This document shows, piece after piece, positions 1 through 64,000 of a DNA stretch of 64,000 bases. The notes below the pieces were generated by a model, which saw nothing but the letters and a program-made list of their open reading frames with translations, was not told where the DNA came from and did not search any database. Each line of letters begins with the position of its first letter. The stretch's first letter is position 1. The DNA comes from Candidatus Zambryskiibacteriota bacterium (lineage in GTDB: Bacteria > Patescibacteriota > Minisyncoccia > Phycocordibacterales > WO2-35-19), in contig JAZDOB010000010.1 in NCBI GenBank assembly GCA_043799105.1, positions 10,516 to 74,515 of the forward strand. The letters run 5' to 3'. A program made the translations under genes and the position numbers.

Positions 1-2
1 TT

Positions 3-785
3 CTTGATGTCTCTTATAGCGAAACCAAACCGACGCCCGAAGAAGTGAAGGGAGTTTTGAATAATTTAAATTTCAAAGACGCTTCTGTCAGGTCTTCGGG
101 CGAAGGTTTTTTCATAAGACTCAAAGAGATATCACAGGCCGAGAAGGACTCCATAGTGAAAAACCTTTCTTTTGGCGGAAAATATTCTCCTGTAGAAAAA
201 ACTTTCAGCACAGTAGGACCAATATTAGGTAAAGAAGCCATTCAGAAATCTCTGATATCAATAATTTTAGTTCTTTTGGCCATAGTGCTTTTCATTGCTT
301 TTGCTTTTAGGAAAGTTTCCAGACCCATATCGTCCTGGATTTATGGGCTGGTAACCGTGCTGGCTCTCCTCCATGATGTTTTGGTGCCCACGGGTATATT
401 TGCCATTCTTGGGCATTTTTACGGATTTGAGGTTGATACTCTTTTCGTGACCGCCCTTCTTGTGATTCTAGGATTTTCTGTTCACGATACCATTGTGGTT
501 TTTGACAGGATCAGAGAAAATCTGCACAAAAATGAAAATTATGGCGGTAAAAAAGATTTTGAAACCATCATAGGAGAAAGTATCAACGAAACTTTCATCC
601 GTTCCATAAACACTTCCTTGACCGTGCTTTTGGCCATTTTGGTTCTTTATATTTTTGGACCGGAAACTATAAAAAATTTCACCCTTGCCCTTCTTATAGG
701 TATTTTTATCGGCACTTATTCTTCCATCTTTATTGGTTCCACTCTTCTCATAACCATAAACAATTGGAAAAAAAATAGGATATAA
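3..785 (+). CDS. secF: Protein translocase subunit SecF (5'-truncated by window edge; frame is open from nt 3)
   Basis: Translation shows the C-terminal SecD/SecF-type membrane domain (…LVTVLALLHDVLVPTGIFAILGHFYGFEVDTLFVTALLVILGFSVHDTIVVFDRIREN…). No stop lies between nt 3 and the listed GTG at 45. Confidence 0.75.
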   Translation, partial: LDVSYSETKPTPEEVKGVLNNLNFKDASVRSSGEGFFIRLKEISQAEKDSIVKNLSFGGKYSPVEKTFSTVGPILGKEAIQKSLISIILVLLAIVLFIAFAFRKVSRPISSWIYGLVTVLALLHDVLVPTGIFAILGHFYGFEVDTLFVTALLVILGFSVHDTIVVFDRIRENLHKNENYGGKKDFETIIGESINETFIRSINTSLTVLLAILVLYIFGPETIKNFTLALLIGIFIGTYSSIFIGSTLLITINNWKKNRI

Positions 786-792
786 TACCCTT

Positions 793-1038
793 ATGCACAA
801 AAATAATTTTTATATTTCATTTGGCATTTGGCTCATAATTATTCCACTGCTCGGCATTCCGATTGATTGGGCAAGAATACTTGTTTTCCTTTCCGGATTA
901 TTTTTGATTCTGGTTTCTTTGGGGCCCGTCATTCTTAAAAAATTGCAAGTTAAGCCCAAAAAGAAACAGGATTCACCAAAACAAGAATTAAAATTTTCTC
1001 CGGAAAATAACCAAATAGAAAAGGAAAAAGAAATATGA
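793..1038 (+). CDS. Small membrane protein (2 predicted TM helices, K/E-rich tail), hypothetical
   Basis: ORF with hydrophobic N-terminal half, packed between secF and the next gene. Its stop overlaps the next start (ATGA). Confidence 0.4.
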   Translation: MHKNNFYISFGIWLIIIPLLGIPIDWARILVFLSGLFLILVSLGPVILKKLQVKPKKKQDSPKQELKFSPENNQIEKEKEI

Positions 1039-2225
1039 GAAATGTGAGCAGGATTATAGGCATTTTTATTGGAGGAACAGCCATGCTGTTTCTCATTTCT
1101 TCTTTTGTTTTTTCTTCGGAAGTTTCTTATCAAAAGGACACTAATAATTTGGCGTCAACGGCAGTACAAATAAAAGAAGTAAAGCATTTAAAAACCCCGG
1201 AACCGCTTAAGGGTATCTACATGACTCAATGTGTTGCCAGTATGCCGTCGTTTCGGGAAAAACTAGCAAAACTTATTGACGAGACAGAACTTAATTCTGT
1301 GGTTATAGACATAAAAGACTACACCGGTACTATTTCTTTCAAGACTGGCAATCCCGAGATAGATGTTCTGAGTGGTTCCGGTTGTAAGGTTTCTGATATG
1401 CAGGATTTTGTGGATAGTCTACATGACAAAAACATTTATGTTATAGGCCGAGTAACGGTTTTCCAAGACCCGCTCTATGTCAAAGCTCATTCGGAATTGG
1501 CAGTCAAAAAGAAAAGCGATGGGGGAATTTGGAAAGACAGAAAGGGCATTTCTTTTATAGATGTCGGAGCCAAACCATTTTGGGACTATGTAATTTCCAT
1601 AGCCACTTCATCGTATGCAATCGGATTTGACGAAATAAATTTTGATTACATTCGTTTTCCGTCCGACGGCGATATGAAGGATATACTTTTTCCCTATACA
1701 GGCACTACTGCTAAAAAGGAAATGCTACGTCAATTTTTTAGTTATTTGGACTCCAAAATTGCGGGAACGGGCATTGTCACTTCGGCCGACCTTTTCGGTA
1801 TGACTACCGCCAATATCGATGATTTGAATATAGGCCAAGTTTTGGAATATGCTTTGGAAAATTTTGATTACGTTGCTCCTATGGTTTATCCATCGCATTA
1901 TCCTCCCACTTTTAACGGCTGGCCTGACCCCAATAAAGTGCCATACGAAATTGTGAAATTCAGTCTGGATGCGGCTGTAGCCAGAAATAAATTTTTATAC
2001 TCGGAAATCTCAACAAGTACAGCCTCCACAACTCCAAATTTGGGTTTGATGAAAAGAATAAATCCACTGCAACTTCGCCCGTGGCTTCAAGACAACGACT
2101 ATCCCGTCCACTACACTCCGGCCATGGTCCGCGCCCAAATCCAAGCGACTTACGACGCTGGCCTCACTTCCTGGATGCTCTGGGATCCGGCGAATACCTA
2201 CACAAAGGAAGCGTTGCTTCCTTGA
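1035..2225 (+). CDS. Putative TIM-barrel glycoside hydrolase-like protein (COG1306/DUF4015-like), signal-anchored
   Basis: N-terminal TM/signal segment. Motifs GFDEINFDYIRFPSDGD and C-terminal …TSWMLWDPANTY resemble the 'putative glycosyl hydrolase' DUF4015 family. The last ~150 nt are conspicuously GC-rich. Confidence 0.5.
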   Translation: MRNVSRIIGIFIGGTAMLFLISSFVFSSEVSYQKDTNNLASTAVQIKEVKHLKTPEPLKGIYMTQCVASMPSFREKLAKLIDETELNSVVIDIKDYTGTISFKTGNPEIDVLSGSGCKVSDMQDFVDSLHDKNIYVIGRVTVFQDPLYVKAHSELAVKKKSDGGIWKDRKGISFIDVGAKPFWDYVISIATSSYAIGFDEINFDYIRFPSDGDMKDILFPYTGTTAKKEMLRQFFSYLDSKIAGTGIVTSADLFGMTTANIDDLNIGQVLEYALENFDYVAPMVYPSHYPPTFNGWPDPNKVPYEIVKFSLDAAVARNKFLYSEISTSTASTTPNLGLMKRINPLQLRPWLQDNDYPVHYTPAMVRAQIQATYDAGLTSWMLWDPANTYTKEALLP

Positions 2226-2400
2226 CCTCACCCCTTACCCCTCTCCCCCCGCTTCGCCAAGGCTACGCCGGGCGAGTAGCCTTAGGAGAGGGGAACCATA
2301 GTTGATATAGCGGTAGTCCCCCTTGTGTTTTTTCTTTCTCCCTTCCCCTTCGCAAGGGGAAGCCCGCCCGCCTGAGCGATTCGGGCGGGGGTTGGGGATG
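2226..2400. other. GC-rich island of three consecutive strong hairpins (candidate structured ncRNA / REP-like element / terminator cluster)
   Basis: cccctctcc…ggctac-gccgggcga-gtagcc…ggagagggg (nested), cccctt-cgc-aagggg, cccgcccg-cctgagcgatt-cgggcggg. GC content is far above the flanking AT-rich DNA. Confidence 0.5.
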
Positions 2401-2425
2401 AGGTCGTTCCTATGATATAATTTAT

Positions 2426-4141
2426 TTGATGGACGAAGGAGAAAAAATAACATATTTCGCAGAAACCGATGCGCGCAATAAGCGGGTGAAGTTTGGAATT
2501 AAAGCTGAAGATAGACTGAGGCACATTTACTCCATAGGGAAAACTGGCATGGGGAAATCAACCATGCTTGAGAATATGGCCATACAAGATATCCAAAATG
2601 GCGAAGGAATGGCCTTTCTGGACCCTCACGGCAAGACGGCTGATCTTTTGCTTGATTATGTTCCCGAGCACCGTATCAAAGACGTGATTTATTTCGCTCC
2701 TTTTGATACCGAGTTTCCTATTTCTTTTAATGTAATGGAAGATGTGGGGCCGGATAAAAGACATTTGGTGGTTTCGGGGCTTATGAGCGCATTTGAAAAA
2801 ATCTGGGTGGATGCTTGGAGCGCCAGAATGGCCTACATTTTGCAGAATACTCTGGCAGCGCTTTTGGAATATCCCGGAGCAACTATGCTTGGCATAAACA
2901 GAATGCTTTCCGACAAAACTTATCGCCAAAAAGTGGTTGATAACATAACCGATCCAACAGTCAAATCTTTTTGGGTTGACGAATTTGCCAAGTATACCGA
3001 TCGGTATGCTCAAGAAGCCACACCGGCCATCCAAAACAAAGTCGGTCAGTTTACCTCCAATCCACTCATAAGAAATATCATCGGCCAGCCCAATTCTTCT
3101 TTTGATATAAGGAAAATAATGGATGAAAAAAAGATTTTCATAGTTAACCTGTCAAAAGGGCTGGTGGGAGAAAACAATGCCAACCTCTTGGGTTCAATGA
3201 TTGTGACCAAAATATATTTAGCGGCAATGTCCCGAGCTGATGTCAGTCCGCAAGAGCTTAAAAAACTGCCCAACTTTTATTTATACGTGGACGAGTTCCA
3301 GTCTTTTGCCAACAAAAGCTTTGCCGATATTTTATCCGAAGCCAGAAAATATAAACTGGGTTTGAACATTACACACCAATACATAGAACAAATGGCCGAA
3401 GAGGTAAGAGCGGCGGTATTTGGCAACGTGGGAACAATGATTGCTTTCCGGGTAGGTTCATTTGATGCCGAAGTTTTGGAAAAAGAATTTGCGCCGGTGT
3501 TTACTATGGAGGATATCGTTAATTTGGGTTTGTATCAGATATATCTGAAGCTCATGATTGACCAAGTCGCTTCGCAGCCGTTTTCAGCCACCACTTTGCC
3601 GGGTATTCCAAAACCGGAAATTTCTTTCAGGGATAAAGCATTAGAAATGTCCAGAAAAACTTATACTCACCTCAAGGCGGAAGTGGAAAAGACAATAACG
3701 GAATGGCACCAGCCGGAGCAAAAGATAGTAGCCAGTAGCAAGCAGTCAGCAACAAGGATAGAAAAAAAAGAGGAGATGGGAAAAGAAATTATAGAACCCA
3801 AAAAAGAAACACCAAAAAGTGGCGTTTTAACAAAAGCCATTGAAGAAGCAATGAAAGAAAAGCCGGCGATAAAAATAGAATCAAAGCCCGACTTCGCTAA
3901 AGCTACGACGGGCAAGAAAGAAACTATGTCGCTTCAAGAATTAAGACATAGCCACAAAGATAGAAATAAAGGACCAACACCAGAAAAAATGAATGCGCTT
4001 AGGGAAGCGTTAAATAAAGTTCAAAATTCGAATATCAAAAATCAAAATTTGAACGCAGAAAAGAAAGAGGAAACAAAAAAACCCGAGCCAATCAAAGAGG
4101 TGCCCGAAAATGTTCTTAGAAGGATATTAAAGGGAGATTAG
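2426..4141 (+). CDS. Soluble P-loop NTPase resembling type IV secretion coupling proteins (TraG/VirD4/TrwB-like) with Lys/Glu-rich disordered C-terminal tail
   Basis: Walker A GKTGMGKST. Walker B-like hhhhDEF (YLYVDEFQSF) as in VirD4/TraG. No N-terminal TM helices. ~170-aa K/E-rich low-complexity tail. A TATAAT sits at 2415-2420, just upstream; ATG at 2429 is probably the true start. Confidence 0.5.
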   Translation: MMDEGEKITYFAETDARNKRVKFGIKAEDRLRHIYSIGKTGMGKSTMLENMAIQDIQNGEGMAFLDPHGKTADLLLDYVPEHRIKDVIYFAPFDTEFPISFNVMEDVGPDKRHLVVSGLMSAFEKIWVDAWSARMAYILQNTLAALLEYPGATMLGINRMLSDKTYRQKVVDNITDPTVKSFWVDEFAKYTDRYAQEATPAIQNKVGQFTSNPLIRNIIGQPNSSFDIRKIMDEKKIFIVNLSKGLVGENNANLLGSMIVTKIYLAAMSRADVSPQELKKLPNFYLYVDEFQSFANKSFADILSEARKYKLGLNITHQYIEQMAEEVRAAVFGNVGTMIAFRVGSFDAEVLEKEFAPVFTMEDIVNLGLYQIYLKLMIDQVASQPFSATTLPGIPKPEISFRDKALEMSRKTYTHLKAEVEKTITEWHQPEQKIVASSKQSATRIEKKEEMGKEIIEPKKETPKSGVLTKAIEEAMKEKPAIKIESKPDFAKATTGKKETMSLQELRHSHKDRNKGPTPEKMNALREALNKVQNSNIKNQNLNAEKKEETKKPEPIKEVPENVLRRILKGD

Positions 4142-4176
4142 TGGCTTAAACACTGGATTTTTGATACCATAGGGGA

Positions 4177-5352
4177 GTGGAAAAATCAAGAAAAATACTC
4201 ATATTTTCGACCGCGTATTATCCATTTGTTGGGGGAGCTGAGGTGGCAATAAAAGAAATCACTGATAGGATTCCAGATATACAGTTTGACTTGATTACAG
4301 CAAAGCTAAAAAGAAATTTGCCTAAAGTTGAAAAAGTAGAAAATGTAAATGTTTACAGACTGGGTTTCGGTATTCCTGTTTTAGACAAATTTCTTTTGCC
4401 TTTTTGGGGGGCCATAAAGACCATAAAACTAAACAATAAAAATCATTATTCTGCCTATTGGTGCATGATGGTAACTTTTGCCGGTGGCGCGGCATATGTC
4501 GCTAATATTCTGAGTGACAAAAAAATCCCTGTTGTCCTGACTCTTCAGGAGGGAGATTCGGAAGAATATTTGAAAACTAAATGGTTTGGCCTGATAGATT
4601 TATCGTGGAGACTTGCTCTAAAAAGGTCTTCCGCGGTTACGGTAATTAGCAATTATTTGGGACGGAGAGCCAAAGAGTTAGGATTTTCAGAGAAATCCAC
4701 TCTTATACCCAACGGGGTGGACGTTTCTCATTACTCAGAAATTTTTTCGCTGGAAGAATTAAAAGAATTGAGTGACAGGTTAGGCAGGAAAGAGGAAAAC
4801 ACAATTATACTTATAAGCACTTCCAGATTGGTTATAAAAAATGGTCTTGACCTTGTCATCAGGGCTTTGCCACTATTGCCGGAAAATATTCACTTTTTTA
4901 ACTTCGGTTTTGGTAAAGACAAAAAGTATTTGATTGATCTGGCCGGTACATTGGGAGTTGGGTCACGTGTGCATTTAGAGGATCACCCCGGTCATGATGT
5001 CTTGCCCCAATATTTGAAGATATCTGATATTTTTATTCGCCCTTCACGTTCCGAAGGACAGGGAATATCTTTTCTTGAGGCTATGGCAGCTAAAATCCCG
5101 GTTATCGCTACACCCGTTGGAGGTATTGTTGATTTTCTGCGTGATGGAGAAACCGGTTATTTTTGCCAACCGAAAGATCCTGAGAGCATAGCTGAAACGG
5201 TCAAAAAAGTTATTTCCGATCCAAATAAAAACAAAATTGTGGAAAATGCTTATAAAATGGTAAAAGAAAAATACGACTGGGATTCAATTGCCGGAAAAAT
5301 GGGGAACGTACTGACGGACGTAAGTATGCGCGTAATTATGAAATCAAAATGA
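4177..5352 (+). CDS. Glycosyltransferase family 4 (GT-B, 'group 1')
   Basis: C-terminal GT4 signature …RPSRSEGQGISFLEAMAAKIPVIATPVGGIVDFLRDGETGY. GTG start. Confidence 0.8.
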   Translation: MEKSRKILIFSTAYYPFVGGAEVAIKEITDRIPDIQFDLITAKLKRNLPKVEKVENVNVYRLGFGIPVLDKFLLPFWGAIKTIKLNNKNHYSAYWCMMVTFAGGAAYVANILSDKKIPVVLTLQEGDSEEYLKTKWFGLIDLSWRLALKRSSAVTVISNYLGRRAKELGFSEKSTLIPNGVDVSHYSEIFSLEELKELSDRLGRKEENTIILISTSRLVIKNGLDLVIRALPLLPENIHFFNFGFGKDKKYLIDLAGTLGVGSRVHLEDHPGHDVLPQYLKISDIFIRPSRSEGQGISFLEAMAAKIPVIATPVGGIVDFLRDGETGYFCQPKDPESIAETVKKVISDPNKNKIVENAYKMVKEKYDWDSIAGKMGNVLTDVSMRVIMKSK

Positions 5353-6374
5353 GAATTCTTATTACAACAGGTATATATCCGCCCAAAATAGGAGGTCCGG
5401 CACAGTATGCCAAGAACCTTAAGGACGCATTTGAAAAAATGGGCCATGTTGTGAACGTTAAGACTTATGGTATGGAAGATAGATTACCGACTGGCATAAG
5501 ACATTTATTTTTTTTCCTTAAGATAATTCCACAAATTGCAAAGAGTAACGCGGTTTTTATCTTAGACACTTTTAGCGTGGGATGGCCTGCAGTGTTGGCT
5601 TGCAAGATATTTGGCAAGAAGGGGATTATAAGAACCGGTGGGGATTTTCTTTGGGAGCAGTATGTAGAGAGAACAAAAAAGAAGATATTGTTTAGGGACT
5701 TTTATCAGACAAAAATGACAAGTTTTTCTATGAAGGAAAGAATCATATTTAAAATTACAAAATGGACTTTGAACAACACTTCAAAAATTATTTTTTCCAC
5801 TGAATGGCAAAGAGACATTTTTGTAAAAGCCTATGGTTTAAATGTGGCAGATACTTGTATTGTTGAAAATTATTACGGGCCGAAAGCCGCCTCCGCAGAG
5901 AGCTTCGGCGAGCCAGGGGAATCCAATAAAATATTTATCGGTTCGGCGCGCAATCTGGTTTGGAAAAATTTTAATGTATTGGAACGTGTTTTTGGTAAAA
6001 TAAAAACCAAGCATCCGAAAGTTGTCCTTTTTACAGACAGCCTGCCTTATCAGCAATTTATGGAAAAAATGAGCAAATCATACGCCGTTGTACTGGTTTC
6101 TTTGGGTGATATAAGTCCCAATATGATACTTGACGCCATAAGATTAAATAGACCTTTCATATGTACCAAAGAAGTGGGCATATTTGAGCGAATTAAAGAA
6201 GCGGGGATTTTTATCGATCCCTTAAACGAAAGAGAAATAGAAATGGCAATTTTAAATTTACTAACCGAGGAGGGATACAGGAGGGCTAAAGAAAAGGTGA
6301 GAAGCTTCAATTTCACGCATACCTGGAACGAAATTGCCTCGGAGTTTATTCGGACTTTAGATTCAACAGAATGA
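5349..6374 (+). CDS. Glycosyltransferase (GT4-like, divergent)
   Basis: N-terminus MRILITTGIYPPKIGGPAQYAKNL is typical of GT4 N-domains. Start overlaps previous stop (ATGA coupling). Confidence 0.55.
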   Translation: MRILITTGIYPPKIGGPAQYAKNLKDAFEKMGHVVNVKTYGMEDRLPTGIRHLFFFLKIIPQIAKSNAVFILDTFSVGWPAVLACKIFGKKGIIRTGGDFLWEQYVERTKKKILFRDFYQTKMTSFSMKERIIFKITKWTLNNTSKIIFSTEWQRDIFVKAYGLNVADTCIVENYYGPKAASAESFGEPGESNKIFIGSARNLVWKNFNVLERVFGKIKTKHPKVVLFTDSLPYQQFMEKMSKSYAVVLVSLGDISPNMILDAIRLNRPFICTKEVGIFERIKEAGIFIDPLNEREIEMAILNLLTEEGYRRAKEKVRSFNFTHTWNEIASEFIRTLDSTE

Positions 6375-7906
6375 AAGTTATATCTATAGGCACAGATAGG
6401 AAAATATTTGCAAAAGACTCTGCTGTCAGGCGTAGAGCTGTTAAGTACGGGGAATTTTTTGAAGAAATGCACGTAATAGTTTTTTCAAAAAGAAACCATA
6501 AACATTCAGATTTCCGATACCAAATATCAAATAAAATATTTGCTTACCCGACTAATTCAAAAAGTGGTTTTTTCTATATTTGGGATGCGTTTCGTATCGG
6601 AAAAACTCTAAAATCTAATATTAAAAACTCAAGTTGTGTTGTTTCTGGGGGTGATCCTTTTGAAACCGGGGCGGTAGGAGTATTGCTCAAACTATTTTTC
6701 AATTTACCTCTCCATATCCAAGTTCATACTGATTTAATGAACAAATACTTCAGTCAATTGTCTTTATTGAATAGGATTCGTTTTTTTATTGCAGAATTTA
6801 TTTTGAGATATTCCGATAGGGTTAGAGCCGTATCAGAAAGAGTCGGAAAATCAATCAGCCCATTTTCTAAAAGTATTGATATTTTGCCAATCAAGATGGA
6901 AATAGAAGAAAGAAATTATGAAAGTGTAAAAAAACCTTTTCCATTCACACTGCTTATGGTGTGCCGTTTGGAAAAAGAAAAAAATATAGAGACTGTTTTT
7001 CGTGCTGTTAAAACGGTAAAAAATAAAGATATCGGACTTTGTATAGTGGGAGACGGTTCGCAAAAAAACAATCTTGAAAACGTGGCTAAAAATATGGGGA
7101 TTTCGGAGAAAATAATTTTTGCCGGTTGGCAAAATAATTTGGCGCCATATTACAAAATGGCAGATATCTTTGTTTCTGCTTCTTTATATGAGGGCTATGG
7201 AATCTCAATCATGGAAGCCGCTTATTTTGGAAAGCCTTTGATTCTTTCTGAAACCGGAATAGCAGGAGATATTTTTAAAGAAAATGAATCGGCTTTTGTT
7301 TGTGACGCAAAAGATTCTGCCTGTTTTGCTAAAAATATTTTAGAAATTTATAAGGACAAAGACTTGGCGCAAAAAATGGGGCAATTGGCGAAAATATCTG
7401 CCGACAAGCATTTAATTTCTGAAAAGAATTATTTTAAAGAATATGCCGATTCTATCATAAAAACCGCTGCTAATTTTAAAGAAAGAAATTTTATTTCTAG
7501 GATTATAAATTTTAAAATAACGGCTTTTAGATCAATCAGATTTTTACGGTATTTTATATGCGGTATTATCTCCGCAGCCGTCAACATAATTTTACTGTAC
7601 ATATTTACCGATATTTGGAGCATATGGTATCTGTATTCTTCTATTTTTGCTTTTCTTATCGCTCTTATTGTAAGTTTTAATCTGCAAAAATTTGTGGTTT
7701 TCAAAGATGGTAATACCGATGGACTACACCGCCAGTTTTCCAAATTTTTTATTGCGGCTGTTTTGGGTGTCATTTCGAATACCATTTTGGTTTATGTTTT
7801 TACGGATATTATTAATGTTTGGTATATATTTTCCCAAATCATTGCTGGGATTTTTGTAATGGTTCAAAACTTTATTCTATACAGATTTTTTATATTCAAT
7901 AAATGA
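6371..7906 (+). CDS. GT4 glycosyltransferase fused to C-terminal GtrA-like polysaccharide-synthesis membrane domain
   Basis: GT4 core (…SASLYEGYGISIMEAAYFGKPLILSETGIAGDIF…). The C-terminal ~130 aa has 4 TM helices with the GtrA-like pattern (FLRYFICGIISAAVNIILLYIFTD…). Confidence 0.7.
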   Translation: MKVISIGTDRKIFAKDSAVRRRAVKYGEFFEEMHVIVFSKRNHKHSDFRYQISNKIFAYPTNSKSGFFYIWDAFRIGKTLKSNIKNSSCVVSGGDPFETGAVGVLLKLFFNLPLHIQVHTDLMNKYFSQLSLLNRIRFFIAEFILRYSDRVRAVSERVGKSISPFSKSIDILPIKMEIEERNYESVKKPFPFTLLMVCRLEKEKNIETVFRAVKTVKNKDIGLCIVGDGSQKNNLENVAKNMGISEKIIFAGWQNNLAPYYKMADIFVSASLYEGYGISIMEAAYFGKPLILSETGIAGDIFKENESAFVCDAKDSACFAKNILEIYKDKDLAQKMGQLAKISADKHLISEKNYFKEYADSIIKTAANFKERNFISRIINFKITAFRSIRFLRYFICGIISAAVNIILLYIFTDIWSIWYLYSSIFAFLIALIVSFNLQKFVVFKDGNTDGLHRQFSKFFIAAVLGVISNTILVYVFTDIINVWYIFSQIIAGIFVMVQNFILYRFFIFNK

Positions 7907-9339
7907 AAGACAAAATAATTTTAATCCAAATAAACACCGCGGAAGACCATTCGGAAAAAGTTTTGCCATTGGGTATTTTATCGGTTGGAAGCGCTCTCCA
8001 CAGAGCGGGTTTTGATGTTGAACTCATAAATATTACTGAAAAGGAAATTGAGAGAACCGTCGAATTTATAATAAAACAAGATCCTATGTTGGTGGGATTT
8101 TCTGTTATGACCGGCAGACAGACCAAACATAGCGCTGAAATGTCCAAGCTTGTAAAAAACAAATCGGGCGCACTTATTTTATGGGGCGGCATACATCCTT
8201 CGCTTTTACCCAAAGAGTGTTTGGCGGAAAATTACATAGATCTGGTTATTGTCGGCGAAGGGGAGGAAACTGCAGTGGAATTGGCCCAAAAATTGATGCA
8301 GAAAAAATCTTTAGACGGTATCTTGGGTTTGGGATTTAAAGGTGGTGGACAGATAAAATTAAATCCGGCGCGCCCATTTATAAAAAATTTAGATGAATGG
8401 CCCTGGGATTTTTCATTATTGCCTATGGAGAAGTATCTCTATAAACTCGGCAAATTTAAAAGAGTAATCGCTTACAAAACCAGCCGAGGATGCCCTTTTA
8501 ATTGCTCCTTCTGTTACAATCGCGCCTTTAATCAGAGTCGCTTTCGAGCCTGGTCAATTGACCATGTACAGAGAGACATCAGTTTCTTGAAAGAAAAATA
8601 TAAAATTGATGCCATTAAATTTTATGATGATAATTTTTTTGTTGATAAAAACCGAGCGCTGACGATTTTAAGAAAAACTAATCTACCTTCTCACCTTGAG
8701 GTCAGAATAGACATGATTGATGATAATCTTGCTAAAGAATTAAAAGATCAAAACGTCTTTGACTTGCTTATTGGGGCTGAGGCGGGTAGCGACCGCATCT
8801 TATCGCTTATTAATAAAAGGATCACGGTCGATCGCATTTATTCAGCAGTCAAATCTTTGGCCAAGTTTAACGTACCCGCCTGTTATTCGGTTATTGTCGG
8901 GTTGCCAACCGAGACCGAGGCCGAATTTGAAGCTACTATTAATTTGCTCTATCAGATATACAAGATTCATCCTGAGGCAACTTTTACTCTGGGGGCCTAC
9001 ATGCCATACCCGGGATCTTTGATGTATGATATGGCTATAAAAGCCGGATTTAAACCGCCGGTCAGGACTGAAGATTGGGGTAAAATTGACCGTTTCCGCA
9101 AAGACTTTTCTTCGCCTTGGGTGGATGGTGAATATGTTTGGCGAATTCGTGAATACTTTAAACTGCTAAAATTCAAACTGGGGCCGATTAATTCTTGGTT
9201 TGATTGGCGTTTGAAACATCGGTTTTTCGCTTGGCCCATTGATATTTATCTGGTAGAGTGGCTTTCAGGTCTGGCTATCGAGGAAAAAAGTTGGTTCGGG
9301 CATCTTTTGAGGAAAAGTTACAATTTTATCAAAAAATAG
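7903..9339 (+). CDS. B12-binding (class B) radical SAM enzyme, paralog 1
   Basis: N-terminal cobalamin-binding-type domain (KIILIQINT…LPLGILSVGSALHRAGFDVELINI). Radical SAM CxxxCxxC motif (SRGCPFNCSFCYN). Confidence 0.8.
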   Translation: MKDKIILIQINTAEDHSEKVLPLGILSVGSALHRAGFDVELINITEKEIERTVEFIIKQDPMLVGFSVMTGRQTKHSAEMSKLVKNKSGALILWGGIHPSLLPKECLAENYIDLVIVGEGEETAVELAQKLMQKKSLDGILGLGFKGGGQIKLNPARPFIKNLDEWPWDFSLLPMEKYLYKLGKFKRVIAYKTSRGCPFNCSFCYNRAFNQSRFRAWSIDHVQRDISFLKEKYKIDAIKFYDDNFFVDKNRALTILRKTNLPSHLEVRIDMIDDNLAKELKDQNVFDLLIGAEAGSDRILSLINKRITVDRIYSAVKSLAKFNVPACYSVIVGLPTETEAEFEATINLLYQIYKIHPEATFTLGAYMPYPGSLMYDMAIKAGFKPPVRTEDWGKIDRFRKDFSSPWVDGEYVWRIREYFKLLKFKLGPINSWFDWRLKHRFFAWPIDIYLVEWLSGLAIEEKSWFGHLLRKSYNFIKK

Positions 9340-9356
9340 GTTAAAATCTTCTTGTT

Positions 9357-9581
9357 ATGGTTAAAATATCTATAAATAAAAAAGAGTGTATTGGTTGCAG
9401 TTTTTGCACTGATTGTGCCCCGGAGATATTTGAAATTGATGAACAGGATTTTAAATGCAAGATAAAACAGGATGGAAAGCTGGTTAATTCAATGTCAGTT
9501 AATTTATCGGCAGAACAACTGAAGCAAGTGAAAGAGGCTAAAGATGGTTGTGCGGTTCAAGCCATTGAATTGGAAGAATAA
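9357..9581 (+). CDS. Ferredoxin, single [4Fe-4S] cluster (Pyrococcus/Thermotoga-type)
   Basis: 74 aa. CIGCSFCTDCAPEIFEIDE… plus a distal Cys (DGCAVQAIELEE). Classic monocluster ferredoxin layout. Confidence 0.75.
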   Translation: MVKISINKKECIGCSFCTDCAPEIFEIDEQDFKCKIKQDGKLVNSMSVNLSAEQLKQVKEAKDGCAVQAIELEE

Positions 9582-9583
9582 AA

Positions 9584-10618
9584 ATGAAGCTTCTAGTTAT
9601 AACGCAAAAAGTTGACAAAGAGGATTCGGTTCTGGGCTTCTTTCACGGTTGGATTATAGAATTTTCAAAAAAATTTGAAAAGGTTGTTGTTATATGTCTG
9701 GAAAAAGGGGAATACGAATTACCCGGAAATGTTAAAGTTTTTTCTCTGGGAAAAGAATCTAAAAAAAGTAAAATTAAATATGTAAAAAACTTTTTTAACC
9801 TAATTCTTGGTTTACATAAAGAATATGATTCCGTTTTCGTCCATATGAACCAAGAATATATCGTTCTGGGAGGATTTCTCTGGAAAGTTATGAGAAAGAA
9901 GGTATTTTTTTGGAGAAATCACCCGAACGGAAATATTTTTACCAGAGTGGCAGTTTGGTTTTCTGACAAAGTTTTTTGTACTTCTAAATTTGCTTTTGTC
10001 GCTGGATACAAAAAGACGAGTTTAATGCCAGTGGGAGTCGATATTGAAAGATTTAAAGATTTAAAGATTGAAAGATTAAAAAAATCAATCCTGTTTTTGA
10101 GCAGGATGAGTCCAATAAAGAGACCGGATTTGCTTATTGAAGCTCTGGAAATTTTAAATAAGAAAAATATAAATTTTGTCTGCGATTTTTATGGAGACCC
10201 ATTGCCCAAAGATGAAAATTATTATAATTTGCTAAAAAATAGAGTAAAAGAATTGGGTTTGGAAAACAAAGTAAGTTTTTATAAAAGTGTGGCAAATTAT
10301 GAAACGCCCAAAATTTATAACGAGCATAACATCTTTGTGAATCTGACACCGACAGGAAGTTTTGACAAAACCATATTAGAAGCAGCGATTTGCGGATGTT
10401 TGCTGGTCATTGCAAATAAATTTCTTGTTGGAGAAATTGATAAAAAAATGATTACGGAAAAAAGAACCCCCGGTGATGTTGCCAAAGTAATTGATTTTTG
10501 GCTAAATGCTAATGATGAGGAAAAAAGAAAAGTTTCGGAAGAACTCCAAAAATATGTTTTGGAAAATCACAGCTTGGATGTTTTAATGAATAAACTAGTG
10601 AAGCTGATTATTGTTTAA
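9584..10618 (+). CDS. Glycosyltransferase (GT-B fold, GT4/GT1-like)
   Basis: Overall GT-B two-domain pattern; the C-terminal half has the GT4-like nucleotide-sugar binding region. Confidence 0.55.
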   Translation: MKLLVITQKVDKEDSVLGFFHGWIIEFSKKFEKVVVICLEKGEYELPGNVKVFSLGKESKKSKIKYVKNFFNLILGLHKEYDSVFVHMNQEYIVLGGFLWKVMRKKVFFWRNHPNGNIFTRVAVWFSDKVFCTSKFAFVAGYKKTSLMPVGVDIERFKDLKIERLKKSILFLSRMSPIKRPDLLIEALEILNKKNINFVCDFYGDPLPKDENYYNLLKNRVKELGLENKVSFYKSVANYETPKIYNEHNIFVNLTPTGSFDKTILEAAICGCLLVIANKFLVGEIDKKMITEKRTPGDVAKVIDFWLNANDEEKRKVSEELQKYVLENHSLDVLMNKLVKLIIV

Positions 10619-10641
10619 GATCAACAAATTAAAGTCAAAAA

Positions 10642-11385
10642 ATGATTAATAACAAGAAAATAATTATAGTATTGCCAGCCTACAACGCAGCGAAAACACT
10701 GAAAGTAACACTTGACGCTATACCCAAGGGCATAGTAGACGATATTATACTTGTTGATGATGCAAGTAGTGATAACACCGTAGAAGTAGCCAAAAAGCTT
10801 AGTCTGAAAGTGTTTGTTCATTCAAAAAATTTAGGTTATGGCGGTAATCAAAAAACTTGCTATAGGGAAGCTTTGAAATTGGGTGCCGATATTGTCGTAA
10901 TGGTTCATCCAGATTTTCAATATGATCCGGTATTTATCCCGGAAATGATAATGCCGATAGCGAATAATGAATGTGATGCGGTGTTCGGCTCTAGGATGAA
11001 AATTCGCGGGAATGCTCTAGTGGGGGGTATGCCCCGTTGGAAATTTTTGGCTAATATTTTTTTAACCAAAATAGAGAACTTTGTTTTGAACAACAACTTG
11101 ACCGAATATCATTCGGGTTTCCGTGCTTATAACAGGAGAGTTATGATGTTACCCTTGGGTTTGAATTCTGACGATTTTGTGTTTGATACGGAAATTATTG
11201 TACAAATGAAAATCGCTGGTTTGAAAATTAAGGAAATTCCCATTTCAACTAAATATTTTAAGGAAGCATCCCAGATAAATTTTAAAAGAAGTGTTCAGTA
11301 TGGACTTTCCATTTTGAATGTTATGAAAAAATATCTGCTTTTTAAATACAAGATAATAAATTACGAGCAGTTTCAAATTCAATGA
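10642..11385 (+). CDS. GT2 glycosyltransferase (polyprenol-phosphate sugar synthase-like, DPM1/GtrB-type)
   Basis: IIIVLPAYNAAKTL…DDIILVDDASSDNT…: GT2 DxD region. Confidence 0.8.
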   Translation: MINNKKIIIVLPAYNAAKTLKVTLDAIPKGIVDDIILVDDASSDNTVEVAKKLSLKVFVHSKNLGYGGNQKTCYREALKLGADIVVMVHPDFQYDPVFIPEMIMPIANNECDAVFGSRMKIRGNALVGGMPRWKFLANIFLTKIENFVLNNNLTEYHSGFRAYNRRVMMLPLGLNSDDFVFDTEIIVQMKIAGLKIKEIPISTKYFKEASQINFKRSVQYGLSILNVMKKYLLFKYKIINYEQFQIQ

Positions 11386-12461
11386 AGAATTTTTTAATAA
11401 AAAACAAATTTTTGGTGGCGATCATGCTTTTTGCCGTTTTAAATATTTTTGTTTCTTATTATTATATCGGATATAATCCCGACCTTGGGAAAAAAGATGC
11501 TTACGAATATTCTGAAGCTGCCAGATTTTTGCAGGGTAATTCAGCAAATGACAATATGCAGCTAAACAGAGTGTTGACCACACCGCTCTTCCTCTACTCT
11601 TCCATTTCTGTCAACTATTTTTTTAATGATTTCAGTTTAAGTTTTGCTACTGTTAATGTTGTTTTTTATTTTCTTTGTGTTTTTGTTTTTTATCTTCTGG
11701 CATTTGAAATATATAAAGAAGAAAAAGTGGCAATATTAAGCTCTATTTTAGTTTCCTCTAATTTTTACATGATAGATCCTGGCAATTTGCACCTAGCTGA
11801 TTTTGGCGGTTGGTTTTTCTTCATTCTCGGCACTTTTTTAGCCGTTAAATACATAAATACATTTAATAGAAAGTTTTATTATCTATCAATTATAGTTTCG
11901 GCAGTCGGTGTTTTATTCAAAGAATATGGCGGTTTGGCGGTGGGGAATTTAATTTTGCTTATTTGCATTTCTGATATTCCATGGAGACAAAAATTAAAGG
12001 ATGTTTTAATTGCTGTTTCTTTGGTTTTGGCGCCTATTTTGTCATTTCACATTTTTATTTATTTGAAATATCACTACTTGTATTTTGACAGATATGTGGC
12101 TGTCGGGCGGTATGTCTCTCTTGAGACTCCAAAGAATTTTATTCTGCTCGTAAAAATTTTGGGTTGGCTGTTTTCTTTTGGTTGGTTGGCTTTTTGTTAT
12201 GGCGCATGGAAGGAATTAAAAACAAAAGATAAGAGGCGAATAAAAATTCTACTGGCCATTTTACCCGTCACTTTAACATTTTATTTTTGGCCGTCCATCA
12301 CCCAAAGATTAGCTGTGATGTTTATGATGTGGTTAGCTCTTATCGCCGGTTTCGGACTCTCCAAAATAAAATGGTATTGGTTGTATTTGTTCTTGGTAAT
12401 CTATATTGTATTTAACTATAATATAGAATCTCTAATTAAAATAATTAACCTGCCTTTTTAA
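11382..12461 (+). CDS. Polytopic membrane protein, probable GT-C-type glycosyltransferase or flippase-like component
   Basis: ~10 predicted TM helices and no soluble domain. Embedded in the glycosylation operon with coupled start. Confidence 0.4.
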   Translation: MKNFLIKNKFLVAIMLFAVLNIFVSYYYIGYNPDLGKKDAYEYSEAARFLQGNSANDNMQLNRVLTTPLFLYSSISVNYFFNDFSLSFATVNVVFYFLCVFVFYLLAFEIYKEEKVAILSSILVSSNFYMIDPGNLHLADFGGWFFFILGTFLAVKYINTFNRKFYYLSIIVSAVGVLFKEYGGLAVGNLILLICISDIPWRQKLKDVLIAVSLVLAPILSFHIFIYLKYHYLYFDRYVAVGRYVSLETPKNFILLVKILGWLFSFGWLAFCYGAWKELKTKDKRRIKILLAILPVTLTFYFWPSITQRLAVMFMMWLALIAGFGLSKIKWYWLYLFLVIYIVFNYNIESLIKIINLPF

Positions 12462-12471
12462 CCCATAAATC

Positions 12472-13188
12472 ATGTATAAAAATAAAAAAGTAAGCGTAGT
12501 TATACCAACCTATAATGAAGCCGAAAGCATCAGGGGAGTTATAGATGGTTTTTTTGAAACCGGTCTGGTTGACGAAGTGGTGGCAGTGGATAATAACGCT
12601 CTTGGAAATACTGAAGAAGAAATAAAAAAAACCAAAGCGACTTATGTTAAGGAAAGCAAAAAACAAGGATATGGTTTTGCTTTGATGAGGGGTTTAGAAG
12701 AGGCAAAAGGGGATTTGATTATAATGACGGAAGCCGACGGCACTTTCTTGTCCAAAGATGTTGAAAAACTTTTGTCTTACAGCGATGAATTTGACGCTGT
12801 CTTGGGCACACGCACTTCCCGTTCGGCTATCTGGTCCGGTGCCTTTATGCCTTTTCCTGTGCGCTTTGGCAATTGGTTGTGGGCAAAAATAATCGAAGTT
12901 TTATTTAATGGACCGGTTTTGACAGATGTTGGTTGCACCTATAAATTGATTTCTCGTAAAACTCTGGAAAAAATAAGACCACTGTTTCCAATGTCAAAAG
13001 GTGATGGCAAGTTTTCTCCAGAGCTTATGATTTGGCTTATAAAGAAAGACGTCTCCCTTATAGAAGTCCCCGTTATTTTTAAAGAAAGAGTTGGGCAGTC
13101 GATGTATACAGGCAGTACTTGGAAAGCGGCAAAGCTCGGGTTTAGGATGTTGCCTCTGATTATTAGATACAAATTTAGGAAAATATAA
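12472..13188 (+). CDS. GT2 glycosyltransferase (DPM1-like polyprenol-phosphate sugar synthase)
   Basis: KKVSVVIPTYNEAESI…VVAVDNNALGNT… GT2 fold. Confidence 0.8.
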   Translation: MYKNKKVSVVIPTYNEAESIRGVIDGFFETGLVDEVVAVDNNALGNTEEEIKKTKATYVKESKKQGYGFALMRGLEEAKGDLIIMTEADGTFLSKDVEKLLSYSDEFDAVLGTRTSRSAIWSGAFMPFPVRFGNWLWAKIIEVLFNGPVLTDVGCTYKLISRKTLEKIRPLFPMSKGDGKFSPELMIWLIKKDVSLIEVPVIFKERVGQSMYTGSTWKAAKLGFRMLPLIIRYKFRKI

Positions 13189-13195
13189 AACAATA

Positions 13196-13225
13196 CAGCT
13201 CGCTCCATGTTTTCGGAGCGAGCTG
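13196..13225. terminator. Bidirectional intrinsic terminator between convergent genes
   Basis: Perfect hairpin cagctcgctcc-atgttttc-ggagcgagctg with U-rich flanks on both strands. It lies between the + gene ending at 13188 and the - gene ending at 13229. Confidence 0.6.
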
Positions 13226-13228
13226 TTA

Positions 13229-13810
13229 CTAACTTGCCGGCTGACTGAAATTCCGCCGGATCATAAACTCAAGAACCGGTTTCCAGCGATAAGCCAAGAA
13301 GTCGGCGATAAGGTTAATCAAAAACCAGACTCGCCAGTATCTCTGAAACCACATGGGGTTTTTTTCGTCTGCTGCTTCCCAAGCCGGTACTGATTGGAAG
13401 CAAATTTCGGATTTTGGAAAAAAATATTTCCAAACTCGTTTGCATCGGCGCGAATGTGCCCCTTCAGACACAACGATTATCTTTTGTGTCGATCTTCTGG
13501 CTAAGCTTGTGGCCAATTTGATGATCTCGCATTCATCAGTGGAACTACTTACTTGGCCCACATAAAGGCTGTTTGGTAACACAACCCTTTTGATTTTTTG
13601 CTCAAGATTGTTGGAATTCTTTGAAAACGAACCCCAAGCAACTAAAGCTCGTGGGTATCGGTCAGATAAATTTCTGGCCAAGTCCATGACTTTTTGCGAG
13701 CTGTTCGTCAGACGATCCTTGGTCGCGGCGTATGAAATTACAGCAATAACGTCTGCTTTTTCGGGAAGTGGGTCATTTAAGGCCCACTTTTTAGCAAGCC
13801 ATTTAAGCAT
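13229..13810 (-). CDS. DUF218 (YdcF/ElyC-like) domain protein
   Basis: Shares an architecture/motif pattern with the two DUF218 paralogs at 36.7-38.0 kb (…IIVVSEGAHSRRCKRVW… vs …LVIVTSTYHIPRVKRTVGKF…). Confidence 0.5.
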   Translation of the reverse strand: MLKWLAKKWALNDPLPEKADVIAVISYAATKDRLTNSSQKVMDLARNLSDRYPRALVAWGSFSKNSNNLEQKIKRVVLPNSLYVGQVSSSTDECEIIKLATSLARRSTQKIIVVSEGAHSRRCKRVWKYFFPKSEICFQSVPAWEAADEKNPMWFQRYWRVWFLINLIADFLAYRWKPVLEFMIRRNFSQPAS

Positions 13811-13913
13811 ATTTTCACCCTGCCTTTCTGTTGTAGATTATAGCATACTCTGTTTAAAAATGCAAGAGGTGTTTTATGTTTATTTTAGGCCATTTTTTTG
13901 ATAAACTTTTTGT

Positions 13914-15401
13914 ATGAATTTGAAGTTATTTATTTTGGAAAACAGAAAAAAAATAATCTTGTTTTCTATTTTTATTTTAGCTATCTTTCTAATTACATTT
14001 CATTTTACAGATACTCCGAAAGTTTGGATTGATGAGGGTATATTTACAAACATTGCGGAGAATCTTTCTTTGCACGGGGTTTATGGAATTCAGACAGAAC
14101 CCGGTTCCTTTTTTCGGTCTGCAACTTTATTTACCACAAACTATCCAGTTATTTTTCCTGTGGCTGCCTCTTTTAAACTTTTCAATGTAGGACTTTGGCA
14201 GGCTAGATTGCCAATGATTATTTACATGTTTTTGTTGGTAGTTATTTTTTATTTATTTGTAAACAAAAGATATGGTTTTTATTCCGCCATAACCTCAGTA
14301 TTATTGCTTGTTTCTTTTGCGCCTTTCTACGGTAACGGAAGACCGGTTCAAGGAGAAGTGCCGGGTTTGGTTTTTCTAATTCTAGGATCACTTTTTCTGG
14401 CATATCTAGAGGGGGTTAATTTTGAAAGTAAAAAGTTGGCCATATTTTCTGGTCTTTTTTTGGGTTTGGCAGCGGCAACCAAGACACTTTATCTACTATT
14501 GCTTATAGTGGCATTACCCCTGGCGTTAATTTTTTGTATTAAGCAAATTCGAGATAAAAAAAATATACTGTTATTGCTAGTAACATTTCTTGTTCCTATC
14601 ATTTTATTATTTAGAATCAATTATCCAACTTTGGATTCAATGGCACAAATTATTCCAACTATTATTCACCAATCAGGTAATAATGGCGCTTCAACCATGT
14701 CTGATACTTCATTCTCGCTTTTTAATACTGTTATTGTTAATTTATCCAGATTTGTGAAAGAATCCACCCCAATTCTTTTTCTTTTTCTTTTTATTCCAGT
14801 CGCATTTACTTTTATTAGACGACATTTAAAAAAAGAAAATTGGAACATTAGTATTACTGACTACCTAATTTTTTTTGTTATTGTTTTGAATTGGCTTGGT
14901 TACCTTCTTGGAACCGGCTGGTACCGTTATTTTTTTCCCGCTAATGTTTTACTATACTTATTTTTTCCAGTTTCTATTGTGACTATGGCGGGTTTTTTCA
15001 AAAAAGAGATATTTAAAAAAATTGCAATTGGGGGAGTTGTCATGTTGATTTTATTTCAATTTTTTCATTTAATATTTCTTTCAATCACTTCTTTCGTTTC
15101 TATAAATACGACGAATGTTGAAACATCCAAAGCATTATCCATTGTGCCACCAACTCAAAGAGTTTTATTTTATAACACGATTGCATCGGTTGTTTTATTA
15201 AAAGGGGGAAATTACTCTCAATATCTGACTTTGCCTGGACTGTTTGAATTAGGAGATAAGAATAGCTTAAACAATACTTCCAACGAGTTTATTTTTATTA
15301 GTAATAATGACGAAATGATCAATAAAATTCCGTCTTGTTATATAAAAACATCGACTGGCAAATATAATTTGTTCAAGAAAACAACCGGTTGCGATAAATA
15401 A
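13914..15401 (+). CDS. GT-C fold membrane glycosyltransferase (ArnT/PMT, GT39/GT83-like), paralog A
   Basis: Polytopic N-terminal half with a periplasmic C-terminal domain. Gene start and first residues parallel the gene at 17114 (…ctttttgtATGAATTTGAA… / …ctttttgtATGAATTTTGA…). Confidence 0.5.
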   Translation: MNLKLFILENRKKIILFSIFILAIFLITFHFTDTPKVWIDEGIFTNIAENLSLHGVYGIQTEPGSFFRSATLFTTNYPVIFPVAASFKLFNVGLWQARLPMIIYMFLLVVIFYLFVNKRYGFYSAITSVLLLVSFAPFYGNGRPVQGEVPGLVFLILGSLFLAYLEGVNFESKKLAIFSGLFLGLAAATKTLYLLLLIVALPLALIFCIKQIRDKKNILLLLVTFLVPIILLFRINYPTLDSMAQIIPTIIHQSGNNGASTMSDTSFSLFNTVIVNLSRFVKESTPILFLFLFIPVAFTFIRRHLKKENWNISITDYLIFFVIVLNWLGYLLGTGWYRYFFPANVLLYLFFPVSIVTMAGFFKKEIFKKIAIGGVVMLILFQFFHLIFLSITSFVSINTTNVETSKALSIVPPTQRVLFYNTIASVVLLKGGNYSQYLTLPGLFELGDKNSLNNTSNEFIFISNNDEMINKIPSCYIKTSTGKYNLFKKTTGCDK

Positions 15402-15421
15402 ATTCAAGAACCTCTCTGATT

Positions 15422-16327
15422 TTAAGGAAAAGATTTTAAAAAATATCTTGGGTTTATATGGAGATCGTCTGAAACATTTGCGCTTAATGATTCTTTTCGT
15501 ATCCACAAAAGTCTTTCTAACCCATCCAGTACAGCTTTTTTGTTAATTTTTGTGATGGCAGAGTAAACAACTTGAACAAAAATTCTTGGGACAGGAAAAA
15601 AAATAGGGGTTTTTTTCTTAAATTTACATATTCTTTCCACCACCTGTTTTAGTGATAAATTTTCTGGTCCCGTAAGTGTGTATGTTTTACCATAAGAGAG
15701 TTTATTATCAACAGTAGCTAAAATGCCAGCTCGCACGTCATCTATATGTATTGGAGCGATGGTTGTATTTTTGTCAACAGCATAAGGAACGACGAAACTT
15801 TTTTCAACGAGAGAAACTATTTTTCCAAGACCTTCTGCTCTAGTAAAACTTTCATCATATGCTTCACCAACCCGGATAATTGTGTAAGGGATTTTGCTAT
15901 TTTTAGTATATTCTTCGGCTTTTTCTTTTGATGCTCCATATGCTCCACACTGGCTTCCTATTGTTCGAGTGCTAATATAAATAAATTGTTTGGCATTTTT
16001 TTCTTCGGCTATTTTAACAAGTTTTTTTGTGCCAAGAGTATTTATTTTCTCATAATTTTTTGGGTTATTAGTGTGGGATATGGAAGCAAGATGAATAACA
16101 ATATCTATGGAGGGTATTTCTGTTTGCCAGGCTGAAATATCTTCCATTCCTCCGTTGATTACTTTAATTTCTCCAGATGTTTTTAGCGGTTTATTATGTT
16201 TAAGAACCGTAATGTCGTACACATTTTTTAGTTTATCTATTAAACCCTCGCCCAGAAAACTGCTTGCTCCAGTTATGAATATTTTCTTCCTCATTTTTTT
16301 AGAATTCTTGATTCTCTCATTCGCCAA
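15422..16327 (-). CDS. NAD(P)-dependent epimerase/dehydratase (SDR family)
   Basis: Rossmann motif KIFITGASSFLGEGLIDKL. Length and pattern match nucleotide-sugar epimerase/reductase enzymes. Confidence 0.75.
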   Translation of the reverse strand: MANERIKNSKKMRKKIFITGASSFLGEGLIDKLKNVYDITVLKHNKPLKTSGEIKVINGGMEDISAWQTEIPSIDIVIHLASISHTNNPKNYEKINTLGTKKLVKIAEEKNAKQFIYISTRTIGSQCGAYGASKEKAEEYTKNSKIPYTIIRVGEAYDESFTRAEGLGKIVSLVEKSFVVPYAVDKNTTIAPIHIDDVRAGILATVDNKLSYGKTYTLTGPENLSLKQVVERICKFKKKTPIFFPVPRIFVQVVYSAITKINKKAVLDGLERLLWIRKESLSANVSDDLHINPRYFLKSFP

Positions 16328-17022
16328 ACAATAATATTTTTTATAAACTCAATATTGGCTTTAAGGGAGATAAAAGAAGGACGCTCCGGATTTTTTTTAA
16401 ATACAACTTCCATTTCGCCGATACGAAAGTTATTTCGACTAGCTTTTATCATAATCTCGGCATCAATAAACCAGTCATTGGATTCCAGATTTAATTTGTT
16501 ATAGGCCTCACGTGTAAAAATTTTAGGCTTGCCGTTTATATCATTTGAAATAATTCCGGGAAATAGTAATTGCATAATTCCATTAAATATGCGGGAAATA
16601 AATTTGCGATATATCCCATCACCACGTAAAATTCGTTTTCCTTTACACAGATCTAGTTTCTCGTCCACAAGTTTTTTGTAAAGTTTTGGTATGTCTTCTG
16701 GGGGCATTTGATCGTCACCGTCAATTACGGCAATAGTGCTACCCGTGGCCGCTTCCAGTCCGGAGCGCATATCCCAGCTCATGCCGTGTGTCTTATCTGT
16801 TTTTTTCTTAATGACCGATATCGTTCTGTCTTCGCTTATTGCTATTTGGCGGACTACCTCTGGAGTAATGTCACCCTTATTGGCCCAGAAGTTGCCAACA
16901 AGAACTATTTCATAATCCAAGTTATTGTTCTGCAGAATTTTTGCTACTTTTTGGTAGAATACTTTGGCGAAGTTACCAGCTTTATAACACAATATAACCA
17001 CCGAGATTTTGGGAATTGTCAT
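16291..17022 (-). CDS. GT2 glycosyltransferase
   Basis: ISVVILCYKAGNFAKV…IAVIDGDDQMPPEDI (GT2 DxD). Confidence 0.75.
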   Translation of the reverse strand: MTIPKISVVILCYKAGNFAKVFYQKVAKILQNNNLDYEIVLVGNFWANKGDITPEVVRQIAISEDRTISVIKKKTDKTHGMSWDMRSGLEAATGSTIAVIDGDDQMPPEDIPKLYKKLVDEKLDLCKGKRILRGDGIYRKFISRIFNGIMQLLFPGIISNDINGKPKIFTREAYNKLNLESNDWFIDAEIMIKASRNNFRIGEMEVVFKKNPERPSFISLKANIEFIKNIIVWRMRESRILKK

Positions 17023-17113
17023 ATATATTAAAGTAATATATCATGAATTCATACAAATTTCATATCTAAAAAATTATCTTTATATAAAGTTGTTTTTATG
17101 GTAGCCTTTTTGT

Positions 17114-18841
17114 ATGAATTTTGAATTTTTACGTAGAAAAGAGCTGGCTTGGTTCATAGTTTTACTGGCCATTTTTGCGGTTTTACGTTTACCGGCAATT
17201 CATTCTCCCTATCATCAGGATGAATATAAGTGGGTGCAATATGCTCATCCAGAAATAACACTGCCCGGTACTGTGCCACATCCGCCATTAACGGAATTTA
17301 TTTATGCCAAAACTCTCGGGCCCCTTTTGGGCGATAGCAATTTTCGTTTTATTCCCTTGATTTTTAGCGTTGCCAACCTGTTTCTGATCTTTTATTTAGC
17401 CAAAATCATTTTTGACCCATTGGACAAGCTCAGAGCAAGCAAGACTGCATTTTGGACGGCTTTTCTTTTTGTCACTTCTTTTTACTCCGTTCTCGCATCA
17501 CTGATGGTTGATGTTGATGGGGCAATTATGCCGATGTTTTTCTTAATTATGGCGATTGGATATTTTAAGCTTAAGACTTCGGGTTTTGAGCTTAGAGAAG
17601 GAAATTGGAAGTGGTTGGTCTTGTTAATTGTTGGGGCCGTGGGCGGGTTCTTGATTAAAGTCAGTGCTGTTCTTCCCATTTGTGCACTCGCTTTGGATTT
17701 TGCCATAGAGAAGGGTGCGTTTAGAGATAAAAGAAAAATAATAAAATATATCGTCTTTAGTTTTTTGGGCGCGGTTAGTTTGGTTGCGGTTTTGTTTTTG
17801 GCAAGATTTGTTTTTCCATTCTTTAATCTGGAATACTCATTTAATTATTGGAAACATTTTGCAAATTCATCCGGTTTTTTTGATAGGGGATGGCTCCAGA
17901 CGTTTATTCAGTTTGTAAAGGCCATTCTTTATACCTCGCCACTCTTACTTTTGCCGGCATTTTTCATAGACAAAGAAATTTGGCGAAAACTTAGACCCTT
18001 CTTTTTCTTTATTTTCATTGGTCTTATGTTCTACCTTTTTGTTTTTGATTTTTCCATTGGAGCGTTGGACAGGTATTTCCAATTTTTAGTGGTACCCCTT
18101 TGTATTATTTCAGGGGCTGTATTTGCAAAGATATTTAGGAACAAAGAAATAAAGCTGAAGAAAGAAGATTTTATTACGGTATTTATAATAACAATTTCAA
18201 TTTTTGCTCTTCAGTTTTTCAATCACACCGTACCACCTCTTTACCCAAAAACAGAATGGCTAAGCCGACTTCTTTCTCTCGAATGGAATTTCCTTTTTCC
18301 TTTTACTGGTGGATCCGGACCTCTGGGTTTTTATATTTCTTTTATTTTTATGGCTCTGTCATACATTTGCTCTGCCGTTCTTGCGGTTGCAATATGTATC
18401 AAAAAAGAGCTGAAACATAAAGTTTTTGCTGTAATTTTAATCATAGGCCTAGTTTATAATTTCTCTTTTATTGAAGAATATCTTTTTGGCAAAATAAACG
18501 GTTCAGCTCCGAAATTACTTTACGATGTCACGGAATTTATAAAAAACGATCCAGATATAAAAGCTGTGACAGTTTATAATGATAACGGTGGCTATGAAAT
18601 AATGAAAATAGGGAAGTACAGAAGAAGGCTTTATACCAGCCCGGCTTTTGATGTAAATCAGAAAATATCCACATTGAACGCTACCAAAGATTATTATCTG
18701 GAAATAAATATTCCACGGATAGACCCAAACAGTGTTTTCCGGAAATATTTTGATTCGTGCAATGTCGCTTATAGAGAAACAGATAAAAGTATTTCTGCGA
18801 CAGTTTATGATTGTAGAAATGCTCCTGATATAAAAAATTGA
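17114..18841 (+). CDS. GT-C fold membrane glycosyltransferase (GT39/ArnT-like), paralog B
   Basis: ≥10 TM helices (…HSPYHQDEYKWVQYA… loop) followed by a soluble C-terminal domain. Paralogous start region shared with 13914. Confidence 0.55.
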   Translation: MNFEFLRRKELAWFIVLLAIFAVLRLPAIHSPYHQDEYKWVQYAHPEITLPGTVPHPPLTEFIYAKTLGPLLGDSNFRFIPLIFSVANLFLIFYLAKIIFDPLDKLRASKTAFWTAFLFVTSFYSVLASLMVDVDGAIMPMFFLIMAIGYFKLKTSGFELREGNWKWLVLLIVGAVGGFLIKVSAVLPICALALDFAIEKGAFRDKRKIIKYIVFSFLGAVSLVAVLFLARFVFPFFNLEYSFNYWKHFANSSGFFDRGWLQTFIQFVKAILYTSPLLLLPAFFIDKEIWRKLRPFFFFIFIGLMFYLFVFDFSIGALDRYFQFLVVPLCIISGAVFAKIFRNKEIKLKKEDFITVFIITISIFALQFFNHTVPPLYPKTEWLSRLLSLEWNFLFPFTGGSGPLGFYISFIFMALSYICSAVLAVAICIKKELKHKVFAVILIIGLVYNFSFIEEYLFGKINGSAPKLLYDVTEFIKNDPDIKAVTVYNDNGGYEIMKIGKYRRRLYTSPAFDVNQKISTLNATKDYYLEINIPRIDPNSVFRKYFDSCNVAYRETDKSISATVYDCRNAPDIKN

Positions 18842-18854
18842 TAGAACTAAGTTT

Positions 18855-19937
18855 ATGAAAGTCTGCTATTTGATTCATGATATTAATCCTGTTAATGGCG
18901 GAGGTCGCTTGGTATTTGAATTGGTAAAAAATTTAGACAAAGATATTGTCACGGAAATTAAATTTTTAACTCAAATCAACAGCAGTAATAATGCCGAGGA
19001 AACAATTTTGCCCAACAGTATTGCTGGGCTAATTTTTTCTTTACCTAAAATACGTAATGCTTTGAAAAAATATGACATTATTCACGCCTTTGATGTTTTC
19101 CCTTACGGTATTATTACTGCGATAGCATTAATAGGTCTGAAGAAAAAATTTATTATTACCGTTGTTGGTAGCGGTTCCGTTAAACCTCTGCATAGTTTCT
19201 GGAGGCTGTGGTTTTCGGAATGGGCTCTTAAAAAAGCCGATAAAATAATTTCAATCAGTTCTTATACTGCCGAAGAAATTGAAAAAAAGGTTTCTGATGT
19301 AGAAATCGATATCATAAATCCGGGAGTAGATTATGATTATTTCAACAATCTTCCAAAAGATAATAGTTTTACTGATACCCGTCCCTATATTTTATCTGTT
19401 GGCGCAATTAAATCGCGTAAGGGGTATGAGATAAGTTTAAGAGTTTTTGCAGAAATAAACGCAAGTTTACCGCAATTAAAATATATAATTGTTGGCGCGG
19501 GTAGGGATAAATATTTTGAAAAACTGAAAAATTTAATAAAAGAACTGCATATTGAAGAAAAGGTGGTATTCAAAAAAGATATTTCTCGTGAGGAATTAGT
19601 TTCTTTATATAAGGGGGCAGAACTGTTTTTATTGTTGTCGCAGAATGATAATTACGATGTTGAAGGATTCGGTCTGGTTTTTCTTGAAGCGGCCGCCTGT
19701 GGGTTGCCTGTAATCGGCAGTACGAATTGCGGGGCTGAAGATGCTATCTGGAATGGAGGAAATGGATTTTTGGTAGATCCAAAAAATATAAGTAAAGCCA
19801 AAAAATATGCTCTAATAATTTTAAAAAACTTCGAGATGAAGTATAAATTTAAAGATAAATCTCTCGAGTTTGCCAGAAAAATGAGTTGGCAAAATGCGGC
19901 CCAAAAATATCTAAATATTTATAAAGAGCTATCATGA
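18855..19937 (+). CDS. Glycosyltransferase family 4
   Basis: …EGFGLVFLEAAACGLPVIGSTNCGAEDAIWNGGNGFLVDP…. Confidence 0.8.
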   Translation: MKVCYLIHDINPVNGGGRLVFELVKNLDKDIVTEIKFLTQINSSNNAEETILPNSIAGLIFSLPKIRNALKKYDIIHAFDVFPYGIITAIALIGLKKKFIITVVGSGSVKPLHSFWRLWFSEWALKKADKIISISSYTAEEIEKKVSDVEIDIINPGVDYDYFNNLPKDNSFTDTRPYILSVGAIKSRKGYEISLRVFAEINASLPQLKYIIVGAGRDKYFEKLKNLIKELHIEEKVVFKKDISREELVSLYKGAELFLLLSQNDNYDVEGFGLVFLEAAACGLPVIGSTNCGAEDAIWNGGNGFLVDPKNISKAKKYALIILKNFEMKYKFKDKSLEFARKMSWQNAAQKYLNIYKELS

Positions 19938-21472
19938 GAGTCCTTTTAATAAGACCGTATTTTGAAATGCTTAGACATGAATTGGTCTTTTTACCTTTTG
20001 AGCCGTTGGGTTTGGAATATCTAAAAAGTGCTCTACTCACAGAAAACCATAGAGTTGAGATATATGACTGCTTAACTGAACACCCCCAAAATATCAGGCA
20101 TTTAAAAGAAAAGAATCTTTTTAGATGTGGAAGCGAGGAAAAAGACATTGTAAAAAAAATCAAAGACTTTGAGCCGGATGTTGTCGGTATTTCCGGGATG
20201 TTCTATTCCCAAGCAAGTTCTTTTTACCGGATTGCGGATTTAGTAAAAAAAATAAACCCGCGCATCTTTGTCGTCGGAGGAGGGGCTTTCCCATCTGCTT
20301 ATAAGGAAAAAACATTGATGGAAAATAAAAATATAGATACTATTGTTATCGGCGAAGGAGAAGAAACAATGGTGGAATTGCTTAAAAAAATAAATAATCC
20401 GAGAGAGATTAAGGGAATTTGTTTTATAGACCCAAAGTCCAGAGAGATTGTCTGCAATGAACCGAGGATCATAAATATGAGCATAGACAAAATCATTTTT
20501 CCTTATAGAAATTTTTCAAAAATTTATGATTATTCAAAACCGATAGGCTATAATTATTCCGATAAATTTAATTTATCAAAACTCGTCAAAAGTTTTATTT
20601 TATATTCCGCTTTGTCCGTTCCGGTTCTTCGTTTTTGTTTCTCTAAAATATTTAACCTTAGGCATAAAAATAAAATCAAATCGCTTTTAATGCCTCACGG
20701 TTTTATCATTACTAGTCGCAGTTGTCCAAACCGTTGCGGTTTTTGCGCTATCCATAAAGTTTGGGGGAGTGTTTATCGGATGCGTTCCGCACAGAATGTT
20801 TTGGATGAGATAGGTCTGCTGGTAGAACACGGCATCAAAGAGATAGTTGTTGTGGACGACAATTTCACTGTCTCCAAAAAGAGAACCATAGAAATATGCA
20901 AAGAAATAGTTAGACGCAAATATAATATCCGCCTCCTGACTCCCAGCGGTATTTTCATTCCGTCTCTCGATAGGGAAGTTCTGGAACATTTATATGAAGC
21001 TGGTTTAAAAGAGCTCAAATTTGGCATTGAAAACGGTGACCAGGAATTTTTGAATAAAGTTATAAGAAAAAATGTGAATCTGGAACAGGCAAAAAAGATT
21101 ATCAAAGAGGCAAAGGAAATAGGGTTTTATACTCAGGCCTTTTTAATATTTGGTTATCCCGGCGAAACCAAAGACACGATGCTTAAAACCCTAAGATTTG
21201 CTTTTGAGTCTGGTGTTGATTCGGCAAGGTTTTATATTTTTCAGCCATTTCCTGGTACTCAAGCTTTTGAGGCGACCATAAAGATGGGAAATCATAATAC
21301 AAATTTTGACCTGGGCAGATTGAAAGCTATGACCGATGTTCCCCAGGTCGAGACAAAAGATTTTACCAAGAATGATGTCAAAAAAATATACGATCTGGCC
21401 TATCGCACCTTGGAAAAAGGGAACTATAATGATATAAAGGATAGATTGAAAGAAATATTAAAATGGCAATAA
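19934..21472 (+). CDS. B12-binding (class B) radical SAM enzyme, paralog 2
   Basis: MRVLLIRPYFE…LGLEYLKSALLTENHRVEIYDC. Radical SAM motif SRSCPNRCGFCAI. Confidence 0.8.
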   Translation: MRVLLIRPYFEMLRHELVFLPFEPLGLEYLKSALLTENHRVEIYDCLTEHPQNIRHLKEKNLFRCGSEEKDIVKKIKDFEPDVVGISGMFYSQASSFYRIADLVKKINPRIFVVGGGAFPSAYKEKTLMENKNIDTIVIGEGEETMVELLKKINNPREIKGICFIDPKSREIVCNEPRIINMSIDKIIFPYRNFSKIYDYSKPIGYNYSDKFNLSKLVKSFILYSALSVPVLRFCFSKIFNLRHKNKIKSLLMPHGFIITSRSCPNRCGFCAIHKVWGSVYRMRSAQNVLDEIGLLVEHGIKEIVVVDDNFTVSKKRTIEICKEIVRRKYNIRLLTPSGIFIPSLDREVLEHLYEAGLKELKFGIENGDQEFLNKVIRKNVNLEQAKKIIKEAKEIGFYTQAFLIFGYPGETKDTMLKTLRFAFESGVDSARFYIFQPFPGTQAFEATIKMGNHNTNFDLGRLKAMTDVPQVETKDFTKNDVKKIYDLAYRTLEKGNYNDIKDRLKEILKWQ

Positions 21473-21473
21473 A

Positions 21474-22106
21474 ATGACCTTTTTTTCTGATTTAAAATAT
21501 AAGGTTAAAGACGAAGAAGACCTCTGGTTTGAGGAGCTTTATTTCAACCGCTGGTTCGAGGACGTTAAGGGCCCGATTTTGGACATTGGTTGCGCTACCG
21601 GTAATTTTATGATGGTGAAACCGGAAATTTTTGAGGGAATTGAGATCGAAGATGACAGCTACAAAGTTGCCAAAAGCCGGGGATTGAAGGTGTTCAAACT
21701 TGATGTAGAAAAAGATTTGGGCGGTTTGGCCAGTGCTAAATATGAGGCAGTTTACGCCAAACAAGTGATTGAACATTTGAAAAATCCATTGATTTTTTTA
21801 AAGGAGATCAAGAGGATTTTGAAGCCGGGAGGAAAGGCGATAGTGCTGACACCCAATTGCCCATTCATGCTTAAATTTTTTTGGGATGATTATACACATC
21901 AACGTCCATTTACTAGAAAAAGTTTAAAAATGCTTGCTTATAATGCCGGTTTTAAGAAGATAAAGATTTATGAAGACTTCAGATGTTTCCCGGGGATTGG
22001 GAAAGTTATGCGGATTTTCCATCTTAAACCAAATACAGTTAGGTTCTTTCAGACAATTTTAGGTATTCGCGGTTATGCACTGATTTTGGAAGTTATCAAT
22101 AATTAA
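21474..22106 (+). CDS. Class I SAM-dependent methyltransferase
   Basis: ILDIGCATGNFM (motif I) …GGKAIVLTPN…. Confidence 0.7.
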   Translation: MTFFSDLKYKVKDEEDLWFEELYFNRWFEDVKGPILDIGCATGNFMMVKPEIFEGIEIEDDSYKVAKSRGLKVFKLDVEKDLGGLASAKYEAVYAKQVIEHLKNPLIFLKEIKRILKPGGKAIVLTPNCPFMLKFFWDDYTHQRPFTRKSLKMLAYNAGFKKIKIYEDFRCFPGIGKVMRIFHLKPNTVRFFQTILGIRGYALILEVINN

Positions 22107-22116
22107 AAAATTGTAA

Positions 22117-23154
22117 ATGAATAAAAATAATCAAAAAAGAGCTTTAATTACAGGTATTACCGGCCAGGACGGTTCTTATCTGGCTGAACTTTTGGTATCG
22201 AAGGGTTATAAAGTCTTTGGTTTAGTGCGTCGCACCAGTACCGACCCGTTGATGCGTATTGAAAAGTTGTATAGTGCGAAAAAAATAGATTTATTGAACG
22301 GCAATCTCCGAGATTCGGCTTCACTCGCTCGAGTTCTCCGAGAAGCCAATCCGGATGAAGTTTATAATTTGGCGGCCCAATCGGATGTCGGTATATCTTT
22401 CTCTTGTCCAGAAGAAACGTTTGAAGTCGACTATCATGGTCTCGGTCGTTTGGTGCTTGAAATAATGGCATTCAATCCAAAAATAAAGGTTTATCAAGCG
22501 TCTACAAGTGAAATGTTCGGCGCAACCAAACCTCCCCAAAATGAGAATTCTCCATTCAAACCTGTTAGTCCTTATGGTAAGGCCAAACTAAGAGCTCACG
22601 AAGATTATGTGGTTGGGTACAGAGAAAAACACAATCTTTTCATCTGTTCCGGTTTTTTGTTTAATCATGAATCACCAAGGCGAGGCAAGCATTTTGTTAC
22701 CAGGAAGATAGCTATGTCTATGGTCAAAATAAAACTCGGACTGCAAGATTATTTCGAATTGGGCAATTTAGATAGCAAGCGAGACTGGGGTTATGCAGGA
22801 GATTATGTCGAGGTTATGTGGCAAATGCTTCAACAAAAAGAACCACAGGACTTTGTAATTTCTACAGGCAAAAGCCATACAGTAAGGGATTTTGTGAACG
22901 AAGTTGCCAAAGCTCTTGAAATGGATATCAAATGGCAAGGCAAAGGTTTGAAAGAGGTGGCCGTTGATGAAAAGGGGAAAGTTATTTTGCGCATCAATGA
23001 AAAATATTTTCGCAAAACAGAAGTTGATTATCTTCTGGGTGATAGCAGTAAAGCAAAGAAAATCCTTGGTTTTGAGCCAAAATGCGATTTTAAAAATCTT
23101 GTAAAGATGATGGTGGAAGCGGATATGGAAAATATCAAAACTAATAAAAGATGA
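22117..23154 (+). CDS. gmd: GDP-mannose 4,6-dehydratase
   Basis: ALITGITGQDGSYLAELLVSKGYKVFGLVRRTS…YGKAKL…: canonical GMD sequence pattern and length. Confidence 0.9.
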   Translation: MNKNNQKRALITGITGQDGSYLAELLVSKGYKVFGLVRRTSTDPLMRIEKLYSAKKIDLLNGNLRDSASLARVLREANPDEVYNLAAQSDVGISFSCPEETFEVDYHGLGRLVLEIMAFNPKIKVYQASTSEMFGATKPPQNENSPFKPVSPYGKAKLRAHEDYVVGYREKHNLFICSGFLFNHESPRRGKHFVTRKIAMSMVKIKLGLQDYFELGNLDSKRDWGYAGDYVEVMWQMLQQKEPQDFVISTGKSHTVRDFVNEVAKALEMDIKWQGKGLKEVAVDEKGKVILRINEKYFRKTEVDYLLGDSSKAKKILGFEPKCDFKNLVKMMVEADMENIKTNKR

Positions 23155-24014
23155 AAAATTTTATAAATAAAATAAGCAACCTTATATCGGAAAAAATAGG
23201 AATTGCAGAGATAAAAAGGATGATCGCCATGGACAGGAGATTATCGATCGCTAAATATTTGAATGATTATTTGTACCAAAATCCAAAATATATAAATTCA
23301 AACCGTATTAATAGATATGAATTTAGCATCCATTCTCAGGGGGGCGATGATGGTATCATAATAGAAATTTTTAAAAGAATAGGTGTTACAAATAAAAATT
23401 TCGTGGAATTTGGTGTAGGAAACGGTTTACAAAACAACACGGTATCTTTGCTGTTGGATGGTTGGTCTGGTTTATGGTTTGAGGGAGATTTAAAAAATTT
23501 CAAAGAAGTTGGTAAAAATCTAGAACTTTTAATAAATCAGAAGAAATTAAGCCTAATCTCCGCGCTTATTACAGCAGACAACGTGGAGAGCTTATTTAAA
23601 GAAAATAATGTTAAGAATGATGTTGATTTGTTGTCTGTTGATATAGACGGAAATGATTATTGGGTTTGGAAGGCCATAAAGAATTTTAAACCTAGAGTTG
23701 TAGTTTTGGAATATAATGCTGGGTATGGTCCGGATTTGGCGGTTGTTCAAAAATACGACAAAGACTATTTTTGGAAGAGGACACATTTTTATGGTTCAAG
23801 TTTAAACGCTCTTAATAAGCTTGCTAAAGAAAAGGGGTACTCTTTAGTCGCCTGTTGTTTTTCTGGTAATAATGCGTATTTTGTCAGAAATGATCTTATT
23901 CAAGATAAGTTTGATAAAAACCTGACAGTCAAAGATATATTTGAGGAGTTTAAACCTTTTCTTTTTCAAAATAGGAAATATTCGGACAAAATAATTGACA
24001 CGGTTCAAGTATAG
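23151..24014 (+). CDS. Hypothetical protein, possibly FkbM-like methyltransferase fold
   Basis: …NFVEFGVGNGLQNNT… and …DLLSVDIDGNDYWVWKAI… are reminiscent of FkbM motifs. Weak. Confidence 0.3.
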   Translation: MKNFINKISNLISEKIGIAEIKRMIAMDRRLSIAKYLNDYLYQNPKYINSNRINRYEFSIHSQGGDDGIIIEIFKRIGVTNKNFVEFGVGNGLQNNTVSLLLDGWSGLWFEGDLKNFKEVGKNLELLINQKKLSLISALITADNVESLFKENNVKNDVDLLSVDIDGNDYWVWKAIKNFKPRVVVLEYNAGYGPDLAVVQKYDKDYFWKRTHFYGSSLNALNKLAKEKGYSLVACCFSGNNAYFVRNDLIQDKFDKNLTVKDIFEEFKPFLFQNRKYSDKIIDTVQV

Positions 24015-24016
24015 AT

Positions 24017-25162
24017 ATGAATATAAAATACGTAACAGACGTCAGAATACCGACGCCAAGGGCTCAGGGTTATGCCATCATGAAAATGTGCTCGGAGTTT
24101 ACCAGAGCCGGAGCAGAGGTAGAACTTTTTGTGCCAGAAAGGGGTAATAATCAAAATAAGCAGGACCCCTTTGATTTTTATGGGATAGAAAAAAATTTCT
24201 ATATAAAAAGAATTCCAAGTTTTGATTTTTTAGGCAAAACTCCGAGATCTAGCAAAATTCTTTATTGGTTGGATGTTTTGTCGTTCGTTGCAGTGTCAAA
24301 ATTTTTGGTGAATTTAAAAACAGAAGACATACTTTATACTCGCGACTTTATAATACCTTTGTTTTTCTCCAAAAGATTTTTTATGGTTCTTGAACTCCAT
24401 AGTATTCCTAGGTCAAAATTTCTTTTTAATCTGAGCCTAAAAAAGACCAAACTTTTTGTAGTGTTGAACAGTAGTCTAAAAAATATTTTGGTGGATATGG
24501 GAATTTCCGATAAAAAAATATTAATCTCGCCGAGCGGAGTAGATTTGAATCATTTTGGAAACTTTACCGATGATTTTAAAATAAAAGGCATATCAGAAAA
24601 CGATTTTGTATATGGATATATAGGCATGCTGAAAACTATGGGCATGGAAAAAGGAGTAGCCAGTGGCCTTCAAGCTCTCAAGGAACTTCCATCTGAGTAT
24701 AAATTTTTAGTGGTAGGTGGTGAAAAACCCGATGTTGAATATTACAGGAATTTGTCCAATAAACTGGGCGTATCCGATAGGGCAATTTTTGTAGGCCGAG
24801 TACCTTATTCTGATGTTTCAAAATACGCTTCAAAGTGTAATGCATTTGTCGCCCCTTTTCCCGAGAATGAGCATTACAGCCTTTTTATGTCTCCACTTAA
24901 AATTTTTGAATATATGGCCAGTAAAAAGCCTATCATTGCGACAGATCTGCCTTCTTTGAGAGAAGTATTAACAGATGGAAGGAACTCCTTGTTAGTGCCT
25001 CCCGGTGATGCGCGAGCTTTGGCTTATGCCATTGTTAAACTCAAGGAGAATCCTGATATTGGTAATAAAATGGCGGATAAAGCCTACCTAGATGTTTCAG
25101 AAAAATATACATGGAAAATCAGGGCGGAAAAAATCATTTCATTTATAAAACTTAATTCATGA
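24017..25162 (+). CDS. Glycosyltransferase family 4
   Basis: …SPLKIFEYMASKKPIIATDLPSLREVLTDGRNSLLVPPGD…. Confidence 0.75.
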   Translation: MNIKYVTDVRIPTPRAQGYAIMKMCSEFTRAGAEVELFVPERGNNQNKQDPFDFYGIEKNFYIKRIPSFDFLGKTPRSSKILYWLDVLSFVAVSKFLVNLKTEDILYTRDFIIPLFFSKRFFMVLELHSIPRSKFLFNLSLKKTKLFVVLNSSLKNILVDMGISDKKILISPSGVDLNHFGNFTDDFKIKGISENDFVYGYIGMLKTMGMEKGVASGLQALKELPSEYKFLVVGGEKPDVEYYRNLSNKLGVSDRAIFVGRVPYSDVSKYASKCNAFVAPFPENEHYSLFMSPLKIFEYMASKKPIIATDLPSLREVLTDGRNSLLVPPGDARALAYAIVKLKENPDIGNKMADKAYLDVSEKYTWKIRAEKIISFIKLNS

Positions 25163-25862
25163 GTGAATAGAATCGGTCAGAAACTTTTTGCAAGTTTTCA
25201 AAATCAAACTCTTGTTTTTGATTGGTGGTTTTTTTATTTTTACATATCAAAAGGGCGTGACGGTTTAGAGAGCGGAACGAACAGGTTAGATATTCAAAAC
25301 GGCTTAAAAACCATGAAAAAATTCTAAATGGCAAAAGGCCGGCTATCGGATGAGAACCGAGGTTATCATGGCCGTTCCGCTCAAAAAAGCGCTCATACAG
25401 ACAACTTATAATGTTTCTATAATATATTTTTTTGACAGAGTTAAAATTGTTAGAAAACAATTTTAACTCCTCATTAAAATCGGCAGATAGAGATAATTCA
25501 CAAATAAAATTACCCTCTGGTGCTGTAATTCGCGAAAGCCCGGCAATTGCTCGAAGTCTCCTTTGAGACGGCAAGTAATTGAGAGTATTTGTTGAGACGA
25601 CGATGTCTATGCTATTTCCTGTAACAGTGTCAAGGTTTGCCACATCGGCGTGTAGACCTATAGTTTTGGAATCAGGATACTTTTTAAGACCGATTTTAAG
25701 TGATGCTCTGTCGATATCAAGTCCGATATACATATCAGTTTTAAACATATGCCGGTTTTTCATTCCGGCGGAAGCGGCATCCAAACCGATTTTGCCTTTT
25801 ATTTTAGAAAGTTCTTTTTGCAAAACCGGAAAGATAAAATTTTTTGAAGGTCTTATGTACAT
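25152..25862 (-). CDS. Class I SAM-dependent methyltransferase (type 11-like)
   Basis: …YIGLDIDRASL…GNSIDIVVSTNTLNYLP…LSRITAPEGNFI… Overlaps the convergent GT4 by 11 nt. Confidence 0.55.
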   Translation of the reverse strand: MYIRPSKNFIFPVLQKELSKIKGKIGLDAASAGMKNRHMFKTDMYIGLDIDRASLKIGLKKYPDSKTIGLHADVANLDTVTGNSIDIVVSTNTLNYLPSQRRLRAIAGLSRITAPEGNFICELSLSADFNEELKLFSNNFNSVKKIYYRNIISCLYERFFERNGHDNLGSHPIAGLLPFRIFSWFLSRFEYLTCSFRSLNRHALLICKNKKTTNQKQEFDFENLQKVSDRFYSLMN

Positions 25863-27103
25863 TTGTTTTTGATAATTTTATCGTAAAACTCCAACCATTG
25901 TTTTTTTATTTTATCAGATTTTAATTTTTTTAAGGTTGTCTGCCCACCGCTGACCAGTTTTTCTCTTAATTTTTTGTCTCCGGCTAATTTTATAATTGCC
26001 TGCGCTAGTTTTTCCGGATTTTTAGGCGACACTAGCAGACCGTCATAGTCGTCGGTTATGGTTTCCGTTAAGGCTGGCACGGCCGATGCCACCAGCGGTT
26101 TGTTGGCGGCAAAGGCTTCAACCGCGACTAGGCCGAATCCTTCATAGCGGGAAGGAATAGCGACAATTGAACTCAAATCATATATTTTTTTTAACAGTTG
26201 CTCGCTAATCTGGCCGAAAAAAATCACCCGTTCTTCAATTCCCAGCTTTTTAATAAGGTCAACTAAGTTTGGAGGCAGTTCTTTACACGTAGGAGTGACC
26301 AGCACGAATGAAGGCACGATATTTTTATCGACAAATCTGATCGCCTCGAGGTAAATATCCCAACCCTTTCGTAGTTTCAGCTGACCGACAAATAAAACTA
26401 ACGGCGAATTTAAGTTTTCGATTTTTTTTAAATTCATCAATTGACGGTCATCTTCCGGATTAAGCTCCCGGTTTATTTGCCAGCGGTCGTCGTCGAAAAA
26501 GTATGGCAAGTAGCGGCAATTTTTTAAACCCAACTCGGTGACTAAATCAAAATTGTGTTTTGAGACAAAGATTACTTGATCCGCGTGAGTCAGCGACCAG
26601 TGATAAAAATAATTTTTAAAGCTGGAAATTGGCGGGGCGCCATGTTTGGAGAAGATTTCATTGAATAGCTGTTTTAAATCAATAATTATGCCGTTTGGTT
26701 TTAGCGGTTTACCCAGGGGGTCATCGCGATCGTCAACCAGATAATGGTCGTGCAATAAACCATATTCGGTAAAAATCAGCGATATGGCTAAAAATTTAGA
26801 TAATATTCCACTCAAAGCACCCAGGCGATTATTTCTTAAATGGTATACATGGATTACGTCTGGCCGGCTTAAAAATAATATTTGTAATAAAAGAAAAATA
26901 CCTTGGCCTAAACTTTTATAACGTTTTATTATTATGCCCTTATAGCTATCCAGTTCAATAGTTTTTTCTTGCTGGCGGGTCAAGGCGGTTACTTGCCAGT
27001 CATTTTTTTCTAAAAGTCGAGCCGAAATAAATTCCATAAAATTAGCCAGGCGGTCGTTAAAACCGTAGGGTGTGACAATTAAAATTTTTTTCTTATTTAT
27101 CAT
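25853..27103 (-). CDS. Glycosyltransferase family 4
   Basis: …SRYEGFGLVAVEAFAANKPLVASAVPALTETITDDYDGLLVSPKN…. Confidence 0.8.
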   Translation of the reverse strand: MINKKKILIVTPYGFNDRLANFMEFISARLLEKNDWQVTALTRQQEKTIELDSYKGIIIKRYKSLGQGIFLLLQILFLSRPDVIHVYHLRNNRLGALSGILSKFLAISLIFTEYGLLHDHYLVDDRDDPLGKPLKPNGIIIDLKQLFNEIFSKHGAPPISSFKNYFYHWSLTHADQVIFVSKHNFDLVTELGLKNCRYLPYFFDDDRWQINRELNPEDDRQLMNLKKIENLNSPLVLFVGQLKLRKGWDIYLEAIRFVDKNIVPSFVLVTPTCKELPPNLVDLIKKLGIEERVIFFGQISEQLLKKIYDLSSIVAIPSRYEGFGLVAVEAFAANKPLVASAVPALTETITDDYDGLLVSPKNPEKLAQAIIKLAGDKKLREKLVSGGQTTLKKLKSDKIKKQWLEFYDKIIKNKCT

Positions 27104-27939
27104 TATTTTTTTAATAATAAATTAGCGTACCCGGTTTGGTACCAGTCTAAGTCCCCAATGTTTTCAAGAGATAATATTCCTGTTTTGGCGTGAGGAAGAA
27201 TTTGCAAAATGCTAAATCTGTAATTTTTAATTTTTTGCAGAAATTCAAGAGGGTTTATGTTGGCCGACTTTAAAGCTTGGGGAGAAAATTCCATAACTAA
27301 CAATAGGCCGGTAGCTTGGGAAAATAGTTTTTCCATGCCCATAAAGGCCAGTGGCTCGCCACCTTCAATGTCAATTTTAATGGCATTGATCTTTAAATTT
27401 TTTTGGCTGATATAATCATCAAGGTTGACAGCCGGCACGGTTATTTCTTCGGCGTTGTCCGTTGGAATAACGCTATGACAGCCAGTGCTGCCTTTTATTT
27501 TATAAAATTTAATAAAGCCGCTTAGTTTCGAAACGGCTTGCGGCACCAAGATAACATTTTTGTAGCGGGAGGTATTTTTTTGCAAGAGTTCGAAATTATC
27601 AGGATCGGCTTCAAAGGCGTAAACTCGGCCTTTTGGACCGACGAGTTTGGCAAAAAGGGAAGTATAGTAGCCGATGTGGGCGCCGATATCCACCACTGTC
27701 ATCCCTGGCTGGATGATCTTTTTAAAGAGTGCCGTTGTGTCTTTTTCATACCAACCTGCCAACATTTCCAGTTTCCAATCCCAGGAAAATTTTTTCGGGA
27801 AATAAAATTGGCGTGCCCCGGCCCATGAATTTATTAGTAGATCCAACGTTTGATGTAGAATTTTGTTTAAAACTTTCGATTGAAAAAACTGCTTATAAAT
27901 TTTCTTTGTTTTTGGAAAGATTTCAATAGTTCGTCCCAT
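27103..27939 (-). CDS. FkbM-family methyltransferase
   Basis: MTVVDIGAHIGYYTSLFAKLVGPKGRVYAFEADPDNFELLQKN…IKIDIEGGE…. Confidence 0.75.
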   Translation of the reverse strand: MGRTIEIFPKTKKIYKQFFQSKVLNKILHQTLDLLINSWAGARQFYFPKKFSWDWKLEMLAGWYEKDTTALFKKIIQPGMTVVDIGAHIGYYTSLFAKLVGPKGRVYAFEADPDNFELLQKNTSRYKNVILVPQAVSKLSGFIKFYKIKGSTGCHSVIPTDNAEEITVPAVNLDDYISQKNLKINAIKIDIEGGEPLAFMGMEKLFSQATGLLLVMEFSPQALKSANINPLEFLQKIKNYRFSILQILPHAKTGILSLENIGDLDWYQTGYANLLLKK

Positions 27940-27942
27940 AAA

Positions 27943-29445
27943 TTATATTTTTGATATTTCTTTTTTATAAGCTTGCCACAAAGCCGCTATCTCTTCCGGA
28001 GTGCCGCCTCTTTCCCAGATTTTGCTATAATTCACGTCAAACCCGGTATCATATACTGCTGAAACGTAATTTTCCAAACGACGCTCATATTCTTTGCCGG
28101 ACAAATCTTTTTTAAGAACCTCTTTTATTTTTGCAGTCAGAGTGGTCATATCTGTATGTTTAAATATGTTCGGTAATTTAAGTGTTATACCCAGGTTACT
28201 GAGTTGAATCGCGGGTTTATTTAAAAAAGCCGCTTCAGCCAAAGTGGTGCTACTCAAACTAATCACCAAATCACATCTTTTTAAAACTTCTTCGGTAGAT
28301 ATTTTATAATCAATCAATTTAACGTTGACGGTTCTGGCAAGTTTTTCAATATAAGAAGGCGACTGGTATCCAAGCATTGTCGGGTGTTCTTTTACCACGA
28401 GAGTATAATCATCCGGTAGAGACATGGCAATCTGCCGTGCCGTTTCCATCTGGTTGGTAAAATATGGAGCGGAGACATCAGTGCTGGCTTCCGGCTGAAC
28501 CTGGAGAGGAAAATAAACAAATTTCCTGATTTTATTAAGGGGGTAGTATTCAAAATTATTCATAAATTTTGTATATCTGTCTTTGCAATAATGGTCCCTT
28601 AAAATAATTCTCGGTGGGCGAAAGTCAATGGTAATACCGGTGCTTTTAAGTTCATTGATTGGTCGTTTAATATACCACCGGAGAATATGATAATAAGGTG
28701 ACCCAAAATGTCTTATTTTCTGGAGTAAGGTTTTTGGGGGCTCCTTTTTTATAAATGTCGGATATTTAAAATTCTTTCTGAATTCTGCTATATATTTCTT
28801 TGCCCTTTCTTGATTCTGACTTTTTTCATTTCCCGCATTGAGCAAATCTACTCTGTTCCAAAAAACTCCTGAATCTTCTAAATAATCATGAGAAAAAAGA
28901 GACATCCCGCTTATTTTGGAATCAGCCGTCCCAAGCATTGTTACACCTTTTTTCTTTGCGTACAGATTGAACATAATATGGGGGAAGCCGACAAACACCG
29001 GCGAAATAATTAAGTCCGGAGAGAATTGTTCAAAAATAAACTTTATGCACTTATAAACCGCCATTACATAATCAATAATCCCCCCATCAGAAACATTTTG
29101 CTTGGAACCATAATAAAACTTGTCCTTGTAAGAACGGACATGATTGCGGAGAGACATTACTATCGGCCAGATGGATTCAACACCGAGTGCCTCTTCAATT
29201 TCAGCTAATGTGTAGCTGTCTTCACCTAGGTATTCTTTTGGCCGACTTTCAATCTCGTCATTACTTATAGTGAGGTCGTAGGTTACTTCTTTTTGATTTA
29301 CAATAAATTCATGAGTAGTTCTTTTTAATGTGAAAGCAGCCAATTTGCATCCTTCACTTTGAAGTTTTTTTGCTAAAAAATGACCGATATTAATAGCCCA
29401 GCCTCTTTGTTGAAATATTAAAACTTTCTTACCTTTCATTTCCAT
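27943..29445 (-). CDS. Putative GT-B polymerising transferase (TagF/CDP-glycerol glycerophosphotransferase- or KpsS/KpsC capsule-synthesis-like)
   Basis: C-terminal …CDLVISLSSTTLAEAAFLNKPAIQL… resembles the TagF/Capsule_synth C-domains. Low sequence certainty. Confidence 0.4.
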   Translation of the reverse strand: MEMKGKKVLIFQQRGWAINIGHFLAKKLQSEGCKLAAFTLKRTTHEFIVNQKEVTYDLTISNDEIESRPKEYLGEDSYTLAEIEEALGVESIWPIVMSLRNHVRSYKDKFYYGSKQNVSDGGIIDYVMAVYKCIKFIFEQFSPDLIISPVFVGFPHIMFNLYAKKKGVTMLGTADSKISGMSLFSHDYLEDSGVFWNRVDLLNAGNEKSQNQERAKKYIAEFRKNFKYPTFIKKEPPKTLLQKIRHFGSPYYHILRWYIKRPINELKSTGITIDFRPPRIILRDHYCKDRYTKFMNNFEYYPLNKIRKFVYFPLQVQPEASTDVSAPYFTNQMETARQIAMSLPDDYTLVVKEHPTMLGYQSPSYIEKLARTVNVKLIDYKISTEEVLKRCDLVISLSSTTLAEAAFLNKPAIQLSNLGITLKLPNIFKHTDMTTLTAKIKEVLKKDLSGKEYERRLENYVSAVYDTGFDVNYSKIWERGGTPEEIAALWQAYKKEISKI

Positions 29446-29446
29446 T

Positions 29447-30928
29447 TTATTTGGTTAAAGCCTGACTATAAAGTTTTGAACGAAGGTTGTTGGCCTTTTT
29501 TGTTCTGCCTTCGGCCATTTTTATTTGAGGCCATATTTTTTCAGGCATTTTCAGATAAAGATCAAAAGTTTTAAGTAATCCCTCAACTTCAAGTGGGGGC
29601 ATTTTTGAAAAATTAAAAGAAGAAGCTTTTGAAACAGGAATTATGCGACTATTTCCATCTCTCAATTTTATCTCGTGTTTTTCACTTATAACGGTTTTTG
29701 GATACGGATAAATTATATAAACATTTGCAGCCTCAACATCAAGCTCTTTGTTTAACCTTATTGTTTCAAACACATTCTTACGTGATTCGTTGGGAAGACC
29801 GATCATATTAAAAGTCGATACCCTAATATTTTCAGTGTTTAGAAGTTTGATAGCGTTTTTAATTTGGTCGTTTGTCATCGTTCTGTTGAGAATTCCTCTC
29901 CGCAATTTTTCATTACCCGATTCAACCCCGACACTTGCTGCTACACAACCCATTTTTTTCAAAAGTTGAACTTTCTTGACAGTTGTGGTTTCTGGTCGAA
30001 CCGAACATCCGAATTTTATGTGGAGTGGCGCTAGTCCGCCAGCCAATTCCTCAAGGTATTCTTCTGATAAAAGCATTATGGAATCATCAGCAAACTTAAA
30101 CCAAGTTGCGCCGAATTTTTCTTTCAAATACGTCAGCTGTTTTATTGTTGTTTTTGGTGATTGAAAACGAAAATACCTGCCGCAATCTTTCAAAGTTTTT
30201 CTCAAAGAACCATTTACACAGTAAGTGCACAATTGAGGACAACCCCGTGACATTGTGTAAAAACTGCCACTGTAAATTTTGCCCATAAAGGGTCGGAAAA
30301 GATGTCTCTCATCAAAAAGTGACCAGTCGGGGATCGGCAACTTATCCATGTCTACAAATGGCCGGCATTCATTAATTTGTATTTTACCGCGTTTCCTAAA
30401 CCCCAAATTTTTTAGATTTGAATAGTCTTTGTGTTTCTCCAGACATTCGCATAATTCCAAAATCAATTCCTCTCCCTCGCCAACACAAGCAAAATCAATC
30501 TCTTTAAATTTCAAAACATCTTCAGGGCAAAGCGTGGCATGGACTCCGCCGACAACAATCTTGCAGTTTGGCTTAACTTTTTTCAAAAGATCTATCACTT
30601 TATCAAACTGGCCCGTCATAACAGAGATGGCTATTAAGTCCGGTTTGAATTCACTCAACTTTTTTTTGAAAGCTTTTTCCAATGATTGAACAGGGTCATT
30701 GGCTACCAAATCTTCAATTGAATACTCGGTTTTCAAATAAATTCCTGCGTTTGCTCTTTTCGGTTCCTGTTCGGTTTTTTGAGTTTTGACAAAAGTAAAA
30801 TCAAATAAACCAACGTTGTAGCCCCCTTTTTTCAAGATTGCAGATAAAGTGGCAATTCCAGAGGGAATACCTATGCTTAAATAATCGTTTGGGTGGACAA
30901 ACAATATTTTAAATTCATGCTTCTTCAT
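29447..30928 (-). CDS. B12-binding (class B) radical SAM enzyme, paralog 3
   Basis: FKILFVHPNDYLSIGIPSGIATLSAILKKGGYNVGLFDF. Radical SAM motif SRGCPQLCTYCVN. Confidence 0.8.
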   Translation of the reverse strand: MKKHEFKILFVHPNDYLSIGIPSGIATLSAILKKGGYNVGLFDFTFVKTQKTEQEPKRANAGIYLKTEYSIEDLVANDPVQSLEKAFKKKLSEFKPDLIAISVMTGQFDKVIDLLKKVKPNCKIVVGGVHATLCPEDVLKFKEIDFACVGEGEELILELCECLEKHKDYSNLKNLGFRKRGKIQINECRPFVDMDKLPIPDWSLFDERHLFRPFMGKIYSGSFYTMSRGCPQLCTYCVNGSLRKTLKDCGRYFRFQSPKTTIKQLTYLKEKFGATWFKFADDSIMLLSEEYLEELAGGLAPLHIKFGCSVRPETTTVKKVQLLKKMGCVAASVGVESGNEKLRRGILNRTMTNDQIKNAIKLLNTENIRVSTFNMIGLPNESRKNVFETIRLNKELDVEAANVYIIYPYPKTVISEKHEIKLRDGNSRIIPVSKASSFNFSKMPPLEVEGLLKTFDLYLKMPEKIWPQIKMAEGRTKKANNLRSKLYSQALTK

Positions 30929-30978
30929 TGTTCACCATCATACTTTATAAATATAAAAAAGTATACTCAAGAGCCTTA

Positions 30979-31007
30979 TTGACACCCTATGACACTTCTC
31001 ATATACT
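30979..31007 (+). promoter_or_regulatory. Sigma70-like promoter TTGACA-17nt-TATACT driving the HTH gene (near-leaderless)
   Basis: TTGACA at 30979-30984 and TATACT at 31002-31007 with a 17-nt spacer. The ATG at 31018 is ~11 nt past the -10. Confidence 0.5.
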
Positions 31008-31017
31008 TAATGCGACT

Positions 31018-31266
31018 ATGACTGATGAAATAAAATCGCATGCTGTTTATACTACAGGAGAGGCAGAAAAGCTTCTAAAAGTGAGCAATAGCACTATGAA
31101 AAGGCTACTCAAGCATGGTATACTGCGTGCCAATAAAGTAGGCAGACAGTATCGTATTTTAGGCAAAGAGATTTTAAGAGTTATTTCGCCACAACTTGAG
31201 GGAAAAGCTATCGAATCGTATCTGGGTTTGAAACACAAAGTTGTCGATAAAATTAATAAATGGTAA
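31018..31266 (+). CDS. Small HTH DNA-binding protein, excisionase/HTH_17 (MerR-superfamily) type
   Basis: MTDEIKSHAVYTTGEAEKLLKVSNSTMKRLLKHGILRANKVGRQYRILGKEI (GRxYRI motif). The ORF-track start at 30928 (TTG) would overlap the divergent gene start and run through the promoter, so the ATG at 31018 is preferred. Stop overlaps the ABC gene start. Confidence 0.5.
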   Translation: MTDEIKSHAVYTTGEAEKLLKVSNSTMKRLLKHGILRANKVGRQYRILGKEILRVISPQLEGKAIESYLGLKHKVVDKINKW

Positions 31267-33071
31267 AGAATATGCCTCAAGAAACATCAAAAAAATCGCG
31301 GATTATTTCCTTTCTCAGACTTTACAATTATGGTTTTGGCAAATATAAGTGGCACATAGTTTTTTTGGCGATCTTGGGGTTGTTGGCGGGGTTGCTTGAA
31401 GGAATAGGTGTCAATGCTCTCATCCCACTTTTCTCTTTTATTGTTGGAAGCGGCAGTACGGGAGATGACATAATTTCAAAAACTATAGGAAAAGTATTCC
31501 AGTACACTCACGTGCCCTTTACACTGAAGTACCTACTTATCTTTATGTGTTTGCTTTTTATTCTTCGGGCAGTGGTTTCAATTGCCAGTGGTTATATCAG
31601 AGCCCGTATTGCCAGTGATTATTCCGAAAAGACCAGAAGCGATCTGTTTGCTAAAACTCTTAAAACTAAATGGTCCTATCTCTTAACTCAAAAAATGGGC
31701 CATCTACAGACCGTGCTCATGACCAATGTGTTTAACACAGAAGTGCTTCTGAGTCATATCTCCGGAGTAGTGATTATTGTAAGTAGTCTTGTCGTTTACA
31801 TGTTTATTGCCATAAACATATCAATGTCTACGACACTCTTTACTATTGCGGTGACTGGCGTCTTTTTTGTGGTGTTTAAACCGCTTATGTACAACACTAA
31901 AGTTGCCAATAATGAAATCGAAGGCCTCAACAGGACGGTGGCTCATTTTGTTAATGAAAACGTTCTGGGTATGAAGACAGTAAAAGTTATGCTGGCTGAT
32001 AATAAGGTGATTGATATCGGGAAAGGATATTTTCGGTCCTTGAAAGACCTGACTTCCAGAATTAACTTTTTAAGGGTTATTCCAGATTCGCTAATGCAGC
32101 CTTTTGGGATAATTTTTATAATGATTCTTTTTGCGATCTCCTACAAATTGCCCGGTTTTAACGTTGCCTCTTTTGCCGCAGTAGTTTATCTGATTCAACG
32201 TATATTCCTTTATTTTCAGCAATTACAAGCGAGTGCTCAAATGATAAACGATACGACTCCTTATTTAAGAACTCTTATAAAATTTGAACAGGAAGCAAAC
32301 TCGTTTGAAGAAAAATATCATGGTACAGAGGAGTTTTCTTTCAGTAAAGAACTTGAATTTAAAAATGTTTCTTTTTCGTATCAAAATAGCAAACCGATTT
32401 TAAATGGACTGAACTTTAGAATTAATCAGGGTGAGATGGTTGGACTCATCGGTCCGTCCGGCGCCGGCAAGACTACTATTGTGGATCTTATGCTTCGGCT
32501 TTTTGAACCGACGGGGGGAAATATTTTGGTTGACGGGCGGAATATTTTGGATATTGATTTACGTTCGTGGAGGGAAAATATAGGATATGTGTCGCAAGAT
32601 ATTTTTCTTATGAATGATACGATTGAGAACAATATAAGATTTTATAATTCTGATTTGAAAAATGAGGAATTGATTGAGGCTGCCAAGGCGGCAAATATCT
32701 ATGATTTCGTCGAAACCCTCAAAGAAGGTTTTAATACGATTATTGGAGATCGTGGTGTTACGCTTTCGGCTGGGCAGAGGCAAAGGATAGTAATTGCCAG
32801 GGTATTGGCTCGCAAACCACAGTTTCTTATCCTTGACGAAGCCACCAGCGCCCTTGATAATGAGTCTGAGGTTCAGATTCAAGAGGTCATCGAGAATCTA
32901 AAAGGGAAGATGACCGTTTTGGTGATCGCTCACAGACTTTCAACCATTACCAATGCCGACAAACTTCTGGCGCTTGATGGTGGTAAAATTGTTGAAGAAG
33001 GCAAACCCGAGGAACTCCTCAAAAACGAAGATTCTTATTTCTATAAAATAAATAACCTCAAAAATATATGA
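31260..33071 (+). CDS. ABC exporter, fused permease-ATPase (MsbA/lipid-glycan flippase-like)
   Basis: 6-TM N-terminal domain. Walker A GPSGAGKTT. ABC signature LSAGQRQRIVIARVL. Walker B ILDEATSALD. Confidence 0.85.
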   Translation: MVKNMPQETSKKSRIISFLRLYNYGFGKYKWHIVFLAILGLLAGLLEGIGVNALIPLFSFIVGSGSTGDDIISKTIGKVFQYTHVPFTLKYLLIFMCLLFILRAVVSIASGYIRARIASDYSEKTRSDLFAKTLKTKWSYLLTQKMGHLQTVLMTNVFNTEVLLSHISGVVIIVSSLVVYMFIAINISMSTTLFTIAVTGVFFVVFKPLMYNTKVANNEIEGLNRTVAHFVNENVLGMKTVKVMLADNKVIDIGKGYFRSLKDLTSRINFLRVIPDSLMQPFGIIFIMILFAISYKLPGFNVASFAAVVYLIQRIFLYFQQLQASAQMINDTTPYLRTLIKFEQEANSFEEKYHGTEEFSFSKELEFKNVSFSYQNSKPILNGLNFRINQGEMVGLIGPSGAGKTTIVDLMLRLFEPTGGNILVDGRNILDIDLRSWRENIGYVSQDIFLMNDTIENNIRFYNSDLKNEELIEAAKAANIYDFVETLKEGFNTIIGDRGVTLSAGQRQRIVIARVLARKPQFLILDEATSALDNESEVQIQEVIENLKGKMTVLVIAHRLSTITNADKLLALDGGKIVEEGKPEELLKNEDSYFYKINNLKNI

Positions 33072-34096
33072 AGACCGACAATATTTCAAAGACAGATTTT
33101 CTAAAGAATAAAACGGTTTTAATAACCGGAGGCACCGGTTCTTTCGGTAAAAATTTCGCCAAACATTTGCTTGAAAATTCCGATTTAAAAAAACTGATTA
33201 TTTTTAGCCGTGATGAGCTAAAGCAATTTAATATGAGTGCCGAAATAAAAGATGAACGGGTGCGATTTTTTTTGGGGGATATCCGGGATTTACCTCGTCT
33301 GGAGAGAGCTTTTAACGGTGTTGATATCGTAGTACATGCCGCAGCTCTCAAACAAGTGCCAATGCTTGAGTACAATCCTTTTGAAGCTGTAAAAACTAAT
33401 GTTTTAGGCAGTCAAAATGTTATTGATGCCGCCATAGATAAAAAAGTCAAAAAAGTAATTTTAGTTTCCAGTGACAAGGCGGCGCACCCCGTTAATCTTT
33501 ATGGTTCAACCAAACTTTGCGCCGAGAAGCTTTTTATCAGCGGGAATTCATATGCCGGGCAAAAAACAAGATTTAGCTGTGTCAGATACGGAAATGTGGT
33601 TGGCAGCCGCGGAAGTATTGTTGATATCCTTATCAATAATCCGAATATACCCACGGTCAATATAACTCACGAAGAGATGACCAGATTTTGGATTGGTCTG
33701 GATCAGACTTTTAAGTTGGTACTTTTCGCTTTGAAAAATATGATTGGCGGAGAAATATTTGTACCTAAAATTCCAAGCATGAAATTGGTCAATCTCTTTG
33801 ATTGTTTGGCGCCGAAAGCCAAGAAAGTTTTTATCGGTATTAGGCCCGGGGAGAAATTGCATGAAGTGCTTTTGACTGCCGAAGAGGCGCGCCATAGTTT
33901 TGAACTTCAAGGTTATTACGTTATTTTACCCGAATACTGTGAAATCTCCAGCGTAGAGAAAAAATTCAAAGGAATTCTTTCCAAAGCAAAAAAACTGCCA
34001 CCCGACTTTTCTTTTATGAGTCACACTAATAAAAATTGGCTGACAAATGAAGAACTTGCCAAGTTTATAGAAATTAAAAAGAAAAAACATAGTTAA
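33068..34096 (+). CDS. UDP-N-acetylglucosamine 4,6-dehydratase (PseB/FlaA1/CapD family)
   Basis: KTVLITGGTGSFGKNF…YGSTKLCAEKL… Size and motif pattern of inverting UDP-GlcNAc 4,6-dehydratases. Confidence 0.75.
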   Translation: MKTDNISKTDFLKNKTVLITGGTGSFGKNFAKHLLENSDLKKLIIFSRDELKQFNMSAEIKDERVRFFLGDIRDLPRLERAFNGVDIVVHAAALKQVPMLEYNPFEAVKTNVLGSQNVIDAAIDKKVKKVILVSSDKAAHPVNLYGSTKLCAEKLFISGNSYAGQKTRFSCVRYGNVVGSRGSIVDILINNPNIPTVNITHEEMTRFWIGLDQTFKLVLFALKNMIGGEIFVPKIPSMKLVNLFDCLAPKAKKVFIGIRPGEKLHEVLLTAEEARHSFELQGYYVILPEYCEISSVEKKFKGILSKAKKLPPDFSFMSHTNKNWLTNEELAKFIEIKKKKHS

Positions 34097-34104
34097 AAAT
34101 TTTT

Positions 34105-35205
34105 ATGATTCCATATGGCAAACAATCAATAGATGGCAAAGATATAAGAGCAGTTGAATCTGTCCTTAAATCGGATTGGCTCACTCAAGGGCCAAAAATT
34201 GCTGAATTTGAAAATGCCCTGGCTGATTATTGCGGAGCAAAGTTTGCAGTAGCTGTTTCTTCCGGCACTGTCGCACTTCATATCGCTTATCTTGCTTCTG
34301 GTCTGAAAGCTGGAGACGAAGTTGTCACAACCCCAAACACTTTTGTGGCTACCTCCAATATGCTTTTAGCCGTAGGTGCCAAACCAGTTTTTTGCGATAT
34401 TCACTCTGATACCTACAATATTGACGAAACAAAAATTGAAAAACTGATTACAAAAAAAACCAGAGCCATTGCGCCGGTGCATTTTGCAGGGATCCCTTGT
34501 GAAATGGACAAAATAATGAATATAGCAAGAAGACACAAACTCATTGTTATTGAAGATGCCTGCCATGCTTTAGGTGCAAAATATAAAAATAAAAAAATTG
34601 GCAGTATAGGCCATATGACCGTACTCAGTTTCCATCCGGTTAAATCAATTACCACTGGCGAAGGCGGGGCGATTTTAACCGACAATAAAAAATATTATGA
34701 GAGATTGAAATTATTAAGAAGCCATGGGATTTACAAAGATAAAAACGGAAAGAATATTATGACTGAAATGGGCTACAACTACAGGATAACTGATATACAG
34801 GCTTCCCTTGGCATTACTCAATTGAAAAAACTAGACAACTTCATTAAAAAAAGGAAACAAATTGTTTCTTGGTATAAGGAATTTTTACAGGACTGCAAGG
34901 AGATTATTCTTCCGGTGAACAATCCCGATTCTGCAAACCACATTTATATTATCAGAACTAAAAAAATAACGGACAGATTACCGCTCTATAATTTTCTGCG
35001 CAACGCAGGCGTTGGGGTCAATTTCCATTATCCAGCGGTTTATTCTCATCCTTATTACCAAAAGATTGGATATGCCGGTTTGAAATTGCCAATGGAGGAG
35101 GCTTATCAAAATTCTTGCGTCACTCTGCCTTGCTTCCCCGGTTTGTCTAGGGCTTTAATTAAACGAATAGCAAAATCAATAAATTCATTTTATGAATCCC
35201 GTTAG
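34105..35205 (+). CDS. DegT/DnrJ/EryC1/StrS-family PLP sugar aminotransferase (PseC/LegC-like)
   Basis: MIPYGKQSIDGKDIRAVESVLKSDWLTQGPKIAEFENALADYCGAKFAVAVSSGTVALHIA…SFHPVKSITTGEGG…. Confidence 0.8.
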   Translation: MIPYGKQSIDGKDIRAVESVLKSDWLTQGPKIAEFENALADYCGAKFAVAVSSGTVALHIAYLASGLKAGDEVVTTPNTFVATSNMLLAVGAKPVFCDIHSDTYNIDETKIEKLITKKTRAIAPVHFAGIPCEMDKIMNIARRHKLIVIEDACHALGAKYKNKKIGSIGHMTVLSFHPVKSITTGEGGAILTDNKKYYERLKLLRSHGIYKDKNGKNIMTEMGYNYRITDIQASLGITQLKKLDNFIKKRKQIVSWYKEFLQDCKEIILPVNNPDSANHIYIIRTKKITDRLPLYNFLRNAGVGVNFHYPAVYSHPYYQKIGYAGLKLPMEEAYQNSCVTLPCFPGLSRALIKRIAKSINSFYESR

Positions 35206-35241
35206 AAGTTAAGAGCTAATGGAATAAATAAAAACAAAAAT

Positions 35242-36681
35242 ATGAAAACTTCTAACGGGATGAAAAAAATTAAAATTTTAGCGATAAATGTTTGTCTGCG
35301 GCCAAGTAAGCCGCAAATTATGTTTCCTCTCGGCCTGGCCTATGTCTTAAGCGCCGTTCACCGAGCGGGCTATGATTTTGAATTGCTTGACTTGGATAAG
35401 GATAGAAAAAGCGACAAGGAGATTGAAAAGTTCTTGGCAGAAAAGGAGTTTGATGTAGTCGCTTTCGGTTGCATCGTGACTGGCTATAAAATGATAAAAA
35501 ATCTGAGCCGGATGGTAAGAAAAGCTAATAAGAAAGCCGTTATTATAGCCGGAAATTCCGTGGCCGACTCAATCCCGCGCATTCTTTTGTCAAAAACCGA
35601 AGTTGATGTGGCGGTAATAGGGGAAGGGGAGATAACTATTGTTGAAGTTTTAGATAGAATAAAAAATGGCAAGGCGCTTGACGGGGTTAAAGGAATTTGG
35701 TTTAAGCGCGGTGGAAAAATTTTTCAAAACCCAAACAGAGAAGCTATCAAAGATATAGATTCTATACCTTCACCCGTTTGGGATTTATTTGATATGGAAG
35801 CTTACATTAAAGGTTTCCAAGAGTTGATTAACGAACCTTTGCCTATGCCTAGAGAGCAGATTCGCTCTTTTTTGGTGAATGCGGCGAGAGGATGTCCGTT
35901 TCGTTGCACTTTTTGCTATCAAGTTTTTCAACATTATAATTACCGGCATCGTGGAGTGGATTCTATAATCAAAGAAATAAAAAAGTTGCAAAAAAAGTAC
36001 AAGATTAACTATATACTTTTTTGTGACGATCTATCTTTCCCTTCAAAGACTTTGCTTAAGGAATTTGTTGACAGAGTATTAAAAGAGAAATTAAAATTTT
36101 TTTGGACAGCTTCTTGTCGATCTGATTTATTCAATTCGGAAGAAGACGTGCCGTTGTTGAAACGAATAAAAAAATCAGGTTGCGAAGGCTTTGGTTTTTC
36201 TTTGGAATCGGCCAATAAAGAAATTCTAAAAGCCATGAATAAACATTTAGTTCCGGAAAATTTTGTCAGGCAAAAAAAATTGCTGGACAAGGCGGGCATA
36301 TCTTCATGGACAAGCTTAGTGCTTGGGTATCCAGAAGAAACAAAAAAAACCATAAAAGAGACTATGGATCTTTGTTACAAGTGCGACACCTATCCCAGTT
36401 CGGGTTATTTATTGCCCCAACCCGGAACGCCGATGTATAAGTATATATTTGATAAAGGCATAGCCAAAGACGAGGAAAAATATTTATTATCGCTTGGTGA
36501 TCGGCAAGATTTTAGGATTAATCTAACCAAGATGTCGGCAGAGGAATTTCAGGCAGAGGTAAAATATCACTTGTACCGGATTTCGAAAAAATTAAAGCTC
36601 GGTCTGGGTGAAGACAATCTTTTAAAGACGACCTCTTATAAAGGCATAACAGCAAAAAGAAGAGAAGAAGATAATAAATAA
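35242..36681 (+). CDS. B12-binding (class B) radical SAM enzyme, paralog 4
   Basis: KILAINVCLRPSKPQIMFPLGLAYVLSAVHRAGYDFELLDL. Radical SAM motif ARGCPFRCTFCYQ. Confidence 0.8.
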   Translation: MKTSNGMKKIKILAINVCLRPSKPQIMFPLGLAYVLSAVHRAGYDFELLDLDKDRKSDKEIEKFLAEKEFDVVAFGCIVTGYKMIKNLSRMVRKANKKAVIIAGNSVADSIPRILLSKTEVDVAVIGEGEITIVEVLDRIKNGKALDGVKGIWFKRGGKIFQNPNREAIKDIDSIPSPVWDLFDMEAYIKGFQELINEPLPMPREQIRSFLVNAARGCPFRCTFCYQVFQHYNYRHRGVDSIIKEIKKLQKKYKINYILFCDDLSFPSKTLLKEFVDRVLKEKLKFFWTASCRSDLFNSEEDVPLLKRIKKSGCEGFGFSLESANKEILKAMNKHLVPENFVRQKKLLDKAGISSWTSLVLGYPEETKKTIKETMDLCYKCDTYPSSGYLLPQPGTPMYKYIFDKGIAKDEEKYLLSLGDRQDFRINLTKMSAEEFQAEVKYHLYRISKKLKLGLGEDNLLKTTSYKGITAKRREEDNK

Positions 36682-36697
36682 AAGCTCATGCAATATA

Positions 36698-37249
36698 TTA
36701 ACGAGGATAAATCAGAATGTCTCCTTTGTCTGAGTATGCGATAATTTTTTTAATCTCATCAATAATCTTGAGGAAAGAGTTGTGAATTTTCCAGTCCTCG
36801 GGATTTCCAACTGCTACAAACCGAATCTCTTCCGGAAGGAATTTTCCCACGGTTCTTTTTACTCTGGGAATATGGTAAGTGCTAGTCACTATAACCAGAT
36901 TCTTAAAATCTTTAGTTAACGGATCAGTGATTAAAATTTCAAACTGCGTCTTGGTATTTATAACACCAAGTTTACTACCGTCCTGAAAATGGCATAGTTC
37001 TTTGGGAATGCCCGACTGCTCCATTTGAGCCAGCTTTTCGGCACGACTCTCGGTAGCCCCGCTGAAGATTACCGGTATGGGACGGCCCAAAACTTTGAGA
37101 ACATTTAGTCCGCATTTTATGCGGGAGATGTCTTCTTCCTTGGGGTCTAAAGCTCCCTGGAGAATAACAAGAGCATCCGCATCTTTTGGAATTATTGGCG
37201 GGTTCTTATACAAATCCTCAAATTCTTTTATAAGCTCAATTGTGTCCAT
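36698..37249 (-). CDS. DUF218 (YdcF/ElyC-like) protein, AT-rich paralog
   Basis: 183 aa. …LVIVTSTYHIPRVKRTVGKF… Clear paralog of the next gene with the same order of motifs. Confidence 0.6.
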   Translation of the reverse strand: MDTIELIKEFEDLYKNPPIIPKDADALVILQGALDPKEEDISRIKCGLNVLKVLGRPIPVIFSGATESRAEKLAQMEQSGIPKELCHFQDGSKLGVINTKTQFEILITDPLTKDFKNLVIVTSTYHIPRVKRTVGKFLPEEIRFVAVGNPEDWKIHNSFLKIIDEIKKIIAYSDKGDILIYPR

Positions 37250-37363
37250 GGCTTGATTTAAAGCAGTGTTTATAATAGTATGCTTAAAATTACATGTCCA
37301 GTTTATTGAACATATATAAAACTCTAGAATAAATCAGTTTGCCGAGATCATCAAATAAAAAAG

Positions 37364-37393
37364 AAGGTCGTCCCAAGAACACGGGACGACCTT
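37364..37393 (-). terminator. Intrinsic terminator of the GC-rich DUF218 paralog
   Basis: Perfect hairpin aaggtcgtccc-aagaacac-gggacgacctt, followed on the minus strand by a U-run. Confidence 0.6.
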
Positions 37394-37412
37394 TTAATTT
37401 CTCTCTCAATCC

Positions 37413-37973
37413 TTAGGAGCGCGGGTGGGCTAGGATATCCCCCTTGGCCGAATACTTAACAATCCTCCCGATCTCACCCATAATCATCAGAAAACTGTTA
37501 CAGATATTCCAGTCTTCAGGGTCTGAAACCACCACAAACCTAGTTTGGGGCGGGAAAAACTTACCCGCTGTTCTCTTTGTCCTAGGGATATGATATGTGC
37601 TCGTTACGATCACCAAGTCTCTCATGTCCATAGTTGGGGGATTGCTGATTAATGCCCCAAACTGGGTCTTGGTATTGGCAACCCCTCGTTTTCCGCAATC
37701 CTGGAAGTGTGAGAGTGATTTTGGCACGCCGAGCTGCTCCATGAGCGCAAGCATCTCGGCCCGTTCCTCCGTTTCGCCACTGTAAATCACCGGAACCGGA
37801 TGGCCCAGGGTATTGAGAACATTCAACCCACACCTTATGCGGGATTCGTTCTCTTCCCTTGGCTCTACCGCCCCCGTTAGGATGACAATTCCATCGGTGC
37901 AGTTTGGTACAATTGGTGGGCTCTGCTTATATAAATCCTCGAACTCCCTCAAGAGTTCGATTTCTGTAACCAT
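37413..37973 (-). CDS. DUF218 (YdcF/ElyC-like) protein, GC-rich paralog
   Basis: 186 aa. …LVIVTSTYHIPRTKRTAGKF… Same family as 36698-37249 but encoded with visibly higher GC and different codon usage. Confidence 0.6.
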   Translation of the reverse strand: MVTEIELLREFEDLYKQSPPIVPNCTDGIVILTGAVEPREENESRIRCGLNVLNTLGHPVPVIYSGETEERAEMLALMEQLGVPKSLSHFQDCGKRGVANTKTQFGALISNPPTMDMRDLVIVTSTYHIPRTKRTAGKFFPPQTRFVVVSDPEDWNICNSFLMIMGEIGRIVKYSAKGDILAHPRS

Positions 37974-38089
37974 ACAGCCTCCTTTGGTTGTGGGGAAAAA
38001 TCTACCTGAATTTAGAACTTTGAATCTGGTAGTATTATAGCAAATCGTCAGATTTTGTCAAGTCGATAAAAACTACTATTTGTATTATC

Positions 38090-39010
38090 ATGACCGGGAT
38101 TATGGCTACTTTATTGAACAAACTAACATTAGGAACGGTTCAGTTCGGAATGGATTACGGCATCAATAATCCGAACGGCAAGCCATCTTTGGAAAAGTCC
38201 TTGGAAATGCTGGATTTTGCTTGGGCTAAAGGCATAAGAATTTTTGATACGGCCTATAATTATGGCGAGGCGGAAGAAATTTTAGGAGAATTTGTAAAAA
38301 CTCGTAATCCGGGGGCGGAAATGAAAATTATCACCAAACTGAAGCCCAATATTTTGTCCGAAGAACAGGGCAGAACATCCGACATTATTGAAAATAATTT
38401 AAAGGCTTCTTTAAAGCGACTAAATAGGGATTATGTTGACGGGTATCTTTTTCACACTCCGGCGTACATATATAACAAAGAAGCTGTTGAGGCAATGATT
38501 AGTTTAAAAAAGAAAGATTTGGTTAAAAATATCGGGGTTTCCATTTATGAAGAAAAAGACGCTGTTTATGCCGCCAAAATAAAAGAGTTTGATTACATAC
38601 AAGTTCCATACAGCATATTTGACCAGCGAGTAGATAGAGTTGGTTTTTTTGAAATCGCCAGGAAAAACAATATAAAGGTTTTTGCTCGCAGCGCTTTCTT
38701 GCAGGGTTTATTTTTTATGCCTGAAGACAAAATCCCGTCTCATTTGGAAATCGCCAAGCCTTATTTCAAGAAATTTGACGAGATTATAGGCAAATACGGT
38801 TTGTCCAGACAACAGGTGGCAGTATTGTTTACTCACAAAAATGAAGCCATAAATCATTTGGTTTTCGGGGTAGACAATTTGGAACAACTGAAAGAAGATA
38901 TAGAAATTGCCGAAAGAAATATGGATTGCGAAGATTGTCTCAAAGAGTTAAGGGAGAATTTTATAAACGTTGAGAAAAGCATAATCTTTCCCAGTTTATG
39001 GAAAAAATAA
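38090..39010 (+). CDS. Aldo/keto reductase family oxidoreductase
   Basis: …LGTVQFGMDYGINNPNGKPSLEKSLEMLDFAWAKGIRIFDTAYNYGEAEEILG…. Confidence 0.8.
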   Translation: MTGIMATLLNKLTLGTVQFGMDYGINNPNGKPSLEKSLEMLDFAWAKGIRIFDTAYNYGEAEEILGEFVKTRNPGAEMKIITKLKPNILSEEQGRTSDIIENNLKASLKRLNRDYVDGYLFHTPAYIYNKEAVEAMISLKKKDLVKNIGVSIYEEKDAVYAAKIKEFDYIQVPYSIFDQRVDRVGFFEIARKNNIKVFARSAFLQGLFFMPEDKIPSHLEIAKPYFKKFDEIIGKYGLSRQQVAVLFTHKNEAINHLVFGVDNLEQLKEDIEIAERNMDCEDCLKELRENFINVEKSIIFPSLWKK

Positions 39011-39780
39011 AAAACCTTTGTATCATACAGGCCAGAATGAATTCTGCTCGTCTACCGGGTAAGATTTTGATGAAAATAGGGGACAAAACCATTCTTGAGT
39101 ATGTTATAACCAGAGTAAAGCAAGCTAAAAATATAGACAAAATTGTCGTGGCTACTACCGACCGGAAGGAGGACGATGCTACAGAAAATATTTGTAAAAA
39201 AATTGGCGTCGATTGTTTTCGCGGTTCCGAAAATGACGTACTTGACCGATTTTATCAGACAGCCAAAAAATATGAAGCTGATACAATCATCCGAATTACC
39301 GGCGACTGCCCCTTGCTTCCCCCGGAAGTGATTGAACAGCTCTTGAATAAATTTAATGAAGGCAATTTTGGTATAGTTTCGAGCGGGCCTTCGTTTGCGG
39401 AAGGTTTTGACTGTGAGATTTTTTCTTTTAAGATGCTTGAAGTGGCTCATAAGAACGCTTCCAAGGTTTCGGAGCGTGAGCATGTTACTTTGTATCTTCA
39501 CACTCATCCGGAAGTTTGCAAAAAATGCGCGGTGGAAAATAAAACCGATGACAGCAAATATAGAGTGGTGGTTGACGAACCCGGAGATTTCACTGTTGTT
39601 AAAACAATTATAGAAAATTTTTATCCTCAAAATCCAAATTTCACAATTGATGATATCAAAAAATTTTTAGACCAGCATCCTGAAATAACCCAAATAAATA
39701 ATGACATCATTAGAAATGAAGGGCTCATAAAATCTTTAGCGGTAGAAAAAAATCAAGGCAAAAAATCCCATGAAAAATAA
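38998..39780 (+). CDS. Cytidylyltransferase (acylneuraminate/pseudaminate cytidylyltransferase, NeuA/PseF/SpsF-like)
   Basis: …NLCIIQARMNSARLPGKILMKIGDKTILEYVITR…IVVATTDR…: CMP-NeuAc-synthetase-like N-terminal pattern. Confidence 0.7.
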   Translation: MEKIKNLCIIQARMNSARLPGKILMKIGDKTILEYVITRVKQAKNIDKIVVATTDRKEDDATENICKKIGVDCFRGSENDVLDRFYQTAKKYEADTIIRITGDCPLLPPEVIEQLLNKFNEGNFGIVSSGPSFAEGFDCEIFSFKMLEVAHKNASKVSEREHVTLYLHTHPEVCKKCAVENKTDDSKYRVVVDEPGDFTVVKTIIENFYPQNPNFTIDDIKKFLDQHPEITQINNDIIRNEGLIKSLAVEKNQGKKSHEK

Positions 39781-40828
39781 AACTATAAAAATTGGAAATA
39801 AAATAATTGCAGAAAATATGCCAGCATTTATTGTTGCTGAAATGTCGGGCAATCACAATCAGGACATAAATAGAGCCTTCGCTATTATTGATGCTGCGGC
39901 TTCAGCCGGAGCAGATGCTGTCAAACTCCAAACCTACACTCCGGAGACCATAACCATTGACGCGAACAACAAGCATTTTGTCATCAAGAGTCCAAATAAG
40001 GATTGGAATGGTAAAACTCTCTTTGGGTTGTATGGAGAGGCTTACACTCCGTGGGATTGGCAGCCGAAACTGAAAAAGTACGTAGAAAGCAAGGGTTTGA
40101 TTTGTTTTTCCACCCCATTTGACGATACCGCGGTTGATTTTTTGGAAAAAATGAAAGTTGGAGTTTATAAGGTTGCTTCTCCGGAAGTGGTGGACATACC
40201 TCTCTTGGAGCGTATAGGCAAAACCAGAAAACCGGTTATCATGTCCAGAGGCATGGCTACCATTTCCGAAATAAAACTGGCGCTAAAAACCCTTAGAGAA
40301 AACGGTTGCTCACAAGTGATTATACTTCAATGTGTGAGCGCTTATCCCGCCAAAGCAGAGGATATGAATCTTCTTACTATCTCGGACATTGAAAAGCGTT
40401 TTAAAACCATAGCTGGTCTCTCCGACCACAGTTTGACGACGGATATTGCGGTGGCGGCCGTGGCTTTAGGTGCGAAAGTTATTGAGAAGCATTTGACGCT
40501 GAAACGTTCTGATGGCGGACCGGACGCTGCCTTCTCGCTTGAGCCGGATGAATTCAAAAAAATGGTGGAAGCTATTAGAGTCGTAGAAAAAGCAGTTGGC
40601 AAACCTTTCTACGGATCCAAGAAAGGGGTAGGTGAAAATATTATGGGCAGAAAATCTTTGTTTGTTGTTAAAGATGTTAAAGCCGGAGAAAAATTTACCA
40701 GAGAAAACCTCAAATCAATACGGCCTGGCTACGGTTTGGAGCCGAAATATTACAGAAAGGTTTTAGGAAAGCTGGCGGCAAAAAATATTAGCAGGGGAAC
40801 GCCATTAAAATTAAATATGATCATATGA
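39770..40828 (+). CDS. Nonulosonic acid synthase (NeuB/PseI/LegI family) with C-terminal SAF domain
   Basis: …IIAENMPAFIVAEMSGNHNQDINRAFAIIDAAASAGADAVKLQTY… plus C-terminal SAF-like …GRKSLFVVKDVKAGEKFTRENLKSIRPGYGL. Confidence 0.85.
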   Translation: MKNKTIKIGNKIIAENMPAFIVAEMSGNHNQDINRAFAIIDAAASAGADAVKLQTYTPETITIDANNKHFVIKSPNKDWNGKTLFGLYGEAYTPWDWQPKLKKYVESKGLICFSTPFDDTAVDFLEKMKVGVYKVASPEVVDIPLLERIGKTRKPVIMSRGMATISEIKLALKTLRENGCSQVIILQCVSAYPAKAEDMNLLTISDIEKRFKTIAGLSDHSLTTDIAVAAVALGAKVIEKHLTLKRSDGGPDAAFSLEPDEFKKMVEAIRVVEKAVGKPFYGSKKGVGENIMGRKSLFVVKDVKAGEKFTRENLKSIRPGYGLEPKYYRKVLGKLAAKNISRGTPLKLNMII

Positions 40829-42015
40829 AGAAAAAATTAATGTCTGTGGGTGCCGGTCCTTTTCAAAAGAAAGGCATTGAAACTGCCAGAAAAATGGGCT
40901 TATATGTGATTGCTACCGATATGGACCCCAAAGCTGCCGGATTTTCCAGTGCCGATAAATCATATACAGTCGATGTTCGCGATGCGGAAAAAAATCTTAA
41001 AATCGCCAAAGCGGAAAAAATAAACGGGGTGATAGCCATAGCTTCCGATGTAAGCGTCATGACGGTTGCCACCGTAAATAAAGCACTTGGATTGGCAGGA
41101 ATTAATCCCGATGTAGCCGAACGCTGTATTGACAAGGAGCTGATGAGAAAAGCTTTCGTCGCTGGCGGAGTGCCGGCGCCAAAATTCTTCGGCATCCACA
41201 ATCTTGAAGAGTTGATGGAAAAATCCAAGTTGGTTAAATTTCCGGTTGTAGTCAAACCGGCCGATAGCGCCGGCAGCCGGGGAGTACAAAAGGTGGAGCG
41301 GCCGGAAGATTTGCCGAGGGCTTATGAAAAGGCAATCGGATATTCTCATAAGAAAAAGCTGGTTTTGGAAGAATTCATGGAAGGAGTGGAAGTGAGCGTT
41401 GAAGCCATGGTAGTAGGAGGAAAAATACACATAATGGCTTTGTCCGATAAAATAAGAACTGAGCCGCCATATCTCTTGGATATTCAGATAACTTTCCCTT
41501 CCGCTTATCCTAAAAAAGTTCAGGAGAAAATTATTTATGTGGCGAAACGGGCCATAAAAGCAGTCGGCGTTACGACCGGCCCCATACACATGGAACTTAT
41601 GATGACTCCGAATGGCCCGGTGCCGGTGGAACTTGCCGCCCGAGGCCCCGGCTTCAAGATTTTTTCAGATATTATCCCGATGGTTACCGGTATAGATGTC
41701 ATGAAAGCCGCCATTGATTTAGTTATGGGCAACAGGCCGAAACTGAGGCACACCAGAAAAAAATCCTCCACAATAAAATTTCTCTCGGCCATTGCCGGTA
41801 CGGTCAAATCAATCAAAGGAGTTGAAGAAATAAGAAAAATGAAAGGTATTTATGAGATTGAAATGTATGTAAAGCCGGGAGACAAAACCAAAGCTTTAAC
41901 CAGCGGCTCGGAAAGAATCGGCCACATCATATCTTTTGCTTCCACCCGCAAGGAATCAGTGAACGTTATCAATAAGGCTGTTAAAAAATTGAATGTAGAA
42001 ATTATTCCCGACTAA
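40825..42015 (+). CDS. ATP-grasp domain protein (carboxylate-amine ligase, likely glycan/nonulosonate modification)
   Basis: Pre-ATP-grasp and ATP-grasp layout (…KFPVVVKPADSAGSRGVQKV…LEEFMEGVEVSVEAMVVGGK…). Confidence 0.65.
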   Translation: MKKKLMSVGAGPFQKKGIETARKMGLYVIATDMDPKAAGFSSADKSYTVDVRDAEKNLKIAKAEKINGVIAIASDVSVMTVATVNKALGLAGINPDVAERCIDKELMRKAFVAGGVPAPKFFGIHNLEELMEKSKLVKFPVVVKPADSAGSRGVQKVERPEDLPRAYEKAIGYSHKKKLVLEEFMEGVEVSVEAMVVGGKIHIMALSDKIRTEPPYLLDIQITFPSAYPKKVQEKIIYVAKRAIKAVGVTTGPIHMELMMTPNGPVPVELAARGPGFKIFSDIIPMVTGIDVMKAAIDLVMGNRPKLRHTRKKSSTIKFLSAIAGTVKSIKGVEEIRKMKGIYEIEMYVKPGDKTKALTSGSERIGHIISFASTRKESVNVINKAVKKLNVEIIPD

Positions 42016-42016
42016 A

Positions 42017-42643
42017 ATGAACACTAAGGACAAAAAAATAATCATTGAAAGATACAAAAACCGCTTTAAAGAACACGGCATAAATGTCAAAGCTTTAGCT
42101 TCGGGAAATACAGAACGCCAGAGAATGAGATTTAAAGTCTTGAGCGAAGTTGGCAATCTGGAAGACCAGATTATTTTGGACATAGGATGCGGATTTGGCG
42201 ATTTTTACGCTTATCTCAAAGAGCAAGGCATAAAAGCTAAATATGTCGGCTTAGATATCTGCCCTCCTTTTATTGATGTCTGCAAAGAACGTTTTCCAGA
42301 GGCGCGTTTTGAGGTTGGTGATATTGAAAATTCAGTTCCCAAAGGAAAATTTGATTACATTATTTCCTCCCAGACCTTCAACAACAAACTTCAGTTTGGT
42401 GACAACGAAAAAGTCATACGAAATATCATTAAAAAAGGTTATAAAATATGCGAGAAGGGTATGGCCATAGATATGCTCACCAAATACGTTGATTTTGAAG
42501 AACCCCATCTGCACTATTATAGTCCGGAAGAAATTTTTACATTTTGTAAAAAACTTACCAAACGGGTCACACTCCGCCATGACTATCCTCTTTATGAATT
42601 TATGATTTATCTTTATAAAGACTTTAAGGGCTGGAAATCCTAA
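42017..42643 (+). CDS. Class I SAM-dependent methyltransferase
   Basis: ILDIGCGFGDFYAYL (motif I). Confidence 0.7.
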   Translation: MNTKDKKIIIERYKNRFKEHGINVKALASGNTERQRMRFKVLSEVGNLEDQIILDIGCGFGDFYAYLKEQGIKAKYVGLDICPPFIDVCKERFPEARFEVGDIENSVPKGKFDYIISSQTFNNKLQFGDNEKVIRNIIKKGYKICEKGMAIDMLTKYVDFEEPHLHYYSPEEIFTFCKKLTKRVTLRHDYPLYEFMIYLYKDFKGWKS

Positions 42644-42662
42644 AAACAAAAACCGCTAAATT

Positions 42663-43568
42663 ATGCAAACAATTTACTTGACACTTACCGTAGACCTGGA
42701 CCCCGATAATTTTGACGCTTCGATATTTGGCAAGGTGGATAAAATGTCGTGGAAAGGAATAGATGAAGGTTTACCGCCTTTTCTGGAAAAAATTGAAAAT
42801 CTCAAAGACTCATTTGGCAGTAAACCTTTGATTACTTGGTTTGTCAGAGCAGATAAGGAATTGTTTGATGTTTATGGTGATTATAATTATCTTTTAGGCC
42901 GCTATTCTGATTTTTTAAACAGACGATTAAAAGCTGGAGATGAAATAGGCTGGCATCCTCATGAAAATAAAATGAAAGATTTAATTTCTGCTCATGAAGC
43001 TCTCAAGCCCATCGATAAAAATTTTGTTTCGGTTCGTGTGGGCAATTCTTTTCATAACAATGATTTTATGCACGCTTTCTCAAAGTGGGGATTTAAAGTA
43101 GACAGCACAGCCTTACCGGGCAGAATCAGGAGCGACAAAGAACGTATTTTAGATTGGCGAGAAACTCCGGAGAAACCATATTTCCCGTCTGCTTCCGATT
43201 ACCGTTTGTCGGGTGGGGATTCCAGCGAAATTCTTGAGGTTCCTTTTTCAATGATTGAAACTCAAAGCAGTGAAGATCAAAAACCCATAAAAAGATATTT
43301 AAATTTGTCTTATGAGCATAATTTAATACAAAATTCACTTCGCTCTTTAATTGCCGAAAAGCAGTTGCTTGTTTCCATTGTTCACCCTTCGGAACTTTTG
43401 GACAAACAACCCAAGCACTCCATTATCGCTTTTGGTACTGATATAGCGACCAAAAATCTGGCTTTTATTTTGAAAGAAGCAGAAACTTATGACAAAAAAA
43501 TAAAATTTACGACAATGAAAGAAACAGGAGAACTGGTTAACCAAAAAATTATTTCTTATGCCAAATAG
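42663..43568 (+). CDS. Hypothetical protein (possible polysaccharide deacetylase/carbohydrate-esterase-like fold)
   Basis: …LTVDLDPDN…GWHPHEN… is weakly NodB-like. No firm assignment. Confidence 0.3.
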   Translation: MQTIYLTLTVDLDPDNFDASIFGKVDKMSWKGIDEGLPPFLEKIENLKDSFGSKPLITWFVRADKELFDVYGDYNYLLGRYSDFLNRRLKAGDEIGWHPHENKMKDLISAHEALKPIDKNFVSVRVGNSFHNNDFMHAFSKWGFKVDSTALPGRIRSDKERILDWRETPEKPYFPSASDYRLSGGDSSEILEVPFSMIETQSSEDQKPIKRYLNLSYEHNLIQNSLRSLIAEKQLLVSIVHPSELLDKQPKHSIIAFGTDIATKNLAFILKEAETYDKKIKFTTMKETGELVNQKIISYAK

Positions 43569-44664
43569 AACAAACAAAAAAATACTTGAACAAAAATTGG
43601 CTGAAATGCACGGCCGTCGGCACTGTCTTTTTGTTAGTCGGGCTACGGTAGCCATTTATCTGGCACTCAAATCTTTGGGCCACAAAAACGGGAAAGTAGT
43701 TATACCTTCTTTGGTATGTTTGAGTGTTCCTAATGCGGTTATTTACAGCGGGCTTAAGCCGATTTACTGTGACGTTAGTCTCAAGGATTTTAATATTGAT
43801 TTAAATAAGCTTGAAAAAATCTTAAGCGAAGAAAAAAATATACGAGTGGTAATAGTTCCTCATATGTATGGACATCCGACAAATATGAATCGCCTTATGT
43901 CTCTGGCAAATAAATTCAAAGTGGCTGTTATAGAAGATGTCGCCCAAGCCATGGGGGGTGATTTCCGGGGAAAAATTTTGGGCTCGTTTGGAGACTTCTC
44001 GGTGTTGAGTTTTGGCCACACCAAAATCATAGAAACTTCTGGCGGGGGAGCGCTTCTCTTTGATAAAGACGAATATAAAGAAAAAATAATCGAAACAGAA
44101 AAAGAACTTGCTTTGCTGAAGCAAAATAAAAAACTTGCAGAAATTTATTCGGAAACATATTATGCTCTTATGCCGCTTGCTCGCAAGCAAAAATCTCTAG
44201 CAGCTCTTTTTTCATCATTTCCTTATATTTTCAAAGACCTCTATCTTTTTGGCAGTTTTGATAATAACGTTATTCCCGGAATTTATAAAAAATTGTCAGA
44301 AATTAAAGATGCAGTTTCCAAAAGAAACAAAAATGCCAGATATTACAAAGAACATCTCATCCATCCCGCTATTGTCCACCCAGACTACAAGGGAAACGGA
44401 GTGTCTTGGAGATACAGCTTCCTTATAAAAGGCGATAAGCAGCAAGAAATTGCCAATGCTATAAGAAAAAAGGGCATAGACATAAGCAACTGGTATCACC
44501 CTGTCCATTTGATGTATGAATTTAATCATCCCAAACTAAAGAATGCCGAATACATAGGGGACCACATTTTCAATCTTTGGGTTTTACCCACGCTGACCAA
44601 AAAAGAATTAAAGAAGAATTCGGATGCTGTACTTAAAGTTCTTAATAGCCAACACTTTAAATGA
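43558..44664 (+). CDS. DegT/DnrJ-like PLP-dependent sugar aminotransferase/dehydratase (divergent)
   Basis: …LAEMHGRRHCLFVSRATVAIYLALKSLG…VVIPSLVCLSVPNAVIYSGLKPIYCDV…SFGHTKI…. Confidence 0.6.
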   Translation: MPNRTNKKILEQKLAEMHGRRHCLFVSRATVAIYLALKSLGHKNGKVVIPSLVCLSVPNAVIYSGLKPIYCDVSLKDFNIDLNKLEKILSEEKNIRVVIVPHMYGHPTNMNRLMSLANKFKVAVIEDVAQAMGGDFRGKILGSFGDFSVLSFGHTKIIETSGGGALLFDKDEYKEKIIETEKELALLKQNKKLAEIYSETYYALMPLARKQKSLAALFSSFPYIFKDLYLFGSFDNNVIPGIYKKLSEIKDAVSKRNKNARYYKEHLIHPAIVHPDYKGNGVSWRYSFLIKGDKQQEIANAIRKKGIDISNWYHPVHLMYEFNHPKLKNAEYIGDHIFNLWVLPTLTKKELKKNSDAVLKVLNSQHFK

Positions 44665-45677
44665 AAACAAATATAATCAAAGCGGCAGATAAGGATTTTA
44701 AAAAATTGTGGCTATCACTACGATCATCGGATCAGACCGAGTATCCTCAGTACTCATTTTTGGATATTGACTATTCCATAGAATATTTTTCCAGTTCGGT
44801 CTCTGAAAATTTTTCTTTTATTATCACAAATGATAGCGTGCCTATTATGGGTGTCATAATTGCTGGAATGATTAACCAAGACAAAAAAAGGGAACTCTCG
44901 GGATTTGGAAGGCCGATTTTTTGTATTGAAAATAGAAAAAATGAAAATTTTGATATTGATGAGGTTAAATCTTTGTTTAAGGAAGAATTAAATAAAGTTA
45001 TTGAAAAATTTCAGCCTGATAAAATAATTTTTAGAAATTTTGGTGATAGTTTATCGCTGATGGGTAGATTTCTTTTGGATATGGGGGCACAAATTTCTCC
45101 TCAATTTACAAATGTCATAGACTTGTCTCTTCCCGAGGCAAAGCTTAAATACAATTTGAGACACAGTTATCGCAGTCTTATAAATTGGGGCCTTAAAAAT
45201 CTAAAAATAGAAATTATTGATTCTAAAAACATTAGTGAAGAAAAAATGGAAGCTTTTAGGAAATTGCACATAGAAGTGGCTGGCAGAGAAACCCGTTCAA
45301 AAAAAACCTGGCAATATCAACTTGAAATGATTAAAAACAAAGAAACTTTCGCCATTTTTGGGTATTTGGGTGAAGAATTGGTGACTGCTGCCCTGTTTGA
45401 ATATAGCTCAAAATATTGTTTTTACGGGGTTTCCGCCTCAAAAAGGGAATTGTTTGACAAGCCTATGAGCCACGCTTTAATTTGGACCGCTATTCTCTAT
45501 GCTAAAAAAATCGGCTGCATTTTTTTTGAGACAGGCAAACAATTTTTTCCTTATCACAAACAATCCATAAAAATATCAAATAAAGATTTTGGGATAAGCA
45601 CTTTCAAAAGAGGTTTCGGTGGGGAAATATTTATCCGTAATAATATAATCTGGGAAAAAAATGAAGAACAAAAATAG
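44661..45677 (+). CDS. Hypothetical protein (possible GNAT/FemAB-like acyltransferase fold)
   Basis: No strong motif; secondary pattern is weakly FemAB/GNAT-like. Operon position is inside the sugar-modification block. Confidence 0.3.
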   Translation: MKTNIIKAADKDFKKLWLSLRSSDQTEYPQYSFLDIDYSIEYFSSSVSENFSFIITNDSVPIMGVIIAGMINQDKKRELSGFGRPIFCIENRKNENFDIDEVKSLFKEELNKVIEKFQPDKIIFRNFGDSLSLMGRFLLDMGAQISPQFTNVIDLSLPEAKLKYNLRHSYRSLINWGLKNLKIEIIDSKNISEEKMEAFRKLHIEVAGRETRSKKTWQYQLEMIKNKETFAIFGYLGEELVTAALFEYSSKYCFYGVSASKRELFDKPMSHALIWTAILYAKKIGCIFFETGKQFFPYHKQSIKISNKDFGISTFKRGFGGEIFIRNNIIWEKNEEQK

Positions 45678-46974
45678 CGGACAAAAATTGTGGGAAAAAG
45701 CCAAAAAAATTATTCCTGGCGGTAATCAGTTGCTGTCAAAGAGGGCGGAAATGTTTTTGCCTGATGGCTGGCCGGCTTATTACAAAAAGGCCAAGGGCAT
45801 TGAGGTGACCGATTTGGATGGGAAGAAATATTTGGATTTTTCACTTATGGGAGTGGGCTCGTGTATTCTCGGTTACGCTGACCCTGATATAAATAAAGCT
45901 GTAAAAAAAGCTATTGATGACGGCTCTATGTCTACTCTGAATTGCCCGGAAGAAGTGGAACTTGCTGAAAAACTGCTCGCTCTTCATCCATGGCCTGGAA
46001 TGGTCAGGTTTGCCAGGACAGGAGGGGAGGCCAATGCTATAGCCCTGAGGATTGCTAGAGTATATAGCGGAAAAGACAAGGTAGCGTTTTGTGGTTATCA
46101 CGGTTGGCATGATTGGTATCTTTCCAGTAATTTGGCATCGGATGAAAATTTAGACGGGCATTTGTTGCCTGGCTTGGAGCCCAAAGGAGTGCCCCGTGGC
46201 CTCCTTGAAACGGCTTTGCCTTTCCGTTACAACCATTTGGAAGAACTTGAGGCCATAGTCAAAAGACACGACATAGGAGTTATTTTTCTTGAAGCTATCC
46301 GACATGATGAACCGGAGAATAATTTTTTGGAAAGAGTTAGAAAAATCGCTTCACGTATCGGAGCAGTACTTATATTTGATGAAGTTTCTTCCGGTTTTCG
46401 CGATCGATTAGGTGGCGCTTATACTCGTTTTGGCGTAGAACCTGACATGGTGGTTTATGGTAAAGCTCTTGGTAATGGTTTTCCTATTACAGCTATTGTG
46501 GGCAGAAAAGAAATAATGGATGCAGCACAGAAAACTTTTATAAGCAGTACGCTTTGGACCGAAAGGATTGGGCCGGTTGCGGCTCTGGCTGTTATGAAAA
46601 AATTCAAGAAAGAAAACGTAGCTTCTTACATAAAAACCATCGGAGCTGAAATTGGTAAAGGTTGGAGAGAACTGGCTAAAAAGCACGGCTTGAATATTGA
46701 TGTCCATGGTCCGGAATATGTTATCAACTTTGCTTTTAATTATGATAATGCCCAAGAATTAAAAACCTTATTCATTCAAGAGATGTTGGATCTTGGTTTC
46801 TTATCCACCAATTTGGTCTATGTCACTTTTGCCCATAAAAAATCTCACGTTAAAAATTATCTCAAAGCCGTGGATAAAGTTTTTGGCATACTGAAAACAG
46901 CTATTAATAAAAATGATGTCAAAAGCCGTTTGCGCGGACCGGTAGCTCACACAGGTTTCCATAGATTGACTTAG
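45661..46974 (+). CDS. Class III PLP aminotransferase (glutamate-1-semialdehyde aminomutase-like)
   Basis: …AKKIIPGGNQLLSKRAEMF…GIEVTDLDGKKYLDF…DEVSSGFR…: GSA-aminomutase-family pattern. Confidence 0.75.
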   Translation: MKNKNSGQKLWEKAKKIIPGGNQLLSKRAEMFLPDGWPAYYKKAKGIEVTDLDGKKYLDFSLMGVGSCILGYADPDINKAVKKAIDDGSMSTLNCPEEVELAEKLLALHPWPGMVRFARTGGEANAIALRIARVYSGKDKVAFCGYHGWHDWYLSSNLASDENLDGHLLPGLEPKGVPRGLLETALPFRYNHLEELEAIVKRHDIGVIFLEAIRHDEPENNFLERVRKIASRIGAVLIFDEVSSGFRDRLGGAYTRFGVEPDMVVYGKALGNGFPITAIVGRKEIMDAAQKTFISSTLWTERIGPVAALAVMKKFKKENVASYIKTIGAEIGKGWRELAKKHGLNIDVHGPEYVINFAFNYDNAQELKTLFIQEMLDLGFLSTNLVYVTFAHKKSHVKNYLKAVDKVFGILKTAINKNDVKSRLRGPVAHTGFHRLT

Positions 46975-46983
46975 ACCCATATT

Positions 46984-47011
46984 TTGATATTTATCACAAC
47001 TTTAGTATTAT
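46984..47011 (+). promoter_or_regulatory. Candidate sigma70-like promoter TTGATA-16nt-TATTAT upstream of radical SAM/SPASM gene
   Basis: Hexamers at 46984-46989 and 47006-47011 in an AT-rich intergenic region. Confidence 0.35.
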
Positions 47012-47075
47012 AGACTATCTGTAATCAAAAATTATTAAAAGATGAATTTGATAAAAAAATAATTAATTAAATTTT

Positions 47076-48134
47076 ATGGAATTTATTAAAACTGACAAAT
47101 ATAAAAAGGGCAATTTTAAAAAACCAATTAGTTTTGATGACTTAAAAACATTGGAAAAAGTAAAAGTTAACCAAAAATTAGAACTTTTGCCCGATACTGC
47201 CAATATAGCTTTACTTGATAAATATGCCAAGATGGGTTTGAAAGTAATTCCCATTCGACGCATTTCCAGTCGGGATTGGTCGCAGAGAAAAGATTTTCCC
47301 AATAGAGTTCTTTTGGAAATGACCTCGCGTTGTAATTATAATTGTCGAATGTGTCCGCGTTATAATCTGACAAGGCCTAGGATTGATTTTGACAAAGATT
47401 TATATCTCAAAGTAATTGACGAGCTTGACCAGCACGGTATCCAGGGCATCTGGCTTTTCAATTTGGGCGAGCCGATTTTGCACCCAGACTGGAAAGAGAT
47501 TGTTGATTATGTGGGCAATAAAAAGAATATTGAAATGATTTGGTTTAGCACCAATGGTTTCGCATTTGATAGCGACTGCGCTGATTTTGTTTTAAAATCC
47601 AATATTACTTTTTTGAATTATTCTTTGCATGGGACCAATTCTAAAACTTACGGTTATGTTGCTCCAAAAATTAATTACAAGACTGTCAGAAAAAACCTGG
47701 AATATCTGCTGAAGAAAAAACAAGAATTGGGCCAAGGCCCGATAGTCCACATCCAGATGATTGACCAGGCTGGTACCCATGATAATATCAATGAATTTTT
47801 AGAGACATTTTATCAAACCGGCGAGATTGTAAGTATCAATGCTTTGGAATATGCCAATCTGCCGAATAACCAATACGGCCTGAGTCGAAAAAGACCGTCT
47901 CTTGTTAAAAAATGCAATCGGCTATCGAGAGGCGATTGTTTTATTGTTTCCAATGGCGACATCCAACCTTGTGAAGCCGCTTATAATGGCGAAATTCCAC
48001 TGGGCAACGTTAAAGAAAAACCGGTTAAAGAAATCTGGAATTCTCCAATTCGGCTTAAGATGCTGAAGCTCAACGATAAAGGTGAATTATTTAAGATAGA
48101 TCATTGCAGTAAATGCACGGATTATGATTTATAG
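47076..48134 (+). CDS. Radical SAM enzyme with C-terminal SPASM/twitch-like Cys-rich domain
   Basis: CxxxCxxC (LEMTSRCNYNCRMCPR). C-terminal Cys cluster (…CNRLSRGDCFIVSNGDIQPCEAAY…DHCSKCTDY). Confidence 0.7.
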   Translation: MEFIKTDKYKKGNFKKPISFDDLKTLEKVKVNQKLELLPDTANIALLDKYAKMGLKVIPIRRISSRDWSQRKDFPNRVLLEMTSRCNYNCRMCPRYNLTRPRIDFDKDLYLKVIDELDQHGIQGIWLFNLGEPILHPDWKEIVDYVGNKKNIEMIWFSTNGFAFDSDCADFVLKSNITFLNYSLHGTNSKTYGYVAPKINYKTVRKNLEYLLKKKQELGQGPIVHIQMIDQAGTHDNINEFLETFYQTGEIVSINALEYANLPNNQYGLSRKRPSLVKKCNRLSRGDCFIVSNGDIQPCEAAYNGEIPLGNVKEKPVKEIWNSPIRLKMLKLNDKGELFKIDHCSKCTDYDL

Positions 48135-48244
48135 AACAATAAAAATCGGTAAGAGAACTGTTGGCTCTAGGAAGTAAGGGTCAACTAGAAATTGAGTTCT
48201 TAGCGGGAGAGCTAAATCCCCGCTAGTCTTACAAATGAATACCG

Positions 48245-48276
48245 GGGGTGGCCAACACAGGTCACCCCTTTTTGTT
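48245..48276 (+). terminator. Intrinsic terminator
   Basis: ggggtggcc-aacaca-ggtcacccc followed by TTTTTGTT. Confidence 0.6.
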
Positions 48277-48309
48277 GATATTTTGATTTATTTTAGTATG
48301 ATATAACCC

Positions 48310-50508
48310 ATGTCAAACAATCATTTTAGATACATCATATTGGCTGGCTTATTTGCCATACCGTTTGTGCCGTTTGTTGTGAGTTCTTCGCTTTTCTTTC
48401 CTTTTATCACTGGCAAAGCATTTGTTTTTCGTATAATTGTTGAAATAATTTTTGCTTGCTATTTGGTGTTGGCCATAAGAGACGAATCTTTCAGGCCCAA
48501 GTTCTCTTGGGTATTGGGCGCTCTGGTTGCCTTTTTGGTGGTGATGGGTGTGGCTGACTTTTTTGCGGTGAACCCTCTCAAGGCTTTTTGGAGCAACTAC
48601 GAAAGAATGGAAGGATACTCCCTTCTTCTTCATCTTGGAGCGTACTTTATCGTCCTGGGTTCTGTTTTCAAAACCGAAGGGCTGTGGAATAAACTCTTGG
48701 TTACCAGTCTCGGGGCTTCCGCAATTATGGCCGTCTATTCCTTTATGCAGTTGGCCGGTAGGATCACCATCAATCAGGGCGGGGTGAGAGTGGATGGGAC
48801 TCTTGGCAATGCTTCCTATCTGGGTATTTATATGGTCTTCCATATATTTTTGGCTATGCTTCTTTTTGTTCGTTTCAGGTCTAATTGGCAGAGATTACTC
48901 ATTGGTGTTGTCGCTCTAATGGATCTAGTAGTGCTCTATTTTACGGCAACCAGGGGGGCAATACTGGGTCTTATTGGCGGCGCCCTTGTTACTTTTGTGT
49001 TTTTGGCTTTAAAATCTGAAAAAGGAGACAAAATAAGAAAAATTGCCGGAGCGAGTCTATTGGGGTTGATTATTTTTGTGGGTTTGTTTTTTGCTTTTAA
49101 GAACGCTTCTTTTGTTCAGACAAATCCGGTGCTCAGCAGGTTTGCCACTCTCTCGTTTTCCGAAATTAAAACTCAGGGCCGATACTATGTATGGCCTATG
49201 GCGGTGAAAGGATTTATGGAGAAACCGATTTTGGGGTGGGGGCAAGAAGGTTTCAATTTTGTTTTTAACAAATATTATGATCCACGGATGGCCAATAATC
49301 AGGAACCTTGGTTTGATAGGGCTCACAGCACTCCGCTTGACTGGCTTATAGCCGGCGGGGCGCTTGGTCTTTTGTCTTATCTCTCAATTTTTTTTGCTGT
49401 TCTATATTATATATTTAAATCAAAAGATGAAAATTTGTCCAAAAACGAAAAGGCGATTGTACTGGGACTATTGGCCGCCTACTTCTTTAATAATATTTTC
49501 GTCTTTGATCAGATAAGTAGCTACATTTTGTTTTTTACCATTATCGCTTACATACATTCCCATGCGCCGGAAACACCAGTGTCCTGGTGGGATAGGATTT
49601 CGGCAAAAATCGGGAAAATGCTTAATAATGAAAGATTGAAACCCGTTTTGGAAGCATTCGTACTGATTCTTACGGTAGCTATAATATATTTTGTCGTTTA
49701 TGTGCCGTGGCGACAAAATAAAGATCTTCTGGAGGTATTAAAATTAAATAGCGAAGGGAAAATAGGGACGATAGAAGTCTATGCCAAACCTCTAGCTGAC
49801 GGTGATTTGGGTTTTCCCGAAAGTCTGGAGTTCACTTCTCAAACAGCCGTTAACGTAGCCTCAAGTCCGGATGCTCCACCGGAATTGAAACAAAAATTAT
49901 TTGATACGGTAGATAAAGCTTTTGTAAAGTATATAAAAAGAGTGCCGAATGATGCCCGTTACCGGCTTTTCTACGGAATCTTTCTTTCTAGGTTTGGCTG
50001 GTATGGGAGGGCGGTTGAACAATTAAAAGAAGCTCAAAAACTTTCTCCGAGTAAACAGCAGATATATTTTGAGTTGATAAGCAATCTTTTATTTGATACT
50101 AAAACAGATGAAGCTCTGCAGGATGCCAAAATTGCCTACGAACTGGAACCCTCATACGAGGAAGCCAGATTTATATACGGCATGACTCTTCTGGCTTCCG
50201 GAAACACCGTTCTTTCGGGAGAAATTTTGAAAGATGTACCAGAGAAAAAGATTATTTTTGATGACAGATACCTTACTATTCTTTTGGCTCTCAAACAATA
50301 TAACCAAATAATTGAAGTTGTAAAAAAAAGAATTGAACTTAGTCCGGGAAATCCGCAACATTATATAACTCTCACTGCCGCTTATTTGCAGGACAACAGG
50401 AGGCAGGAAGCTGTCCAGACACTGGAGGAACTTATAAAATTAGAGCCCTCTTTTAAAGAGAGAGGAGAATATTATATAAATGAAATAAAAGCCGGCAGAA
50501 ACCCTTAA
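48310..50508 (+). CDS. O-antigen ligase/polymerase (Wzy_C-like) membrane domain fused to C-terminal TPR repeats
   Basis: ~12 TM helices with a large periplasmic loop (…RGAILGLIGGALVT…). The C-terminal ~250 aa is TPR-like (…AVEQLKEAQKLSPSKQQIYFEL…). Confidence 0.7.
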   Translation: MSNNHFRYIILAGLFAIPFVPFVVSSSLFFPFITGKAFVFRIIVEIIFACYLVLAIRDESFRPKFSWVLGALVAFLVVMGVADFFAVNPLKAFWSNYERMEGYSLLLHLGAYFIVLGSVFKTEGLWNKLLVTSLGASAIMAVYSFMQLAGRITINQGGVRVDGTLGNASYLGIYMVFHIFLAMLLFVRFRSNWQRLLIGVVALMDLVVLYFTATRGAILGLIGGALVTFVFLALKSEKGDKIRKIAGASLLGLIIFVGLFFAFKNASFVQTNPVLSRFATLSFSEIKTQGRYYVWPMAVKGFMEKPILGWGQEGFNFVFNKYYDPRMANNQEPWFDRAHSTPLDWLIAGGALGLLSYLSIFFAVLYYIFKSKDENLSKNEKAIVLGLLAAYFFNNIFVFDQISSYILFFTIIAYIHSHAPETPVSWWDRISAKIGKMLNNERLKPVLEAFVLILTVAIIYFVVYVPWRQNKDLLEVLKLNSEGKIGTIEVYAKPLADGDLGFPESLEFTSQTAVNVASSPDAPPELKQKLFDTVDKAFVKYIKRVPNDARYRLFYGIFLSRFGWYGRAVEQLKEAQKLSPSKQQIYFELISNLLFDTKTDEALQDAKIAYELEPSYEEARFIYGMTLLASGNTVLSGEILKDVPEKKIIFDDRYLTILLALKQYNQIIEVVKKRIELSPGNPQHYITLTAAYLQDNRRQEAVQTLEELIKLEPSFKERGEYYINEIKAGRNP

Positions 50509-50622
50509 AATAAAGGTTTCTTGAGCCTTATCCACAAATGGTTTGCACAAAATCGTAGAATATGCTATACTTATAAGGTGAGTGTGGTGAAGCAATTTCC
50601 ACACAAATGAATGTCTGCGAAA

Positions 50623-50652
50623 GCGCCACCTAACGGTGGCATTTTCGTTTTT
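50623..50652 (+). terminator. Intrinsic terminator downstream of O-antigen-ligase gene
   Basis: gcgccacc-taac-ggtggc followed by attttcgttttt. Confidence 0.55.
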
Positions 50653-50677
50653 CAAAAATTTTTGTATACTTAAATAT

Positions 50678-50763
50678 GTGTCGTGGCGTGACCGGCGGTT
50701 CGCACTCACATAGACATTTGTTTTGGAGATAGCTTCCGCCGGTCGCGCGACGACATTTGTTTT
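50678..50763 (+). ncRNA. Candidate structured RNA: 21-bp GC-rich stem (1 mismatch, 2 G·U) enclosing a 37-nt loop, U-tail
   Basis: gtgtcgtggcgtgaccggcgg…(37 nt)…ccgccggtcgcgcgacgacat then ttgtttt. It sits in a 590-bp non-coding gap upstream of secA. Confidence 0.35.
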
Positions 50764-51099
50764 AGAAATTATTTTTGATATTTTTTTTATAAATTTTTTC
50801 TGAAAATAAAAAAGTTATCCACATATTTTGTAAAAAATCATTTACTTAAAATTTTTTTAGAGCGATAATTAGAACAAGGTCGATCGTCGCGTGAGATTTC
50901 TGAAAGAAATTTTTTACGCGACAAGCGCGCTTAAAAATAATCTCATTCTAATCCCGATGTTCTTCGGGAAAGGAATCTCACTAGAATGGCAAAAAAGAAA
51001 AAAGCATCAAAGAAGAAAAGAGCATAACAGCTTTTTCCTGCTTAACAAAGATTCCGCCTCTCGGCGGAGTTTTTGTTTTTGTGATAATATAAGCCTATT

Positions 51100-53472
51100 A
51101 TGTCGTTTTTGAACAAAATATTTGGAGATCAAAATAAGCGGTATATAAAGGAAATAGAGCATTTAATTCCTCAAATAAACAGCTTTGAAGAGACTGTTTC
51201 TAAATTGTCTGACCAAGAATTAAAAAATAAAACAGTTGAATTCAAAGAAAGATTGGAAAAAGGAGAAACACTGGAAGATATTTTACCTGAAGCTTTTGCT
51301 TGCGTACGCGAAGCGGCCAGGAGGACTTTAAAGGAGAGGCATTTTGATGTGCAACTTTTAGGAGGCATTGTGATGCATCGCGGAGGTATTTCCGAGATGC
51401 GCACCGGAGAGGGCAAAACTTTAGTGGCTACTCTACCGGCGTATCTCAATGCTCTGGAGGGCGAAGGAGTACATGTAGTGACGGTCAATGATTATCTTTC
51501 GCGTCGTGATGCTGTTTGGATGGGAGAAATTTATGATGCACTGGGTCTTTCAGTTGGAGTGATCGCTCACGAATCTTCTTTTATATATAATCCGCAGATT
51601 GAAAACGAAGAACAGGACAAAGAGAGAGACGAAAAGGGTTCTTTCCATATTGTTCATGAATTTTTGAAGCCTTGTAGCCGAGTGGAAGCTTATGAAGCCG
51701 ATATCACTTATGGCACCAACAGCGAATTCGGTTTTGATTACCTGCGGGACAATCTGGAGTATAAATACGAAAATGTGAGGCAGAAGAGGCACCACTTTGC
51801 TATCGTGGATGAAATAGACTCAATCCTTATAGATGAAGCAAGGACGCCACTTATTATTTCTGCGCCGGCGGCTGATTCCGATATTTTATACAGAAAATTT
51901 GCGGGCGTGGCCGATAGACTTAAAGAAAACGAACATTATACGGTGGATGAAAAAATGCACGCAGTGCTCTTAACAGACGAAGGCATCAGTAAGGCGGAGG
52001 AAATTTTGGGTTTGGCAAACATCTATGCGGAAGGAGGTATAAAGCTGGTGCATCATTTGGAAACGGCGGCCAAAGCCAAGGCTTTGTATCGCAGAGATAA
52101 AGATTACGTGGTTAAAGATGACGAGGTGATTATCGTTGACCCTTATACCGGCCGGCTTCAGCCGGGCAGACGATGGTCGGAAGGTTTGCATCAAGCCATT
52201 GAAGCCAAAGAAAATGTCAGTGTCCAAAAAGAAAGTCGCACTTTTGCTTCCATCACTTACCAAAACTATTTCAGAATGTATGAAAAATTATCGGGTATGA
52301 CCGGCACCGCTGCCACTTCCAGCGAGGAATTTTATAAAGTTTACGGTTTGAATACGGTAACTATACCGACAAACAAGTCTTCTGCCAGAGCTGACAAAAA
52401 TGATCTTATTTTTCAGACCGAAAATGGCAAACTTTTAGCTATTGCCCGAAAAGTAAAAGAACTCCAAAAAAAGGGTCAGCCGGTGCTTATAGGCACCATC
52501 TCCATTGAGAAAAACGAGCTTTTGGGTGAATACTTAAAAAGAGAAGGGGTAAATTTTGAAATGTTAAATGCCAAAAATCACGAAAGAGAAGGGGAAATTA
52601 TAGCTCAAGCCGGTCGAGAGGGGGGAGTGACGGTGGCTACCAACATGGCCGGCCGTGGCGTGGACATAAAACTTGGCGGAGCGCCTTTTGAAAAATCGGC
52701 TTACGAGAAAGTTAAAAGTCTGAATGGCCTTTTTGTTTTGGGTACCGAGAGACATGACGCCAGGCGCATAGATAATCAGCTGAGAGGACGCTCGGGTCGA
52801 CAGGGTGACCCGGGAGAGACGCAATTTTTCGTATCCATGGAAGACCACATCATGAGAGTTTTTGCGGCAGATACCGTCAAAAATATGATGGGACGCCTCG
52901 GCATCCCCGAAGATGAGGCCATTGAAAATAAACTTATCACCAGATCTCTTGAAAGCGCTCAGGAAAAAATAGAGGGTCTCAATTTTGACGCCCGCAAACA
53001 TATTTTGGAATATGACGATGTTTTGAATTTTCAGAGAAAGACTTTTTATGAAAGGAGAAGAAAAATATTAACGGAAGAAATGGACGAAAAAGTACGCAGT
53101 CTAAAATTGCAGGTTTACGATATGTTTTGGGTTGACCATTTGGAAATGATGGATTATCTGCGCAATTCGGTCAACTTGCGCGCTTATGGTCAAAGAGATC
53201 CTTTGGTTGAATATAAAAAAGAGGGCTTGAAACTTTTCAAGGAAATGGAAGAGAATATTGAAAATACCATTGCTGAGAATCTGAAAAAATTGGCGGAGTT
53301 TGGAAATATTTCCAGCGAGCAAAAGGAAATAGAAAACCAAGCGCTCAAAATCACAGGTGTCACTGATACTTCAAACAACCCCGCTGTTTCTAACGAACAT
53401 AAAGATGTTGGCAGAAATGACCCATGCTGGTGTGGTTCGGGTTTGAAATATAAGAGGTGCCATGGAAAGTAA
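51100..53472 (+). CDS. secA: Preprotein translocase ATPase SecA
   Basis: …LLGGIVMHRGGISEMRTGEGKTLVATLPAYLNAL…; DEAD-like motor. C-terminal zinc-binding CWCGSGLKYKRCHG. Confidence 0.95.
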   Translation: MSFLNKIFGDQNKRYIKEIEHLIPQINSFEETVSKLSDQELKNKTVEFKERLEKGETLEDILPEAFACVREAARRTLKERHFDVQLLGGIVMHRGGISEMRTGEGKTLVATLPAYLNALEGEGVHVVTVNDYLSRRDAVWMGEIYDALGLSVGVIAHESSFIYNPQIENEEQDKERDEKGSFHIVHEFLKPCSRVEAYEADITYGTNSEFGFDYLRDNLEYKYENVRQKRHHFAIVDEIDSILIDEARTPLIISAPAADSDILYRKFAGVADRLKENEHYTVDEKMHAVLLTDEGISKAEEILGLANIYAEGGIKLVHHLETAAKAKALYRRDKDYVVKDDEVIIVDPYTGRLQPGRRWSEGLHQAIEAKENVSVQKESRTFASITYQNYFRMYEKLSGMTGTAATSSEEFYKVYGLNTVTIPTNKSSARADKNDLIFQTENGKLLAIARKVKELQKKGQPVLIGTISIEKNELLGEYLKREGVNFEMLNAKNHEREGEIIAQAGREGGVTVATNMAGRGVDIKLGGAPFEKSAYEKVKSLNGLFVLGTERHDARRIDNQLRGRSGRQGDPGETQFFVSMEDHIMRVFAADTVKNMMGRLGIPEDEAIENKLITRSLESAQEKIEGLNFDARKHILEYDDVLNFQRKTFYERRRKILTEEMDEKVRSLKLQVYDMFWVDHLEMMDYLRNSVNLRAYGQRDPLVEYKKEGLKLFKEMEENIENTIAENLKKLAEFGNISSEQKEIENQALKITGVTDTSNNPAVSNEHKDVGRNDPCWCGSGLKYKRCHGK

Positions 53473-53499
53473 ATTGGAAATCAATTAAAATGATGTGAT

Positions 53500-53856
53500 A
53501 TGACAGACATAAGAATTATAAAAAAACCCATAACGAGAACAGAACTCAAGAAAATTGCCAAAGAGAGATTTGGCGATTTGGTCAAGGCAGCAGTCGATAT
53601 ACGGCAGGGAATTATGGCTGTCGGAGGTGAATTGCACGTTGATATGGAATCGCTTTTGGTTGAGCGGGAAAATTCTATCGGGACTGAAACTTGGGGGATC
53701 AACATCTATCCGGAAAATTTTGGCGAGGATTTTGTTGAGTTTGATTCCATGATTAATTTGAAACCAGCGCTTGGAAACAGGACGAGAAATGTAGAGGATG
53801 AAAAGCTGAGAAAAAAAATAATAGGAATTGTAAATGATTTAATAAAAGAGGGATGA
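53500..53856 (+). CDS. Small conserved hypothetical protein (resembles DUF5674 family)
   Basis: MTDIRIIKKPITRTELKKIAKERFGDLVKAAVDIRQGIMAVGGELHVD… Family assignment is from memory. Confidence 0.45.
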   Translation: MTDIRIIKKPITRTELKKIAKERFGDLVKAAVDIRQGIMAVGGELHVDMESLLVERENSIGTETWGINIYPENFGEDFVEFDSMINLKPALGNRTRNVEDEKLRKKIIGIVNDLIKEG

Positions 53857-54185
53857 ACCAAACGATTCACAAAGATCTCGCCGAAGGTAGATGGTTCACT
53901 ATGTCACTTGCGGAGCAAATGGGAAATATAGGCAGTGAGGTGTCTAGAGCCGGAAAGCAACAGGGAAAAAACGAAAATCTTTTTAACAAAGCGGTTGAAA
54001 GAGCGTTGGAACTTTTTTATTTGACTTTGCATGATAAAAGATGGAAGGGTCGCCTGAAAGAAATCGGTAGAGCAAAAGATGTTTTTTGCGATGCTGTTTT
54101 GGGTGGCAAAGACTATGATAGCAGTTTCAAAAATATACAAAAATATTTCGATTATTTTGGAATAGCCGCCAGATTGCATGTCTGA
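53853..54185 (+). CDS. Hypothetical protein
   Basis: 110-aa ORF coupled (ATGA) to the previous gene; no recognisable motif. Confidence 0.4.
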   Translation: MNQTIHKDLAEGRWFTMSLAEQMGNIGSEVSRAGKQQGKNENLFNKAVERALELFYLTLHDKRWKGRLKEIGRAKDVFCDAVLGGKDYDSSFKNIQKYFDYFGIAARLHV

Positions 54186-54197
54186 TATACTCAATAA

Positions 54198-54836
54198 ATG
54201 ATTGAATTTTTTGTACACTTTTTACAGGTAAACGTGTTGCCTTTGGGTGCCTTTGGGGTTTTCGTGGCATCTGTAATAGAAGAGGTGATAGCTCCTATTC
54301 CTTCGGCTTTGGTGATGACCATGTCGGGCTTCCTTTTGGTTACCGGTCCTGTCTCTTTTGGAGCTATTTCAGCCGTCATCTTTAAGGTGGCCATACCGGC
54401 AGCTTTGGGAGTGACCATTGGCTCTTATGTAGTCTATTTCATCGCTCGCTTTGGAGGCAGATTTGCTATTGAGAGATGGGGTAAATATATAGGTCTCTAT
54501 TGGACAGACATAGAAAAGTTTCAAAAACGTATGAGCGGGACCAGGCGGGACGATATTCTTATAGGAGTGGCCAGGATTGTGCCGATTATTCCGAGCACGG
54601 CCATATCGGCTTTTTGCGGTATTTTGGAAATGAATGTAATCAAATATTTTGTGATTTCTTTCGTCGGGGTGTTTTTTAGAGGCATTATTTTGGGCATTTT
54701 AGGTTGGCAGGTGGGAAATGTTTATGAAAAGTACGCCAGAGCCATATCCTCTGCGGAAAACGCGATCTTAATATCCACCATTTTAGCTGTTGTGATTTTT
54801 ATTGTGTTAAAATATAAGGGCAGTAAGAGAAAATGA
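54198..54836 (+). CDS. DedA/SNARE-associated (TVP38/TMEM64) family membrane protein
   Basis: …VLPLGAFGVFVASVIEEVIAPIPSALVMTMSGF… topology and size. Confidence 0.55.
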   Translation: MIEFFVHFLQVNVLPLGAFGVFVASVIEEVIAPIPSALVMTMSGFLLVTGPVSFGAISAVIFKVAIPAALGVTIGSYVVYFIARFGGRFAIERWGKYIGLYWTDIEKFQKRMSGTRRDDILIGVARIVPIIPSTAISAFCGILEMNVIKYFVISFVGVFFRGIILGILGWQVGNVYEKYARAISSAENAILISTILAVVIFIVLKYKGSKRK

Positions 54837-54888
54837 AAAGTTTCTCTTCTGTCTTTGTATCTCAAAAATCATACAACTTTAAAATAAA

Positions 54889-56172
54889 GTGGCTAATTTC
54901 AAATTACCAAGTGTCTTGATGTTCGGATGGGAATTTCCGCCGTTTAATAGTGGAGGTTTGGGTGTCGCCTGCGAGGGGCTTTCCAAAGCTTTGGCTTCGA
55001 GCGGAGTCGGTTTGACTTTTGTTTTACCTCTAAAAGTTCCCATATCTGCTTCCTGGTGTAAGTTTGTTTTTGCCAATGAATCGGACCTTATAGACGAAAC
55101 AGAAATAAAGGGTTTGTTTGCTGGTTATAACAGTCATAGTTCTTCTAAAACAGGAAAATACGGTCTGCCCGAGTTTGTATCCGGGAGTTTGATGCAAAGA
55201 GTAAAGGCCTATGCCCTGAAAGCTCCCGGTATTGCCAGAAAAAATTCGCACTCAGTTATTCATGCTCACGATTGGCTCACGTATCCAGCCGGCATTGCCG
55301 CCAAAGAAGCCTCGGGTAAGCCTTTGGTAGTCCATGTCCACGCCACCCAGTTTGACCAGAGCGCGGGAGACAATGTTAACAGAGAAGTTTACAACATTGA
55401 ACTTGAAGGTTATCGCAGGGCGGATATGGTCGTAGCGGTTTCTGGCCGCACCAGAGAAAAAATTATTCAAAAATACGGCATCTCGCCGGATAAAGTAAAA
55501 GTGGTTCATAATGGAGTGGAGTTTCAAAAGAGTAACGGCGGTGTACCGTCGTTTGTCAGGAAAATAAAAGAAGCAGGTGGCAAAATTGTTTTATTTGCCG
55601 GACGCATCACTTTGCAAAAGGGTCCAGATTATTTTGTGGCCATGGCCAAAAAGATTTTGGAGCATGAACCCAACACGTTCTTTGTGGTTTCAGGCAACGG
55701 CGATATGGAAGACCAGATGATAAGGCAAGTGTCGGGACTGGGCATTGTCAGGAATTTTATTTTTTGCGGATTTTTGCGTGGGGAAGAGCTGGCCACAATT
55801 TACAGAGACGCGGACATATATGTAATGCCCAGCGTCTCGGAACCTTTCGGTCTTCTACCGCTCGAATGTATGATTTCCGATACGCCGGTTCTGATTTCCA
55901 AAGAATCCGGCGTGAGCGAAGTGGTCAACTGCGTTTTGAAATCGCATTTTTGGGATATAGATGACATGGCCGACAAAGTAGTCTCGGTTTTGCGACATCA
56001 CAAATTAAAAAATCATTTATCCGTAAATGGCAGGGAAGAAGTGAAAGCTATCCACTGGAAAAAGGCCGCTGAATCTCTGGTTTCATTATATAATTCTCTA
56101 GACAATGCCTTCAGTGTGTTTTTACTTCCAAGTTCACCAGCCTTTGAGAGTGCGCAAGTACAGGATTTTTGA
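54889..56172 (+). CDS. Glycogen/starch synthase-like glycosyltransferase (GT5/GT4, archaeal-type)
   Basis: N-terminal …MFGWEFPPFNSGGLGVACEGLSKAL… (K/x-GGL motif region). C-terminal GT4-like …PSVSEPFGLLPLECMISDTPVLIS… The 3' end overlaps the next gene by 68 nt. Confidence 0.6.
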   Translation: MANFKLPSVLMFGWEFPPFNSGGLGVACEGLSKALASSGVGLTFVLPLKVPISASWCKFVFANESDLIDETEIKGLFAGYNSHSSSKTGKYGLPEFVSGSLMQRVKAYALKAPGIARKNSHSVIHAHDWLTYPAGIAAKEASGKPLVVHVHATQFDQSAGDNVNREVYNIELEGYRRADMVVAVSGRTREKIIQKYGISPDKVKVVHNGVEFQKSNGGVPSFVRKIKEAGGKIVLFAGRITLQKGPDYFVAMAKKILEHEPNTFFVVSGNGDMEDQMIRQVSGLGIVRNFIFCGFLRGEELATIYRDADIYVMPSVSEPFGLLPLECMISDTPVLISKESGVSEVVNCVLKSHFWDIDDMADKVVSVLRHHKLKNHLSVNGREEVKAIHWKKAAESLVSLYNSLDNAFSVFLLPSSPAFESAQVQDF

Positions 56173-57364
56173 TGTTGGTCAAAATAGCTCTTATTTTAAT
56201 GATGAAAGCGGGACGAGTTTGGACAACAAGGCCATTATAGAAAAGGTGGCCGGTAAATGTTATCTGCCAGCTAACGCAGTCCTGCTTGAGAACATAAAAA
56301 ACAATCCCGAGTTCAAAGCGAGCTTCAGCATTTCCGGCGTGGCTTTGGAACAGTTTGAAAAATATAAACCAGAAGTGATTGATTCATTCAAATCTCTGGT
56401 TGATACGGGCAATGTCGAACTTTTATCCGAAACCTATCATCATTCTTTGGCCTCTGTTTATGACGAAGAAGAATTTGTAAATCAAGTAAATCTCCATCGC
56501 AAAAAAATTCAGGATCTTTTTGGGGTCACTCCATCTGTCTTCCGCAATACTGAACTTATTTATTCAAACGATATAGCCAAAATGGCGGAGAAGATGGGTT
56601 ACAAAGGTATTTTGGCTGAGGGGGCCGACCACGTCTTGGGTTGGCGAAGTCCGACTTTTGTTTATAAACCTGCCGGCACCGATAATATAAAATTATTGCT
56701 CAAGCATTACCGTCTTTCCGATGACGTGGCTTTCAGATTTAGCCAACAAAGTTGGGAAAGCTGGCCCCTGACCGCGCCCAAATTTGCCGATTGGATCTCT
56801 TCTCATAACGGCAACGGTAATACCATAAATCTTTTTATGGATTACGAAACCTTTGGCGAACATCAATGGGAAGATACCGGTATTTTTAATTTCTTGAAAT
56901 ATTTACCGGCTGAGATTTTAAAAAATCCAGACAATGATTTTGCCACTCCGTCTGAAGTTATAGATAGATATGAGGCGAAGGGGGAACTGGATGTCCCTTA
57001 CAATGTCTCGTGGGCTGACACAGAGAGGGACCTATCTGCTTGGACGTCAAACGATCTTCAGAAGCAGGCTCTGGAAACCATTTATGCTTTGGGCAAGGAG
57101 ATTGTCCACATTGATGATTTGGAACTTATAGAAGATTGGCGTCGCTTGCAGACTTCCGATCACTTCTATTATATGTGCACCAAGTGGTGGAATGACGGCG
57201 ATGTCCATAAATACTTTTCGCCATACGAATCGCCCTACGAAGCTTTCATTGCTTATATGAATGTTATGCAGGATTTGCGTCTCCGCTTGGATTCTGCCAA
57301 GAAAAAACAAGAACACGAAGTCTCTCTCCACAAAGTCAAACCACTTCGCTTTAGCGAAGTATAA
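56105..57364 (+). CDS. Glycoside hydrolase family 57 (alpha-amylase/4-alpha-glucanotransferase/branching-enzyme-like)
   Basis: N-terminal …VCFYFQVHQPLRV… (GH57 HQP motif) and …DYETFGEHQWE… region. Confidence 0.7.
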   Translation: MPSVCFYFQVHQPLRVRKYRIFDVGQNSSYFNDESGTSLDNKAIIEKVAGKCYLPANAVLLENIKNNPEFKASFSISGVALEQFEKYKPEVIDSFKSLVDTGNVELLSETYHHSLASVYDEEEFVNQVNLHRKKIQDLFGVTPSVFRNTELIYSNDIAKMAEKMGYKGILAEGADHVLGWRSPTFVYKPAGTDNIKLLLKHYRLSDDVAFRFSQQSWESWPLTAPKFADWISSHNGNGNTINLFMDYETFGEHQWEDTGIFNFLKYLPAEILKNPDNDFATPSEVIDRYEAKGELDVPYNVSWADTERDLSAWTSNDLQKQALETIYALGKEIVHIDDLELIEDWRRLQTSDHFYYMCTKWWNDGDVHKYFSPYESPYEAFIAYMNVMQDLRLRLDSAKKKQEHEVSLHKVKPLRFSEV

Positions 57365-57388
57365 GCGGATTGTGATAAAATAAAGGGT

Positions 57389-59341
57389 ATGGCGCGATCA
57401 ATGGTTTTGGGGAACGGGAATACTTTGGTCTGTCTGGATAAGTTCGGACAGGTCAGGGATTTTTATTTTCCATATGTCGGACAGGAAAATCATATCGGTT
57501 CCAACCAACTGCACAAGATTGGAGTTTTTGTTGATGGCGAAACGCATTGGATAGATAATGGCGAATGGAATGTAGATATAAGATTTGAGAAAAGCACCAT
57601 GGTCTCCAAGATAGAAGCCACAAATGAAAAGGCCAAGATTTTTATGGTCTCGACCGATGTTGTTTATAATGAAAAGAATATTTTTTTGAGAAGAATCACA
57701 CTGACCAACAAGGATCACAGAGCGCGCGATATCAGGATATTTTTCAACCAGCAGTTTAAGATAGGGGATACCAACCATGCGGATACGGCATATTTTTCCA
57801 GCACTATTGAGTCCATCATTCATTACAAAGGCAGGAGAGTTTTTTTGGTTGGCGGTATGGGAGGAAACAACAAGCCGTTTGATGATTACAGCATAGGTTT
57901 TTGCGGAGCTGAGGGTAAAGAAGGCACCTGGAAAGATGCCGAGGATGGAGCTTTGTCTAAAAATTCCATTGAACACGGAGTGGTAGATTCGGTTATCGGC
58001 TGGCAGAGGAATATTCCGGCGGACGGTTCCATGACTTTATATTATTGGGTGATGGCTGGTGAGACTTACAAAGAAGTCTGTGAACTCCTTGAATATGTTT
58101 TTGAAAAGACACCCGAGCACCTAATTGAGTCCACTCAAGATTTTTGGAAAGCTTGGACGGGGCAAGTTGAGTTGTCTTTACCCGGACTGTCTGAAAGAGC
58201 CAAGAATTTGTTTTATGATTCTCTTTTGGTGATGAGGGCGCATTCTGATGACAGGGGGGGAATTTTGGCTTCGGCTGATTCTGGCAATGTGCAATATGGC
58301 GGGGATACTTATGGATACATTTGGCCCAGAGATGCCTGTTTTACGGCCTGGAGTTTTGATATGGCGGGGTTTTATGATGTTTCCAAGAGATTTTACGCTT
58401 TTGCCAACGATATTTTGACCGAGGAAGGTTATGTTTTGCACAAATACCAACCGGACCATTCTTTGGGGAGCTCGTGGCACCCCTGGGTCAAGGATGGGAA
58501 GAGACAGCTCGCTATACAAGAAGATGAGACGGCCGTTCTCCTTGTTGGACTTTGGGAGCATTATATAAGAGCCAAAGATCTGGAATTTATAGAAAGTATT
58601 TATAATAGTTTTATAAAGAAAGCGGCCGACTTCATGATTCATTACAAAGATATTCATTCGGGATTGCCCCTACCCAGTTATGATTTGTGGGAGGAACAAT
58701 TTGGAGTTTCGCCCTTTACTGCCTCTTTAGTCTATGGAGGTTTGATATCGGCTCACAATTTTGCTAAAACTTTGGGTAAAGAGGAGGATGCCAGCAGATT
58801 CTATGGGGAAGCGGAGACTTTGCGTAAGGCCATTATGGCTCTACTCTGGAATGAAGAAGGAAAATATTTTTTTAAACTAAACGGAGACAAATTAGAGAAA
58901 AATATCAATTTGGATGCCAGTAGTTTTTATGGGCCGTTTCGTTTTGGGGTGATATCCGCTGATGACCCGAGGATGAAAGAGGCATTTAAGATATTGAATG
59001 CCAAACTGAGCAGTGGTATAAGCATAGGGGGACTCGCGCGTTATGAAGGTGATAAATATTCTCACGTTGAAGGCGGGTCGGTTGGCAATCCGTGGTTTGT
59101 GACTACGTTGTGGTTCACTCAATATAAAATAGTGACGGCCAACTCTTTGGCGGAATTGGAGGAAGCGGCTAAAGATATAGAGTGGGTGGCAAAATTTGCA
59201 AGGTCAGGTATGCTTTCCGAACAACTCAACCCGTACACCGGCGAGCCTCTGTCAGCGACCCCTCTCACCTGGAGTCATGCCGAATACGTGCGTACTGTCA
59301 TAGAATATGATAAAAAGATTAAACAATGGCAAAAGATATAA
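57389..59341 (+). CDS. Glycoside hydrolase family 15-like (glucoamylase/glucodextranase, archaeal-type)
   Basis: N-terminal …LGNGNTLVCLDKFGQVRDFYFPYVG…, central …DTYGYIWPRDA… and C-terminal (α/α)6-barrel pattern. Confidence 0.75.
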   Translation: MARSMVLGNGNTLVCLDKFGQVRDFYFPYVGQENHIGSNQLHKIGVFVDGETHWIDNGEWNVDIRFEKSTMVSKIEATNEKAKIFMVSTDVVYNEKNIFLRRITLTNKDHRARDIRIFFNQQFKIGDTNHADTAYFSSTIESIIHYKGRRVFLVGGMGGNNKPFDDYSIGFCGAEGKEGTWKDAEDGALSKNSIEHGVVDSVIGWQRNIPADGSMTLYYWVMAGETYKEVCELLEYVFEKTPEHLIESTQDFWKAWTGQVELSLPGLSERAKNLFYDSLLVMRAHSDDRGGILASADSGNVQYGGDTYGYIWPRDACFTAWSFDMAGFYDVSKRFYAFANDILTEEGYVLHKYQPDHSLGSSWHPWVKDGKRQLAIQEDETAVLLVGLWEHYIRAKDLEFIESIYNSFIKKAADFMIHYKDIHSGLPLPSYDLWEEQFGVSPFTASLVYGGLISAHNFAKTLGKEEDASRFYGEAETLRKAIMALLWNEEGKYFFKLNGDKLEKNINLDASSFYGPFRFGVISADDPRMKEAFKILNAKLSSGISIGGLARYEGDKYSHVEGGSVGNPWFVTTLWFTQYKIVTANSLAELEEAAKDIEWVAKFARSGMLSEQLNPYTGEPLSATPLTWSHAEYVRTVIEYDKKIKQWQKI

Positions 59342-60741
59342 GTTGGAAAACAACCATAGGCCTAGAAATACATGCGGAGCTCAAAACAAAAACAAAGATG
59401 TTTTGTTCGTGCAAAAATGACACGGATGAAAAAAGGCCCAATGTAAATATTTGCCCTATTTGTATGGGGCACCCCGGCACGCTACCCGTCATAAACAAAG
59501 AGGCCGTGAAGAATGTCCTAAAAGTCGGGCTTGCGCTGGGGGGAAAACTGGCTGATTTTACAGAATTTGACCGCAAAAATTATTTTTACCCGGATATTCC
59601 GAAGGGTTATCAGATTAGCCAATACAAACATCCTCTGGTTTCGGGAGGAGAGCTTTTGGGAGTAAAAATAACGAGGGTTCACTTGGAAGAAGATACGGCG
59701 CGTTCGAGCCACGGAATGGGGGACACAGATGATTCGTCCCTTCTTGATTTCAACAGGGCCGGAGTGCCGCTTATGGAGCTTGTGACGGAGCCGGTAATAC
59801 ATTCGTCCGAAGAAGTCGTCAAGTTTGGCGAAGAATTGCAGTTGCTTTTGCAGTATCTGGGGGTGGCGGAGGCCAATATGGAAAAAGGGGAAATGAGGCT
59901 TGAGGCCAATATCTCAGTCAGCAATACCGATAAACTGGGCACAAAAGTAGAAATTAAAAACCTTAACTCCTTCCGGTCGGCGGAAAAAGCCATAGAGTTT
60001 GAAATAAAGAGGCAAATAGAAGCTCTAAAAAACGGCGAAAAAATAAGCCAAGAGACCAGAGGTTGGGACGACAAGAAGCAGGTTACCTTTTCTCAGAGGT
60101 CCAAAGAAGACTCGCACGACTACAGATACTTCCCTGATCCCGACTTGCCAAAACTTAAATTAAGCGAGACAGCCGAGTTTGACGAAAAAACATTGCGTAC
60201 CCAAATACACGAAACTCCTAAAGAAAAAAGGGAGAGATTAAAGAAAGATTACAATATAAAAGAGAGCGATATTGATTTTTATATTTCAAATATTAAACTG
60301 GGCTCTCTGTTTGAAAAAGCTTCACTCGGCCTCAGCCCCAGAGATTTTCAACTGCTCTCAAACTACATAGTGAGCGACATTGCCAGTTTGGGGGAGAGAG
60401 GGTTTTCCATAAATCCAGAGAATCTCTCGTCCCTGATTTCTATGTTTATAAAAGGGGAGGTGTCTTCACGGGGGGCGAAGGATATTCTTTCCAAAATGGC
60501 GGAGAGTGATAGGAACCCAAAAACAATAGCAGAAGAAGAAGGGCTGTTCCAAAAAAGCGATGAGGAAGAACTTGAAAAAGTTGCAAATAAAATAATATCC
60601 GAAAACACAGAAGCTGTTTTAGAGTATAAAAACGGCAAAGTTTCAGCTCTGCAATTTCTGGTTGGGCAGGGTATGAAGGCTACCGGAGGCTCGGCCAATC
60701 CTCAAATATTGAAGGCTATTTTTGAGAAACTTATCGGCTAA
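59326..60741 (+). CDS. gatB: Asp-tRNA(Asn)/Glu-tRNA(Gln) amidotransferase subunit B
   Basis: MAKDISWKTTIGLEIHAELKTKTKMFCSC… canonical GatB N-terminus; …YFPDPDLP…. Confidence 0.95.
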   Translation: MAKDISWKTTIGLEIHAELKTKTKMFCSCKNDTDEKRPNVNICPICMGHPGTLPVINKEAVKNVLKVGLALGGKLADFTEFDRKNYFYPDIPKGYQISQYKHPLVSGGELLGVKITRVHLEEDTARSSHGMGDTDDSSLLDFNRAGVPLMELVTEPVIHSSEEVVKFGEELQLLLQYLGVAEANMEKGEMRLEANISVSNTDKLGTKVEIKNLNSFRSAEKAIEFEIKRQIEALKNGEKISQETRGWDDKKQVTFSQRSKEDSHDYRYFPDPDLPKLKLSETAEFDEKTLRTQIHETPKEKRERLKKDYNIKESDIDFYISNIKLGSLFEKASLGLSPRDFQLLSNYIVSDIASLGERGFSINPENLSSLISMFIKGEVSSRGAKDILSKMAESDRNPKTIAEEEGLFQKSDEEELEKVANKIISENTEAVLEYKNGKVSALQFLVGQGMKATGGSANPQILKAIFEKLIG

Positions 60742-60745
60742 AGGG

Positions 60746-61393
60746 TTACAGGAGGGGTTCTTTCGCTGTACTGGTAGACACAAAATCCCTATATTTTGCC
60801 TGGTCTTTAAACTGTCTTAATACAATATCGGTAGAGATCAAATCGCCCCACCTGTTTAGACCTATGTAGTCCTGGTAGCTCGACCAGGGGTACTTGTCGT
60901 AGGTGTCTCCCCAGGCGCCGATCTCTTTCGGATTTTTGTGTATGTATGCTGATAAGTGCAAAAGCTGATTGTTGTTTTTAACATGTACCGCTCCGAACGG
61001 CCCGTGAAATACGTGACCCTTTTTGTTGTACTTGGCATTGAAATATTTACTGTAGGCGGTAAGTACTCGGTGCATATAAACGGAAAGAATACCGTCTTCC
61101 AAGTTTTGTATCAAAATATGGAAATGGTTGGGCATGAGGGCAAAGGCAACCAATTCAACATTTCTCTTTTTGAGCATGTCATCAATCTTATCTTTCTTTG
61201 TGCTGAATGAGTTTTTTTCAAGGAAGCTTTTGGTGTACCAAGATATGTTGTATATCCGGGTGGGGGATTGGAAATGGGTAATAAGAAATATAAATCTGGC
61301 GCGATCTTTATCGTCTAAAAATATTTTTTCTTTATTAACGCCTCTGCCGAAGAGATGATAATATTCTTTTTCTGCAAAATTTTCGTATCTCAT
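60746..61393 (-). CDS. HuH-Y1 transposase-like protein (IS200/IS605 TnpA / REP-associated tyrosine transposase, RAYT-like)
   Basis: HuH motif …MPNHFHILIQN… plus downstream Tyr-containing region (…VLTAYSKYFNAKY…). Convergent with and abutting gatB. Confidence 0.55.
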   Translation of the reverse strand: MRYENFAEKEYYHLFGRGVNKEKIFLDDKDRARFIFLITHFQSPTRIYNISWYTKSFLEKNSFSTKKDKIDDMLKKRNVELVAFALMPNHFHILIQNLEDGILSVYMHRVLTAYSKYFNAKYNKKGHVFHGPFGAVHVKNNNQLLHLSAYIHKNPKEIGAWGDTYDKYPWSSYQDYIGLNRWGDLISTDIVLRQFKDQAKYRDFVSTSTAKEPLL

Positions 61394-61461
61394 GATGTTT
61401 TTGGTATGGCAGTAGTATAGCAGGAGCTCAAAAGTGCCACTATTGGGTGTGTGGATAACTA

Positions 61462-61501
61462 CTAAACGCTCAGCGTCTAATATTAGACGCTGAGCGTTTA
61501 G
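61462..61501. repeat. Perfect 40-nt palindrome (20+20) upstream of the transposase-like gene
   Basis: ctaaacgctcagcgtctaat|attagacgctgagcgtttag is exactly self-complementary. Confidence 0.85.
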
Positions 61502-61556
61502 TATAGATTTTGGAGTGGGCGTATGGTGTAGTATGGAGATCTTTGGGGGTTGATTA

Positions 61557-61612
61557 AGGTCGAATTTTGGCTGGGTCGGGGTTAATTTTGGTCAGGTCGG
61601 AGTTTTATTAGG
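61557..61612. repeat. Three degenerate tandem ~19-21-bp repeats (RGGTCGRRGTTWATTTTGG)
   Basis: aggtcgaattttgg / gggtcggggttaattttgg / aggtcggagttttattagg in direct succession. Confidence 0.45.
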
Positions 61613-61836
61613 ATCGAACTGAGGAGGGGGTCAGACAAAGCTGGGGCGGGGGAGCCTGATTTAAGTTATTCCAATTTGATTTTAATATTTGAGACGAGAC
61701 CGGGTAAATAATAAAGTATAAAATAAGGATATAAAATTAGAATGAATAAAAAAATAATCACCATTAGGGTGATTATTTTGATTTGACTGGTTTTGTTGAA
61801 ATGGGGTATATATATGAGCAAGATCTATAATTTTGT

Positions 61837-62136
61837 TTATGATTTTTCCTCAATATCCGGGTTTCGTTCATTTATATTAACATCTCCCGAGGCGTGCTCT
61901 TCTTCCAGATGGCGGACGGCCAGTTTGCGAATCTCATCTTTTTTCTTTTTTACAATGAAAATATTACTCTCAATCATTTCTATGACTTTGTCAATGTCTT
62001 CTATTTTATAGACCCTATAGTTATTGAAGGGATGGCGGTGAGCTTTGAGCTTACCGGACTTGTCCCAATTTCTCAGAGTGATCTTGGACATACCTAATAT
62101 TTTAGCGGCGTCTTTGATTGTTATGTATGTGTTCAT
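61837..62136 (-). CDS. MerR-family HTH transcriptional regulator (small)
   Basis: ITIKDAAKILGMSKITLRNWDKSGKLKAHRHPFNNYRVYKIEDIDKV: MerR N-terminal HTH pattern. Confidence 0.55.
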   Translation of the reverse strand: MNTYITIKDAAKILGMSKITLRNWDKSGKLKAHRHPFNNYRVYKIEDIDKVIEMIESNIFIVKKKKDEIRKLAVRHLEEEHASGDVNINERNPDIEEKS

Positions 62137-62477
62137 TTTATTGGTTATTTTATTGTTTATTACTGAAAATTAAACACTACCAAACCTATATAAACATTAT
62201 TATATCACTATGTATGAATATAAAAGTTTAATAATGTGGATAACTCGCTGTACATAATTTTTTTAACACATTATAATAATTATAGTATTTTGATTAATTT
62301 TGAGTGCAATTATTGGTTTGGACGGTATTTGGGGGTCTTATAAAGATAAAACAACAATCAAACAAAGCAGACCGGAATGAGATAAAAATATATTAAAAAA
62401 GTTTAGAAAAAAATAAAAATTTCGATACTAAAAAATTAAATTTTTTATATTGATTTATCCCCAACTTTTTTATTCAT

Positions 62478-62560
62478 CTCGTCTAGCCGAGATTGTATAA
62501 TATCCTTAATGGATAAGGATATTAATCTCCACGGCAAGAAATATATCTCGGCTAGACGAG
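62478..62560 (+). promoter_or_regulatory. Nested palindromic operator-like element overlapping TATAAT (-10) and the start codon of the downstream large gene
   Basis: Outer perfect 16-nt arms ctcgtctagccgagat (62478-62493) / atctcggctagacgag (62545-62560). Inner perfect 11-nt arms taatatcctta (62498-62508) / taaggatatta (62514-62524) with loop ATGGA. TATAAT at 62496-62501. Confidence 0.5.
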
Positions 62561-64000
62561 CATCTGAAATCACGGGATACACTAGCGATTACGTTGGACA
62601 ATTATGTCGCGCAAAAAAGATTGATTCGAAGCTCATTGGACGCAGTTGGTATGTCTTAAAAAAAGACATTTTAAAGCACAAAAATTCTAATACCAAGTCT
62701 AGCGAAGAAATTTCAAGAAAACCTTTATTTGTCTCAAGTAAAGATTTTGGTAAAAAGAAGAAAACGGTAAATAAAACGAGAAGTAAAATACTTGAACCGG
62801 TAGTATTTAGATCCGGACTAAATACCAAAAAAATCGCTTATATCAAAGACGATTCGCCGCTTTTCCCCGTTATATCAAGGAAATTTGATTACGAAAGCAC
62901 AAAATACATTGCTTTAGAAAGTGTAGAGAAATCGTTAAATAAGCCCAGACGCAGTCCGTTTGTTGAGAAATTTGCCATAAATACGGCCGTAGTTTCTTTC
63001 GCTCTTCTCTTTGTTTTTGTTTATGTTTTCGGTGAAGAAAAGATTTCCAAGTTAATGCCTTATAAGTTTTTGGAAAATGCAGGCCAAGAAATTTCTTTAT
63101 TATACGGACCTTATATGAACGATGTTCGTGCCAGTTTTAATAAATTTGAACAAAATATTTCAAGCGTAAATCAGAGTGGTGGCCAGCTTGCTTCGGCCAT
63201 ATTTTCTGCGAACACCTGGAACTCGGTTGCCGGTTGGGTAAAAGATACGGCGTATAAAATAGTAAAGCCGTGGTTGAAAGATGATGTGGTTTTGACGACC
63301 TCATCTAACCCCCTTAATCCCCCTTACATTAAGGGGGAGACAGGAAGAGCGATTACAATGAACATCGTGGGGGCTAGCAAGGATTATGTGGATTCGCAAA
63401 TATCGGAATTGAAAAAATATTTTCTAACCCTACCCTTCACTTCCTCTATTGCTCCAAATGTAAACAGATATTACATAACAAACCAAAACGACAGAATTGT
63501 AGATTTAATAAACCAATCCTCGGGAACTTCAAGCGGTGGCGGTACTTCAAATGTTGCCAATCTTTCCGACTTGTCTGACCTCACCCTAACTTCCACCACT
63601 TATGGCGACGTTTTGATATATGACGGAAGCAAGTGGGTGAATACTGCCACCTCAACTTTGGGAATCACAGGCACAGGCGCTTCCTTCGGTCAGGCGTGGG
63701 AGGTAAATGCGGATGGATACCTTGCTCCGACCACGACAATTACGACTCTATTTGGAGATGGATTTCTATCAACAGCTTCCTCAACTATCGTCGGCAACGC
63801 GACTACCACCGGCTCTATGGGGGTCGGAGCTCTTTACATAAACAACGATTATATAACGGATCTTGTGGGGTCGGGACTTTCTCTTACGGGAGGAGTACTT
63901 TCGTCAACCGGGGGTACTGGCAATGTCTCAACATCCACAGTTCCAAATATTGGTGAACTAGCATATTGGACTGGAGACGGAACTCCTTCAACTCTCGGCT
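62509..64000 (+). CDS. Large protein (≥497 aa, 3'-truncated by window end): N-terminal excisionase-type HTH, Lys-rich linker, one TM helix, Ser/Thr/Gly-rich fibre/adhesin-like extracellular region
   Basis: Not in the supplied ORF track because there is no stop codon: frame 1 is open from ATG 62509 to nt 64000 (in-frame TAA at 62437-62439 upstream). N-terminus …KYISARRASEITGYTSDYVGQLCRAKKIDSKLIGRSWYVLKKDI (HTH_17-like). TM …FAINTAVVSFALLFVFVYVFG… Then …SSGTSSGGGTSNVANLSDLSDLTLTSTTYGDVLIYDGSKWVNTATSTLGITGTG…. Confidence 0.7.
   Translation, partial: MDKDINLHGKKYISARRASEITGYTSDYVGQLCRAKKIDSKLIGRSWYVLKKDILKHKNSNTKSSEEISRKPLFVSSKDFGKKKKTVNKTRSKILEPVVFRSGLNTKKIAYIKDDSPLFPVISRKFDYESTKYIALESVEKSLNKPRRSPFVEKFAINTAVVSFALLFVFVYVFGEEKISKLMPYKFLENAGQEISLLYGPYMNDVRASFNKFEQNISSVNQSGGQLASAIFSANTWNSVAGWVKDTAYKIVKPWLKDDVVLTTSSNPLNPPYIKGETGRAITMNIVGASKDYVDSQISELKKYFLTLPFTSSIAPNVNRYYITNQNDRIVDLINQSSGTSSGGGTSNVANLSDLSDLTLTSTTYGDVLIYDGSKWVNTATSTLGITGTGASFGQAWEVNADGYLAPTTTITTLFGDGFLSTASSTIVGNATTTGSMGVGALYINNDYITDLVGSGLSLTGGVLSSTGGTGNVSTSTVPNIGELAYWTGDGTPSTLG

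What the first reader, a model, noticed from the sequence alone, without database searches (positions are those of the whole stretch)
62509..64000. Hidden long ORF running off the window end: excisionase-type HTH + single TM + Ser/Thr/Gly-rich extracellular fibre-like region
Frame 1 is open from ATG 62509 to the last base of the window (≥497 codons, checked codon by codon). The ORF is missing from the six-frame track only because it has no stop in the window. The N-terminal ~45 aa match the phage-excisionase/HTH_17 pattern, including the GRxW[YR][VI] motif. After a ~100-aa Lys-rich linker there is one strongly hydrophobic helix, then low-complexity S/T/G-rich repeats (…GTGASFGQAWEVNADGYLAPTTTITTLFGDGFLSTASSTIVGNATTTGSMGVGALYINNDYITDL…) like phage tail-fibre, adhesin or S-layer-associated proteins. 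A cytoplasmic DNA-binding head tethered through the membrane to a large surface domain is a ToxR/CadC-like one-component topology, but with a MerR/excisionase-type head. It sits next to a transposase-like gene, palindromes and a very AT-rich spacer, so it may be part of an accessory/mobile module. It is a candidate membrane-tethered regulator or surface fibre whose expression is coupled to DNA binding.
Basis: partly seen in the sequence, partly recalled or inferred. Interest (0 to 1): 0.8.

Follow-up and report, generated by a model that had tools for sequence, protein, structure and literature searches.

The report
Membrane-tethered DNA-binding head on giant fibre
The open frame is the start of a conserved gene of ultra-small (CPR/Paceibacteria) bacteria that joins a cytoplasmic DNA-binding head, through one membrane helix, to a huge phage-tail-fibre-like surface protein, and the gene carries conserved operator palindromes at its own promoter, so the fibre probably regulates its own synthesis.

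Summary
Frame 1 is open from ATG 62509 to the window end. It encodes a winged-HTH head, a Lys-rich linker, one TM helix (aa 155-175, N-in) and a Ser/Thr/Gly-rich ectodomain. NCBI already lists it as a partial hypothetical protein of 916 aa from a Ca. Zambryskibacteria MAG.

It is not a mobile module. The order gatB, Y1-transposase-like gene, small MerR and this gene recurs in about 70 of 82 loci from species-level genomes. Complete orthologs are 1,260-3,670 aa; some carry the Peptidase_S74 tail-fibre chaperone or inteins. The head defines about 4,400 protein clusters, and nearly all examined have a TM helix after it.

O1 abuts the -10 box. O2 lies in codons 13-18, kept by rare codons (TCG 83% against 9% background). 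Such dyads occur 60 times in 1.13 Mb (about 2 expected), all but one within about 1.1 kb of these genes.

Best reading (inferred): the tethered head binds these dyads and autoregulates a leaderless-type promoter. The main rival is that the divergent small MerR binds them. I rate it a new variant of membrane-bound one-component regulators, interest about 0.62.

The parts
62509..64000 (+). First 497 codons of a gene of at least 916 codons for a membrane-tethered wHTH / fibre protein. Complete orthologs are 1,260-3,670 aa.
   Evidence: Open frame. Identical to the first 497 aa of P0046 = NCBI MFH0804192.1, 916 aa, partial. Ortholog lengths.
62518..62703 (+). Cytoplasmic winged-HTH head, aa 4-65, of the MerR/excisionase/BldC/RacA fold class. 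Invariant residues are G9, K11, I13, S14, A18, G23, Y24, D27, Y28, G30, Q31, L32, C33, R34, K37, L42, R45, W47, Y48, V49 and K58.
62704..62970 (+). Lys/Ser-rich cytoplasmic linker, aa 66-154, of variable length among orthologs. It ends in the conserved juxtamembrane motif Y-x-K-D-x-x-P-L-F-P.
   Evidence: Composition K 18%, S 14%. Alignment.
62971..63033 (+). Single transmembrane helix, aa 155-175, acting as a signal anchor with N-in topology.
   Evidence: Kyte-Doolittle maximum 2.28 and no other hydrophobic segment; charge +19 before and -8 after. A TM segment follows the head in 141 of 149 family representatives.
63034..63513 (+). Conserved membrane-proximal extracytoplasmic region, aa 176-335, predicted to be mostly helical. 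Motifs include W-x-K-D-T-A-x-K-I-x-x-P-W and A-P-N-V-N-R-Y-Y-I-T-x-Q-N-D.
   Evidence: Alignment. The AF2 model has low confidence (pLDDT 47, helices).
63514..64000 (+). Start of the Ser/Thr/Gly-rich polymorphic fibre region, aa 336-497. It continues beyond the window.
   Evidence: Composition. No DNA tandem repeats. Orthologs carry Peptidase_S74, match a PHROG tail-fibre family, and carry inteins further downstream.
62476..62493 (.). Operator O1, ATCTCGTCTAGCCGAGAT. It has one mismatch to the ideal 18-bp palindrome ATCTCGGCTAGCCGAGAT and ends 2 bp before the -10 hexamer.
   Evidence: The half-sites are invariant or nearly so in 21 orthologous promoters, while the central 6 bp vary.
62545..62562 (.). 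Operator-like copy O2 inside the coding sequence, ATC TCG GCT AGA CGA GCA, encoding I-S-A-R-R-A (codons 13-18).
   Evidence: one of only two matches in 64 kb (expected 0.02). Across 80 genes the codons are ATC 83%, TCG 83% and CGA 85%, against backgrounds of 29%, 9% and 15%.
62496..62501 (+). -10 hexamer TATAAT, preceded by an invariant G and lying 7 nt before the ATG, which suggests a leaderless or near-leaderless transcript.
   Evidence: Read from the sequence. Conserved with 6-7 nt spacing to the start codon in orthologs. The transcription start site is inferred, not measured.
62455..62463 (+). Upstream promoter element TTATCCCCA, a DnaA-box-like 9-mer, 32 nt before the -10 hexamer.
62498..62524 (.). 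Inner 11-nt perfect inverted repeat TAATATCCTTA / TAAGGATATTA flanking ATGGA. It is found only in the M-D-K subclade.
61837..62136 (-). Divergent small MerR/excisionase-type HTH protein of 99 aa, a conserved partner gene and the rival candidate for binding the dyads.
   Evidence: Pfam MerR E=4e-11. Present next to the head gene in most of the 82 loci. Its own promoter carries TTATCCACA at 62235-62243 (-) but no ATCTCG dyad.
60746..61393 (-). Y1_Tnp / REP-associated tyrosine-transposase-like gene, syntenic in the Zambryskibacteria-type loci. It has the same TTATCCACA-N30-TATACT promoter (61450-61458, minus strand) and a 44-bp perfect palindrome at 61460-61503.
57389..60741 (+). The GH15-family glycosidase and gatB genes that anchor the conserved synteny.

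Best explanation
SHOWN. The ORF is the 5' part of a core Paceibacteria (CPR) gene for a bitopic, N-in membrane protein. It has a cytoplasmic MerR/Xis-class winged-HTH head, a basic linker, one TM helix, a conserved membrane-proximal region and a large polymorphic ectodomain. In some orthologs that ectodomain shows tail-fibre features (the Peptidase_S74 intramolecular chaperone, a PHROG tail-fibre match) and in others inteins. The gene has a conserved promoter: TTATCC[A/C]CA, about 13 nt, the 18-bp dyad ATCTCG-N6-CGAGAT (O1), G-TATAAT, 6-7 nt, then the start codon. A second dyad-like copy (O2) lies in codons 13-18 and is maintained by non-preferred codons. Many orthologs have a third perfect copy (O3) about 360-440 nt into the gene.

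INFERRED. The head, held at the membrane and probably oligomerised through the fibre, binds these dyads. O1 occupies the place of a -35 region next to the -10 box, so binding would control RNA polymerase access. Repression is the simplest outcome; a MerR-like spacer mechanism is also possible. O2 and O3 would add cooperative or roadblock sites. The result is in-cis feedback on the synthesis of a very expensive surface fibre, with the locus held at the membrane. The state of the ectodomain (assembly, load, proteolysis) could modulate this. Topologically it works like ToxR/CadC but with a different DNA-binding fold.
For: Architecture. The head-plus-TM arrangement holds across the family: the head search gave 4,426 cluster representatives at E<=1e-3, and 141 of the 149 best-scoring representatives have a TM segment a median of 146 aa after the head. 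Tail-fibre features of the ectodomain in orthologs. Dyads: TCTCG-N4-7-CGAGA occurs 60 times in 1.13 Mb against about 2 expected. Of these, 31 lie within -130 to +80 of a head-gene start, 13 lie at +354 to +441, and all but one of the rest lie within about 1.1 kb. In the 64-kb window only O1 and O2 match the ideal palindrome with up to 3 mismatches (expected 0.02). The promoter block is invariant, whereas about 200 nt in the middle of the intergenic region between the two conserved promoter blocks is unalignable, among orthologs that share 30-55% protein identity. Codon evidence for selection at nucleotide level on O2. Dyads and half-sites persist in loci where no small MerR gene is adjacent, for example L040, L054, L069 and L082. 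The small MerR's own promoter lacks the dyad. All the best structural neighbours of the head except the chaperone modulator CbpM are DNA-binding proteins. Tandem duplication of the head in 124 of the 149 best-scoring representatives fits a domain that has to pair on DNA.
Against: No binding experiment exists, and the assignment of the head to the dyad rests on co-occurrence alone. A divergent small MerR gene with a dyad next to the -10 box is the textbook MerR arrangement, and that protein could be the binder. The HTH domains of some bitopic proteins, such as RodZ, bind proteins rather than DNA (my own knowledge). The Pfam HTH_17 score of this protein is below threshold. If the fibre is trimeric, the stoichiometry does not obviously match a two-fold dyad. 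Only about 10% of the genome was visible, so other sites, meaning a wider regulon or an anchoring array, cannot be excluded. The transcription start and the leaderless status are inferred from spacing only.
Confidence: 0.5

Rival explanations
1. The divergently transcribed small MerR-type protein (61837-62136, minus strand) is the dyad binder and regulates the fibre gene in the classical MerR manner, with a dyad in the promoter spacer beside the -10 box. The membrane-tethered head would then do something else: bind the TTATCC[A/C]CA element shared by the three promoters of the cluster, bind other DNA, or bind a cytoplasmic protein as RodZ does.
For: The divergent arrangement is conserved in most loci. 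O1 ends 2 bp before the -10 hexamer and leaves a spacer of about 20 bp from a T-rich hexamer. The 99-aa protein is a solid MerR/HTH_17 match. There are two conserved DNA motif classes and two wHTH proteins, so either pairing is coherent.
Against: Dyads persist where no MerR gene is adjacent. Extra copies inside the coding sequence (O2, O3) are atypical of MerR-type activation. The small MerR's own promoter has no dyad, which is unusual for an autoregulated MerR.
Confidence: 0.3
2. The inverted repeats act at RNA level, or as a DNA cruciform. A long hairpin (62478-62560) would sequester or display the start codon and control translation of the giant ORF.
For: If the region is transcribed, 62470-62570 folds at -39 kcal/mol (z = -6.7) with the AUG in the apical loop. 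L014 carries a matching change in both arms, TCTGGC against GCCAGA.
Against: The conserved -10 hexamer lies between the arms, 7 nt from the ATG, so the 5' arm should not be in the transcript. Across 21 orthologs only 7 pairs are shared, with no covariation. The left half of O1 is conserved yet has no partner in an RNA model. O3 and the upstream dyads are self-contained palindromes. No Rfam family matches.
Confidence: 0.08
3. The gene belongs to an accessory, mobile or prophage-derived module, given the transposase next door, the AT-rich spacer and the tail-fibre-like product. Alternatively the 16-bp inverted repeats flank an invertible (phase-variable) promoter segment.
For: A Y1_Tnp-like gene and palindromes are adjacent. 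The ectodomain is related to tail fibres. JGI labels the small HTH protein 'predicted site-specific integrase-resolvase'.
Against: The synteny with gatB and GH15 is fixed across many species-level genomes. No relatives were found in IMG/VR viral contigs. G+C content is unremarkable, 0.38-0.40, like the rest of the window. The 99-aa protein has no recombinase catalytic domain. The segment between the repeats is only 51 bp and encodes conserved residues, and in most orthologs the repeats shrink to 7-8 nt.
Confidence: 0.04

Closest known systems
ToxR-like transmembrane transcription regulators (ToxR, TcpP, CadC, PsaE, VtrA)
   Same: Bitopic N-in topology: a cytoplasmic N-terminal DNA-binding domain, a linker, a single TM helix and an extracytoplasmic domain. 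One polypeptide joins an outside domain to promoter binding (PMC5430869 abstract).
   Different: Those proteins use an OmpR/PhoB-type wHTH (Trans_reg_C) and small periplasmic sensor domains. Here the head belongs to the MerR/Xis class and there is no Trans_reg_C match. The ectodomain is a fibre of 1-3.5 kaa. The only visible targets are at the gene itself.
Minimal MerR/excisionase-class wHTH proteins (phage Xis, BldC, RacA DNA-binding domain, TraN, RdfS)
   Same: Same fold, and these are the best structural matches. BldC is a MerR-like protein that lacks the coiled-coil and effector domains (PMC5859096 abstract). By its PDB entry name RacA is a chromosome-anchoring protein, solved in complex with DNA; that its sites are palindromic is my own knowledge. 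TraN is an internal tandem of two such domains, like the common two-head members here.
   Different: All of those proteins are soluble. None is fused to a TM helix and a surface fibre. Sequence identity is only 10-17%.
RodZ
   Same: An N-terminal cytoplasmic HTH, a basic juxtamembrane region, a single TM helix and a variable outside domain (my own knowledge). It serves as a reminder that such an HTH may bind protein (MreB) rather than DNA.
   Different: The RodZ HTH is of the XRE type. No XRE-family model matches the head, and the fold is beta-beta-alpha-alpha-beta-beta-alpha. RodZ genes are not known to carry matching operators.
MYRF, a membrane-bound transcription factor with a phage tailspike intramolecular-chaperone domain
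   Same: It combines a DNA-binding domain, a TM segment and the Peptidase_S74-type self-cleaving trimerisation domain in one protein (PMC3742443; S74 in orthologs).
   Different: According to the paper, the tailspike-derived domain of MYRF promotes self-cleavage and releases the transcription-factor part from the membrane. Here the S74 domain lies on the far side of the membrane, near the C-terminus, so its cleavage would not free the head. The DNA-binding domains are unrelated.
Phage tail fibres and tailspikes with a C-terminal intramolecular chaperone (Peptidase_S74)
   Same: Orthologs P0154 and L018 carry Peptidase_S74 above the Pfam threshold, and P0154 matches PHROG 1980 'tail fiber protein'. 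The fibre sequence is Ser/Thr/Gly-rich.
   Different: This is a cellular gene in fixed chromosomal synteny, with no relatives in viral contigs. It is anchored by an N-terminal TM helix with a DNA-binding head. No S74 domain is seen in the 916 aa known for this protein.

Membership tests
Pfam HTH_17 / excisionase-MerR class wHTH | Profile match at or above the gathering score (27 bits) | tested here: inconclusive
   The window protein scores 17.8 bits, E=0.004. Family members P0047 (38.8 bits) and P0106 (28.0 bits) pass.
Pfam HTH_17 / excisionase-MerR class wHTH | Fold: two-helix HTH followed by a beta-hairpin wing, with closest structures among Xis and MerR N-domains | tested here: met
Classical MerR-family regulators | wHTH followed by a long antiparallel coiled-coil dimerisation helix and a C-terminal effector-binding region | tested here: not met
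   Only a 15-residue helix (aa 51-65) follows the wing, then a low-confidence Lys-rich linker. There is no match to the MerR or MerR_1 profiles.
ToxR-like receptor family | OmpR/PhoB-type (Trans_reg_C) cytoplasmic DNA-binding domain | tested here: not met
   No Trans_reg_C match at E<=1. The fold belongs to the Xis/MerR class.
ToxR-like receptor family | Single TM helix with a cytoplasmic N-terminus and an extracytoplasmic C-terminal domain | tested here: met
   One hydrophobic segment at aa 155-175, with charge +19 before and -8 after. This is a prediction only, with no experimental topology.
ToxR-like receptor family | Direct binding of the membrane-bound protein to a target promoter | not testable with these tools
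   Only conserved dyads at the gene's own promoter and coding sequence were found. EMSA or ChIP is needed.
Tail fibre with intramolecular chaperone (Peptidase_S74) | C-terminal Peptidase_S74 domain | tested here: inconclusive
   Absent from the 916 aa available for this protein, which is truncated at a contig end. Present in ortholog P0154 (38.7 bits) and in L018 (45.4 bits).
RodZ | XRE-type N-terminal HTH | tested here: not met
   No XRE-family Pfam match. The secondary-structure order is beta-beta-alpha-alpha-beta-beta-alpha.
IS200/IS605 or REP/RAYT mobile element (for the neighbourhood) | Variable genomic location or copy number of the Y1 transposase gene | tested here: not met
   The Y1_Tnp-like gene sits in the same place, between gatB and the small MerR gene, in about 28 loci from different species.

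The most novel reading that the evidence does not exclude
This would be a previously undescribed class of one-component 'outside-in' device in episymbiotic CPR bacteria. A giant tail-fibre-like, host-contact protein carries its own MerR/Xis-type DNA-binding head on the cytoplasmic side. Operators are written into its promoter and into the codons of the head itself. Contact, load or processing of the fibre would then be read out directly at its own locus and possibly at a small regulon marked by TTATCC[A/C]CA. The binding would also tether that locus physically to the membrane.
Probability: 0.25. Interest if true: 0.85.

Novelty: new variant of a known kind. Interest (0 to 1): 0.62.

Why it matters
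Patescibacteria (CPR) bacteria have very few recognisable regulators. How they sense and attach to hosts is largely unknown. This family appears to be close to universal in Paceibacteria: about 4,400 clusters at 50% identity, in a fixed position beside gatB. In one polypeptide it couples a large polymorphic surface fibre to a DNA-binding domain, and it comes with an unusually clear operator that is conserved across lineages.

That makes a concrete hypothesis testable without cultivation, namely membrane-tethered autoregulation, or signalling, by a host-contact fibre. It needs only short recombinant domains and synthetic DNA. It also supplies a promoter model for this clade, TTATCC[A/C]CA-N30-TATAAT with a leaderless-type start. 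Finally, it corrects an easy mis-annotation: the adjacent 'transposase' and 'excisionase' are fixed chromosomal genes, not signs of a mobile element.

Tried and rejected
- RNA-structure reading. RNAalifold on 21 promoters gave only 7 invariant pairs and no covariation. The strong single-sequence fold comes from O1 and O2 being copies of the same palindrome.
- Rfam. There were no matches at gathering score in the whole window. Only sub-threshold generic hairpin hits appeared around the locus.
- Mobile or prophage origin. This was rejected on synteny, absence from viral contigs and ordinary base composition.
- Invertible promoter. This was rejected because the segment is only 51 bp, it encodes conserved residues, and no recombinase catalytic domain is present.
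- Replication origin suggested by the DnaA-box-like 9-mers. This is unlikely. Cumulative GC skew rises monotonically across the window, and each 9-mer sits at a fixed 29-33 nt from a -10 box.
- Structure of the ectodomain. The AF2 model of aa 101-497 was too poor (pLDDT 47) for a fold search.
- Sequence search of the PDB found nothing.
- The afdb50 fold library was unavailable.
- Extending the contig through P0046 failed because no gene with that product is on record.
- The head and the small MerR are not close paralogues by BLASTP (E=0.29).
- Testing whether the second head of tandem-head genes also carries ATCTCG gave only three cases: two from the loci (neither has ATCTCG) and one read by eye (ATATCC, not ATCTCG). 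That is too few to use.
- Literature searches found no description of this family.
Full report
**1. Observation**

Frame 1 is open from ATG 62509 to base 64000, 497 codons. The ORF lister missed it only because the frame has no stop in the window. The product is identical to the first 497 residues of a 916-aa public protein, NCBI MFH0804192.1. That entry is named 'MAG: hypothetical protein V1896_01145, partial [Candidatus Zambryskibacteria bacterium]' and lies on a 75,771-bp contig. The ORF is therefore real and already called, though uncharacterised and truncated at a contig end.

The window has a G+C content of 0.33-0.45 and shows no local compositional anomaly.

**2. Anatomy of the protein**

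- **Linker, aa 66-154.** It is Lys/Ser-rich, with net charge +19 over residues 1-153.
- **TM helix.** There is one hydrophobic segment, aa 155-175 (Kyte-Doolittle 2.28). The remainder of the protein has net charge -8, which indicates N-in, C-out topology.
- **Residues 176-335.** This region is conserved and of normal complexity. Its motifs include WxKDTAxKIxxPW and APNVNRYYITxQND. It is predicted helical, at low confidence.
- **From about aa 336.** The sequence becomes rich in Thr, Gly and Ser but has no DNA-level tandem repeats.

**3. Relatives**

A word-indexed search found 45 homologues, all from Patescibacteria MAGs and mostly 'partial'. A scan of GTDB species representatives found 173 stretches, of which 79 loci were kept. 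They come from Zambryski-, Taylor-, Kaiser-, Nomura- and Wolfebacteria and other Paceibacteria.

Complete orthologs are very large: 1,264, 1,268, 2,416, 2,631, 3,008 and 3,673 aa, plus one of at least 3,796 aa that runs off its contig. Other lineages have short forms of 250-450 aa with the same head and TM helix but a different ectodomain.

An exhaustive phmmer search with the 75-aa head found 4,426 cluster representatives at E<=1e-3 and 2,142 at E<=1e-10. Among the 149 best-scoring representatives examined, 124 have two heads in tandem and 141 have a TM segment a median of 146 residues after the head. The eight without a TM segment are short, probably fragments. The wHTH-then-TM arrangement therefore holds across the family.

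The fibre part of orthologs carries the tail-fibre intramolecular chaperone Peptidase_S74 (P0154 aa 776-828; L018 aa 2117-2173). P0154 also matches PHROG 1980 'tail fiber protein'. Three orthologs contain inteins with NYN nuclease inserts. No relative exists in 2.9 million viral contigs, and there is no sequence relative in the PDB.

**4. Genomic context**

The window shows this gene order:

- GH15 (57389-59341, plus strand)
- gatB (59326-60741, plus strand)
- Y1_Tnp/RAYT-like gene (60746-61393, minus strand)
- small MerR (61837-62136, minus strand)
- the focal gene (plus strand)

The same order is found in L001-L027 and L059. The shorter order gatB, small MerR, head gene is found in most of the remaining loci, including those with short head proteins. 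These are positional orthologs at a core chromosomal locus, which refutes the 'accessory/mobile module' idea.

**5. The palindrome**

Comparative data reinterpret it. Upstream of the orthologs the following block is almost invariant, whereas about 200 nt in the middle of the intergenic region, between the two conserved promoter blocks, cannot be aligned:

- TTATCC[A/C]CA
- about 13 nt, T-rich
- ATCTCG-N6-CGAGAT
- (A/T)G-TATAAT
- 6-7 nt
- ATG or GTG

In the window:

- O1 is 62476-62493.
- The -10 hexamer is 62496-62501.
- The ATG lies 7 nt further on, which suggests a leaderless-type start (inferred).
- O2 (62545-62562) is a second, weaker copy lying in codons 13-18 (I-S-A-R-R-A).

Across 80 head genes these residues are encoded by ATC (83% against 29% background), TCG (83% against 9%) and CGA (85% against 15%). 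That shows selection on the nucleotide sequence itself.

The ideal form is the perfect 18-mer ATCTCGGCTAGCCGAGAT, seen as such in L045, L054 and L069. O1 differs from it by one base and O2 by three, and these are the only matches in 64 kb (expected 0.02). This explains why O1 and O2 are complementary to each other.

In 1.13 Mb of related loci, TCTCG-N4-7-CGAGA occurs 60 times against about 2 expected from base composition (my estimate):

- 31 lie within -130 to +80 of a head-gene start.
- 13 are a third copy (12 of them perfect), in frame as I-S-x-x-R-D inside the otherwise unconserved linker. This O3 lies at +354 to +441 and is absent from the window's subclade.
- All but one of the rest lie within about 1.1 kb.

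Lineages with short head proteins keep a GCCGAGAT half-site just 5' of the -10 box and ATCTCGGC in the coding sequence.

**6. RNA or DNA?**

If transcribed, 62470-62570 would fold at -39 kcal/mol (z = -6.7) with the AUG in the loop. Four points argue against an RNA element:

- The conserved -10 hexamer lies between the arms.
- Only seven pairs are shared among the orthologs, and none covaries.
- The conserved left half of O1 would have no partner.
- O3 and the upstream dyads are self-contained palindromes.

No Rfam family matches. The elements are best read as protein-binding dyads.

**7. Which protein binds?**

Two wHTH proteins are encoded at the locus, and there are two conserved classes of DNA motif.

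- The 9-mer TTATCC[A/C]CA is identical to the classical DnaA-box consensus (my own knowledge). It sits 29-33 nt upstream of a -10-like hexamer in front of the head gene, the small MerR gene and the RAYT-like gene, and in front of a few others. There are 154 copies of the 9-mer (counted as TT[AG]TCC[AC]CA) in 1.13 Mb against about 35 expected.
- The ATCTCG dyad is found only at the head gene. The small MerR's own promoter lacks it. It persists in loci where no MerR gene is adjacent.

I therefore favour the head as the dyad binder, which implies autoregulation. The classical pattern of a divergent merR gene with a dyad in the promoter spacer keeps the small MerR as a serious rival. Nothing here is a binding measurement.

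**8. Mechanism proposed**

Shown:

- the bitopic architecture
- the family-wide fusion of head and TM helix
- the tail-fibre features of some orthologous ectodomains
- the conserved promoter and dyads
- the nucleotide-level constraint in the coding sequence

Inferred:

- The heads are held at the membrane and brought together by the oligomeric fibre, or by tandem duplication in the short forms.
- They occupy O1, which overlaps the position where the -35 region would be, and also O2 and O3. This limits transcription of a very costly gene in cis.
- The state of the ectodomain could modulate that occupancy.

This works like ToxR/CadC in topology (PMC5430869). It uses a BldC/Xis/RacA-type domain (PMC5859096). 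It recalls MYRF in combining a DNA-binding domain, a membrane anchor and a tailspike chaperone domain (PMC3742443), although here the chaperone domain is outside the cell and cannot release the head.

**9. Novelty and score**

Five literature searches found no description of this family. Public names are 'hypothetical protein' or 'helix-turn-helix domain-containing protein'.

Membrane-bound one-component regulators are a known kind. What is new is the class of DNA-binding domain, the giant tail-fibre-like ectodomain, the operator embedded in the gene's own codons, and the wide, syntenic presence in a CPR class. I rate it a new variant of a known kind, with interest 0.62.

The architecture is secure (about 0.9). 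The model of the head binding the dyads and autoregulating the gene stands at about 0.5.

Noticed in passing
window 50528-50536(+), 50815-50823(+), 61450-61458(-), 62235-62243(-), 62455-62463(+); also about 80 related loci: The 9-mer TTATCC[A/C]CA, identical to the classical DnaA-box consensus, lies 29-33 nt upstream of a TATAAT-like hexamer. It sits in front of the head gene, the small MerR gene, the RAYT-like gene and a few others. There are 154 copies (counted as TT[AG]TCC[AC]CA) in 1.13 Mb against about 35 expected. It looks like a promoter or activator element of a small regulon.
   Followed up: partly
window 61460-61503: A 44-bp perfect palindrome (22 + 22 nt, no spacer) lies directly 5' of the TTATCCACA element of the RAYT-like gene. 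It could be a REP-like hairpin or a bidirectional terminator.
   Followed up: no
window 60746-61393 (-): The Y1_Tnp / REP-associated tyrosine-transposase-like gene occupies the same chromosomal position in about 28 species-level genomes at 42-84% identity. It looks domesticated rather than mobile.
   Followed up: partly
window about 50565-50690 (+): Downstream of a TTATCCACA-N29-TATACT promoter there is no ORF. Instead there are two hairpins, the second followed by a T-run, which suggests a small RNA. No Rfam family matches.
   Followed up: partly
L006 aa 1280-1605; L009 (three copies); L013 aa 627-968: The extracytoplasmic fibre region of orthologs is interrupted by inteins (Intein_splicing/Hint) that carry NYN nuclease inserts. 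This is an unusual location and an unusual endonuclease type for inteins.
   Followed up: no
L004 about 8820-8900: This ortholog has an in-frame TAA at codon 11 (G-K-*-Y-I-S), yet the frame then stays open for about 2,950 codons. It could be a nonsense allele, an assembly error or a downstream restart.
   Followed up: no
L002/L016 7700-8150: The ortholog on a 167-kb contig is split by a frameshift in the A-rich linker into a 150-aa HTH ORF and a 738-aa ORF, and it is followed by a separate gene with a Peptidase_S74 domain.
   Followed up: no
L002 567-1926: Parts of a diversity-generating retroelement (bAvd plus an RVT_1 reverse transcriptase) lie 6-7 kb upstream of the locus in one relative.
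   Followed up: no
L009, L010, L011, L013, L015, L016, L018, L020-L023, L025, L027 at +354 to +441 of the gene: A third operator copy, ATCTCG-N6-CGAGAT (perfect in 12 of 13 loci), lies in frame as I-S-x-x-R-D. It is the only conserved island in the otherwise variable linker, and it is absent from the window's subclade.
   Followed up: partly
window 62189-62242 and the aligned block in A5: The small MerR promoter region has its own conserved AT-rich elements: repeats of AAACATTA and an inverted TAATAATGTGGATAA. This is possibly that protein's own operator.
   Followed up: no
window 61563-61604: Two tandem 21-nt direct repeats, AATTTTGGCTGGGTCGGGGTT and AATTTTGGTCAGGTCGGAGTT, lie in the 330-nt non-coding stretch between the small MerR gene and the 44-bp palindrome.
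   Followed up: no

Follow-up and report, generated by a model that had tools for sequence, protein, structure and literature searches.

Putative twin operators at a probably leaderless promoter of a Paceibacteria gene for a membrane-anchored winged-helix protein

The window, i.e. the whole analysed stretch of 64,000 nucleotides from a Candidatus Zambryskiibacteriota genome (GCA_043799105.1, contig JAZDOB010000010.1), closes with a long open reading frame that leaves it at position 64000 and whose product consists of a 64-aa N-terminal domain, a basic linker, one transmembrane (TM) helix and a Ser/Thr/Gly-rich region (Table 1). Homologues display the same helix-turn-helix (HTH) domain, basic linker and TM segment followed by a large Ser/Thr/Gly-rich region; all of them belong to the Patescibacteria/Paceibacteria, and the best locus was found in a Zambryskibacteria MAG. 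The Pfam HTH_17 match to the N-terminal domain is weak (E 0.004, below the gathering score), and a PDB sequence search with the profile of this domain returned nothing meaningful. The assignment of an HTH to the gene product, which had been made in an earlier reading of the DNA (hereafter the sequence-only reading), finds its support in the fold: AF2 modelled the domain with confidence (pLDDT 89.6), and Foldseek matched this model best to the PDB structures of mycobacteriophage Pukovnik Xis, BldC, RacA, pSK1 Par and RdfS, all of them small winged helices of the MerR-like/excisionase type, with TM-scores of about 0.6, an rmsd of 1.7–2.4 Å and sequence identities of 8–18%.

A second HTH gene, which encodes a 99-aa MerR-like protein with PDB sequence matches to MerR-like regulators, CarA and CueR, is located divergently upstream. 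The 370-nt intergenic region holds only two conserved islands, one for each of the divergent promoters.

Table 1. Sequence features around the start of the HTH-TM gene (positions refer to the window)
Feature	Sequence or match	Position	Strand	Remarks
99-aa MerR-type HTH gene	Pfam MerR 4e-11	61837-62136	-	divergent
Box of the MerR-like promoter	TTATCCACA	62235-62243	-	its -10 TATAAT at 62199-62204 (-); TTATCCACATTATTAAAC in relatives
Upstream promoter box	TTATCCCCA	62455-62463	+	DnaA-box-like; TTATCCACA in most relatives
Operator O1 (putative)	ATCTCGTCTAGCCGAGAT, ATCTCG-N6-CGAGAT	62476-62493		ends 2 nt before the -10; encloses the left arm of the outer repeat
Outer inverted repeat	CTCGTCTAGCCGAGAT / ATCTCGGCTAGACGAG	62478-62493 / 62545-62560		16/16 complementary; 51 nt between arms
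-10 hexamer	TATAAT	62496-62501	+	7 nt before the start codon; position and sequence near-invariant in alignments
Inner inverted repeat	TAATATCCTTA / TAAGGATATTA	62498-62508 / 62514-62524		11/11 complementary; loop ATGGA holds the ATG at 62509
Start codon and probable transcription start (leaderless)	ATG	62509-62511	+	
N-terminal MerR/Xis-type winged-HTH domain		62509-62700	+	residues 1-64
Operator O2 (putative)	ATCTCGGCTAGACGAGCA	62545-62562		codons 13-18 (I S A R R A); encloses the right arm of the outer repeat
Predicted transmembrane helix	FAINTAVVSFALLFVFVYVFG	62971-63033	+	residues 155-175

Re-reading of the window sequence confirmed all coordinates of the sequence-only reading, which had described a perfect 16-nt inverted repeat enclosing a perfect 11-nt inverted repeat with the start codon in its loop; both repeats are present and nested, and the right outer arm takes in codons 13–17 plus the first base of codon 18. 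From the in-frame stop at 62452 up to the HTH domain, the ATG at 62509 is the sole ATG/GTG/TTG, and it aligns with the starts of the homologues (M-x8-GKKYISA), where the start codon at this position is ATG or GTG and never TTG. When the window was simulated 100 times with a first-order Markov model, perfect 16-mer inverted repeats within 120 nt occurred with a mean of 0.01 (any present in one simulation), and perfect 11-mer repeats with a loop of ≤10 nt with a mean of 0.52 (at least one in 32 simulations). The outer repeat is far beyond chance. The inner one is by itself unremarkable, since about 0.5 such repeats are expected per window by chance, and it is the nesting that is remarkable. A point absent from the sequence-only reading is that each outer arm is itself a near-palindrome, as positions 62476–62493 read ATCTCG-TCTAGC-CGAGAT and positions 62545–62562 read ATCTCG-GCTAGA-CGAGCA. 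An equally valid description of the 16-nt inverted repeat is therefore a pair of 18-bp palindromic sites of one kind, O1 and O2, which lie 69 bp apart from centre to centre, corresponding to ~6.6 helical turns.

We compared 80 related Paceibacteria (CPR) loci, one per GTDB species, which were retrieved with a peptide from the recognition helix that lies outside the repeat (DY[VI]GQLCR) and anchored on the start codon. The relatives carry a module of four parts, namely a DnaA-box-like box, a -10, a palindrome abutting the -10 and the same motif in codons 13–18. Judged from these alignments, the conserved unit is the 18-bp palindrome, a putative operator that occurs twice, and not the nested 16+11 hairpin on which the sequence-only reading had centred. 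In the 21 genomes of the close clade, the arms of O1 are invariant and the full palindrome ends 1–2 nt before the -10. Over the whole set, 27 loci have a full upstream palindrome, located either near -33 or between -80 and -100; in other clades the palindrome is complete but precedes the box, is represented by a lone CCGAGAT half-site next to the -10, or is missing, and in about 20 of the 80 family loci an upstream CGAGAT was not found.

The copy within the coding sequence is more widespread: nearly every locus has ATCTCGG at codons 13–15, in most cases with CGAG following at codon 17. When codon usage was determined for the 80 GTDB loci plus the window, codon 13 turned out to be ATC in 71 of the 80 loci that encode Ile here (28% background Ile usage) and codon 14 to be TCG in 72 of the 80 that encode Ser (12% background), while codon 17 is CGA in 50 of 81 loci, AGA in 4 and CGT in 2, against a background of 16.5% for CGA. 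The flanking codons, Tyr-12 and Ala-15, are used at background frequencies. It is the nucleotides of O2 that are under constraint, at synonymous sites. An internal control is provided by four proteins that contain a second tandem copy of the domain: their second copies encode the peptide YIS[AT][KR]RASEI with other codons (e.g., ATATCCACCAAGCGT and ATCTCTACAAAACGG) and lack the operator motif, which ties the constraint on O2 to its promoter-proximal position and not to the peptide. About 20 relatives further contain a third copy, O3, of the form ATCTCG-N6-CGAGAT at +350 to +440, which is read as I-S-x-x-R-D in some genomes and as S-R-x-x-E-[IL] in others, and since the palindrome is thus kept in two reading frames, it is the DNA that is conserved and not the peptide. 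The window itself has O1 and O2 only, as no further copies were found in its 64 kb at ≤3 mismatches. The CCGAGAT heptamers at other places in the window appear to be incidental, and one of them lies within the coding sequence of a GT2 glycosyltransferase.

In 250 kb, 132 of the 237 CCGAGAT/ATCTCGG heptamers are located between -100 and +50 of the start. Their arrangement varies and includes inverted pairs at 4-nt or about 60-nt spacing as well as direct repeats 24 bp apart. At locus L007, O1 and O2 are 16/16 identical as direct repeats, so that site identity is retained there without any potential for a hairpin. The perfect 18-mer ATCTCGGCTAGCCGAGAT occurs in L038, L042 and L057, and the centre of O1 and O2 is variable, drifting towards GCTAGC. 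Invariant arms without covariation combined with a variable centre are the pattern that would be expected of a palindrome contacted by a protein. The earlier proposal that the palindrome is operator-like stands for the 18-bp site, given that its palindromic arms do not vary in sequence and are maintained at synonymous positions. In a metagenome scan for ATCTCGGNNNNCCGAGAT, nearly all of the matches listed were random and situated in high-GC contigs; among these matches, the family gene lies beside the palindrome only in L087 and L145, L156 is a low-GC candidate by sequence alone, and none of those listed yielded regulon information.

The inner repeat, which the sequence-only reading had included in its regulatory palindrome, is perfect in the window alone and reaches 10/11 in L001. 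Across the 21 genomes its helix pairs in 55% of cells, and the pair 37–53 exists only in the window. A 5-bp core, with CCTTA between the -10 and the ATG and TAAGG on the side of codons 2–4 (M-D-K), is common to the window, L001 and L002; L003 and L004 retain CTTA/TAAG only, and the inner palindrome is absent from members with a GTG start. The window owes its perfect 11 bp to the replacement of Ala by Asp at codon 4 (GCT to GAT), which pairs with a pre-existing T. We therefore treat the inner palindrome as a probably recent, lineage-specific extension of CCTTA/TAAGG and assign no candidate function to it.

With regard to the promoter, a box of the form TTATCC[A/C]CA or TTGTCC[A/C]CA is present upstream of the family gene in 72 of the 80 loci, and in 57 of these 72 a TATAAT-like -10 follows 30–32 nt past the box (overall range 29–33 nt). 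The upstream box matches the high-affinity DnaA box, TTATCCACA, at 9/9 positions in most relatives and at 8/9 in the window. The same box and spacing recur in the window at 61450 (-), 62235 (-) and 50528 (+), and a box at 50815 (+) has a -10-like GATAAT about 40 nt downstream. The distance between box and -10 is also fixed at the neighbouring MerR-like and HUH-transposase-like promoters, where leader lengths differ. In the 21 close-clade genomes the -10 lies 6–8 nt before the ATG or GTG, a start codon that without exception begins with a purine, and more distant clades have leaders of about 15 nt. The TATAAT proposed as a -10 is, given its place in these 21 genomes and its fixed distance from the box, very probably real. 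An origin of replication was considered for the DnaA-like boxes and rejected, as the cumulative GC skew rises monotonically and the boxes are single, gene-oriented and at a fixed distance from a -10. Literature searches on promoters of the CPR, on leaderless transcripts and on occurrences of the TTATCCACA box in Patescibacteria found nothing relevant.

The fixed geometry of box, -10 and start across the relatives is also the basis on which we infer that transcription likely starts at 62508–62509, at or beside the A of the ATG, and yields a leaderless mRNA. The sequence-only reading had arrived at a leaderless transcript through the missing Shine-Dalgarno (SD) sequence; the sequence is indeed missing, but this carries no weight as evidence. 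When we searched the last 22 nt upstream of 56 window genes for any SD-like 4-mer, only 7 possessed one, and because SD sequences are absent genome-wide, their absence at a single gene is uninformative about a leaderless transcript. A comparable layout had been described for the gene at 31018, and it is found there as TTGACA (30979–30984), a 17-nt spacer, TATACT (31002–31007) and 10 nt before the ATG; in addition, the operon-head genes at 2429, 48310 and 54198 share the -10-to-start arrangement of the HTH-TM gene. A strong promoter-like site at 62249–62277 (+) was examined as the source of a long leader and discarded, as it is not conserved in 16 relatives, and the intergenic alignment contains no conserved upstream promoter able to transcribe O1. 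The RNA-folding check that had been suggested for the 5' region was run on the leaderless 100 nt (62509–62608) and found them unstructured, with a free energy of -14.2 kcal/mol that is no better than that of shuffled sequences (z = +1.1).

The question arises whether the repeats act as RNA or as DNA. According to the sequence-only reading, the hairpin could as RNA occlude the start codon, a proposal that contradicts its own leaderless idea, since the left arms sit upstream of the inferred transcription start and would not be transcribed. For an RNA switch, transcription would have to come from further upstream, and the nested hairpin would hide the start codon until opened. It is true that 62470–62570 folds very stably (-39 kcal/mol, z = -6.7; z = -5.3 for the fold with O1 included), that both-sided changes in the outer stem amount to 25 cells versus 16.6 in shuffles (with a covariation score that 2 of 500 shuffles exceed), that the centres of the two sites match in the inverted sense in at least 8 loci, and that the window contains other inverted repeats spanning start codons (35196–35261 and 17046–17120). 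However, covariation would usually be expected of a structural RNA stem at this degree of divergence, and the core arms show none: in the 21-genome alignment the seven to eight pairs of the core (CCGAGAT with ATCTCGG) are invariant and hence uninformative on pairing, and the outer nine pairs, some double changes notwithstanding, form in only about half of the 21 sequences. Together with the incomplete pairing of the inner helix, the position of O1 upstream of a -10 whose distance from the box is fixed as at other promoters, the lack of a conserved upstream promoter next to a divergent upstream gene, the location of the partner motif in other clades (upstream of the box, absent, or a direct repeat) and the absence of any Rfam match in the whole window at gathering thresholds, this renders an RNA switch quite improbable, and occlusion of the start codon by a hairpin unlikely.

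A related explanation is that the arms are kept complementary by DNA secondary structure or concerted evolution, i.e. by a cruciform or hairpin or by template-switch correction, without being read by a protein. In its favour, the central 6 nt of O1 and O2 match locus by locus: in the window's subclade, at least 5 of the 6 agree in the inverted sense in 10 of 27 loci, compared to a permuted mean of 5.5 and with 9 of 2000 permutations reaching 10 loci. The matching includes a mirrored deviation from the ideal palindrome, a T at position 7 of O1 and an A at position 12 of O2, the latter being forced by the Arg codon; one central position shows three pair types (T:A, C:G and A:T) that track the third base of the Ala codon, and where O1 has changed it follows synonymous changes in O2. 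A common preference for GCTAGC at the centre accounts for part of the matching, and the remainder may reflect template-switch homogenisation between quasi-palindromes or selection for pairing. The class-wide invariance of the arms, the constraint on O2 in loci without O1 and the existence of O3 are left unexplained, and we regard the idea as very unlikely to be the whole story; it is compatible with operators as an add-on and not as a replacement. Still further removed is an invertible promoter subject to phase variation, with the inverted repeats as recombination sites. They do flank the -10 and start codon of a surface protein gene, and a Y1/HUH transposase-like gene lies 1.1 kb away, but the segment between the arms measures 51 bp, while known invertible segments are far longer, there is no invertase nearby, the HUH gene has a conserved 44-nt palindrome of its own, and the orientation is the same in all 80 loci, so that we give this scenario hardly any credence. 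A REP/RAYT element was likewise rejected, as the palindrome occurs only at this locus in the 64 kb, with one copy intragenic, and the palindrome of the Y1-like gene differs.

If the sites are read by a protein, two candidate binders are at hand. The N-terminal domain of the gene itself is, on comparative grounds, only modestly preferred, which would amount to autoregulation; the divergent 99-aa MerR-like protein is an equally available alternative binder of the putative operators. Its gene is found divergently upstream in 64 of the 80 loci, with up to 91% identity and an invariant recognition helix (LTLRNWD). The recognition helices of both candidates are invariant, in part by construction as the locus search used DY[VI]GQLCR, and variation in the helices thus does not discriminate between them. 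The operator motif travels with the gene family everywhere, and the variable heptamer arrangements are easier to reconcile with small Xis/BldC-like units carried by a long, flexible linker than with a rigid dimer. Classical MerR control, in which the divergent protein binds the O1 dyad in an over-long spacer and, by DNA distortion, either activates or represses the surface-protein gene while the gene's own HTH is uninvolved, deserves consideration since a bona fide, very conserved MerR-type gene is next door, the 18-bp dyad ending 2 nt before the -10 takes the canonical position of a MerR operator, and a T-rich TTATTC 20 nt upstream could act as a -35. This TTATTC is, however, merely T-rich and not kept as TTGACA, and no conserved -35 was seen. 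Moreover, the two promoters are about 250 nt apart and have no operator in common, the MerR-like promoter lacks ATCTCG/CGAGAT, the 99-aa protein has no effector domain, and L038, L040 and L057 retain O1 and O2 without an adjacent MerR-like gene. O2, O3, the half-sites beside the -10 and the direct heptamer repeats 24 bp apart would also go unexplained. In sum, we consider MerR control doubtful.

From our point of view, the locus is best explained by a leaderless promoter furnished with DNA operators for a MerR/Xis-type winged-helix protein, preferably the gene's own N-terminal domain, an account that we hold to be moderately probable. The region would then be a promoter-operator module that serves a conserved Paceibacteria gene, whose product is a winged-helix protein anchored in the membrane. 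Transcription would be driven by the box TTATCCCCA and the -10 TATAAT and start at or beside the A of the ATG at 62509, and two copies of an 18-bp site, with the ideal form ATCTCGGCTAGCCGAGAT, would flank this start, O1 filling the promoter spacer up to the -10 and O2 being written into codons 13–18. The perfect 16-nt inverted repeat would exist because O1 and O2 are one site in opposite orientation. A MerR/Xis-type winged-helix protein could bind both sites as double-stranded DNA and thereby control initiation or early elongation. Regulation would probably be repression, through occupancy of the spacer and a roadblock at +45. The O1-O2 spacing of 69 bp is out of phase for a simple repression loop and varies between clades; the gene's own N-terminal domain, on a linker of ~100 aa below the membrane, could reach variably arranged sites. 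A bolder version, which we regard as possible although rather unlikely, is that Paceibacteria possess a conserved module of two genes, for the MerR-like protein and for the giant surface protein, in which the cytoplasmic domain of the latter binds up to three operators in its own promoter and coding sequence. Sensing of a host or surface by the extracellular part, or insertion of the protein into the membrane during its translation (transertion), would thereby be coupled directly to transcription of the gene, and the DnaA-like box would link a set of promoters, those of secA and of the HUH and MerR-like genes included, to DnaA or another global factor.

Several known systems resemble parts of this arrangement, and we do not assign the locus to any single one of them. 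The mRNA for the HTH protein cI of phage lambda is leaderless when transcribed from PRM, and several copies of its ~17-bp palindromic operators overlap the promoter and act together. With a probably leaderless mRNA for an HTH protein and putative operators overlapping its own promoter, the present locus finds its closest textbook analogue there; unlike the soluble cI, the product is a membrane-anchored giant surface protein, and one of the putative operators is embedded in the codons for the DNA-binding domain. The lac and gal systems likewise have auxiliary operators that fall within the first structural gene (lac O2 at +401, gal OI at +53.5). A similar combination of a promoter operator and intragenic ones would be present here, with O2 at +36 and, in relatives, O3 near +400, although the regulator is not of the LacI/GalR type, the 69-bp spacing does not correspond to integral helical turns and looping is hypothetical. 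In promoters of the MerR family (merR/merT, cueR/copA), the spacer is taken up by an 18-bp dyad that extends to the -10. The dyad reaching up to the -10 and the MerR-type HTH gene divergent next door recall these promoters, but the two promoters do not overlap or have a common operator, an effector domain and a recognisable -35 are missing, and there are extra sites in the coding sequence.

On the protein side, the best structural matches, BldC, RacA and Xis, are small winged-HTH units that read a short motif on variable repeat arrays, and RacA tethers DNA to a membrane-associated site. The domain described here differs from them in its fusion to a TM helix and an extracellular region and in its unrelated motif, CCGAGAT. 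The layout of the protein recalls ToxR, CadC and TcpP, which combine a cytoplasmic N-terminal DNA-binding domain with a single TM helix and a large extracytoplasmic part and reach only near-membrane DNA; unlike the protein described here, these regulators use OmpR-type winged helices and small sensor domains, and no homology to them was found. Lastly, the boxes differ from clusters of DnaA boxes in that there is one per promoter, pointing to the gene, 29–33 nt from the -10. Assembly on repeat arrays has been demonstrated for BldC (PMC5859096).

Overall, the promoter-operator module is previously undescribed but conceptually classical. Its signature across relatives is unusually clear, with putative operator bases that are fixed at synonymous sites and a motif that is kept in two reading frames. 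Its second domain copies without the motif serve as an internal control for a natural example of codons that double as a putative protein-binding site. The architecture of a TTATCCACA box, about 30 nt, a -10 and a probably leaderless start is conserved across the whole class, and almost no promoters, operators or regulators have been defined experimentally in the CPR/Patescibacteria. With its short motif and two small candidate binders, the locus hence offers a testable entry to the regulation of a conserved, probably host-facing surface protein.

The neighbourhood of the wHTH-TM surface protein gene is strongly conserved, as the order found at 59326-64000 recurs in 64 of 80 related Paceibacteria loci (one per GTDB species), running from gatB via the Y1/HUH transposase-like gene (-) and the 99-aa MerR-like gene (-) to the divergent wHTH-TM gene (+). 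The MerR-like protein reaches up to 91% identity between genomes, exceeding that of the surface protein's own N-terminus, and the leader of its gene, about 60 nt long, contains conserved blocks (TATAAACATTACTA).

A perfect DnaA-box sequence, TTATCCACA, is confined to intergenic DNA, with five sites in the window that each point at the downstream gene; the version at the wHTH-TM gene reads TTATCCCCA. At four of these sites a -10-like hexamer lies 29-32 nt 3' of the box, the distance being about 40 nt at the secA site, and among the related loci (247 kb) 121 boxes show the same spacing peak. To us, the box resembles a promoter-upstream element at which some factor, perhaps DnaA, would act. The box at 50528 is followed by a TATACT -10 and a stretch of about 100 nt that ends in a terminator-like hairpin (GCCACCTAACGGTGGC plus T-run). 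It is possible that this stretch represents a small RNA or a short ORF; a search for Rfam matches to it returned none.

Features of the window discussed in the text
Feature	Position	Strand	Target or property
Box	50528-50536	+	putative sRNA
Box	50815-50823	+	secA
Box	61450-61458	-	HUH-like gene
Box	62235-62243	-	MerR-like gene
Box	62455-62463	+	wHTH-TM gene
Possible small RNA or short ORF	~50566-50670	+
Y1/HUH transposase-like gene	60746-61393	-
Perfect 44-nt palindrome (TACTAAACGCTCAGCGTCTAAT/ATTAGACGCTGAGCGTTTAGTA)	61460-61503		fold -34 kcal/mol, z = -10.8
Perfect 15-nt inverted repeat	35196-35210 / 35247-35261		-20.7 kcal/mol, z = -6.7
Perfect 12-nt inverted repeat	17046-17057 / 17109-17120		RNA fold z = -4.2

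The box of the HUH-like gene adjoins a 44-nt palindrome with ACGCTnAGCGT inside both arms, which is also present in eight related loci (L002, L006, L007, L009, L010, L015, L003 and L028). The sequence is the same in five relatives, while in L015 and L003 the arms have changed in compensatory fashion such that the element is still palindromic, and in L028 an entirely different sequence likewise forms a palindrome. The HUH protein, which is probably not mobile given its synteny, may use the palindrome as a hairpin substrate or as its operator.

Some loci of the wHTH-TM family carry further copies of the candidate operator motif. In L020-type loci (L021, L022, L031, L034, L043, L048, L049, L061) an extra intergenic ATCTCGG is found between -260 and -390 relative to the start of the family gene, immediately 3' of a -10-like element (GGCTTAnAATAnAAT-N-ATCTCGGATG), and the clade L039/L049/L053/L056/L059/L075 carries a second ATCTCGG at +60, as a direct repeat 24 bp past O2, the motif copy in codons 13-18. 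The family ORF of L006 has an in-frame TAA at codon 11 (GGT AAA TAA TAT ATC TCG), which could mean that the gene has decayed to a pseudogene, that the assembly is wrong at this point or that the codon is recoded; box, promoter copy O1, -10 and O2 are all intact despite this stop.

Inverted repeats over start codons also occur elsewhere in the window. The 15-nt repeat spans the stop codon of ORF 34105-35205, the start codon of a B12-binding radical-SAM gene (ATG 35242) and the 36 nt that separate them, and since both arms would lie on one operon transcript, occlusion of this ATG at the RNA level is plausible. The 12-nt repeat sits between a divergent GT2 glycosyltransferase gene (16291-17022, -) and ORF 17114-18841, whose ATG (17114) falls within the right arm.

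At the operon heads 2429, 48310 and 54198, a -10-like hexamer (TATAAT, TATGAT or TATACT) ends 6-7 nt 5' of the start codon, with ATG 2429 rather than TTG 2426 being the likely start of ORF 2426. SD-like motifs are nearly absent (7 of 56 genes counted in the window). Leaderless or SD-independent initiation seems to be common in this organism.
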